This document shows positions 1 through 64,000 of a stretch of 64,000 nt of DNA, piece by piece (positions within the stretch are counted from its first letter, which is position 1; every line of letters starts with the position of its first letter). Source of the stretch: Octopus vulgaris (taxonomy: Eukaryota); contig OX597819.1 in the NCBI GenBank assembly GCA_951406725.2, positions 113,770,001 through 113,834,000 of the forward strand, in the 5' to 3' direction. The notes under the pieces were generated by a model. That model was not told where the DNA came from. It did not search any database and saw nothing but the letters and a program-made list of their open reading frames with translations. The translations under genes were made by a program, and so were the position numbers.

Positions 1-367
1 ATGTACCAAGTATATATCAAATGATACCAAGTAAATGTCTTTACCAATCATGTAAATGTGTTTATCAGATATTTCTTGAGAACCATCCACACAAAAGCCA
101 TACAAACAAAAGAAAAACACAATATATATATATATATTCCCAACCTCCAAAAAGTCTGTGGGGAAATCTATTCAGTACAAAATCCTCAAGGTCAAACACA
201 GTCACAGACATATGGGCATGGCTGTATGGTAAGAAGTTTGCTTACCAACCAAATGATTTTGAGTTCATTCCCATAATGGGCACCTAGGGCAAGTGTCTTC
301 TACTATAGCTTCAGGCCAATCAAAGTCTTATGAGTAGATTTGGTGGATGAAAACTGTAAGAAGCCTG

Positions 368-411
<44 letters not shown>

Positions 412-509
412 ATCGTGAAGATGCTTTGTCACCAATATTGTTGTGATTGCTATGTTGGATGTATTTGATGTTGTTGAAGACCATTATCATGTAGTCTAGC
501 TGGCTGTGA

Positions 510-985
510 TCATCATCATCATCATTTAATGTCTGTCTTCCATGCTAGCATGGGTTGGATGGTTTGACCGGGGTCTGGGAAGCCAGGAGGCTATACCAGG
601 CTCCAGTGTGATCTGACAGTGTTTCTACAGCTGGATGCCCTTCCTAATGCCAACCACTCTGTGAGTGTAGTGGGTGCTTTGTATGTGCCACCTGCACAGG
701 GGCCAGAGGAGGCTGGCAATGGCCACAATCGGTTGGTGCTTTTTATGTGCCACCGGCACAGAAGCCAGTCAAGGCGGCGCTGGCAACAGCCACGTTCAGA
801 TGGTGCTTTTTACGTGCCACCGGCATGGGTATCACAACTACAATTTCCATTTGATTTTTATTTTGATGTTGATGTACTTGACTCAGTAGGTTTCCTCAAG
901 CATAGTAGGTCGCCCTATGATCCAAGGTAAGCACAACAAGTCTTTGCAGTCACAGCATATCACTTTCGTCATTGCCTCTGCGAGG
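510..985 (-). mobile_element. RTE LINE 3' UTR fragment
   Basis: (CAT)n tail and ggatgcccttcctaa motif shared with the 2114-5016 element. Confidence 0.85.
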
Positions 986-1479
986 CTATGTATATAATAA
1001 ATGAAGCAACCTGTGAACTTATCAGTTTTAACATATTTACAGCTAGATAAGACTCACTGCATTGGCTGTTTACAAAAGAAAGATGCTGATAATATAAGCA
1101 CCAACTGGGAAGAGAGAGCCATGTTGTGTCTTGTAGATGGTTAGCTGTGGTACATTGTGTCTGAGTGTCCAATGTCATTTCCTGTTCAAATTGGCCTGTT
1201 CAACTGCCCATGGTAGTCTACATGAATGCTCAAGGCCATCTGCTCTTAACAGTCTGTCAAAGTCATCAACTTGGGGCCATCTAGCTGTGTTAGGTGCCAA
1301 ACTGTTTTTGTAGGGGAAAAGTGTGGGGGGGGCGTTAGATCATCTGGCAAGCCATATCACGTTACTGCTTCGTGCTGATTGGTTGATTTATAGATCAATC
1401 ATGTGAAACTGTGGTTGCTCACTCATGATCCCTAATTGAATATCTTGCATAAAACATACAAATCTGCACATACATGCAT

Positions 1480-2070
1480 ACAGCCGTGAACTCACTTTAT
1501 TTACCAGGTCTTCGCAGTTACAGCATATGTCCAGAGGTCTCAGTCTTTCGTCATTGCCTCTGTGAGGCCCAATGTTCGAAGGTCATGCTTGACCACCTCA
1601 TCCCATGTCTTCCTGGGTCTACCTCTACCCCAGATTTCTTCAACTGTTTGGGAGTGGCACTTCTTCACACATCTCTCCTCATCTATCCATAGTACATGAC
1701 CATACCAGCTCAAACATCTCCCTTGCATGCCACATCCAATGCTTCTTATGTCCAGAATTTCTCTTAGGGTGCTTACACTTTGTCGTGTGTGCACACTAAC
1801 ATTATACATCCAGCGGATCATGCTAGCTTCATTTCTTTTGAGCCTACGCATGTTCTCTGCAGTCACGGCCCATGTTTCACTTCTGTGAACCATGACCATT
1901 TGCATACATGCATCATACAATCTACCTTTAACTCTGAGTGAGAGGCCCTTTGTCACCAGTAGGGGTAGAAGCTTTCTAAACTTTGCCCAGGCTATTCTTA
2001 TTCTAGTGGTGACACTCTCTGAGCATCCACCCCCACCCCACCCCACTACTAACTTGGTCACCTAGGTAGC
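1480..2070 (-). mobile_element. Degenerate RTE LINE C-terminal fragment
   Basis: ORF 1540-2061 is homologous to the C-terminus of the 2719-4695 ORF. Confidence 0.9.
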
Positions 2071-2113
2071 AACTATACTTAATATACATATATATATATA
2101 TATAATACACATA

Positions 2114-5016
2114 TCATCATCATCATCGTTTAGCGTCCGTTTTCCATGCTAGCATGGGTTGGACGGTTCTACTGGGGTCTGTGAAGCCAGAAGGCTTCAT
2201 CAGGCCCAGTCAAATCTGGCAGTGTTTCTACGGCTGGATGCCCTTCCTAACGCCAACCACTCCGTGAGTGTAGTGGGTGCTTTTTACGTGCCACCCGCAC
2301 TGGTGCCAGACAGAGCTGGCAAACGGCCACGAACGGATGGTGCTTTTTATGTGCCACCGGCACGAGGGCCAGGCGAGGCTGGCAACGGACACGAAACGGG
2401 GCAGTGCTGGCAACGGTCGCGAAACGGAAAGTTCTCTTACATGCCACCGGCACTGGTAACACATCTGCAATTTCCATTGATCGATTTCCATTGATCGATT
2501 TCGATTCTGATCGTCACTTGCCTCAACGGGTCTTCACAAGCAGAGTTTTGACATGCCACCGGCACTGGTAGCACATCCGCAATTTCCATTGATCGATTTC
2601 GATTCTGATCCTCACTTGCCTCATCACGTCTTCACAAGTAGAGTTTTGTGTCCCAAGAAGGGAAGGTATGCATACGTAGGCTGGCTCCATCCCATGTAGA
2701 AGGCCACGGGTTATGGACTCACTTGTCCTGCCGGGTCTTCTCGCGCACAGCACACTTCCAGAGGTCTCGGTCTCTAGTCATTTCCTCAGTGAGACCTAAA
2801 GTTCGAAGGTCGTGCTTCACCACCTCGTCCCAGGTTTTCCTGGGTCTGCCTCTTCCACAGGTTCCCTCAACCGCTAGGGTGTGGCACTTTTGCACACAAC
2901 TATCTTCATCCATTCTCGCCACATGACCATACCAGCGCAAACGTCTCTCTTGCACACCACAACTGATGCTTCTTAGGTCCAGCTTTTCTCTCAAGGTACT
3001 TACACTCTGCCGAGTGTGAGTACCGGCATTACACATCCATCGGAGCATACTGGCTTCATTTCTAGCGAGCTTACGCATATCCTCAGCAGTCACGGCCCAT
3101 GTTTCACTGCCATGTAGCATGGCTGTTCGTACACACGCATCATACAGTCTGCCTTTCACTCTGTGCGAGAGGCCTTTTGTCACCAGCAGAGGTAAGAGCT
3201 CTCTGAACTTTGCCCAAGCTATTCTTACTCTAGCAGTTACACTTTCAGCACACCCGCCCCCGCTGCTGACTTGGTCACCTAGGTAACGGAAACTATCAAC
3301 TATTTCTAGTTTTTCTCCCTGGAAAGTGACGGAAGTTGGTCTCAGAGCATTTTCAGTGTTTATTGTTCCTGAGCATCTGCCACATACAAAAACCATCTTC
3401 CTAGTTAGCCTTCCTTTGACATTGCTGCATCTCTTATGTGTCCATAGCTTACACTTGGTGCATCTTATAGAGTTTCTACCTACACCTTTTCTACAGATCG
3501 AGCAGGGCCATCTACCTGAAGGTGTTTGTGATTTGTCTACCTTCCTACTGATTACGACTTTGGTTTTAGCTAGATTGACTCTGAGGCCCTTCGATTCTAA
3601 TCCTTGTTTCCACACCTGAAACTTCTCCTCCAGTTCTGATAGCGACTCAGCAATTAGAGCAAGGTCATCAGCATAGAGGAGCTCCCAAGGGCATCCTGTC
3701 TTGAATTCCTCCGTTATTGCCTGGAGGACTATGATAAATAGGAGGGGGCTGAGTACTGAGCCTTGGTGGACTCCTACCTCTACCCGGAATTCTTCACTGT
3801 ACACATTTCCAACCCTCACCCTACTAGCGGCGTCCCTGTACATGGCCCGCACAGCTCTCACTAACCATTCATCTATCCCTAGTTTCCTCATTGCCCACCA
3901 GATAAGGGATCGGGGGACCCTGTCGAAGGCTTTCTCCATGTCAACAAAAGCCAGGTACAGGGGCTTATCTTTGGCTAGGTATTTCTCCTGCAGCTGCCTT
4001 ACCAGGAATATAGCATCAGTAGTACTTTTCCCTGGCACAAACCCAAACTGCATCTCATCTAAACTAACTCTCTCTCTAATTAGTTGGGCTATGACCCTCT
4101 CCGTAACCTTCATCACCTGGTCCAACAGCTTGATACCTCTGTAGTTATTTGTATCTAGGGCATCACCTTTACCTTTGTAGCAGTTGACTATTATACTGCT
4201 ACACCAGTCATTGGGTATGACCCCTTTGTGTATCACCTGATTAACTATACGGGTGACTAGGCTATAGCCGACACTACCAGACATTTTGAGCATCTCTGCA
4301 GTGATTCCTGATGGGCCTGGGGCTTTCCCTGTCTTCATGCTTCTAATTGCCTTAGCTACCACGGAACTATCAACTCGGATAGCTGGTCCCTCTGTTGGGT
4401 CAACATTCGGCAGACTCTCTTTATCCCATTCATTTTCTTCATTCAGCAACCTTTCATAGTGGCATCTCCAAACCTCTCTCTTTGCATCCTCATTTAGCGC
4501 AAGTGAACCATCTTCCATGCGAACACACTTCTCTCCTACCACATCACGATTCTCTCTCACACACTGTCTTGCAACACGAAACACCTCCAGTCTTTGGTCC
4601 TCACGGCGCAGAACATTGGCAAATTTTTTCTTATCTGCTTCCCCTCTGGCTAAATAAACCTGTCTCCTAGCTTCTCTTTTGGCAGTCTGATACAATCCCC
4701 TGCTACCCCCATTTTTCCAGACCTTCCAAGCCTGTCTCTTTTCTCTAATAGCCCTGTCTACAATATTGTTCCACCACCACGTTATTCTAGGTCGAGAGGG
4801 GACTTTGCACCAGCCACAGATCTGGTCAGTGGCTCTCAGCAGGTTGTCCCTTAGAAACGTCCAGCTGTCTTCTACCCACTGTGATGCTCTATCCCCTTCT
4901 ACTTCGTCAGAGGCTTCAAGTAATATGTCCCTAAATCTCTGTCCATTTGCAGGATCTTTAAGCTTCCAGATCCTTCTTCTCCATATTTGTCGTCTTCTGG
5001 TTGTCCTCCTAGTCCT
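2114..5016 (-). mobile_element. RTE-clade LINE, 5'-truncated (APE endonuclease missing), with uninterrupted RT ORF, 3' UTR and (GAT)n tail
   Basis: Frame open from 5016 to the stop at 2719. RT motifs KAPGPSG, NYRGIKLL, QFGF, FVDMEKAFD, GVHQGSVLSP, YADD, FRYLG; RTE C-terminus RLRWYGHV..RGRPRKTW; tail at about 2114-2127. Confidence 0.95.
2719..4695 (-). CDS. RTE reverse transcriptase ORF (partial; frame extends to 5016) with an internal PHD-type zinc finger
   Basis: 658-aa ORF in the track with RT motifs; C4HC3 motif at 3504-3373. Confidence 0.9.
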   Translation of the reverse strand: MYQTAKREARRQVYLARGEADKKKFANVLRREDQRLEVFRVARQCVRENRDVVGEKCVRMEDGSLALNEDAKREVWRCHYERLLNEENEWDKESLPNVDPTEGPAIRVDSSVVAKAIRSMKTGKAPGPSGITAEMLKMSGSVGYSLVTRIVNQVIHKGVIPNDWCSSIIVNCYKGKGDALDTNNYRGIKLLDQVMKVTERVIAQLIRERVSLDEMQFGFVPGKSTTDAIFLVRQLQEKYLAKDKPLYLAFVDMEKAFDRVPRSLIWWAMRKLGIDEWLVRAVRAMYRDAASRVRVGNVYSEEFRVEVGVHQGSVLSPLLFIIVLQAITEEFKTGCPWELLYADDLALIAESLSELEEKFQVWKQGLESKGLRVNLAKTKVVISRKVDKSQTPSGRWPCSICRKGVGRNSIRCTKCKLWTHKRCSNVKGRLTRKMVFVCGRCSGTINTENALRPTSVTFQGEKLEIVDSFRYLGDQVSSGGGCAESVTARVRIAWAKFRELLPLLVTKGLSHRVKGRLYDACVRTAMLHGSETWAVTAEDMRKLARNEASMLRWMCNAGTHTRQSVSTLREKLDLRSISCGVQERRLRWYGHVARMDEDSCVQKCHTLAVEGTCGRGRPRKTWDEVVKHDLRTLGLTEEMTRDRDLWKCAVREKTRQDK

Positions 5017-5339
5017 ATATATTATATATATGTTTGTAATATGTATGTGTATTTATGTGTGTGGGTGGGTGGATGTATGAATGCGTATGTGTATGTATGT
5101 ATACACATACATACATTTCATATCATTTCATTATTTTGTTTGTTTGATCCTATTTTTTGTTTACCCAATCATGCTAATGTAAACCTCACCCCCACCCCTC
5201 ATCAATATCATATCGATTTGGTAACTTTATCCTTGTAATGTTTCCTCAATTCGTTGTTCTTGAGGCAGGAAAAACATCATCATCATCATCATCATCACCT
5301 AATTATTTTTATTATTATCATTATTATTATTATTATTCC

Positions 5340-6825
5340 TTCGTAACACAGTGTAGGTAAAAATGCACCAGAGTCTTTACTCATCTGTCAAGTCACAACA
5401 AGGACTTAAGACAGATAATACTTTCCTTAAGATTGGCGCTGTGTCCAATAAGGCTACTTTTTGGAAGACATCAATCCTGCATGGGATTTCCAGTTGCCTT
5501 AAGAAGTTTTGAAGTTTCAATGGAATTGAGCCCAACGCTCCGATCACCACTGGTATCACTTTTACATTACCCTCTCTCACATTCCATACAGTCTTGCTAG
5601 TTCCACTTTCAATTCAGAGTACTTGGTGATTTTTTCAATCTCTTTACTCACAACATTTATTCCATTTGCTATAGCTACATCAATGACCTGACAGTATTTG
5701 TCTCTCTTACTCAATATGACAATATCTGGCTGACAGTGTTCGATTACATAATCCGACTGAAAATCATAGTCCCCGAGTATCACTACATTTCCATCCTCCT
5801 GCATAACTTTACTTGGTAGATGCTCATAACAGTTCTCTGTTACTTCATATTGGTATTTACAGCATAAGACCCAATGAAGATACACACACATTTTATCATG
5901 GTGGCATTTGTATTCTTTTTGTGCAAGACTCTCACATTCACTTACCAAGTGGGTCATATTTTCCACACTCTTTCCACAGAGTCTGCATTTCTGGGTATCA
6001 GAAGTTTTATAGATGTTATACTTCACTGAATTGGTATAGCGAGAGCTTGGTCTTGTGCAGCAATGATCAGGCTTTCGGTGATATGCTTCAAATCCCCTTG
6101 CTCAAGCCATGCTCACGATGCTGTATTATCCTTAACGTGCTATGTATTCCTTTCAAACTCTTCATGCATTCTCATTTCAAGAAGGTCTTCTTTTCTCTTC
6201 TCCTCAGCTCTTTGGTTAAACTCTTCCTTGCCCATCATTTCATCTGCATTTACACCCATATCTTTCGCCACGTATTGCTGCAGGTCTTCATCACTATTTA
6301 TCAAATACTCGGCAAGTGTTCTCCTTTCACTCCTTATACAATGGTCTATACTAATCAGTCCTCAGCCAACATTCTTTCTTTTCAAATACAGTCTGTTTAC
6401 GTTTGCTTTAGAGTGTAGCACTCCATGCAGCTTCATCAACTTTCTCATCCTCCTATCCAGTGTTGATATTTCCTCCTCAGGCCATTTGAGGATGGATGCA
6501 CTATATCTGACCACCACAACTGCCCAGATATTCATTGCAGTAATCACATTTTTGGCATTCAGGTTGGATTTCAACACAATCTTCAACCTTTTTTGATACA
6601 TCTCACTGACCTTGACTTTCACTTTTCTGCAATGAAATCCAGCTCCAAAATCCCTAAATATCTATATCCACTACCGTTGGGTTCACCCATAGTCTCTCCT
6701 GGGATGTTTTCTTCCTTCTTTTCATATTAAGTACTGGACATTCAGTAATTCCAAATTCCATACTAATGTCCCTACCACACTTCTGGACTGCTTTGGTTAA
6801 AAAATCTGTTTTTCAGATTTCTCAA
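5340..6825 (-). mobile_element. R4/Dong-type non-LTR retrotransposon remnant with restriction-like endonuclease (RLE)
   Basis: Frameshifted pieces: post-RT region (RLYLKRK..G), CCHC knuckle CRLCGKSVENMTHLVSEC, RLE motifs PDIV..IDVAI..EKITKY..VIPVVIGALG; flanked by (ATT)n. Confidence 0.85.
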
Positions 6826-7950
6826 ACAATTATTATTATTATTGTTGTTGTTGTTATCATTATTATTGGTATTTATTTTTTAATATTATTATTATAGTTG
6901 CTGTTGCTGTTGTTGGTGGTGTTACTATCATTATATAATTATTGTCTATTAATTTAACGTCTGATTAAATTTCTTGAATGATACTGGTTATGCTAGTTTC
7001 TGCATTGCATCACGTTGCCTGTTGCTTTGATGTTAGTGTTGTAACTATGTTTCCTTTAGAGAATTGGAAAGGTGGTGGAGTAAGTTACTATGTGTGGGTA
7101 TGTGGGGGTCGTTTTTGCATACATGTGTGTGTTTTTGTACATTTTTGTGATCATATTTTTATCTGTAGCTATAGAAATCAGTGTGGTGTAGTTACTCAGG
7201 TTTTATAAATGTGTATGCCAGTATGTATGTGTATGTGTGTGAGTGTGAATGTGTGTGCAGGTTTATGCATGTGCATGTCTGTGTATATATGTTTATATGT
7301 TCAGATGTGTGTGTGTATGCACATATGTGCAGGTAGTGCATGTGAATGTCTGTATGTCTATATCAGTGCGTTTCCATATTTGAGTATATTTTATGTATGT
7401 AAATATGTTCACATGTGTATGTGTGTGTATGTGATTGTGTGTGCATTTGAACCTGTGTAGTATTGTATGTAAGGGGATCAATAGAGTGTTGGATAAAATG
7501 CATTACAGTATTTGTTCCTTTGTTCTATGTTCCGGGTTCAAATCCTGATCTAGTTAGCTTTGTCCTTCATATTTTCAGGGTCAATAAAGACACTATTAAC
7601 CAAGTACCAATCAATTTTGAGAAACATTCCTCTTATACAATATAAAAAATGGAAGTACCCAAAAGTTTGGAATAGTGTTATTATTGGCAAGTCATTCTAG
7701 TATGTTGCAATTAATTATAAATGTGAAATTAGTCCTTTTTATGGCTTACCAAAAATTCTCAGAAGCAAGATAACAAGTGAAGTTTACAAAGAATTCACAA
7801 GTATATGTATATATATAAGTTAATATTTAAGTGCTTAGTATGTTCCTAGTAGTACACTGATAAAGCACATTTACTGTCTATAGTTACCTGGAGTCATCCA
7901 TGGTAATTACACAATTGTTACTGGAATACATACATACATACATGCATACA

Positions 7951-8129
7951 TCGTTAGCCACTACACACATTCTTTTTCTCTCCTTGTTTTTTCTGTGTAC
8001 CTTTCTGTAGAAGAGCGTAGGCTTGAAACATAAAAGACTTTTTCTATTCCTGAGCGTTATACTAATACATCTGTTTATTTTTTACACCGCCTGTCTTCAT
8101 CTTTTGTTTTTTTCGTAAACTTTCCCTAC

Positions 8130-8162
<33 letters not shown>

Positions 8163-8345
8163 CATCATGATAGATCGCTAGCCACTACACATTCTTTATT
8201 TTCTCTCCTTGTCTCTTTCTGTGTTCCTTTCTGTGGAAGAGTGTAGGCTCGAAACGTTAAAGACGTTTTCACTTCCTGAGCGTTATACTAATACATCTGT
8301 TTGTTGTCTACACCACCTGTCTTCGTCTTTTGTTTTTTGTGAATT
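7951..8345 (+). mobile_element. Two tandem copies of a ~175-bp repeat, each with a hammerhead-like motif (CUGUNGA core)
   Basis: Copies at about 7951-8126 and 8176-8345, separated by (CATA)n; motifs at 8001-8036 and 8227-8262. Confidence 0.6.
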
Positions 8346-8350
8346 CTCCG

Positions 8351-8481
8351 GAGACCTATTGAGTCAAGTACATCAACATCAAATAAAAATCAAATGGAAA
8401 TTGTAGGTGTGATACCTGTGCCCATGGCACGTAAAAAGCACCCATGACACTCACGGAGTGATTGGCATTAGGAAGAGCATT
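8351..8481 (+). mobile_element. RTE 3' UTR fragment, inverted relative to the adjacent RTE ORF fragment
   Basis: Reverse complement of 3' UTR sequence seen at 640-900. Confidence 0.75.
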
Positions 8482-9265
8482 CCACACACAAAAGTTATTT
8501 TTCCTGTTAACCTTTCTTTGATACTGCGGCACCTTTTATGTGTCCATAGCTTACACTGGGTACATCTAATGGAGTTTCTACCTTGGCCTTTTCTATAGAT
8601 TGAGCAGGGCCATCTACCAGAAGAGATCTGTGATTTTTCTGCCTTCCTAACTACAAAGACTTTGGTTTTTGCCAGGTTAACTCTAAAGCCCTTCGATTCT
8701 AGACCTTGATTCCACATCTGAGACTTCTTCTCTAGTTCAGGTAGTGATTTAGCTGTAAGAACAAGGTCATTAGCATAGAGGAGCTCCAAGGGCAGCTTGT
8801 CTTAAATTCCTCCATTATTTCCTGGAGGACTATGATGAATAAGAGGGGGCTGAGGACTGATCCTTGGCGAACCCCCTACTTGTACCCTGAATTCTTCACT
8901 ATACTTTTTGCCAAATGCTCACCTTACTGACAGCATCTCTGTACATGACTTGTACAGCTCTCACTAACCACTCATCTATACCTAGTTTCTGCATTGACCA
9001 CCGGATAAGGAATTGGGAGGGGGGGGGTCAAAGGCTTTCTCCATGTCAACAAAAACCAAGTACAGAGGTTTATTTTTGGCTAGGTATTTCTCCTGCAGCT
9101 GTCTTACCAGAAATATAGCATCAGTGGTGCTTCTCCCTAGCACACACCCAAACTGCATCTCATCTAAACTAACTCTCTCCCTAATTATCTGGGCTATGAC
9201 CCTCTCCGCAACTTTCATCATCTGATACAACAATTTGATACTTCTGTAATTATTTCTGTCAAAGA
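8482..9265 (-). mobile_element. Degenerate RTE RT fragment, including the PHD finger
   Basis: ORFs 8451-8789 and 8982-9389 match the RT ORF, with frameshifts. Confidence 0.9.
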
Positions 9266-9305
9266 AAATTTTGGCATTTATAAGCAGCCATCTTTCTGTG
9301 TGTGT

Positions 9306-9348
<43 letters not shown>

Positions 9349-10259
9349 TGCGTGTGTGTGTGTGTGTTTGTGTGTGTGAGTGTGTGCATGTGTGTGTTTG
9401 GGTGTGTGTCTATCTATCTATCCACCAATCCACCCACAAAGCTTTGGTCAGGCCAAGGTTAAAGTAGATATAGGTTATAGTAGAAGACACTTGCCCTTAT
9501 GAAACTGAACCTAAAACCATGTGATCAAGAAGCAAACATCTAACCATGCAGTCATGGCTGGGCCCATAATATTATTTTTGAAAATGTACTGATGCTAAAA
9601 GGCTACCTGGCTAAATCAATTTTTCCAAGCATAAACCATAACTGACAACCACATTCATTAATGAGAGTATTAACAGAAGCTAAAGTATATTCAACAAGAA
9701 CAGAAACAACAGTTAAAAAATGTGTCTGATCTAACTGTAGGATATGTCTGAACTTGTCTGAAGGATCAGAATTCCATTTTAAACAAAGACAATGCTTCAA
9801 ATTAACAAATAATTTTACCTGTATGTAATTTAATATAAAATGTGTTCAGGAAGTGAAGCAAATTATATAGGACAAACCGGAACGACACTAAGAAAAATGA
9901 ATAGTGCTACATACAAAGCAAATTTGCTTCCCCAGTTACAGGAAAATATTTTTCAATCAATATACAGATACATATGATAGTGACAACTAGATTAAAAATT
10001 TTTCCTTTATTCCAGTGTACTGATGAAACTTCTGAACAGCAATAGATCAATAAGTTTACATTCATTGATAAATATTGACTGTGCAGATATGTATAATTAA
10101 TCAATGAGTTGACATTTAATTAATTTATATTTACTTTTATTATTCTTGTTGTTGTTGTTGTTATTATCATCATTATTATTATTATAAAATTCTATATTTC
10201 ACATTTTCTTTCTTCATACTTAACATTATTTGACTTGTGCGGAGTTTCTTGACTTTTTA

Positions 10260-10303
<44 letters not shown>

Positions 10304-10647
10304 ATGTGCATGTGCGTGTGCGTGTGTGTGTATGTGTGTGTTTGTTTGTGTGTGTGTGTGAAGAAGCATGACCTGGTGGTTGGATGCTGCACTCATAATC
10401 ACAAGATTGTAGTTTTGATCCCCAGACTGGCAGTGCCTTGTGATCTTGAACAAAACAACACATTTCACATTGCTTCATCAATTGTAAATAGATAGCTCTA
10501 CAACAAACTGGCACTCTATTAAGAAGGAATGTTGGCCTATTCACCTAGCGGGGTGGCATCATTTGAAGGTTCAACAATGTGAGAAAGCATACTGTGAACC
10601 TGTGAACCAGCAACATATAACAAAATTTAATTGTCTGCTTGATACAG

Positions 10648-10730
<83 letters not shown>

Positions 10731-10833
10731 AAGTAACAAACTAAGGAAAAAATTCCTCCGAAGGGATGTGTAAAACATCCAGTTATTATAATGGCAAAAG
10801 ATTGTCTTCAACATAAACAAGTTTGGTTTAATA

Positions 10834-10974
10834 TAAGGTTGTCCCAAAAGTTCGTAGAAAGTCTTGGAAAATAATGGTCTTTATTTTGAGGAATAATTTT
10901 TGTTGTTTTTGTTAGTACTTGGCGAGTAAAAATTCAATTTTTGCAAGTGTTTACGAACTTTTGGGACAACCTAA
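10834..10974. mobile_element. Mariner-type MITE (~141 bp)
   Basis: Terminal inverted repeats TAAGGTTGTCCCAAAAGTTCGTA / TACGAACTTTTGGGACAACCTAA, flanked by TA. Confidence 0.85.
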
Positions 10975-11179
10975 TATTATTTGAGATATATAGAAATATA
11001 TTTTGATTGTTGCAGATTTGACTTAATTATTTTGTCCATTATAATTTTGTTGTTTTTATTGTAAATGATATTTAGTTGAATGGCTAATGCTCAGGCTCAT
11101 AATACATAGGCATTTGAATTAATTTTTTTCACAATTCAGCCGTTCTTTCACATAGAATTTTATCTGTCTTCAAACCATT

Positions 11180-11259
11180 GGCTCTGATGAGGCTTATATA
11201 AGGGAATTGAATTGTTTATACGTCAAAAAATGTATATAAGTCGAAACAAATTGTTGGCT
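11180..11259 (+). ncRNA. Type I hammerhead ribozyme-like motif, probably a Penelope-like element remnant
   Basis: ggct-CTGATGA-GGCTTATATA...TATATAAGTC-GAAAC-AAATT-GTT-ggct. Confidence 0.55.
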
Positions 11260-11630
11260 TTTTTTGTTTTTTAATAATTGTTTATGTTATCTTATATTAT
11301 ATTCATAATTTACTAAGTGCATGATTAATTTATGGAATGAAGTTCTACAAATCCAATCATATTTGTCAAAAATGGAGGAGATAAGATGTTAAAAAGTTGT
11401 AAGAAGTTTATTCATGCATACAATTGTTTCATACATTTTACAATTTGCAAATATCAAAGTACTCATCAGTGCAGAGAAAAATATAATAATAGGAACTTAA
11501 AAAAGATCGGAGAAGTTAGATCTATGAGTTTCATGTTTATCTGTTCCTATCTATGTGTGATATTGATTGGAGTCATGTCAATATAAATAAATTATTGGAT
11601 TGTCAACTGTATCTCTCTATTTAATTTATT

Positions 11631-11661
<31 letters not shown>

Positions 11662-11839
11662 GGAAATTAAAAAAGGAAAATACGCATACTTACATGGTTA
11701 TAATATGATTTTTAATATATCGACTGGTTTCGCAATCGCTGTTCATGATATAATGTTTAATTTATATGAATATATATTTTTTCTTAAGAAGAAATTTGGT
11801 CCATGTTGTTTGTAATGAAATTCACGAGTGACTATATAT

Positions 11840-11876
<37 letters not shown>

Positions 11877-11921
11877 ATGATTATATATATGTGTATATAT
11901 ATATGTATATGTATTTGTGTG

Positions 11922-11973
<52 letters not shown>

Positions 11974-11979
11974 TTTATA

Positions 11980-12020
11980 CTAGCTTGAAAGCCGCCTGAT
12001 AGTGCGGATTTTAAGCTAGC
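11980..12020 (-). mobile_element. Helitron 3' terminus
   Basis: Minus strand reads CCGC-actatcag-GCGG hairpin, 8 nt, then CTAG|T. Confidence 0.5.
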
Positions 12021-12798
12021 TCCTGTGAAGGGCACTTCATTAGGTCTTGGGCCCAACAATGACACTTCATGCATTGAGTACAAATTAAATTTTATTAAAC
12101 TTGAACAATATTTTTCAAGCAATGAACAATTTTCATCAAAACAATGATATAATTTGTCAACTTGGAACTTATTGCAAAGCTGCATGATAAACAACAGTAC
12201 AGTCTGTCCTTGTTTGTCTCCTCTATATTGAGCCTCCTGTGGGCAATAAAGAAATAAATAAAAACTAACAGTCACTTTCAGACCAATAACAACATATAAC
12301 CTGAGATGATGAACAGAGGCCTAACATGTAGAAATGTAGAAGCAATCCTGAATTTGTCTCATATCCTTTTACTCTTCTGTTGATGCCTGATGAGATAGGT
12401 TCATTCTACAAACCCATGGAACTTTACGTTGCATGGAGCTGAATCATACTGTCATTAAGTAATATTTGTAACTCCTACTAAATGTACTGACTACTTCTCT
12501 TTCTCTTATTTGTTCACTTACTCACATGTGTGTGTGTGTGTTTTAAATATTTCTTTTTAATTCAAAACAATGCAAGTTATAAATTTATAGCACTGGTCGA
12601 TGGTTAGTATTATTACCTGGTTTAGGATTGTTTCTTTAGAAAATTCACTGAGAAAATATAGAAATACAAAGTAACAACACTAACCATTCACCTGTATTAT
12701 TAATTTTTATAACTTGCCTTGTATTGGCTTTTAAAAAGTTTCTAAAACACACAATGCTTCATAAAAACTATATTACTGTGCCTGTATATATATATATA

Positions 12799-13352
12799 TC
12801 TATATATATAAAACTCAACTTGTGTGTGTATCTGTATGTGTGTCTGTGTGTTTAACTTCCCGGCACATCTACTCCTAGCCAACAAATCGTAGAACCACCA
12901 AAAATGGGTCACTTAAAGTTTAGGCGAATGAAAATTGAACTGTGCTATTTCTGTTCCGAGATTCATCCCATACATTGAATAGTGAACTTTACTCAGTGAG
13001 CTGTTTGATGTGAACTGTGTTCACCACGCGTGCAAGCATGCGTAAATTGCATGAAAAATAAAAAAATCAAGATATAAAAACGAATCGCCGTAAACATTGT
13101 AGAAATTCGGCAAAGAAATTAATTTTCGGGATGTAGCCTGGAGGGTTTTTTTGTATTAATCATTTGGACTTTGTGAACACATACCAATTGTTTTCATAAC
13201 ATTTTTAACACTTTGAATTAAATGTGACCATTTTGCGTTGAGTCTGCAGTTTGAATCACTTTAACCAAATTTTAGCTGGCCGGATTTTTGATCATCACGA
13301 TACATCGCCAGCGACTCCCTGAAATCCCCGTTAAGCCGAGCAATACTGCTAG
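12799..13352 (+). mobile_element. Non-autonomous Helitron
   Basis: A|TCTATATATATAAAA start with a GT-rich tract; subterminal hairpin CCCG-ttaagc-CGAG; CTAG|T end. Confidence 0.75.
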
Positions 13353-13625
13353 TATGTACATATATATATATTGCAAATCAGAAAATGGAGAAGCACATTA
13401 GTTGGTTCATCAACTTTAGGATATTAAGTATTGGTATATCCTTTAGCGATGAGTCCATCTTTATTATCTCCATTTTTCCAACAGTATTCATTTTTGGGAA
13501 CTATCATACCATACATATGTGTGTGTGTGTGTGTGTGTGTGTATGAAAAACTTCTAAAAATGCTAGTACCCATATAATCAATTAACAACCATATTTCCAT
13601 GCTTGAATGGTTTGGGTGGGTTGCG

Positions 13626-13770
13626 TCATCATCATCATCATCGTTTAATGTCCGCTTTCCATGCTGGCATGGGTTGGACAGTTCAACTGGGGTCTGGGGA
13701 GCCAGAAGGCTGCACCAGGCCCAGTCTGGTCTGGCAGTGTTTCTACAGCTGGATGCCCTTCCTAACGCCA
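13626..13770 (-). mobile_element. RTE 3' end fragment
   Basis: (CAT)n tail plus conserved RTE 3' terminal sequence. Confidence 0.85.
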
Positions 13771-13944
13771 GGATAAGTTTAGAAATTCAAACATTTGCAA
13801 TATTTATTATTATAGTAAATATTTTGCTCTCAGTTGTGCTTCCTTTTGCGATCAGGTCATACATTTTGAAACAGGTATGTTTTGAAGAAAATATTTAAAA
13901 AAAATAAATGATAGAAGAAAAACAAAGAACAAAAAGCTACTTAC

Positions 13945-14647
13945 CAAATCCTGGTATGAGAATATTAAATGCAAGACAGACAGAGGCAACTTCTATTGGC
14001 AAATAAGGTATACAGGATTGAAATAGGGCCGTTCTCTCTTGAACTTTGTTTTGATCCTCATCACTATTTGAGCTGTCACTTTCAATATCATAAAGTTCAC
14101 TCTCTTTCAAATCTTCTGTCTTTGCCAATTCTAGGCTGTGTTTGCGAGAGTCTGATTCAGAAACAAGGACCATTTGATCCTCTTCTTCATTGGATTTGCT
14201 ATAGGAATCAATTTCAGAGATGTTCAATAATAAAGTCCCAGAAGGTAATTGCTTCTCCTGGTCATTTGGTTCTTCTGTGGTACCAGATTTCAAATTATTA
14301 CTTTTATCGTTTTTTACTTCAGCCAGGTTGTTCTCTGTGGTTTTTATAACTTTATCACCTTCATTATTTTCAGTAGATTTTACAGTTTTATTAGCATGGC
14401 TATTCTTAGTAGTTTTTATTACATTGTCACTCTTGTTATTTTCTGTAGTTTCTACTGCTTTATCAACATCGCTTTTCTCTGTGTGTTTTTCATTAGATTT
14501 CCTATTGTGTTTTGTCTTTGCATTTGGAATCTTTCCATTTAAACTTTTGGTTGTGTTTTCCTGCTGAGACAGAAGGGAATTTCTGGATTGCTCATGTAGT
14601 AAATGTTTATTGTTTTTCACAGTGTTACTAATATTTTGGTTAGACAT
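13945..14647 (-). CDS. Stum-like (stumble homolog) membrane protein, first coding exon; downstream exons not found, probably left of the window
   Basis: 703-nt open frame. In-frame TAA lies just upstream of the ATG. The exon ends FQSCIPYLPIEVASVCLAFNILIPGFG at G|GTAAGT, matching the stum IP.LP...A..CL..N...PG.GT motif. Likely acceptor ttgtttttcag opens the exon at 14809. Confidence 0.78.
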
Positions 14648-14939
14648 TGCTGCAGTTTATTTTGTTACTTATAGCAAAATTATACATACAAAAGTTAATA
14701 GAATCCAGAGAAAAGATAATGTCACCTCAAGAATTATTATATTCTTGAGAGGAAGAAAATGTCAATGATTGGTGTAAAGTCCAAGATAATAACTGATGGG
14801 AATTTGAATCTGAAAAACAAGTTGAATAATATTATTGCATATTGTTGATAAAGGAAATAATGTATAAATAATTTTCTAGCAATATGGAAGATACATATAA
14901 GCCATTAAAAAACACACGAAAATTGTTAACGTCATTTAA

Positions 14940-15159
14940 CCCTTTCATTACCAACCCGGCTGAAACCAGCTCTGGCTTGTAATACAAATGTCTTGTTTTC
15001 ATAAGTTTTGAATTAAAATCTTCAACCATATCTTAGTTACAATTTATGTTCCTAACACTAGCTTAATGATAATGAAGTTATTTTACTAAATTCTTTGTCA
15101 TATTTAAAGTAATTGAAAGAAACACAGAGCTTCTCAAAATAAATACAGTAACGAAAGGG
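14940..15159. mobile_element. piggyBac-type MITE
   Basis: TTAA|CCCTTTCATTAC ... GTAACGAAAGGG|TTAA. Confidence 0.8.
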
Positions 15160-15559
15160 TTAAACATTATTATTTGGAGTCACAATTTCCATTGCACTAA
15201 CTGCAATTTGGTTACTAATATAGTTCCACAGTGCATAGTTACAGTGGAATTATATTGGTGACAAGTTTGCAGTAAGTGCAACAAAAGTTTGACACAAAAT
15301 CATAAATTTTTTAGCGAAGTTAATTCTTGTGAGTTTTCCAGTCTGAAATTGCTTTAATTTCAATACACAGTCACAGACCAAATCACTTGTCTGACAAGTA
15401 CATCTTCAGAATAACAAGCAATATGTTAATCAAATATAAAATATAAGAGCATTGATAGTTAAGACAATATTGTTGAAAGTATGGTGGAGGACATATCAAT
15501 GGTGAGGAACATGTCAATAGATTGATATGAGTCAATCAAAACTAAAGGACACACACACA

Positions 15560-15623
<64 letters not shown>

Positions 15624-15884
15624 TACATATATATATGCAGATACATATTGACCCTTTATTTTATCTTTTATTTGTTTCAGTCATTAGATTGCGGTCATGC
15701 TGGGGCACCACTTTGAAGAATTTAACTCTTCTTTTTAAGCCTGGTACTTATTCTATCAGTCTCTTTTGCATTTAAACTGGCCATACCAAGTCCAAATACT
15801 TATTTTATGTTTGAACTGGCTGGATCAGGCCTCTCACACCTACTCTACAATATCATTCTAAAAATAAACAATAACATTATTGAA

Positions 15885-16403
15885 TACAGTTCTATATTTA
15901 AGAGATGAGTAATTATGTTCTTTATTTACATTTGATGGATATTTGTCCTCATCTTGTTTGTCACTAACACAACGTTTCGGCTGATATACCCTCCAGCCTT
16001 TATCAGGTGTCTTGGGGGAAATTTCGAACCTGGGGTTCTCATTCCTAAGGTATTTTTCGATGTTATTATTATTATCATTATTATTCAGGTCACTGCCTGG
16101 AATCGAACTAGGAATCTTGGGGTTAGTAGCCTGCACTCTTAACCACTACGCCATATGTTCATGGACATATGGTGTTGTGGTTAAGAGCGCGGGCTACTAA
16201 CTCCAAGATTCCAAGTTCGATTCCAAGCAGTGACCTGAACAACAACAATAATAATAATAATGATAACATTGAAAAATACCTTAGGAATGAGAACCCAGGT
16301 TCGAAATTTCCCCAAGACAGCTGATGAAGGCCAAAACATTATGTTAGCGACAAACAAGATGAGGACAAATATCTGTCAAATGTAAATAATGTAAATAATG
16401 TAA
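15885..16403. mobile_element. Head-to-head pair of tRNA-headed, hammerhead-bearing SINE-like elements with one 12-bp target-site duplication (TSD)
   Basis: Inverted copies centred at 16161/16162; AACATTATTGAA at 15873-15884 and 16404-16415; A box and B box in each head; hammerhead motif at 16011-15966. Confidence 0.8.
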
Positions 16404-16640
16404 AACATTATTGAAATTTTGAAGCTATAAGATAATGAATGATTAACTGAAAACAATGTGAATATGTAAGAATTACATTTGACAGAGTAACCTGAGTGTT
16501 AAAGGGTTATTCATAAAGTATGCAGTATTTTAGATCCATTTCAGCTGATCTTACCAGTTGGTTTTGCACAGAATATTAGGTAATTATGTTACTGCTTAAG
16601 ACCATGCTCCTTATAAATATATATATATTTTTATCTCTTA

Positions 16641-16955
16641 TCTTTTATTTGTTTCAGTCATTAGATTGCAGTCATGCTAGGGCACCACCTTGAAGAAGGA
16701 TGTAAACACGCCAACAGCAGTTATTAAGTGGTAGTGAGAGACAAACACAGATAGGAAGACACACCCACACACACATATACATATACATACACATATATAA
16801 CAGGTTTCTTTTAGTTTCTGTCTATCAAATCCACTCACAAGCCTTTGATCTGCCCAAGTCTATAGTAGAAGACACTTGCCCGAGGTGCTGTACAGTGGGA
16901 CCAAACCCAGAACTGTATAGTTGGAAAGCAAGTTTCTTACCACACAACCATGCAT
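16641..16955 (-). mobile_element. tRNA-derived SINE, same family as 35725-36128
   Basis: Shared tatagtagaagacacttgccc and aaatccactcacaag segments; tRNA-like head. Confidence 0.7.
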
Positions 16956-17098
16956 GTGCCTTGTATGTATGCATGTCATTGTTCAGTTTTATTTCAAGAT
17001 TTCTTGCCAATAGAGAAAGAGCCGGTTTCTAACCTAGATCCAAGGCTCCTTCATTGGAATTTCAACATCAACAGCAGGGTACTTTTGTTTGTACGTAC

Positions 17099-17131
<33 letters not shown>

Positions 17132-17174
17132 TGTATTATGTATGTATGTATGTATGTATGTATGTATACTTATG

Positions 17175-17218
<44 letters not shown>

Positions 17219-18278
17219 TGTATGTATGTATCATCATCATTTTACACCTGCCTTCCACTTTGGATAGTGGAACAGGATCCAATGGTCTGGAGGACCATGT
17301 AATGCTTCACTGACTCGATTTTAGCATGCTTTCTATAGCTGTATACCTTTTCTTATACCAACCACTTTATAAAGTGTACTGGAGGTTTTACATGCCCCAC
17401 CTCACCCCATCCCCCAGTACCAGTGAGGTTACCTTGTAACTGGTAAGACTTAAGAACATCTACAGCAGAAAGAAGAATTTGAGAGAGGGGGTTGATGATT
17501 TTATGAGAGCTGATGAGAGACTGCAGTGCAATGAGAGGAACATATTTACTGTTGTACAAGATTGTTAGTGTGGTGGAGGGGAAAAAATAGAACAGGTACA
17601 GTTGGGGGGGATACTGCAGAAGAGAGAGGGGGGGGAAGAGGTATAGTGTCAGGGATTAGGGGGAAATAGAGAGAGAGGCACAGAACAAAAAGTGTGATAG
17701 TGTGTAGTGTAGGGGTTATCCTGTGCTATCCCATGTTATAAGGGTGGATGTGGGTAGAAGATGTGAAAGGAAAGGAGCATGAGATGGAGAAAGTGATGTG
17801 GATGTCGAGGAGTTGAAGAGACTATGGAGAGAAGAGCTGGACGTTGTAGGTGAAGAGAATGAAGGTGTCAAGGGGGTCTGAAAAGGGAAGATGAGAGTGT
17901 GTTAAGATGGGAGAGAAGCTGCGAGAGAGAAAGGCAAGAGGAAGAGAGGCAGGGAGTGGAGGGGTAATAGGCGATTGTGGAGAGAGCAGTGAGTGAAAAG
18001 AGAAGTTGGCACTCTCTTACACACACATAGACAGACAGATAGGCAGACAGAGACACACACACACACACACATACACACACATACACACACACATGCACAC
18101 ACTCATGCGTGCGCATGTATGTCGTCATTGTCATCATCATTATCATCACCATCACCATAACATCCATCCCCCAATTGTCATTTAATGTCCATGCTCAAAG
18201 CTAAGCTGGTTTGTGTTGGACAGTTTGGCAGGGATATAAGCGCGCACACACACACACACACACACACACTTATATTAA

Positions 18279-19828
18279 CAGAAGAGTTCAGGCTAAGTTT
18301 GACAGTTTGCATAAAAGAGGACAAAAAATTCAGTATCTCATTCAAAAATAAAAGTATTTTAAACTATCAAAAAAATATCAACAAGATTATGGCTGACAGA
18401 TAACACAGTACTCAAAGCCCTCAGCTTCAATCATGATCTCAAGATGGCTCTGGAACCTGGCACATGTAGTTCTCACTGTTTACTAGGGAACACCTCATTG
18501 ATCTTTACCAACAGCTTGGCCCTGGTGTTGCTGACAGAGTGGTTGGTGTCTTTCTCAATTGTGCCTCATCATCATGATTTAATGCTGACATGGGTTGGAT
18601 AGTTTGACAGGAGCCAGCATCAGACTTCTATGTCTGTTTTAGCAGGGTTTTTATGGCTGGAAGCCCTTCTCAACACCAACCACCCAGCAGAGTGGGCTGA
18701 ATGCTTTGTACGTGGCACAAGCACATTCAAGGTCAGTTTTGGCAAGGGTTTTACAGCTGGGTGCCCTTCCAAATGCCAACCACTTTACAGTGTGGACTGG
18801 ATGCTTTTTACATGGCATCAGCACTGGCAGGGCCACCAAGTAACTTGCAAGACATTGTAACTCATGGGATTACAATCAGGAGAATTAGGAGGCCAGAAAT
18901 TGGGGCTGGTGAAGTTACAGAAATTCTCTGACAACCACCTCTGACTCTTTCTGGAAGTACAGCAAGGAGTTGAATCTTGCTGCCACACATATGACACTCC
19001 AGCAGCAACCCTCTCCAGCCAGAGTTTGACCACAGCCTCTGGTAACTTCACATAGCCTAAGGCCTTGTTCAAAGATGTGGGTTAGCATGATATCACCATC
19101 AATGGAGATACACCCAAAGACTATCACAGTCTGAGAGAACTTGGTTTTCATAAGTGTGACATTGCATGGATGCATAGATTATAGGCAAGCCATCTGCTGT
19201 CCTGGGTGTTGAGCAACTGGTCTAAGCATAAGTTCTTTTCATCTAACAAGAACTGGATCATCTTCAGCTCAGCAGGATGCCTCAGCTTGTTCAGGAGCTT
19301 CTTGACCTTCGTTAAGCCATTCTCCTTAGCTTAGGCTCTCAGAATTTGTCCCTTGTACCTCTTGTATGAGTGGTAGTGATGGTCGTCATTCAGGGCCATC
19401 TTCAAGATGGTTACTCCAACACCCATGTCTCTTGCCAAAGTTCAGATTCCCTTGCTCGGATTTTCCATTAACTTGTCCTGCATTTGTTGGATGAATTCAG
19501 TCAGGATGCCTGCTGTATCCCTTCCTGCTTGCCATAACTATATAGTCTTCATTGCAGCTGTCTATGTCATGTCTCACAGCATTTACAGTATTCACAGAGA
19601 ATTGAGCAGCAGTCCTGATGTTAAAATTTTGATATCCATCATGAAGCATCATGATACAGTTAACTGTTTCCTAATATTCAAATGGATTCCTGTCTTCCAT
19701 GTCAGTTAACTTCTTCTCAACTACAACTTTAATTTCTATGTTCACCAAACATGGTCAACAGTTCACATCAAGCTCTTTCTGAAAAAAAAGAGTTATAAAA
19801 AATTGTGAGATGTTGTCCGAACACCCTG
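18279..19828 (-). mobile_element. Degenerate Tc1/mariner-superfamily (maT/DD37D-like) transposon, interrupted by an RTE 3' fragment at about 18510-18855
   Basis: WQQDSTPC..SRKSQRWL..FWPPNSPDCNPM motif; the C-terminus resumes at 18510-18400; terminus TA|CAGGGTGTTCGG at 19828. Confidence 0.75.
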
Positions 19829-19962
19829 TATATTTATATACATAAATACACACTCATACATACCCACACACATACATATGTGCACACACACATACATACG
19901 TGCATGCACACACACACACACACACACTTACACACACACACACACACACACATACATACACA

Positions 19963-21256
19963 TGAGAGGTGTTCATTAAAGATTTCCCCTGACCCACTTC
20001 CGGTTACTGCAGGAAACAGAACTTGTACAGATGTAATTATGCATGTCCCTACATGTCACATTGTAAATTGTACCTTTCCTCTAATATTCATTTGTCTTTT
20101 ACAGCTGCTGAAGTGGACTAATGTGTTATAATGTAGGCCATTGAATGCAGATCAGTAATTAGGTTCTTATACTTGAAAGGTTGTACACCAAAAGAGATTT
20201 TCGATGAGATGAAAGAAGTTTATGGTGACGATGCACCATCGTATGACATAGTCAAGCACTGGCATCACCAGTTCAAATGTGGTCGGAGATATTGGTGGAA
20301 ACTGTTCCTCTTCCTGGATGATCACACTCTGCCATTGATGATGACACAATCCATAAAGTGGAAGCTGCCATTTTAGAGTATCACCGCATAACTATTCAGC
20401 AACTAGCCCAAAATATGAAGATATGTGTAGGGTCCATGGAAAAAATCATTCATGCCCATTTGCACATGTGGAAGTTGTGTGCACGGTGGATTCCCCAGAT
20501 GCTCACACCTTTTCAGAAGCATGAAGGAGTCAATTGCTTCCAGGCTCTTTTGGCAATGTAGCAGAAAATGAGGAAGACTTGTTTGGCAGACTTATCACAC
20601 GGGATGAAACACGGGTTTCATCACTTTGATCCTGAGACTAAAGTCCAGTCAAAGCAATGAAAGTATGATAACTCATCACTTCCAAAGAAGGCTTGTGTCT
20701 CATCCTCAGCAGGTAAGGTGGTGCTCACAGTCTTTTGGGATCAGCTCTGAGTAGTGATGATTGATTTTCTGGCAAAGGGAACCACTATCGATGGGGCATA
20801 CTATGCTTTTCTGCTGCAGAAATTGCAGGATCAAATCAGAGAGGCATGGCATGCTGACCAAAGGAGTCTGCCTCCTCCAGGACAACACCCCAGTTCACAA
20901 TGTGCATGTTGCCCAGATGAAAGCACACTCCTGCAGCTCTGCAGCTATGAAATCCTTCCTCATCCCCCTTACTCTCCTGACCTCACACAATCTGACTTCC
21001 ATCTCTCTCCATCCATGAAGTGTTTTTTGAATGGGAAGCGCTTTTTGGATGATGATGAACTTATTTCCAAGGTAAAATCTTGACTCCTGACGCAACCTAC
21101 CGACTTCTACAGCTGAAGTCTTCACAACAGCATAAAGTGATAGGAGTGTCACCATTGGTGGTGGCTATGTAGAGAAGGACTAATAACTATGCCAAGTTTT
21201 GTTTATCCCAGTCCTTGGTAAGTGGGTCAGGAGAAATCTTTAATGGACACCCCTCA
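19963..21256 (+). mobile_element. Full-length (~1.29 kb) mariner transposon with a disrupted transposase
   Basis: ~37-bp TIRs TGAGAGGTGTTCATTAAAGATTTCCCCTGACCCACTT / AAGTGGGTCAGGAGAAATCTTTAATGGACACCCCTCA|TA; motifs WIPQML, TRDET, LQDNTPVH, HPPYSPDL..SDF with frameshifts. Confidence 0.92.
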
Positions 21257-21257
21257 T

Positions 21258-22370
21258 AGCACCATAGTCAATTGCTACAAAGGTAAAGATGATGCATTAG
21301 ATACGAATAATTACAGAGGTATCAAATTGTTGGATCAGGTGACGAAAGTTGCGGAGAGGGTCATAGCCCAGCTAAATAGGAAGATAGTTTTGATGAGATG
21401 CAGTTTGGGTTTGTGCTAGGGAGAAGCACTACTGATTCTATATTTCTGGTAAGACAGCTGTAGGAGAAATACCTAGCCAAAGATAAACCTCTGTACTTGG
21501 CTTTCGTTGACATGGAGAAAACCTTTGACAGGTTCCCCCAATTCCTTATCTGGTGGTCAATGCAGAAACTAGGGATAGATGAGTGGTTAGTGAGAGCTGT
21601 ACAAGCCATGTACAGGGATGCTGTCAGTAAATTGAGGGTTGGCAATGAGTATAGTGAAAAATTCCAGGTAGTTGCAGGGGTCCACCAAGATTCAGTCCTC
21701 AGCCCCTTCTTATTCATCAAAGTCCTCCAGGCAGTAACAGAAGAATTCAAGACTGGCTGCCTCTGGGAGCTCCTCTATGCTGGTGACTTGCTCTTATAGC
21801 TGAGTCACTATCAGAAATAGAGGAGAAGTTTCAGGTGTGGAAGCAAGGTCTAGAATTGAAGAGCCTTAGAGTCAATCTAGCAAAAACCAAATTCTTAGTA
21901 AGTAGGAAGGCAGAAAACCTTCAGGTAGACAGCCCTGCTCAATATGTAGAAAAGGCGTAGGTAGAAACTCTATTAGATGTACCCGGTGTAAGAGGTGCAG
22001 CAATATCAAAGGACAACTAACCGGGAAGATAGTTTTTGTGTGGTAGATGCACAGAGGCAAAAACATTGAAAATGTGCCGAAAACAGCTTCTGTTACATGC
22101 TTGGGGGAAAAACTAGAAGTAGTTGATAACTTCCATTACCTAGGTGACCAAGTCAGTAGTGGGGGTGGATGTCCTGAGAGCGTAGCTGCTAGAATAAGAA
22201 TAACCTGGGAAAAGTTCAGAGAGCTCCTACCTCTGTTGTAACAAAGGGCTTCTCAGAGTGAAAGGTAGACTGTATGATGCATGTGTGTGAATTGCCATGT
22301 TACACAGCAGTGAAACATAGGCTGTGACTGCTGAGGACATGCGTAAGCTTACAAGAAATGAAGCTAGTTT
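21258..22370 (+). mobile_element. Degenerate RTE RT fragment
   Basis: NCYKGKDDALDTNNYRGIKLL, FVDMEKTFD, GEKLEVVDNFHYLGD, with stops and frameshifts. Confidence 0.9.
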
Positions 22371-22399
22371 GGATTTGTAGCAGTGTGAATACACTGGAA

Positions 22400-22810
22400 G
22401 TTATGTAGAGAGTATGGGCTAGAATGTTCCAACAAGTGATATGAACACCAACCTTTGCCAGTGCAGAGAATGATCAGGTGAAACTCACATGGGATATGAC
22501 ATTGTACACGGACGAAAAGCTGCAAATGGACCTTCATCGGTGTAGTTAAACCTGCAGACCAGAATATTGCGAAGACAGAAGATGAGAAAGTCTGGAAGTA
22601 CCAAGACTTAAGAATGCAAATGTAAAGAATCCATTGAGCCTCAAATGTGAGTGTGGTATCTATTGTGATCATTGCACTTGGGACTGTCTCAAAGAGAGCA
22701 ATATTCTGGCATCAAAAGCTGCAAATACCAAACTTCTTAGGAAGTATTCAGATGGCAGCAATTCTTGGAAGAGCTCAGGTGTTGAGGAAAGTGTTGTGTC
22801 TCTAAGCTGC
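22400..22810 (+). mobile_element. Old R4-type RLE LINE 3' remnant
   Basis: Hand translation: ENDQVKLTWDMTLYTD, EDEKVWKYQDL, VVSIVIIALGTV, LGRAQVLRKVL*. Confidence 0.65.
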
Positions 22811-23058
22811 AGGATGGAGCTGAGATGTGGCATAGATAAACCACAAGACAGGTGAATAAAAAATTGAAATCCCTTCACTATGAGCTCAAGGCCTGAAATT
22901 TTGATGGAAGGGGTCCAGTTGATTACATTGATCTCAGTACTTGACTGACATTTATTTTATTGACCCTGAAAGGAGGAAAGGCAAAATTGATTTTGGTGGA
23001 ATTTCAGTTAAGATCATTAGTTAAGATCAGAAGCCATGAGAGCCACTGCCTGGCACTG

Positions 23059-23060
<2 letters not shown>

Positions 23061-23140
<80 letters not shown>

Positions 23141-23275
23141 GATTATGATTATGATTATTATTATTATTGTTATTATTGTTATTATTGTTATTATTATTGT
23201 TATTATTATTGTTATTATTATTGTTGTTGTTATTGCTGTTGTTGTTGTTGTTGTTATTATTATTATTATTATTAT
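23061..23275. repeat. Compound (ATT/GTT/GAT)n microsatellite
   Basis: Directly visible. Confidence 0.95.
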
Positions 23276-24105
23276 TCTATGTTTGACTTTTGCTTTATAT
23301 TTGTACAAGTTGGCTCCAAGTCTCGCCCAGAGACCTCAAGAGACAACTATTTGGAAGTTTGTGATGTTGTTATGACTAGTGTGCCATATATTTGGTTTTG
23401 TATTTAGTGTTGTACTAGTGAATCTCAAAAAAAAAAAAAACGAAAATTATGTTTGTTTTAAAACTTGAGATTACATAGAAAGTATTTTGCGTAGGATATG
23501 AGCAGTTCTCATGAGCACTCTCTTTTGAATTTCTACCATTTTTGGGTTTCCTAGTATCTGAGATAGGTAGCGATCAGCCCCTTTTGCTATCATTCCCAGG
23601 GCACCTATGACAATAGGTATTGTTTTAGTCTTCAGGTTCCACATTTTGCTGATTTCTATTTCAAGATCTTTATATTTGCTCAGTTTTTGGTAGGTCTTGA
23701 CAGATACGTTTATATCGATTGGGACAGTCATATCAATGAGGAGGCATGTTCTTTGTTTGAAGTCTTTCAATATGATGTCTGGCCTATTTGCATCTATCTT
23801 TCTTTCAGTTTGAATGGGGAAGTTCCAGAGGAGTGAGATGTGGTCATTTTCAAGCACTGGGGGTGGTTTGTGTTCCCACCGGTTTTTTTCATTGGGCAAA
23901 TCCAGGTTTTTGCAGATTACCCAGTGAATATATTGTGCAGCTCTATCATGCCTGTTGAGATACTCTATAGGCGCTAGAAGATTGCACTTGGAGACAACAT
24001 GATCAATGGTTTCATTTTGTTGTTGACATGACATGTTGGGCTACTGCCGTTCTTTAATATGTTGGCCTGGTAGTTCCTTGTTGGTAGGCATTGATCTTGA
24101 GCTGC
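23276..24105 (-). mobile_element. R4/Dong-type LINE, 5'-truncated, family A
   Basis: ORF 23471-24034 with RHD, LWNF, RPDII, IDMTVP, KLSKYKDL, IPIVIGALG; (ATT)n on both sides. Confidence 0.9.
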
Positions 24106-24149
24106 TATGTATTATTATTACTATTATTATTATTATTATTATTTATGGG

Positions 24150-24973
24150 TTTTTCTTCTTCTTTCAAATTTGCTTCCATTTCTTGCCGAGTGTCTTCCCG
24201 ACTCCTAGGGCAAAGAAACTCATAGTATACATTGGTAGGCCCTTAAACTAAACTCACTCGTTCGTTCATTTTTTTTTTTTTTATAGAAATAAAAGTAATA
24301 GTTCTCACATCGACAATGCTCTTCTCAATACGTATGATGTACCAGTTAAGACAATCTTTTGCACTTCTTGCAGGGATGGTAAGCCAGGGATCATTCTCAT
24401 ATAATTTTCGGTTCCCTTCTTGATCATTCCTAGTGCTCCTACGATCACTGGTATTGTAACCGCCTTGAGATGCCACATTTTCTCAATTTCAATGAGCAGG
24501 TCTTTATATTTTCTGAGCTTGTCAAATTCTTTTGCCGAGATATTATGATCACAGGGAATGCTTATGTCGATCAATAAGCAAACTTTATTGTTTTGGTCTT
24601 TCACAACAATATCCGGTTTATTGGCTTTGATGGTTCGGTCTGTATGTACTGGAAAGTCCCACAGAATCGTTACACTTTCTCCTTCAGTTACAGCTTCAGG
24701 GTGGTGATTATACCACTTGTCGGCAGTTTTGATATTGTAATGCCGACTTATTAGCCAGTGTAGATATTGGCCAACTCTGTCATGTCTTAATTTATTCTCC
24801 ACTGGTGCTAAGACTTTACATCCAGAGATTAGGTGGTCCACTGTTTCAATCATGTCGTTGCAGAATCGGCATTTTGGGTCGACATGATTGAAACAGTGGA
24901 CCACCTAATCTCTGGATGTAAAGTCTTAGCACCAGTGGAGAATAAATTAAGACATGACAGAGTTGGCCAATAT
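24150..24973 (-). mobile_element. R4/Dong-type LINE, 5'-truncated, family B, with a 94-bp inverted duplication at the 5' junction
   Basis: ORF 24305-24904 (CRFC..ETVDHLISGC, RHD, KPDIV, KLRKYKDL, IPVIVGALG); inverted arms 24764-24857 and 24880-24973. Confidence 0.92.
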
Positions 24974-24978
24974 TATTA

Positions 24979-25062
<84 letters not shown>

Positions 25063-25456
25063 GTATGTATATATATATATTTATATATGCACACACACAC
25101 ACACACACACATACACATGCTTCTCTTTTCCTTTAAACAGTTCTTCCTCCTTTGGTCTTTCATTTTGGAAGTTTATGAATTTGAAATGGCAATGGTAGTG
25201 ATTAGTTGTTATGTTGATTACATTTTGTTTAGAAGTCCTAATTACCTAACTTCTTCAAGTATTGTTTTGAAAACTATGTGATCTCATTAGCCACTCAGCC
25301 CACCAACAGTAAAAAGGTGTCCATCATTTGCCTGAGTGGCTGCAGTGGTGGTTAAAGAATGACTGGACTGTAAACAGATAGTATGGATAGGTGAAATTAA
25401 TTGTTGTTTACATGGTTGGTGTTAGGAAGGGCATCCAGCCATAGAAACCATGCCCA

Positions 25457-25786
25457 TGGACATGTTTACAAAGTCAGAAAACAGCACAGCTCCCATGACT
25501 TTCGGAAACATCTTTTCACACTAAGAGTTGCTGAAGTATAAAACAAACTGCCGGCATCAGTTGTTAGTTATCGGAGCACTACATCCTTCAAAACTTTCAT
25601 GCTTCCTCAGATTCGCCAACACTACACCTGATTTTCTCCCCTCCATACACACGCAAGCATGTATCTGACTCATATACTGTTCACTTCCCAGACATTTGTA
25701 CATTACTGTATATGCTTTATACGCACTTTTGACAAGTTGTGATGCACCTGAGCACCGTATACAATAATTTCATTATTATTATTATT
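25457..25786 (+). mobile_element. CR1-type LINE 3' end with (ATT)n tail, nested in an RTE 3' fragment spanning about 25415-25910
   Basis: FRKHLFTLRVAEV*NKLPASVV resembles the CR1 C-terminus; RTE terminal sequence continues on both sides. Confidence 0.7.
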
Positions 25787-25874
25787 AAATCAGACTGGAA
25801 CCTGGTGCAGCTCTCCAGCCTACCAGTTTCAGTCAAACCATCTAACCCATGCCTGCATGGAAAGTGGACGTTAA

Positions 25875-25909
<35 letters not shown>

Positions 25910-26443
25910 TGTTGATGATGGTTACTCGACTAGCTTGAAATAGTGGTCAAGTGACATCATATCATCTCAATTTTAAAAGGAAGGGTACATTGTACAGGTA
26001 AGTCCTAGGTATACAAAAATTGAGATCATTATGGATGGAATGTTTTCACGAGAGACCTACTTGCTGGACCAGGTTGAAAACGGGGCTAAATAGCCACAAC
26101 TAAGGAAGCTTTCACATGGTCACCAGCAACAGTAATAACAGCAGTTGTACTATTTATGATTGACAAGAACGTTGCTTTAATTTGTAGTGGTCGGTTCAAT
26201 TTCATTTATGCGTATGGGCCCATAAGAGGAGAAACTCAAGTCCAGTGCTCCTTCAATTAATGTTAGCGTCCTCACCACTTCACTAAACTTGCAGGAATTC
26301 AAAACAAATGAATCTTTGCTTTTTTTTCATTTAAATTTTCATAACATTTCCTTTGTGTTTTGTTTCTTATTTTATTTCTTTTCAAATTAATTAATAAAAC
26401 ATTCTTCACACATGAAGAAAACAAATAAAAAAAAGTAAAGAAC

Positions 26444-26845
26444 ATCATTGAAAGAATTATTTCACCCTTTTAAATAATTTTCATGTTTTTATTTTAGAGT
26501 CTTTTTACTATTTTTCCTAATTTTTTTCCCCATACAATTTCTCCTTCCTTGAAAGAATTATTTCACCCATTTAAATATTTTTCATCTTTTTATTTTAGTC
26601 TTTTTACTATTTTTCCTCATTTTTTTCTCATACAATTTCTCCTTCATTGAAAGAATTATTTCACCCTTTTATATATTTTTCATATTTTTATTTTAGAGCC
26701 TTTTTACTATTTTTCCTCATTTTTTCCCCATACAATTTCTCCTTCCTTGAAAGAATTATTTCACCCATTTAAATATTTTTCATCTTTTTATTTTAGATTC
26801 TTTTTACCATTTCTCCTCATTTTTCTCTCATACAATTTCTCCTTC
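26444..26845. repeat. Minisatellite of 4 units of ~100 bp, with ABAB higher-order pattern
   Basis: ttgaaagaattatttcaccc recurs at 26448, 26549, 26647 and 26747. Confidence 0.92.
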
Positions 26846-27339
26846 TCTTGCTTACTTCCAATCTATCTTTATTAGAAACTCCAGTGATTGAAAAGTTTGG
26901 AAAATAATAATGGAAAACATAACACTCACGTATCTGCTGCATGTATTTCCTCCAGTCAGCTAAATAACAAATGTGTCACTTCACTTTGATATGGAAACTC
27001 TTTGCTGCTGCCCGTCATCCTACTGCTGCTACAGTTACTGCTGTTATTATCAGTGGTGGTAGTTGGAGTAGTGTTGTAAAAAGTTAGTGGTGGTGGTTAT
27101 AACCCTGGTGACAATGATGATGAGGATGGTGGTTATGTGTTGTTGTTGATAATATGCTGTTGGTGTGGTCATGGTAATGTTGTTGATATCATTAGCAGAC
27201 CAACTTGGTGCAACCCCAGATTAGAGCTGATCTGTCACACACATAGCACAAGGATAACTTTGTATAGTTTAGGACACAATGCACATTCCAACATGCAGTG
27301 GTTAATCATAGGGGAAGCAGCACAACAGTCAAAACTTAT

Positions 27340-27345
27340 ATAATG

Positions 27346-27409
<64 letters not shown>

Positions 27410-27760
27410 TAAATGCCCTGATGCAGTACCAGACAGTGGCTCTCATGGATCCTGATATTAACTGATTGGAAGTGTTATCATGTACATTGTTTTGTCTTGG
27501 TATAAAAGATGGACTACAGCAAATATTCTGCTCAATACCACAGATTTGCTTGCCAGTTGTTTGACCTTAACCAGTTGAGCATGTCCCTTAGTGGCTGACG
27601 ATATGTGCATCTCTGATCACTAGCAGAAGTAGTGAGGGAGCATCATAGCCATGTGTTGAAAGGAATTCTTAGAGGTTTGGATAATTCACCTTTGGAAACA
27701 TGGGTGTTTTGTTCAACATCCTTAAACAACCCTTATTCAGGGACCTTTTGAGCGGGATGT
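27340..27760 (-). mobile_element. Unclassified retroposon 3' end with (ATT)n tail; second terminal copy at about 23018-23060 on the plus strand
   Basis: Shared ccatgagagccactg..tgg.actgca next to TAA/ATT arrays. Confidence 0.5.
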
Positions 27761-28990
27761 CCATTTTCCATGCTGGCATGGGTTACACAGTTTGACAGGA
27801 ACTGGCAAGGTCAGGAGCCACACCAGGTTCCAAAGTGTCTGTTTTGGCTTTGGTTTCTATGGCTTGACACCCTTCCTAATGCCAACCACTTTACAGTGTG
27901 TACTGGGTGCATTTTAAGTGGCACCATCACCTGTGTTACATATTCATTGTCTATCTTCCTAGTGGAGGATCACCTGGCACATTCCAACATGTAATGCTTA
28001 CTTAAATGGCACACAGTGTGACAATTTGTACATGTACCCATTTTGCTGTCCAGTCTATTTATCTTCACCTGTAGATTCTGGTGTGGCCACAACAGAAGCA
28101 GGTATGGGGTTAAAGATACTATTTTTCCACTGCTACACGCTTGTCTTTATATAGTAGGGGCAAATATTGTTGTGGTTTTGTTCTGGGCTATTGTCAATAA
28201 ATCTGGGTGTTTTGGTGGTGGCCATGGAGATTTTACAAGTAGTGGAGAATTTGGGTAGCTAGGATTTGCAGTGACAACATACTGTGATTTTCACAACCTT
28301 AGTTGGTCATAAGTGTTCAGCATTTTTGTTTTAGTGTTTAGGTTGCCTAAGGAGTGATTTATGTGCAACATCTAATGATGCAAAACTGTACTGTTTTGTG
28401 TTCTTTACAAGTTTATTTTATTATAAAAATTTGTTTTTTTTAGTTATGATTTGTTATTGAGAGATTGTGGGCCCAGGTGGGGTTGGCATAATCAATGGTG
28501 GGTTATATCTACTGATCATATACTACTATTGTCCTTCCTTTCTTTTGAAGTACATTAAATCAGTGCTACCACTGCTGCCACCCCCACCCCCACCCCCACC
28601 GCCACTACCATGATAATGATCATTATAATTATCATCATCATTTTAACATTCATTTTTACATGCTTAGATAGAATTCACTGAGGTAGATTTTTTTATTTTT
28701 ACTGTCAGATGTTCCCAGATGTCCTTCTTGTTACTAAACCTCACCTGTTTCCAAGCCAATTAATATTGCCACATGGCCAGTCTTGCACTTTACAGAAGAT
28801 TGAAAATGAATGAAGCTTGCTTACAACCATCATGAGATGTCAATATATGGGGATCTCCCACCACTCACACACAATCATACATATTTCTCTCTTGCTTTCA
28901 CTCTCTTCTCTCTCTCTTTATATATATATATATAAAATATGAATTAGATATAAAACCACTATTATGCAACTCAAACAGTAATAAACATAT

Positions 28991-29054
<64 letters not shown>

Positions 29055-29601
29055 GTGTATATGTGTGTGTGTGCATATGTGTATGACAAGCTTCTTTCAG
29101 TTTCCAACAACCAAATTCACAAGGCCTTAGATCAACCTGGGGCTATATCAGAAGACACTAGCTCAAGGTGTCACGCAGTGGGACTGAACCTGTAGCCACA
29201 TGGTTGGGAAGTAAGATTTCTAACCACACGGTAATGTGACTATTATTATATTTCGAGATGGTCATTTTCTTTTTTTTCTGTTTTCTTTGCCGATAAACAC
29301 ATATACACTCTTTTACTCTTTTCATCTTTTATTTGTGGGAAGAACTGCCATGCATCCAGAGCCCAGGACTGGATGCTAGACTCTTCTAAATTTGTTACCA
29401 AAAGATGGCCATCTGGTATACAAACTCAGCCCAATGACTCATCTGGTTGCTGTGTTAAACATACAAAATTAACCAAATTGGTTGTATAAATAAAGTTGTA
29501 ATTCAGGTGCATAATTTTAATTTAGATTAATTTATGTATGTGTGCATATGTGTGTCCATGAGCATGTGTGTGTTTGTATATGCATACATACACATATACA
29601 G

Positions 29602-29636
<35 letters not shown>

Positions 29637-30806
29637 CATATATATATATGTGGGGTAGAAAGGGCTCCTTAGCCGTAGTGAAGGCAATCTATCTAGGGAG
29701 ATAACCTTACAAAAAAATCACTCGGTCCGTAGCTTAGAAATACTGGGTTGACGTCCAGCGGGAACAGCTTTGTTTTATGGAGGAGGAAAGATCTTCTTTA
29801 GTACTTGGTTGTACAATGCTTTCCAATGTGTGTAGTAGTGGCGCGTGCACACATTATTAGCCATTTGAAAAGACTATGAAAGTCTCGACCACGGTCGAAC
29901 AATGATGATGATATATGTGTGTGTGGGTGGGTGTGTGTGTGTACACATACAGATATATATATATATATTTATACAAACACCTATATACATATATATATAT
30001 TTGAGTGTGTGTGTATACATGTAATATATATATGTGTATATATATAAAATATATATATATGTATGTGTGTGTGTGTGTGTTTGTGTGTTTGTATATGTAT
30101 ATGTATATGAAATAGCCAATTGTTTACTCTAGGTCAAGGATTGTAAATATTTAATACATGATTATTTTCCATCTACAACCAAGTTTTCCACTCCACTGCC
30201 TCCAAGCGACTGGTCATTTACATGCTCTCTGCAAGCATGTACTTGTATATCTAGCAATCATTTTCCTTATCTTTATTATTGTCAACGGAATCATCATCAT
30301 TGACTTGAACAAATGTCAGTCAGTGAGTCATCATTATCATCATCATCATTATCAGTAGCAAATATTGTCATTGTTGTTGTCAACAAAACTTCAGCCTTCC
30401 TCATCATCACCATGGCCTTCCCCCATGGTCTTCCTCATCTTTGTTGTCATCATCATTACCAACCCCACCATCTGCTCTAATTTCTTTTACTTTATATAGA
30501 ACTGAAACTCACAAGCGGAACAAAATGCTTTGTGGTATTTGTTCTGGTTCAATACATTCTGAGTTCAAATCCTGCTCTTTATTTTTCTGCAGTCGTTAAA
30601 ACCAAATATCAGTCAGATACTGAGATCAAGATGATTGACCAGCATTTTACAACCAAATTTCTTGTATTGTGCCTATGTCAGAAACAAAGGCACTTGCACT
30701 TTGCTGGACATTGCTGGAAAGAGTTGGAAAGAGACCTACTGCTATGGATGCCAAGGCATGACTGTACTCAAGCAGGTCATCCGAATCCAATGAATGTAGA
30801 TCAACT

Positions 30807-30846
<40 letters not shown>

Positions 30847-30849
30847 GTA

Positions 30850-31012
30850 GTAATGAAATTATTGTATACAGTGCTCAGGTGCACCACAACTTGTCAAAAG
30901 TGCATATAAAGTATATGCAGTAATGTACAAATGTCTGGAAAGTGAACAGTGTATGAGTCAGATACATGCTTGTGTGTGTATGGAGGAGAGAAAATCAGGT
31001 GTAGTGTTGGCA
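30850..31012 (-). mobile_element. CR1-type 3' UTR fragment, same family as 25457-25786
   Basis: Reverse-complement similarity to 25615-25786. Confidence 0.75.
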
Positions 31013-31479
31013 AAGGAGGTGGGGGGGCTAGTTGGTTACATCAATACTAGTATTCAACTGGTACTTGATTTATTGAGCCTGAAAGAATGAAATCTAAAGT
31101 GGACTTTAATGGAATTTGAACTCAGAACGTAAAAACAGATAAAATACTACTAAGCATTTTGTTCAACTTCCCTCAACTAATGCAGGGCTAAGATGGATAG
31201 CAAGTGCGGATTAAAAATGTCTGAGCAAACTCAACTGGATGACGATGACCATTAAGGCAGCAAGCTGGCAGAATTGGTAACATGCCAGGAAAAATACAGC
31301 ATTTTGGTTGTCTTTATGTTCTGAGTTCAAATTTCACTGAGGTCGACTTTGCCTTTCATCATTCAAGGGTTGATAAAATAAGTACCAGTTGAACTCTGGG
31401 TTCCATGTAATCAACATATCCACTCCCCACCCAAGTTACTGGCCCTGTGCCAAAATTTGAAACCACTACTATTATTATA

Positions 31480-31764
31480 ATAATCATTCTTTTAACTCCA
31501 GTTTAGTTGGAACTCCAGGAATCTTGCATGAGTAGTAGGCTTGCTACATGCAGCCTATGGTATCATGCTATCTATTCTCTTCAACCATCTAATACTATCC
31601 TAACGATTCTGGTAAACTTTTTGCAGCCTCTCTACTAGGCACTCTATTTCCATTTCCTTTATATTCTTCTCCTTGCCTTCTGGTACTGTTCCCAAGAATC
31701 CAACAATAATTGAGACTATCTTTATTTTCATCATTTTCCACATTTGAGTTATCACGTATTTAAG
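31480..31764 (-). mobile_element. Old R4-type RLE LINE 3' remnant
   Basis: Hand translation LKYVITQMWKMMKIKIVSIIVGFLGTVP...ERLQKV. Confidence 0.6.
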
Positions 31765-32010
31765 AGGCATATGGCGTAGTGGTTAAGAACGTGGGCTACT
31801 AACCCCAAGATTTCAAGTTTGATTCCAGGCAGTGACCTGAATAATAATAATAATACTAATAACATCATCAAAAAATACCATAAGAATGAGAACCCAGGTT
31901 CAAAATCTTCCCAAGACACCTGATGAAGGCTGGAGGGTATATATTAGCCGAAATGTGTTAACAACAAACAAGATGAGGACAAATATCCGTCAAATGTAAA
32001 TAATGTAAAT
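31765..32010 (+). mobile_element. Third copy of the tRNA-headed hammerhead SINE-like element
   Basis: GGCATATGGCGTAGTGGTTAAG head; gacac-CTGATGA-A-GGCTG..TAGCC-GAAA at 31915-31959. Confidence 0.8.
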
Positions 32011-32102
32011 ATTGTTATTACTGTTGCTGTTGTTATTGTTATTACTTTGTTTTAAATGAGCTTTTCCAAGTCACACCTAGAGACTGTCGGTGTTATATGT
32101 TA

Positions 32103-32509
32103 CTAGCAGCAAAGCCCAGTTTCACCCGGTCTATTTGGATGATGCGACTGTGGTCGTTTTTGGTTAGGCATAATCATAACATCGTTTCTCAACCTTATCA
32201 TTTTGTTCCCCTGTTTCGACTGGAGCCTCCAACCTTGGGAAAATTTCCTGACCCCACCCTGTCAGAAATCAGCTTCTAAGCAACTGGTTGTTTTAATCGC
32301 AGAAGAAAGAATGAAATTCCATTAGAAAAGTTTTAATCGATTTTCTCGGTAAGTATGGAGGTTGGGAAAAAAATACAAACTGCATTCCAGCCTATGCACA
32401 TGTCTCCACATGAGTGCCATTTTTCATGCGAATCCACCCAGCCGTTTGGCTGTGAACCTCAAGACAAGAAAGAATACAACGATTGCCCATGTTCAATTTA
32501 TATTATAGA
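32103..32509 (-). mobile_element. Non-autonomous Helitron
   Basis: Minus strand A|TCTATAATATAA start; CCGG-gtgaaa-CTGG hairpin, then gctttgctgCTAG|T end. Confidence 0.65.
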
Positions 32510-34659
32510 TTAGCAATGATAAATTGTTGAGAAAGGAAACCAAATACTGAGAAGTAAGATTTTGTTCTAATATTTGTGATTTTGAAAGATTCTAAAAGAT
32601 TCAGATATTCTCAAGTTGACAATGTTTTTCTTAAGAAATGGGCAGTATTATAAAATATTGTGAGTTTTTACATTTTGAGTTCAAATTCCACATAGGCCAA
32701 CTTTACTTTCATACCTCCATGGTTGATAAAAGAAAGTACCAGTTATGCACTGGGATCACAATAATTATCTGGTTACTCCTCTAAGATGCATGGCTTTGTA
32801 TTTGTGTTAAAAGTCATTTACATTATTTAGTCATATCCTTTATGTTTTGAGTTCAATTACAGTCCAAGTTGATATCAGCTTTAATCTTTCCAGGGTCAGT
32901 ATAATCTGTGACTTGATACTCATGTTAGAAAACACTGTTATCATTAGGCCCTGGATTTATAGAATGAGTAGGGTGCCAATCCTTTAGGTTCTTACTTTAA
33001 ATATTGCTAGGATCAACTTTGTGTTCCATACAACTGGGTTCAATAAAGTAAGTATAGTCAAATATTAGTCTAAATACAATCAACTGTTACTCCACCATCT
33101 CAAATTAGGTGACATGGAGGGCATCTGGCTATAGAAAACCTCCCTCAATGAATTCCATTTCACCCATGAAAGCATGGAAAAGTGTTGAACTGACTATACA
33201 CTCCCCTAATATTGTGGCTTTGTGCCCACGTTAGAAACCATTAAGATCATAAGTTAGTATAAACAATAATGTATCAGATTAAATTACATGCTGTGTATTC
33301 TGATCTCAAATCTATATTACTGTTGAAATGTTCCCACTTTGATCAGATACATCCATGCAATGAAGCATTACTGACCTAAAGAGAACCTGTATCATATTGC
33401 AAATCCACCGTGAGGTGAGATCGGTTGGGAGATATTTGTAACAAACATAGTGTTAGTATTAATAACAATGGCAGTGGTGAGGGTGGTAATGGAAATTGTG
33501 GTGACGAAATGATGATGGTAAAGTTGCTGTTTAGCTCCAGATCAACTGGAATCAAGCATTTCTATGACCAAATGTATTTTAACTATGACCACTCAGTCGA
33601 CATTCATAGTATTCTTTCTTTTCAAAGCTGGTAGGAGATTTGATTGTTATTTCTAGCAGATTGAGTGACTACACAGAGGTACATTTTTGGCTTAGTGAAA
33701 ATGATGGTAATAAAGCTTGCGATTCTAATGACTTTGGAATCAATGAGGATAATGCCAGTGTCCACAATGGTAATGATGCATGAAAGTACATAGGCATTAA
33801 CACAGGATATCTAATTTCTTATTGCATATCCAGTTAGCTTGCGGAAATGCAGACATGAAGATATAAATGGAAGAGAGCTTGGATGGACACGGGAATGAAG
33901 TATCGGATAATCACTTAATAAATTGTCATTTAATACCCTGACACAAGATGAAAGCTCTTAACCCGTAACAACCTATTCCACTTAGCTGTATGTATGTACT
34001 GCAGTATGATACAGTTCTCTGTAATATGTCACCTTCAGTAACTAAATCCATTTAGCCACAAATAGATACCAGTGGGTGGTATTGATCATTGAGCTATATC
34101 ACATGGTCGAAATTCTTAAATTCATCAGCCCAGTGCAATAGGCTGTAAAGAGCTACCACAGGCTGGTATAGTTCACTATGATGTGTTACGTAACCAAGAA
34201 CCTTAATCCTCAACAACCCAGTCTACCTAAGATAATAAATAAGTATCAAACGGTGGTATAGTTTACTGTCATGTCACATAGCCAGGAAATTTCTCAACAA
34301 ATTAATCTGTTTTGTTACTGATAACTAAGGAGGTAATGTTGTGTTATAAGTAAATCATTAAAAATGTAATAAAAGTTAAACTAATTTGACTTTTATATGA
34401 AATATTCTAAATAGAAAGTTCTCAGTACTTAAATCATAAAATATATAGATCACACAAATTAATACATTTTTAGTGTAACTGAATCCTCAGTTTCCACCAG
34501 TGCAGACAATAGCAAGACTAGCTTTGCTAATATTTTAATCCCCAAAGGGGTATCACTTATGAACCAGCTCTCTGGAAAAAGATATGTCACAAAGAAGTCA
34601 ACTTCCTTGCCTGACAATTTTAGCAAAGAAAGAGCAAAAAGATAAGTGACATATATTTG

Positions 34660-35201
34660 ATGAGTAAAAAGTGATCCAAGCAGAAATTTTTCTCGCCTGA
34701 GAAAAACAGAAGCATGTTTGGTTGGAGTGGATGCTTGAATTTCTTCAAAAGCTTTGCAGCTCTTGATGGCTTGGGATAAAAATTAGCCCTTTCTCATCTT
34801 GCATGAAGAATACCGAATGTCTTCAGGTACTATCTGCTTGATAAAAAACTGACACTCGCATGTCCCTGGCGATGAACCTGATTGACTTGGAGGGACAGTT
34901 GGCAATCATGGCCTGGATCTCACCAAGAAATTCAGGAGTTCTTCTCTGCCATACCTTTGTAATTAGACTCATCCAACTCTTTCCAAATCCTCTGCACTGT
35001 CCTCCGATTGATACCTAAACACTCTGAAATGTTCATACTGGAGCTTCTGGCACGAATGCCAAATTGCATCATGGTGCTGTTTTTCTCACAGACAGTGCCC
35101 GACTGACCCTACTATACTGTGTAGTCAACAGAATCAAAAACAAATAATGCGCAAAATTAAAAATTTATATAAAATGGTGACAATTTACCCATTGCATCCT
35201 G
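34660..35201 (-). mobile_element. Tc1/maT-like transposon 5' fragment
   Basis: TA|CAGGATGCAATGGG terminus; RTPEFLGEIQAMI..PSKSIRFIARDM and FFSGEKNF (first catalytic Asp motif, degenerate). Confidence 0.65.
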
Positions 35202-35724
35202 TACATATAAAGAAGCATTATATTTTATAAACACAACTTTATAACCTAATGAGTTATAAATGGAAGATGACCTGAGGTTTTGTAGTATGTACTTCACAAA
35301 GGTTCTGATCAAGAGCCACAACATGCTGCCTAACTTGTTGCAGGGCCTCAGGAGTCTACAGCACCATCAACATCATTCTAGCTATATCAAGAAGACATAC
35401 TTTGTGTAGTGTCACAAAGTTAATAGTTCTTTGGATTAAGGAAAGACACTGGTTGATACTTTCAGACACTGAACTTAATGATCCTACTATGACAAGAATT
35501 ACCATTATCATTTTTGCAATTCAAGACTTTTTAGTTCACACTCTGGAAATTTGTATATTTTCTGCTTTTCTTCTTTGTTCAAATAGACAAGCAACATCTA
35601 TGATAGTATAATGATATTTGGATCTGGATGTTCCAGTTTCATGTTTGTCTGAATTTTCATACATTATGAAATTTTTGCCTGATCATTTTCAATGACTTTC
35701 ACTGGTCTGCATTCATATAATTGC

Positions 35725-36128
35725 TCTTTTACTAGTTTCAGTCATTTGACTGTGGCCATGCTGGAGCAGCGCCTTTAGTCGAGCAAATCGACCCCAGGAC
35801 TTATTCTTTGTAAGCCTAGTACTTATTCTATCGGGCTCTTTTGCCATACTGCTAAGTTACGGGGACGTAAACACACCATCATCAGTTGTCAAGCGATGTT
35901 GGGGAGACAAACACAGACACAAATACACACACACATATATATATATATATATACATACATACATATACACGACGGGTTTCTTTCAGTTTCCCTCTACCAA
36001 ATCCACTCACAAGGCCTTGGTCGGCCTGAGGCTATAGTAGAAGACACTTGCCCAAGGTGCCACACAATGGGATTGAACCCAGAACCATGTAGTTTGTCAG
36101 CAAGCTACTTACCACACAGTCACTCCTA
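35725..36128 (-). mobile_element. Full-length tRNA-derived SINE with an internal (CA/TA)n tract; partial copies at about 215-365, 9420-9560, 29090-29235, 38895-39025 and 59150-59280
   Basis: Head AGGAGTGACTGTGTGGTAAG (A box), GGTTCAATCCC (B box), gggcaagtgtcttctactatagcc body. Confidence 0.8.
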
Positions 36129-36989
36129 CGTCTATAATTTTTAATTTTATAAGTGAATGGACACCAGTCTGTTTGATTTAAAGCATATAAACGTTCACAG
36201 CTTTTCTGTTTCACACAGAAATCTCAAACATGCAAAGTTATTTTGATCAACACAATATAAAAATAACATAACAGAAGATAAACATTTATTAAATAAAAAC
36301 ATTGCCCCATAGTTTCAGGGGAGATACAAACACACAAGCATGTATATATTTTATATACACACGTGTAGTGTGAGTGATTAAAGAATATGAATGTGTGTGT
36401 GTTGAGTGTGCATGTATGCTTATAAAATATATTGAACCAGTTTAATGTTGAGCAATTTGTATTTTGTGACACTCAAGTTACCCAACAAAGATTTGTGTAA
36501 AAAAATTATATATATAAAAAAAAAAACAGAAGTAAAAAAAGAAAGCTTTTGTGCATGTTTGTCAACATCAGCAATATTTACTAAAAACATTTCAGTGTTG
36601 TGGCTGTAAATAGTCTTATGTAACGGACGGGAAAGGAATATTGAGTTATACTTCATTTATAAAGCAATGCTGTAAATTGTTATAGTGTAGTGTAACTTAA
36701 TGCTCTATGGTGTTATAGTATAGAAATATAATATAGTAAGCTAGTGTTTGGAGTGGTACCAATATCTTCCATTTTCAAATAACAACATTAATTTTACACA
36801 GCTTGACTCTTAATTTTTTTCTGGTCTGTTTCTTTAGAAATAGCTCTTGGTAGCAGTCCATCCATCTGGTATACTGTTAGCTGTTATTATTCAGTAATAA
36901 TGTTGAACAAATGCACAGATTCTTCCCCACTACTCATGTATTTAGCCATGTACTCTACTCCATCTACACTAATTTTATATACATACATT

Positions 36990-37141
36990 TGGCGTTAGGA
37001 AGGGCATCCAGCCGTAGAAACACTGCCAGATTTGACTGGGCCTGATGAAGCCTTCTGGCTTCACAGACCCCAGCAGAACCGTCCAACCCATGCTAGCATG
37101 GAAAACGGACGCTAAATGATGATGATGATGATGATGATGAT
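36990..37141 (+). mobile_element. RTE 3' end, near-identical to the terminus of the 2114-5016 element
   Basis: ggcgttaggaagggcatccagccgtag...ggacgctaaa(TGA)n. Confidence 0.9.
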
Positions 37142-37592
37142 ACATCTATCCACATATCTATATATATAGACACACATGCTTATATATGCATGTGCATACA
37201 CACACACACACACATTTATATACACATGTAGTTGTATGTGTGTATATATATATGTATGTATGTTTATGCATGCATATATATAAATAGGCACATTTGTGTG
37301 AATATAAGTGCATGTATACCCCTCCTGTAACCCTATTTTAGCTTATTTATTTATCTACTGAAGTGCTTAATAGGCAAACTTTTTGAAAAAATACACATTA
37401 TTAATGTGACATAGCAATTATTTGTATAATGTACTCTAGCACAAACCAGAGAATTATATTTATCATTTTAGTTGGCTTATATAAATGCAATTCCCATAAT
37501 TTGAAACTAGTTTGATAAGTGCTAATGCAGGAAACTCTCAACCCTTGAGTCACTCTGTAACATCCACTATTTAATATATGTATATAATATAC

Positions 37593-37625
<33 letters not shown>

Positions 37626-37813
37626 CACACATTCAAATATTCATATATACATATATAAACACAAACACATATACATACATACACAACTCTCACACATTCA
37701 TAAATAAATATGAGTGCAAGGGAGAATGTGTATGAATGCAGATGTACTTCTAAATATATATGTATATATGTTAATTTTTCTGATTTTGTATCACATCTTT
37801 TTCATTTGCCATC

Positions 37814-37925
37814 TCAAAATTCATCAATGTCATCTGGCTCAGGGAAGTAACCAACAGTAACAGAACTTGGTCGTACAAATCCACCATACTTCATGAGGCA
37901 TTCAAAATACCGTTTACCTTTGACA
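37814..37925 (-). CDS. TBCB: TBCB last coding exon (VKGKRYFEC...DIDEF*)
   Basis: Acceptor ttcttccag, TGA at 37816-37814. Confidence 0.96.
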
Positions 37926-40900
37926 CTGGAAGAAAAAGAAAACAAACAAAACTTAAATAACAGATACAAACATAATATAATCAATTAAGAAAACAATATG
38001 ATACCGCATGCTTTCTAGTTTGGAGCTATACACAATCAAACCCCTCAAAATCACTTCAAATGTTACACATCACAATCAGTGACGATCTCACATTTATCAT
38101 ATAGCATGAACAGCAACTCAATGACTCTTCAAAGCCACAACAAATACTCAGATATGAATAGCTACAGTATCTATATAAAGAACAAGTAACATTTTCTTCA
38201 TCATCATCGTTTAACGTACGTTTTCCATGCTAGCATGGGTTGGATGGTTCGACCAGGGTCTGAGAAGCCAGGAGGCTGCACCAGGCTCCAGTCTGATCAG
38301 GCAGTGTTTCTACAGCTGGATGTCCTTCCTAACGCCAACCACTCTGTGAGTGTAGTGGGTGCTTTTTATGTGCAACGGCCACGATTGGTTGGTGCTTTTT
38401 ACGTGCCACCAACACAAGTATCACAACTACAATTTCCATTTGATTTTTATTTTGATGTTGATGTACTTGACTCAATAGGTCCCCTCAAGCACAGCAGGTC
38501 ATCCTACAATCCAAGGTAAGCACAGCAGGCCGTCTTGTGATCCAAGGTACTTTGGATGTGCTGGGGCTGCTATGTGAAGCTGGTGCAGGAAACAGCCATG
38601 AACTCACATTATTTGTCGGGTCTTCGCAGTCACAGCATATCTCCAGATACATTTCTTTTTATTGCTTTTAACATCTACCATTCCAAACTTGCATGGGTTG
38701 GACAGATTTTCTATGCCTGGATGCCCTTCCTGTCACCAACCCTCGTCTGTTTCCAAGCAACATATTTTCCCATGACTACATGATTTTAAAGACTGTAAAC
38801 AAAGGACACTGCTTACATGATGGTGACATTTGTTTTAAAGCTATCATATGAAGTTAAGGGTAAGTGACAATAACACACATACCCACACACACAATGGGCT
38901 TCTTTCAGCTTTTGTCTCCCAAATCCACTCACAAGGCTTTAGAAGAAACTTACCCAAGGTGCATGTATTGGGATTGAACCTGAAACCATGTAGTTGTGAA
39001 ACAAGCTTCTTACCATGTAGTCATACTATAATGAAAATAGTCCCAACCTCAGAGACACTGCTGCTGTTGCTGTATACACACACCACACAAACATTCTAGA
39101 CCAGTGTTTTACATAGGGGTGGGGCTATGAGTATTGAAAAGGGGTGAGGAGACTGGACAAATTATCAGGTTTAATAAAATTAAAATAGTGTCAAGCTTTT
39201 AAAATGTGGCCAACACAAGAACAAAAAAAAAAAAAGAAGAATTATGAGTATAAAATCTATTTTTTGTCCTCTTGATGGGATTTGAACACAATGTAAAGAG
39301 CCACAACAAATACTGCTAAGCATTTTGTCCAACACGCTAATGATTCTGCCAGCTTGACACCTACTCCAGTACATGACTGATACTTAATAAAAACCTCCCA
39401 CTCCATATCACCCAATTAAAACTAGAAGTCAGTCATGGAAGAATTTCATGTCAATACACAGGAACAGTTGGTCTTTGTGTTCTTGTGTGTGTGTTTGGCC
39501 AGAGATAAAGTGTATGGTGACAAGGTGTACAGCCATGTTCCTTAGGTACAAGAAAGTAAGTAGAAGAGAGAATTGTGACAGAAGATTGGAAAGAGTAGGC
39601 GGGTAAAGTTTGCAAGGGTGTGAGAGAAAAGTGGAGGTATGGTCAATTGGAAATTCCACTAAATGTTTTGGGGGTGGGTATGTGGGGGGCAAACTGGCAG
39701 AATTGCTAGTGCATCAGGCAAAATGCTTAGTGACATTTCTTCCAGCTCTTTATGTTTCGAATACATATGATAACACGGTTAACTTTGCCTTTTATCTTTT
39801 CACTGTCAATAAAATAAAGTACCAATCAAGTACTGGAGTTGATGTAATCAACTTGTCACCAACCATCAAAATTGCTAGCCTTGTGTCTACAGAAGAAAGG
39901 ATTATTATTATTAGTATTTTTATTGGGTGTTTTCATTGTGCTACCAAGCACAGCTCTGTGTGCAATACTTAGCATATTTTCTCAATGTTATGTATATTGT
40001 TTTATAAGTTCTGGAATTGTGGTTATGTATTTGTGTGCATGTTTTCCTGCATGTGTTTTGATCATTTCACAAACACCTATTATTACAGAGACTGTTTTCA
40101 CTTTTAGGCTCCACATGGGTCATCTGTATTTCCAGATCTTTTATTATTACTATTATTATTAAAAATAATAAGTGTTATTAGGGACAACTAGGATACTTAG
40201 GAGGGTTCTTGGCATCTAAAGTTACTTGCTGTAACCCAATAAGAGGGTTCTTGGCATCTAAGTTAACTTGTTGTAGCCCGATGTTAGGACTCTTTTCTTT
40301 TCCAACAGTCTAATCTGTTGAGTGGAGATGATGATGATGATGATGGAAAAAAAAAACATGCCTTCTCATTGATATGACTGTTCCAATCGATATAAATGTA
40401 TCTGTCAAGACCTACCATAATCTGAGCAAATATAAAGATCTTGAAATAGAAATCAGCAAAATGTGGAACCTGAAAACTAAAACAATACCTTTTGTCATAG
40501 GTGCCCTGGGAATGATAGCAAAAGGGGCTGATTGCTACCTAACTCAGATATCAGGAAACCCAAAAATGGCAGAAATTCAAAAGATAGTGCTCATGGGAAC
40601 TGCTCGTATCTTACGCAAAATACTTTCTATGTAATCTCAAGTTTTAAAACAAACATAATTTTCATATGGTTTTTTAGACATTCACTAGTATAACACTAAG
40701 TACAAAACCAAATATATGGCACCCTAGGCATAACACCAACACGAACTTCCAACTTGTTGTCTCTTGAGGTCTCTGGGGAAGACTTGGAGCCAGCTTGTGC
40801 AAATGTAAAGCAAAAGTCAAACATAGACTAATAGTAGTAGTAGTAGTAGTAGTCCTTTCTACTAAAGGAATAAGGCTTGAAATTTTGGTTGGGAATAACT

Positions 40901-43900
40901 AGTTGATTGCATTGACTCCAATGCTTGACTGGTTTAATTATTGATCCCAAAAGGATGAAAGGCAACAACCTCAGCGGAATTGGGACTCATAACAAGATGG
41001 CTGAAATGCTGTTTGTCTGGTGTGGTAAGGATTCTGCCAGGTTGCTACCTTGATGATGATGATAGTGACAATGTTTTTCCTACCTGCCATCATTTTTTCC
41101 AACAGGCTCGTCATATTGTATTCCAACCCAGTGACCAGGCTGGAAGTCAGTAAGACCTTGAAGTAAAATACAACAGTCATGATGAAATAACAAATAAAAT
41201 ATACAAGGAAAAAACAAAAACATGACATTAAAAATAAGATATTTTGTCCAATGCTCTACTGATTAAAGATCACTGAGAATTACATGTGGAAACCCCTTAA
41301 AACATTGGTCTCTCTTAGTTGTCCTTCTCCAGTCTACAGGAGCATGCTCAGAGTATGTCCTATTTCTTTATTACCCACAAGGGGCCAAACACAGAGCGGA
41401 CAAACAAGGACAGACATAGGTATTAAGTCGATTACATCGACCCCAGTGCATAACTGGTACTCAATTTATCGACCCCGAAAGGATGAAAGGCAAAGTCGAC
41501 CTCGGCGGAATTTGAACTCACAACGTAACGCAGACGAAATACCGCTAAGCATTTTGCCCGGTGTGCTAACGTTTCTGCCAGCTCGCCGCTTTTTGCTCAG
41601 AGTATGTCCACTAACTCAAACCATGCAGGAAATCTCATCCACCTTTCAAGAAGTTTGCTGGGAAGAGGCACTTCCTTCTCCACACTATACTGCCAACTCC
41701 TATTCTACAGAAGTACTACGTAATAACCTAACACAACCTTCACAGCACACATACAAAACATGAAACATCACCCAACACTAAATCATACAACGCAACCCAC
41801 ACACCACATGTTCTACATTAAGGGTTCTCAACCAGGGTCCATAAAAGATTTCTGGGGGCCACACAAGAAAAATAGTACATTGGGTCCACAGAAGAATTTT
41901 ATGGGTTCGTGAAAAGATTTTGCTTTAGATGTATGTATTGCAAGAAACAGCTAGGTTTCTTTCTCTGATGTTTTACATAGTTTCAACCTACACAAGTTAA
42001 TGTGTGAATAACAAAAGAGGAATTTTGAAAGAAGTATCCATAAACTAGTTTTTAAACATCAAATGGCTATCGGGGTCCACCAGAATAAAATATGAATCTA
42101 AGGGACTCACAGGTAAAAAATGGTTGAAAACCTCTGCTCTACAAAATAATCTAACTCGTTGCAAATATCTTATGCAATAGACAGGTGGATGAAAAGCAAA
42201 GATGACCTAAGAAGGATCATCATCATCGTTTAACGTCCGTTTTCCGCGCTAGCACGGGTTGGACGGTTCAACCGGGGTCTGGGAAACCAGGGGCTGCACC
42301 AGGCTCCAGTCTGATCTGGCAGTGTTTCTACAGCTGGATGCCCTTCCTAACGCCAACCACTCCGCGAAAACTCAAAATACAAAGAACCATAACAACTAAA
42401 TATTGTAAGGAATTCTGTCTGACATTTTAATGATTCTGTTAATCAATAAAAGATTATCAACACAAGATAAACAATATACATACCAAGATATTTTATTGTT
42501 CCAGTTCGAGGAGGCTGGTTTTTAACTTCTGCTTTACATCTATTGAAAAAGAGAAATAACAATAATGACTATGATAACAACAACAATAATAATAATCCTT
42601 TTTACTATAGGCACAAGGCTTGAAATTTTGTGGGAGGGGGCAAGTTGATTACATTGGTCCCAGTACTTGATTGGTACTTATTTTATTGACTCTGAAAGAA
42701 TGAAAAGTAAAGCTGAACTTGGTGGAATTTGAATAACAATCATCATCATCGTTTAGCGTCCGCTTTCCATGCTGGCATGGGTTGGACGGTGCAACTGGGG
42801 TCTGGGAAGCCAGAAGGCTGCACCAGACCCAGTCTGATCTGGCAATATTTCTACGGCTGGATGCCCTTCCTAATGCCAACCACTCCATGAGTGTAGTGGG
42901 TGCTTTTTACATGCCACCTGCACAGGTGCCAGACAAGTCTGGCAAACGGCCACGGTCGGATGGTGCTTTTTATGTGCCACCGGCACGGAGGCCAGGCGAG
43001 GCTGGCAACAGCCACGATCGGATGGTGCTTTTTACGTGCCACCGGCACGGAAGCCAGTCAGGGCGGCACTGGCAACGGCCACGTTCAATAACAATAATAA
43101 TTTCTGAGGCATAAGGCCATAGATTTGTAGGATATGAATGAATCAATATTGGTACTAAGTCTATCAACAGCAGAAAGATGAATGGCGAACTCAAGAAATT
43201 TGCGCTTAGAGTGCCAGAACGTAAAGGGACATAACTAAAAAAAACATTTTGTGGTTGAGAGTGATTTCGGAAATATTTGACTGGTCAATCACAGCCAAAG
43301 TGCACGGCCTGGTGGTCAGGGTATTACAGTTACGATTGCATGACTGTGGTTTTCATTTGTAGAATGAGCAGTGTGTTGTGTTCTTGAGCAAAGTACTTCA
43401 CTTCATACTGTTCCAGTCCACTCAGGGTAAATGAGTAACCCTATGATGGGCTGGAGTATGCTTCTGGGGAATGCTGTAATCTTCAACATTTATAGGCCAT
43501 GGAAACTGATCCTACAAGTCCTGTGACTCAAGACAATAATGTACAAGGGTTGATGATGATGATGAATCACATCAAGACTCCCAGTTTCTATTTTCATTAT
43601 TAAGATACTGCAATAGCCTGGGCTTCAGAGGTCCACAGCTCTTCAATATCCTCCCGAAGGACCTGAGAGACATGCATGGGGTGGATGTAGGTGTCTTCAA
43701 AATAAAGCTGGACCTCTTCTTGTCAGGTGTCCCAGACGAACCAACTTCGCGGCAGGAGGTGCAGATGAGGGCAGCTGCATCAAACTGTCTCATGCACCAA
43801 ATGTCAATTGCTAAAAAACATTCGTGAAGTAAAATTATGTAGCAACACCAAATGGCGGTGCCCCCGCATGGTCACAGCTCGTGAGCTGAAACTAGATGAA

Positions 43901-46900
43901 AAAAAAAAATGAATAGTCATGTGCAGAAGGATAATGCCAATGACTTTTGCAGGTCTCTCTAGACAGGTGAGATTGAGTTAGCTGATGTTCAGTGAAACAT
44001 CTGCAGATTGGTATATTGGTAATATGAATAAAGAAGACAGTCCAGTGGGCCACATTATGAGAAGAAAAAGTATTGAATAGTGTTTAGTCTGGGGCCTGGG
44101 AAGTGAAACATAGTAAAGGCAACAAAAGGGGAAAAGATGGGTAGAATGAGCAAGGCTGAGTGAAGTAGGTATGCAATTAACATGTTTAGAGAAGCAGTTC
44201 ATTGCTGTAGAACTGCATGTGACATGGTTCATCATAAGGCAGACTACATTACTAAAAAAAATACAAGAAAAGTTTTCATTAGGCACACTATTTAGAAAGT
44301 CATGTAGGCTACAGTTTACCCCTGACTGTTATAGAAGATAACATACCTGTTAGCCAGTGACTGAAGCTTGTTGGTTATTCAATCTTTGCCAGTCTGTTGA
44401 ATGGCCTTCTTTTGGATTCAGATCATGTAGTAGTAACTACTACATGATGCTTATAGCTTATATTTGGCTCCATATCAGCCATTATTAACTAGATCTGTAA
44501 TTTAAGGTGTTCAAGCTACCGCCAATTGTCTTTTGTTCAGACTTAATGTATCCAGGACTACATTACCCAAGGAGGTCATTCTTTTTTTTAAAGTTGTGTG
44601 ATTTGAGGGAAGATGTGGTTGTTATTTCAAGCAGGCTAAATGACTACATAGAGGTCCATGGATACAAGCAGAATGTAGTGACTATAGCAAATCTTCAACT
44701 CCTGACCTCATAGCTAAATCTATTAACAGGAAACAAATATAAATAACATGATATATCTCACATTTTCAGTAAAATTTTTTTTACCTGTCTCCTATTTTAA
44801 ATGATTCAGTTAGTTTCTCCTCCTCTTTTTCTTTATCTTCATGCTGCTTTAAATTTTCTTTGTTTTTCAATTCAGAAAGATTTTTTAAATTCTTTTCTTT
44901 GTAAGCCCGGAAATTATCTGCAAATGAAAATGGCAAAAATACAGCTTCTTTATCATGGTTCTTCTCAAATACAAGAATTTTTCAATCATCTTGGTTTATT
45001 AACATCTCCTCCATGAGATGATCTCCATGAAATCAGCTTTCACTACTTCATCCCTTGTCTTCTTGGGTTTTCCTTTTCCACAGGTTTCACCCACTTTCAA
45101 CAAGTGGCACTTCTTTATATAATTGCCTTTATATGCATCACATATATAGATGCTTTATATGCATCACATACCCACTATATCTGATTCCTCTTATGCCTAA
45201 TTTTTCTCAACATAATTATATTTTAGCATTCATGTTCAGTGACATTACACATCCAACAGAACATCCTTAGTTCATTTCTTTCTAGTCTTTGCAATTCCTC
45301 AGTATTCAGGGCCCACACCTCACTACCACATAGTGAGACATTCATTCACGAGCATCCTACAGTCTACATTTCACCCTGAGAGAGAGACCTGGTTACTAAT
45401 TGTGGTAATTAATAACTCTTTGAACTCTCTCCAACGTGTTCACACTCTGGGTGTATTCTCACACACATACACACAAAGTGCCAATATTTATATAACACAA
45501 AAAATATTAACAAAAAATAATAATAAAATTTACCTGACTTTTTGGCATATTCTGTTTCTGACATTTGATAGCGATTCTCTACGTCACACTCTACATAATC
45601 AACAGGAGTTACAGAATCATCAGTCACCTGTAATATGAAGGGTTTAAGGATGAAAGCTATATGAGTACATGATAGTATTTTGTATTTGTAAATAGTGAAG
45701 GAAAATGTGAGCTAGATAGAAATGCTATAGCAGTCACCTTTATTACACAAAATATTGAAAGAAAAGCTGCAGAGTTGGTAGGATGAGGGGAGTTTACCAT
45801 AATAGGAACTTGCACTTCACATACTGTACAGATAGTTACTTTAAAAAGGTTTTTCTCCAGTTGAGTCATGCAACAAAAGTGTTACCTTTATCAACTGTAT
45901 AACTATTACCTTATAACATAGACTCACATAGTAATGAAAATAGATAGAAAAGTTCACACATTTTTACATATTTTGTTACACATTTTACATTTGGCCATAA
46001 ATAGGTAAAATTGAGTGTTTCTGTTCAAATTTCAGAACATTAACTGGAAGATAAGTAGGTGCCTTCAATGTCTCATTCAAAAATGAGTAAATAATGGCCA
46101 AATTTGTTTAAAATAAAAAATTAGCAGAAAATTTGTTAAATTTCAATTTGTTTGAATTTTTCAATGCAAAACAGTACTGCATCTAAACCTAACAAAAAAG
46201 CAAAATCAGGAAATATGGTAGTCAATAAGACAGCTCTTTCATCAAATATAAAAAGTGTCATTCCCAAATTTCTAAAAGTTTGTACATTGGTCATTGAACA
46301 CAATGACATGACTTATTAAAAGTATCATGTCACTAGTTACTACTTGTCATAATCGAGATGTCAAATACCAGAGTGTTTTGAATTGTGGACTCAGGATTTT
46401 GTGGTGAATAGTTGTGGTTACTTTTTGTCATATGATGGCTGGAATTACAAATGTCACAAAATCTGAGATTTTTGAAACTGCACTGATGACTGGTAACTTC
46501 TGGATCACTTTGTTCAAGTAATTTGTATCCTCAAATCAGACACAATTACAGATAGTTTATTAATAAATATATAAAACAGATCTTAGACACAGCCTTTTAA
46601 ATTGTGGACCTGTGCCATAGAAATTTCTGCTACAAATACAGCAGTGATAAAGCAATAGAATATTGAACAGAAGGATATTTCCTGGTTTGATGAAATAGGT
46701 ACCAGTCATGTACTGGTGTCTGTACAATGACAACACCCTTCTCCAAATTTCTGATCAATAATCAGTCTTAGAAATATTTTTATCATCATTGTAGTTTAAA
46801 TCCTATTGGGATCAACTTTGCCATTCATCTTTCCAAGATTAATAAAATATGGTGACTTATAGTGGAGTTGATATAATTGATTATATTCCTTGCCACAAAA

Positions 46901-49900
46901 AAATTTGTGGCCTTTTATAGATGTCAGATTAGGTAGTAAAATTATCATGTTATATTAAGTTATACCCCTTTGTATTTGTAAAGCTTTTATCTCTATTTTT
47001 TTTTCCCTTGAGCCTTAGGACTCATAATGTTGACTACTTGGTTTCCATGGCAGATGTAAAAGTGACAGAGACCACAATAATCTCACTGAATGAGAAGCTG
47101 GTTCACTGCAGGGTTTAAGGCAAGCAATTTTGAGGGAAAGGGATAAATCAATTACATCAACCTCAGTTCTTGGTTGGTATTACATTTTACTGACCCAAAG
47201 GGACAGAAAGCAAAGCTGATACCATTGGGGTTTGGACTCAAAATCTAAAGAGCAGAAAGAAATGCTGCTCAGCATTTTGTCTGGTGTGCGATGATTCTGC
47301 CAGCTCACTGCCTTTGTGATTAACTAAGCTTTACATAATACCAAGGTTAATAAAATATGTACTAGCCAAGTGGTAGGATTTTATATAATTAAAGGTTTCC
47401 TCCTCATCAAAATGGTAGAAGCTCCACTTTAACAATATAGAGAAAACCAGTGGTAAGTAAGAGTAAAAGGCTGGTCTCTTCTTTTCTGAGGAAACCACTA
47501 TGGACAGCTACCAGAAATTCTTGGCTTGGCAGTGCTACTAAGAGGAACTACTGCTCTGAGATAATCTACAGGCACGGAAGTGCCACTAGGTGGGACTGTC
47601 TGAGACGCATGCAGAGGGATGAAATGTACTGCATACTTTCATGCAGCATCTTGGAATTGCTGGCTTGTAGATTTGAACAGGTGTTGTAATCTGTAGGATG
47701 AATCTGGCTAATGGCTGACTTCATTGTGAGGATCACCCAACTGCCTGCTTTTAACAAGGCAGAATAGGCAGTGTTCATCTGTCTGGTTGCTATGACAAAA
47801 GGGGTTGTATGATGGACAACCTGAATGGATTGACGACAGACACTTTCCTCTTTGGTCCCATCCTCATCAACATTTTAAAGTTTCATTTGGAAAAGAAAAT
47901 GAGAGTGGAGAGCCAAAGTGCTCTCCTTCAGCAAATTTGTCATCAGGTGTCAGGTACTGAAGATCATGATATCACTGAATTCCCACACCTTCACAATTGT
48001 TGCTTTTGTGCCTAAAAACTTATCATTATCATCAGTACTATAAGAACATCAGGAAAATTCACAAAAAAAAATCGTTGATCTTACGTGTAAAATGTAGCCA
48101 TCTTCAACTGGATAGGAACCTAAAAGAGAACTATCTTCATCCATACTGCAAATACTTTTCTTTGCTTGATACAAGTGGAGCTTCATATTCATTGTGGCAC
48201 CAGTTAACAGAATTAATTTCATCTGGAAATGCACATAACACAAAGTAAATATTTTATATCCAGTTCTATTGCAAATGAAGGTTTAGAGAAACACAGCGAC
48301 TTAGGAAAACAGTTAAAATTCCAGACACCTAACCATAATTTTAAAATGTTTCACAGATAAGAGGGCTGTCAAGATGTCCTGTTTTATTTTCTGGTACACT
48401 GTTAACAATATGAATACCAACAAGGTGTCAAAACACTTGCTCTAAGTAATGTAATACTAGTGGGACCTGTGATTAAGAGAAGCTATTTAAGAAAGAAAGG
48501 AAGATTTGCATTTTTATTTTGCTAAGTTATTTCACTTCCAGTCACAATAATATATTACATGATTTTAAAATTTCCCTCTGCTAAGCACTTTATATTTCTC
48601 TCTTTCTCTCTACTTCTTCACCAAACTTTTTAACCATGTAATTCCCCACTTCATGTCTTCTCTCTTTCTCTTCACCATTCCCTCTCCATCCTACAGCAAG
48701 TTATTAACACTTCTCTCACTGTTTTTTTCTTTTGCTCTTCACCTCTCCCTTCAACTAACCACATGACGCACTTGGCCTTAGTGTATTATTATACTCCTCT
48801 CTTCTTTCTTCTCTACTCACATTTCTCTCCCCATCTCATATTTTTACTCAACCTCTCCAACTAACTAAAGTATAACAGGCCTGTTTTCCCCTCTGATATG
48901 GGTTGGATGGTTTGACAGGATCAAGTGAACTGCAGGACAGCACTGTGCTCCGTGTCTGCTTTGGCATGGTTTCTGTGGCTGGATGCCCTTCCTAATGTCA
49001 ACCAATTTACAGAGTGTACTCGGTACTATTTTTGTGTCACAAGCCCTAGAGAGGTTGTCAAATAACTTGCAAGGCAGAAAAGAATGAAGGAAAAGCATCC
49101 CCGACTAGGTGAGAGGAGAGGTGATGCCAAGGGTAATCAGAGCTGTCTTCCTGTATAGAAGGTATATGATTACCTCATTATATAAGGGTGGAGGCAGCTG
49201 GAAAGATGGCAAGACACTTCATTTCACATTATCTCAATTTGATCTTGCTACTGTCTGTGGTCAAAAAAGATTTTCACATAATGTTAGTATTATTTAATAC
49301 CAAAGTTTGCCTAGATGAAACAGACTAAGATCAAAATAATTTAAGCTATTATAATGCTACCTTTATTTCATAAATAGTGCACAAGGCTAGGATGTGGTTT
49401 GAAGGAAATCTAACTGCTATTTCTAGCAGGATGAGAAGCAGTTCATTTGTTTGTACCATCACCAAGAGTTAGATGTGGTAAGCTTAGATCTAAAACACTT
49501 CTGTAATCAGAATCATGCTCCAAATCCAAAGATGTGGGTTGGTGGCAATACAGAGATAACTGGGGAACTCTGGTTTGAGAGTGAGTTCTAGAGAAGGCCC
49601 TCCACACGCATTCTTGATTCTATTGTTTTCCCTTCCTCTCATCCCTCATATTGTATTCAATCCAGTAAACCATACACTAGTAGAACGTCAGGCTTCTGGA
49701 ATTTTCTCGCAGCACATCTTTACTGCAAGCCATTGACTCGTTGCAATTTAAGCGGAACATTAATGATATCAATCGCACCAGCTTTGAAGTGAGCCTTGAA
49801 GGCCAAGCTATAGTCCCATTTTTTTCAGGCCAGAAAAAAAAAAAAAAAAAAAAGGGCCGAATGCAGAATTGCAAAACCAACAAAACACTTGACAATTGCA

Positions 49901-51296
49901 GGCAGTAGTGCTGTGGTTATTTTCAGTCAAGCAAGCCGTTTTGAGAATAAGGTGTCCTAGCCACTGACACAGCAGTGCTGTTGGCAGAATATAAACAGTA
50001 AACTGTGGAACTTGCCTTTAAGTAGGCTGTGATCTGAGGAAGATTTAGATGCTATTCTTAGCAACAAATGTCAACATAGAGGCTCTCTTATGAACCAAAG
50101 ATTAAAACAGTTGATAAGAATAGTGAGCAGATAAGAACACTGATTTTGCGACAAAGGTGTAGAACAGCACCACACCCCTTTTCGTTATCTTTATTCAAAG
50201 AGAAAAAGAAAAGAAAAAGAAAAGGGGTGGGGTGCATGTTCTACACCACCCTCTTGTACCTATTTACAGTTAAGCTGTTGAGAGAGGTTTCATGTTTGCA
50301 TGACATAGTACTATGTACACTCCTTTATGGTACTTAGAGCTTGTTGAACTTGTTTTAGCCATGTAATGCTGTAGTGTACGTATATTAACCTACGGTAACT
50401 ACTTACAGCTGCTCGCTATTAAAAGTTAAACGTCTTGATCGTCAGAGAAATGCTGCATTGGCGACAGCAAAGTGCTGATTATTAAACTGATCGGTAGATT
50501 GTGTTCTTAAAGATTGCAGGGATTCCTAAAAATATCAAACAGAAACCAAAACTCCAAGCCACGATTATAAATGATATCAATCAAATAAAATAATAAAAAT
50601 ATTTAAGAAAGAAAAACAACAATAATGATTTTCGGAATGGCTGTCCGACATTAGTTGAAAAATTTCCGTCTTTTTCGAGATTTTTCCATTTTTTTTTTGT
50701 GTATTTCATATTTCAAAACAATAGAGTTGGGGGAGCCTTAAAAAAAAGGTACTTGTATCGCAGAGTGGTCCCGGTTGAGCACACGCGGATGCGATACAAG
50801 TACCAAAAAAAATTAATCCATGTTTTTCAAATGTCTACCCCAGCGCGATTATTTTGACATGTTCTGTACAAAAACAATTTGGAGAGAGCTCGACAAAAAC
50901 AGAAATTCCAACGTATGGACAGTTATTCCGAAAGTCTGCCGGTTGGTGTGGTGTTGAAGCCGAAAGGAGCATGAAATTATCGTGGAATGTCAAGATAGAA
51001 AGAGAGAGAGCGGGGTTAGACACATCAAAACGTCACCATCACCAACATTTAAGACGTCTGTCTGTGGTCAAACTCGGTAAACCGTGACCTTGGTCATCAT
51101 TTCATGAAGTGTACGCATGACAATAAGGAGAGAGAGAGCAAACTGGAAAAGAATAATTTCGCTTCTGACATGTTACCTTTAAATCAGCGATTGTCAAATC
51201 CTTGGGAAACCGTTTTATAGAAGTGATGGGACTTATGTTGCTAGTTATGGTCAGTTCCACATAGGGAGCTGTGACAACTGTGAAGTTCTCAGACAT
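37814..51296 (-). CDS. TBCB: Tubulin-folding cofactor B, complete spliced CDS. Exons 51296-51177, 48222-48085, 45627-45534, 44917-44785, 42539-42484, 41156-41084, 37925-37814 (726 nt, 241 aa + stop)
   Basis: All six introns are GT-AG with compatible phases (0,0,1,2,1,2). The protein has an N-terminal ubiquitin-like domain ([21 protein letters not shown]...[14 protein letters not shown]), a charged helical linker and a CAP-Gly domain ([53 protein letters not shown]), ending in an acidic DEF tail. Confidence 0.96.
38199..38645 (-). mobile_element. RTE 3' UTR fragment in the last TBCB intron
   Basis: (CAT)n tail and shared 3' UTR sequence. Confidence 0.85.
40355..40830 (+). mobile_element. R4/Dong-type LINE 3' fragment, family A
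   Basis: ORF 40374-40634 is nearly identical to the C-terminus of 23471-24034; shared 3' UTR ends at taa(tag)n. Confidence 0.9.
41084..41156 (-). CDS. TBCB: TBCB coding exon 6 ([24 protein letters not shown])
   Basis: Acceptor ttacttcaag, donor AG|GTAGGA, 73 nt; GKNDG CAP-Gly signature. Confidence 0.96.
41361..41593 (-). mobile_element. tRNA-derived SINE with 16-bp TSD; second copy at about 62797-62996 and many older fragments
   Basis: TSD TGCTCAGAGTATGTCC at 41345-41360 and 41594-41609; head GGCGAGCTGGCAGAA, B box GAGTTCAAATTCC, central gcctttcatcctttcggggtcgataaa. Confidence 0.88.
41819..42136. mobile_element. hAT-type MITE, older copy
   Basis: Homologous to 59583-59929; degenerate 8-bp TSD ttctacat/ctctacaa. 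Confidence 0.75.
42218..42365 (-). mobile_element. RTE 3' end fragment
   Basis: (CAT)n tail plus conserved terminus. Confidence 0.85.
42484..42539 (-). CDS. TBCB: TBCB coding exon 5 ([19 protein letters not shown])
   Basis: Acceptor tttcaatag, donor G|GTATGT, 56 nt; start of CAP-Gly (RC.V...RGTV.Y.G pattern). Confidence 0.92.
42741..43087 (-). mobile_element. RTE 3' UTR fragment
   Basis: (CAT)n tail plus three gtgcttttta.gtgccacc units. Confidence 0.85.
43600..43910 (+). mobile_element. CR1-clade LINE 3' end
   Basis: Hand translation [43 protein letters not shown]; A-rich tail. Confidence 0.7.
44785..44917 (-). CDS. TBCB: TBCB coding exon 4 ([10 protein letters not shown]...FKIGDR)
   Basis: Acceptor tttgcag, donor AG|GTAAAA, 133 nt; open frame with compatible phase. 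Confidence 0.9.
45534..45627 (-). CDS. TBCB: TBCB coding exon 3 (VTDDSVTP...EYAKKS)
   Basis: Acceptor ttacag, donor G|GTAAAT, 94 nt; [12 protein letters not shown] resembles the TBCB VEKY.IS.EAY motif. Confidence 0.92.
48085..48222 (-). CDS. TBCB: TBCB coding exon 2 (MKLILLTG...EDGYILH)
   Basis: Acceptor tttccag, donor CAC|GTAAGA, 138 nt; ubiquitin-like motif LGSYPVEDG. Confidence 0.95.
51177..51296 (-). CDS. TBCB: TBCB coding exon 1 (MSENFTVV...DLTIADLK)
   Basis: ATG at 51296, donor AAG|GTAACA, 120 nt. Confidence 0.93.
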
Positions 51297-52081
51297 TCTG
51301 AAAGCTCAGATGATGAGAGACAGAGGAAAGTTTTAAGTAAATATTTCCGAGAGAAAGGAGGAAAAAAAATGACAAACAATAATAAAGGAATATCAGAAAC
51401 AGGAGAAAAACTTGGTGAGAGTTCCTCGATATCTCAATACACAACCATGTGACATACGATTCACTGCGGAGCGCTTACCGGAAGTGAGGTAAACATTACA
51501 AATAAAATTCAGGAAAGATATCCGCAAACTTGCAAATATAATATACAATACAAAACATTTTCTGCTCAATACTAGTCATAATTTTTTTTAAGGTGGCATT
51601 AATTATTACCGAAGTTACACATAGTTTTTAGCTTACGAAACGAAAAATTTCAACAGAAAATTTCAGTTCGAGAGAAAAAAAAGAGTTGAATATGAGACTA
51701 CTTCTATAGTTTTTAATCAAATTAAAAACTATTTATCAAAACGTTTTGAATTAATTTATTTCGAAGTTTTCCGATAATTATATCTGAAGGAAGTTCATCG
51801 CAGGCAACTATATTAAGCCTCGTTCTCGAATTGTTACTATGCCAGACGGTTTTTTTAACGCAGCGACTGCTTGACGGAAACTACCGAAACAGTGATGGAA
51901 TTAAAAAAAAAATAAACGCTTAGTTTTCTTGGTTTTTACATAAGCTCGCTAAAATATTTCCCGTTGAATGAAAAAAATATATAAATGACTTTTGGTGATA
52001 TTTACTGTAGACTCGTTATGAGAATATTATCTGCTTATGAGTGATGTCATAGGCGGCCGTGGCAAGAGTGGTAATACTAAG
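51297..52081. promoter_or_regulatory. Putative bidirectional promoter region between TBCB and BIRC6
   Basis: Divergent ATGs with 785 bp between them; visibly more CpG than flanking DNA; ETS-type CCGGAAGTG at 51478-51486; YY1-type AAGATGGCG overlapping the BIRC6 ATG. Confidence 0.7.

Positions 52082-64000: not shown

Follow-up and report, generated by a model that had tools for sequence, protein, structure and literature searches.

In the present study, a repeat that occurs three times in a 64-kb window of the Octopus vulgaris genome (the window being the whole stretch of 64,000 nucleotides that was analysed) was traced to its source. We identify this 274-nt unit, with practical certainty, as the pseudo-LTR of an autonomous Penelope-like element (PLE) of the Poseidon type. 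The end of the open reading frame (ORF), a tRNA-like head, an (AAT)n spacer, a hammerhead and the PLE tail form one contiguous unit. The ribozyme and the insertion pattern of this element are ordinary; its predicted promoter is unusual.

Results

The preliminary description of the window had placed three copies of a repeat of about 250 bp, laid out as A and B boxes, (AAT)n and a minimal hammerhead. Both the places and the layout were borne out, the copies lying at 16160-15885 (minus strand), 16163-16403 (plus) and 31765 to about 32018 (plus), with an identity of 81-87%. The length was given too short; the 30 best genomic matches define a unit of 274 nt with a sharp 3' end. Copy A (15885..16160, minus strand, 95.6% identical to the family consensus) is a complete pseudo-LTR with a 33-nt tail that copy B lacks. 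This tail (15885..15917, minus), read after PMC11167929 as the segment between two reverse-transcription start sites, encodes SSSLKYRTV of the ORF where units stand in tandem. Also on the minus strand, copy A holds the tRNA-like head (16086..16160), with the A box at 16143..16153 (unit positions 8-18) and the B box at 16100..16108 (unit positions 53-61), both located by alignment to host tRNAs. The (AAT)n spacer (16063..16085), recognised from its sequence, varies in length among family copies. An ATG at 16040..16042, which starts the 832-aa ORF in tandem units, has the hammerhead downstream and in frame, an arrangement that is also found in the relative P0014. The minimal type I hammerhead itself spans 15966..16011, with its predicted cut at 15971/15970.

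Copy B (16163..16403, plus strand) is the inverted partner arm without tail and copy C (31765..32018, plus) is a solo, tail-less copy beginning at +1, both delimited by alignment. The three lesions listed before were found again, namely G8A at 16001 in copy A, the collapse of stem II in copy B, whose hammerhead remnant (16316..16345, plus) has lost 18 nt through stem II and GAAAC, and a 3-nt deletion at the cut site in copy C (hammerhead at 31915..31959, plus). Copies A and B meet in a palindromic head-to-head junction (16151..16172) where both arms begin at the tRNA-like +1, and this junction type recurs at other loci. The 12-mer AACATTATTGAA stands in the window at 15873 and 16404 only, as the identical left (15873..15884, plus) and right (16404..16415, plus) target-site duplications. 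The inverted pair was therefore inserted in a single event, as had been proposed, with one 12-bp duplication around both arms. The variable repeat that precedes the tail (unit positions about 227-247; window 16372-16403) has a 9-nt unit, so that its length changes leave the ORF frame intact.

Other repeats are also present in the window. A 777-residue open frame with reverse transcriptase at 2719-5052 (minus), with partial copies near 8482-9255 and 21264-22371, is presumably an RTE-like LINE, to judge by its motifs. The 3' LINE fragments with a restriction-like endonuclease at 5577-6101, 23471-24040 and 24305-24904 (minus) we take to be R2/Dong-R4-like. An inverted repeat inside a LINE fragment (24764-24973) has 103-nt arms, 96% complementary, and a 4-nt spacer, and about four tandem copies of a unit of about 100 bp lie at 26445-26850.

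There are 1218 exact matches to the 39-nt hammerhead core in the genome searched (2.8 Gb, 227 contigs), and 3894 when the loop may vary; the reversed control gave 0, and these numbers are far above chance expectation. The median divergence from the consensus is 5% at non-CpG sites (88 arms). A set of 60 loci, 30 obtained by similarity and 30 by the hammerhead motif (the window's own locus included and one locus present twice), consists of 32 head-to-head pairs, 27 solo copies and 1 other. No tandem array of the short unit occurs among these 60 loci, copies being dispersed, solo or inverted. Flanking duplications scoring 8 or more were found at 21 of the 60 loci versus 0-5 in 20 shuffles, and target duplications of 9-14 bp surround head-to-head pairs with one tail. 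Among 81 head-to-head junctions, both 3' ends were available in 57, and the tail of about 30 nt is on exactly one arm in 50 of these. The PLE arrangement in PMC8557442 (inverted arm, tail at one end, target duplication) matches, and the partial tandem pseudo-LTR, the inverted 5'-truncated arm, the 30-40 bp tail at one end and the variable target-site duplication are all present. The 3' end of the repeat is the PLE tail, not a LINE-derived or simple-repeat tail. The copy at L142 (C1 about 59.63 Mb) is far more diverged; it has the head and the spacer, its hammerhead loop is a variant one, and it perhaps represents an older subfamily.

The link to a protein-coding element was first seen at three loci (L121, L124 and L139), where an endonuclease ORF ends about 30 nt ahead of the head. 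When loci were picked by the 3' end of this ORF, the unit stood directly after the stop in 29 of 30, and the remaining one retains five letters of the head. When they were picked with the endonuclease peptide of a relative (five of these overlap earlier loci), 28 of 30 continue into the head, and the other two are a locus that is cut short and one interrupted there by a different SINE; no sister family without the head appeared among 30 loci of the 150 scored. The full-length locus L236 is composed of the inverted arm, a partial pseudo-LTR with tail, the ORF and a pseudo-LTR with tail, with one duplication around the whole, and in L136, L237 and L268 the head and the 3' part flank an insert. 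The reverse transcriptase matches RVT_1 with E values of 5.8e-8 (L236) and 1.4e-10 (L237). The consensus ORF (832 aa, reverse transcriptase plus endonuclease) begins ahead of the hammerhead, at an ATG in unit position 119, and the tail reads on in frame into this ORF. The autonomous element with reverse transcriptase and GIY-YIG endonuclease that the preliminary description had proposed to look for was thus found, its 832-aa ORF accompanied by the pseudo-LTR. Mobilisation by a PLE rather than a LINE was rightly proposed; the repeat is not a separate non-autonomous family, the whole unit, head included, being inside an autonomous element.

The full-length relative P0014 is 54% identical over the endonuclease query and begins with the same hammerhead-encoded peptide pattern; the likeness of the L029 frame to P0014 was read from each sequence separately. 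Relatives carry PF00078 and PF26215, and three others (P0001, P0002 and P0004) are 60-70% identical. Pfam PF01541 gave no match to the endonuclease, and its motif VYSIPCSCG-YKGET was read from the sequences instead. The endonuclease has CxC between the GIY/YIG-type motifs and a conserved His, and the linker between reverse transcriptase and endonuclease has no Cys cluster (CX2-5CxxC). Since CxC in the endonuclease core and a linker without zinc finger are criteria in PMC8557442 (Craig 2021), the element was assigned to Penelope/Poseidon on these motif criteria. Metagenome scans for DNA of relatives were empty at first and then gave four at 32-43%, none with an A box match; these are too distant for the head to be dated from them.

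Several other partners were rejected. Candidates with a Pfam GIY-YIG match were (TA)n-associated PLE families, and the end of the repeat is not common to them. At L065 a tail stands alone next to the remains of an old GIY-YIG sequence; the family reached from there proved unrelated, and its hammerhead is not the same. A Dong-R4-like LINE was rejected as the mobilising partner, its ends being insertions into the (AAT)n spacer. A young PLE family (L061-L068) has a 781-aa reverse transcriptase plus GIY-YIG frame after a 479-aa frame; several of its copies are 98-99.5% identical, and it terminates at (TA)n, its hammerhead-like end being atypical. In an old PLE-derived family of about 950 bp (L081-L110, about 75% identical), a remnant of the endonuclease survives, and stem II of its hammerhead-like motif is very long. 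LINE 3' ends and an element of about 600 bp have also landed in the (AAT)n spacer (L126, L136, L137, L143, L145, L146, L154, L237, L260, L268 and L278), and the spacer sequence fits the ATT preference described for the Anolis PLE endonuclease.

The Pol III-type boxes of the preliminary description were supported. The head of copy A aligns to host tRNAs with a score of 67, against 30.3 ± 4.9 and a maximum of 44 in 300 shuffles, and the A box, perfect at 8-18, and the B box at 53-61 occupy their tRNA positions, between the ORF stop and the hammerhead. Its derivation from tRNA-Ile(AAT) found no support. The pseudo-anticodon is ACT, the best isotypes of the 13 sampled types score alike (Glu 67, Arg 60.5, Asn 60), and no Ile gene was in the sample, a search pattern covering Ile and Asn tRNA genes having given 82 matches, all of Asn type. 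A cluster of more than 40 tRNA-Asn-type matches was seen at 52.85-52.93 Mb of C20 (G000). ARAGORN called no tRNA in the window or in short stretches, and Rfam also gave no match there; the cloverleaf stems are degraded, and both boxes are intact and are retained in solo copies. Other tRNA-type repeats in the loci retrieved have heads 64-73% similar to this one, and on sequence grounds capture of the head from a SINE would be as likely as from a tRNA gene. A hairpin of -9.6 kcal/mol straddles +1 (-17..+10). The initial 40 nt of the head carry deletions in 22 of 60 ORF-linked arms per 20-nt bin, versus 0-2 in most ORF bins of this sample, which is biased to an intact ORF, and several of these deletions have their left breakpoints at -1/0. 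The hairpin, the fold-back junctions and the head deletions indicate that the reverse transcriptase is error-prone at the head anyway.

The start of the copies was examined by counting exact CpG-free 20-mers, which gave 744 at -200, 848 at -28 and 5148 at +29. Copy number is thus nearly flat across 170 nt and then changes sixfold across 57 nt at the head; exact-match rates in ORF-linked loci were 20, 12 and 7 of 30 in a biased sample, and correcting for them would enlarge the step. Short copies outnumber ORF-linked copies about 6:1. Of 30 loci picked by the head motif, most begin a few letters from +1; two extend to -20 and -26, and a single one far into the ORF. Among arms anchored at the hammerhead, 17 stop at the head and 3 pass, whereas 2 stop and 4 pass among those anchored at the ORF start (P 0.028, 26 arms in all; 23 per set never reach the head, and 4 and 1 end inside it), so that the stop at the head is not a fixed property of the sequence. 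Many copies begin at -4..+3 next to unrelated or distant partner sequence, without fold-back, by a crude junction classifier whose 'start 0' class mixes true +1 starts, opposite-strand fold-backs and a few false matches; the figures given above come from the 20-mer counts, the head-motif loci and the anchored arms, and do not depend on this classifier. No fixed difference was found between 62/59 arms of ORF-bearing loci and 26/42 arms of short-only loci; over the 39 sites listed, the lowest P before correction was 0.008.

The sense consensus of 2,655 nt, covered by 23-84 copies, contains 13 runs of three T (T3), none of four (T4) and 29 runs of four or more A. By codon resampling, the absence of T4 has P values of 0.012, 0.004 and 0.022 when codons are drawn from control usages, and 0.033 when they are drawn from the element's own; a first test on 618 codons had given 0.14 (own-codon permutation) and 0.023. 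Other PLE ORFs of the genome have 3.5-4.8 T4 per kb, one of six control ORFs is also free of T4, and G4 runs are likewise absent from the unit (P 0.14). The T4 test is therefore regarded as modest evidence. At least four T follow within 30 nt in 49 of 60 host tRNA genes, exactly four in 16, and it is plausible that T4 is a terminator in this host. In three unstranded RNA-seq runs of organism B, of which about 6 in 100 of each run was read and in which reads were cut at (AAT)n, the element is present on both strands, head-to-head joints included, and depth rises only about 2-fold at the head. These runs gave no defined molecule starts or ends, and there were no circular-RNA joints among the matches listed.

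The hammerhead is a minimal PLE-type motif with CUGANGA and GAAA cores, stems I and II, a palindromic loopless helix III and an NUH site. Its type I core and palindromic stem III were correctly described; stem II, given as 5 bp, is able to take a sixth pair, G-U. The suggested Rfam search gave no hammerhead match in the window or in short stretches. A core no better conserved than its flanks had been named as evidence against the ribozyme. This was indeed found (0.059 versus 0.033-0.040 substitutions per non-CpG site, 105 arms), yet it is no refutation, because inserted copies are dead and their core decays neutrally, like the flanks. A variant is common at one core position alone, the free N7 (16 of 88 arms); it is compatible with selection in the source copies, but is also a conservative Asp-to-Glu change. 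The P0014 peptide is compatible, at the peptide level, with an altered stem II. Deletions cluster around the cut at unit positions 183-198 (17-19 of 88 arms per counting interval versus mostly 1-5), and a 3-nt loss at the cut region is also present in 213 of 3918 RNA reads; the cluster may be a scar of cutting or may come from slippage in a micro-repeat. No 5'-end peak was found at the cut (8 of 75, P 0.48). Free-energy folding of monomer and dimer did not give the active fold, which is expected for this motif and hence uninformative. Most likely the hammerhead is weak as a ribozyme and assisted by protein or by dimer formation, its self-cleavage being a prediction; a head-to-head pair has its hammerheads on opposite strands and so cannot supply the dimer within one transcript. 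In five internally deleted copies (L337, L346, L347, L358 and L364) the ORF is kept for its first 410-550 nt or so and is then joined to a 3' portion of the pseudo-LTR; three of them resume at unit positions 190-193, adjoining the hammerhead cut.

Discussion

The hammerhead, tail, inversion and duplication of this element are known biology, having been published for Anolis Poseidon and other PLEs. In the Poseidon of Anolis carolinensis (PAc), as described in PMC11167929, both DNA strands are nicked and extended at AT-rich sites with an ATT preference, and the ribozyme is protein-assisted and dispensable for insertion. As here, PAc has a single ORF with reverse transcriptase and C-terminal GIY-YIG that begins within the pseudo-LTR, its hammerhead overlaps the ORF start with the cut downstream of the ATG, its tail is bounded by two internal priming sites, and no RNA-seq ends are reported at the cut. 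The accessible text on PAc mentions no tRNA-like box, whereas the pseudo-LTR here is taken up by the tRNA-type head and (AAT)n, and most copies begin at +1. The metazoan PLE hammerheads of PMC4209133 (Cervera and de la Pena 2014) are alike in the short helix I, the extra base before stem II, G10.1-C11.1 and the loopless palindromic helix III, and they too are mostly solo motifs, with pairs on opposite strands 100-700 bp apart. The motif itself is no different; this host and a tRNA head are absent from the accessible part of that report.

In our reading, Pol III probably starts at the head, with the A and B boxes as a predicted internal promoter; the RNA 5' end would thereby be fixed at about -7 to +1. 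Whether Pol III makes the whole coding RNA is more doubtful, and we offer it as a possibility only. The same caution applies to the full proposal of an autonomous PLE made end to end by Pol III from a captured tRNA promoter, its ORF free of T4 and its leader giving rise to a SINE family, which is put forward tentatively. PLE promoters have been located in the upstream pseudo-LTR (PMC6765202, PMC2377424); the known ones are TATA-less, internal and LINE-like (PMC2377424), which counts against Pol III.

By analogy with Anolis Poseidon, the encoded protein would nick both target strands, and reverse transcription would begin inside the ORF at two sites, about 125-156 nt from its start, so that only one of the two arms would have a tail. 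Where the first pseudo-LTR of the transcript is primed, just the leader of about 280 nt would be copied, up to the RNA 5' end, and such leader-only cDNAs could account for the SINE-like copies, which number in the thousands and begin sharply at the tRNA-like head. Where a later pseudo-LTR is primed, ORF-bearing, variably truncated copies would result. Pairs such as 15885-16403 may have been formed by two cDNAs, or by snap-back, joined via the palindrome at +1. Hammerhead cutting would separate the start codon from the ORF, most templates presumably remaining uncut.

The strongest alternative accepts the same autonomous PLE, but has it transcribed by Pol II, the head being an old SINE relic and the 5' ends arising by stalling or snap-back of the reverse transcriptase at the +1 hairpin. 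We consider this unlikely, although the hairpin at -17..+10, perfect palindromic junctions such as that in the window, the concentration of deletions in the head with several left breakpoints at -1/0, and RNA-seq (unstranded) without RNA ends would all suit it. Stalling would leave unexplained the many starts at -4..+3 beside an unrelated or distant partner with no fold-back. One would expect a structural stop to fall at the stem's 3' foot (+10) and not in its loop, and long cDNAs mostly go past the site. Furthermore, the boxes are intact although the cloverleaf stems are not, and the unit lacks T4.

A self-propagating Pol III SINE that acquired the PLE 3' end and hammerhead and was mobilised in trans appears improbable. 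The excess of short copies, about 6:1 over ORF-linked ones and SINE-like in look, and both boxes being kept in solo copies speak for such an independent lineage. It is opposed by the head belonging to the autonomous unit and by the variants common to short-only and ORF-linked arms, between which no fixed difference was found. In addition, the Anolis protein needs RNA beyond the priming sites (PMC11167929), and this stretch may be missing from solo copies that end at the tail. A retrozyme or SM-alpha-like unit, whose multimers would self-cleave, circularise and be inserted by a LINE, is hardly credible and is largely refuted by the link to the PLE ORF: hammerhead and Pol III boxes do occur together in SINE-like repeats of Schistosoma (PMC6765202) and Dong-R4-like LINE ends adjoin (AAT)n at several loci, but these ends are insertions into the spacer (L136, L237 and L268), the 60 loci hold no short-unit arrays, and copies end at the PLE tail and the tRNA +1, not at the cut site.

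To return to a Pol III start within an autonomous PLE, the combination has partial likenesses in other systems. R2 may be compared in that it is a retroelement that encodes protein, has a ribozyme close to the 5' end and is not transcribed by Pol II (its RNA is a Pol I co-transcript); it differs in its HDV ribozyme, rDNA target and restriction-like endonuclease. Cassandra, Helenus and Ajax (TRIMp3; PMC10886601) also have a Pol III promoter derived from a small RNA within the terminal repeat; these are non-autonomous LTR elements whose autonomous partners are expected to use Pol II, whereas here the boxes are in a protein-coding autonomous element. In Schistosoma SM-alpha (PMC6765202) a Pol III promoter is likewise followed by a hammerhead, but the repeats are tandem, with a canonical hammerhead and no ORF of their own, in contrast to the minimal hammerhead in a PLE pseudo-LTR described here. 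Among the papers listed by full-text literature searches, none described a PLE with a tRNA-type promoter or this family, which the Zenodo library, Repbase, Dfam or subscription papers may contain. The report on an octopus in PMC13282606 gives 190 Penelope-like families and many unclassified SINEs, and its supplement does not mention hammerheads; the accessible parts of PMC8967140 and PMC7229834 contain nothing further on this family.

Conclusion

SINEs normally parasitise LINEs, and Pol III promoters in terminal repeats have been reported for non-autonomous elements only. If our reading is true, a PLE with its own tRNA promoter would be a direct route to the birth of SINE-like families, and part of the 'unclassified SINE' annotation in such genomes would be PLE-derived. 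If the whole ORF is made by Pol III, this would be a natural, translated, uncapped Pol III message under ribozyme control. The thousands of short copies would be a fossil map of the 5' end of the element's RNA, which would make PLE promoters and the function of the hammerhead testable.
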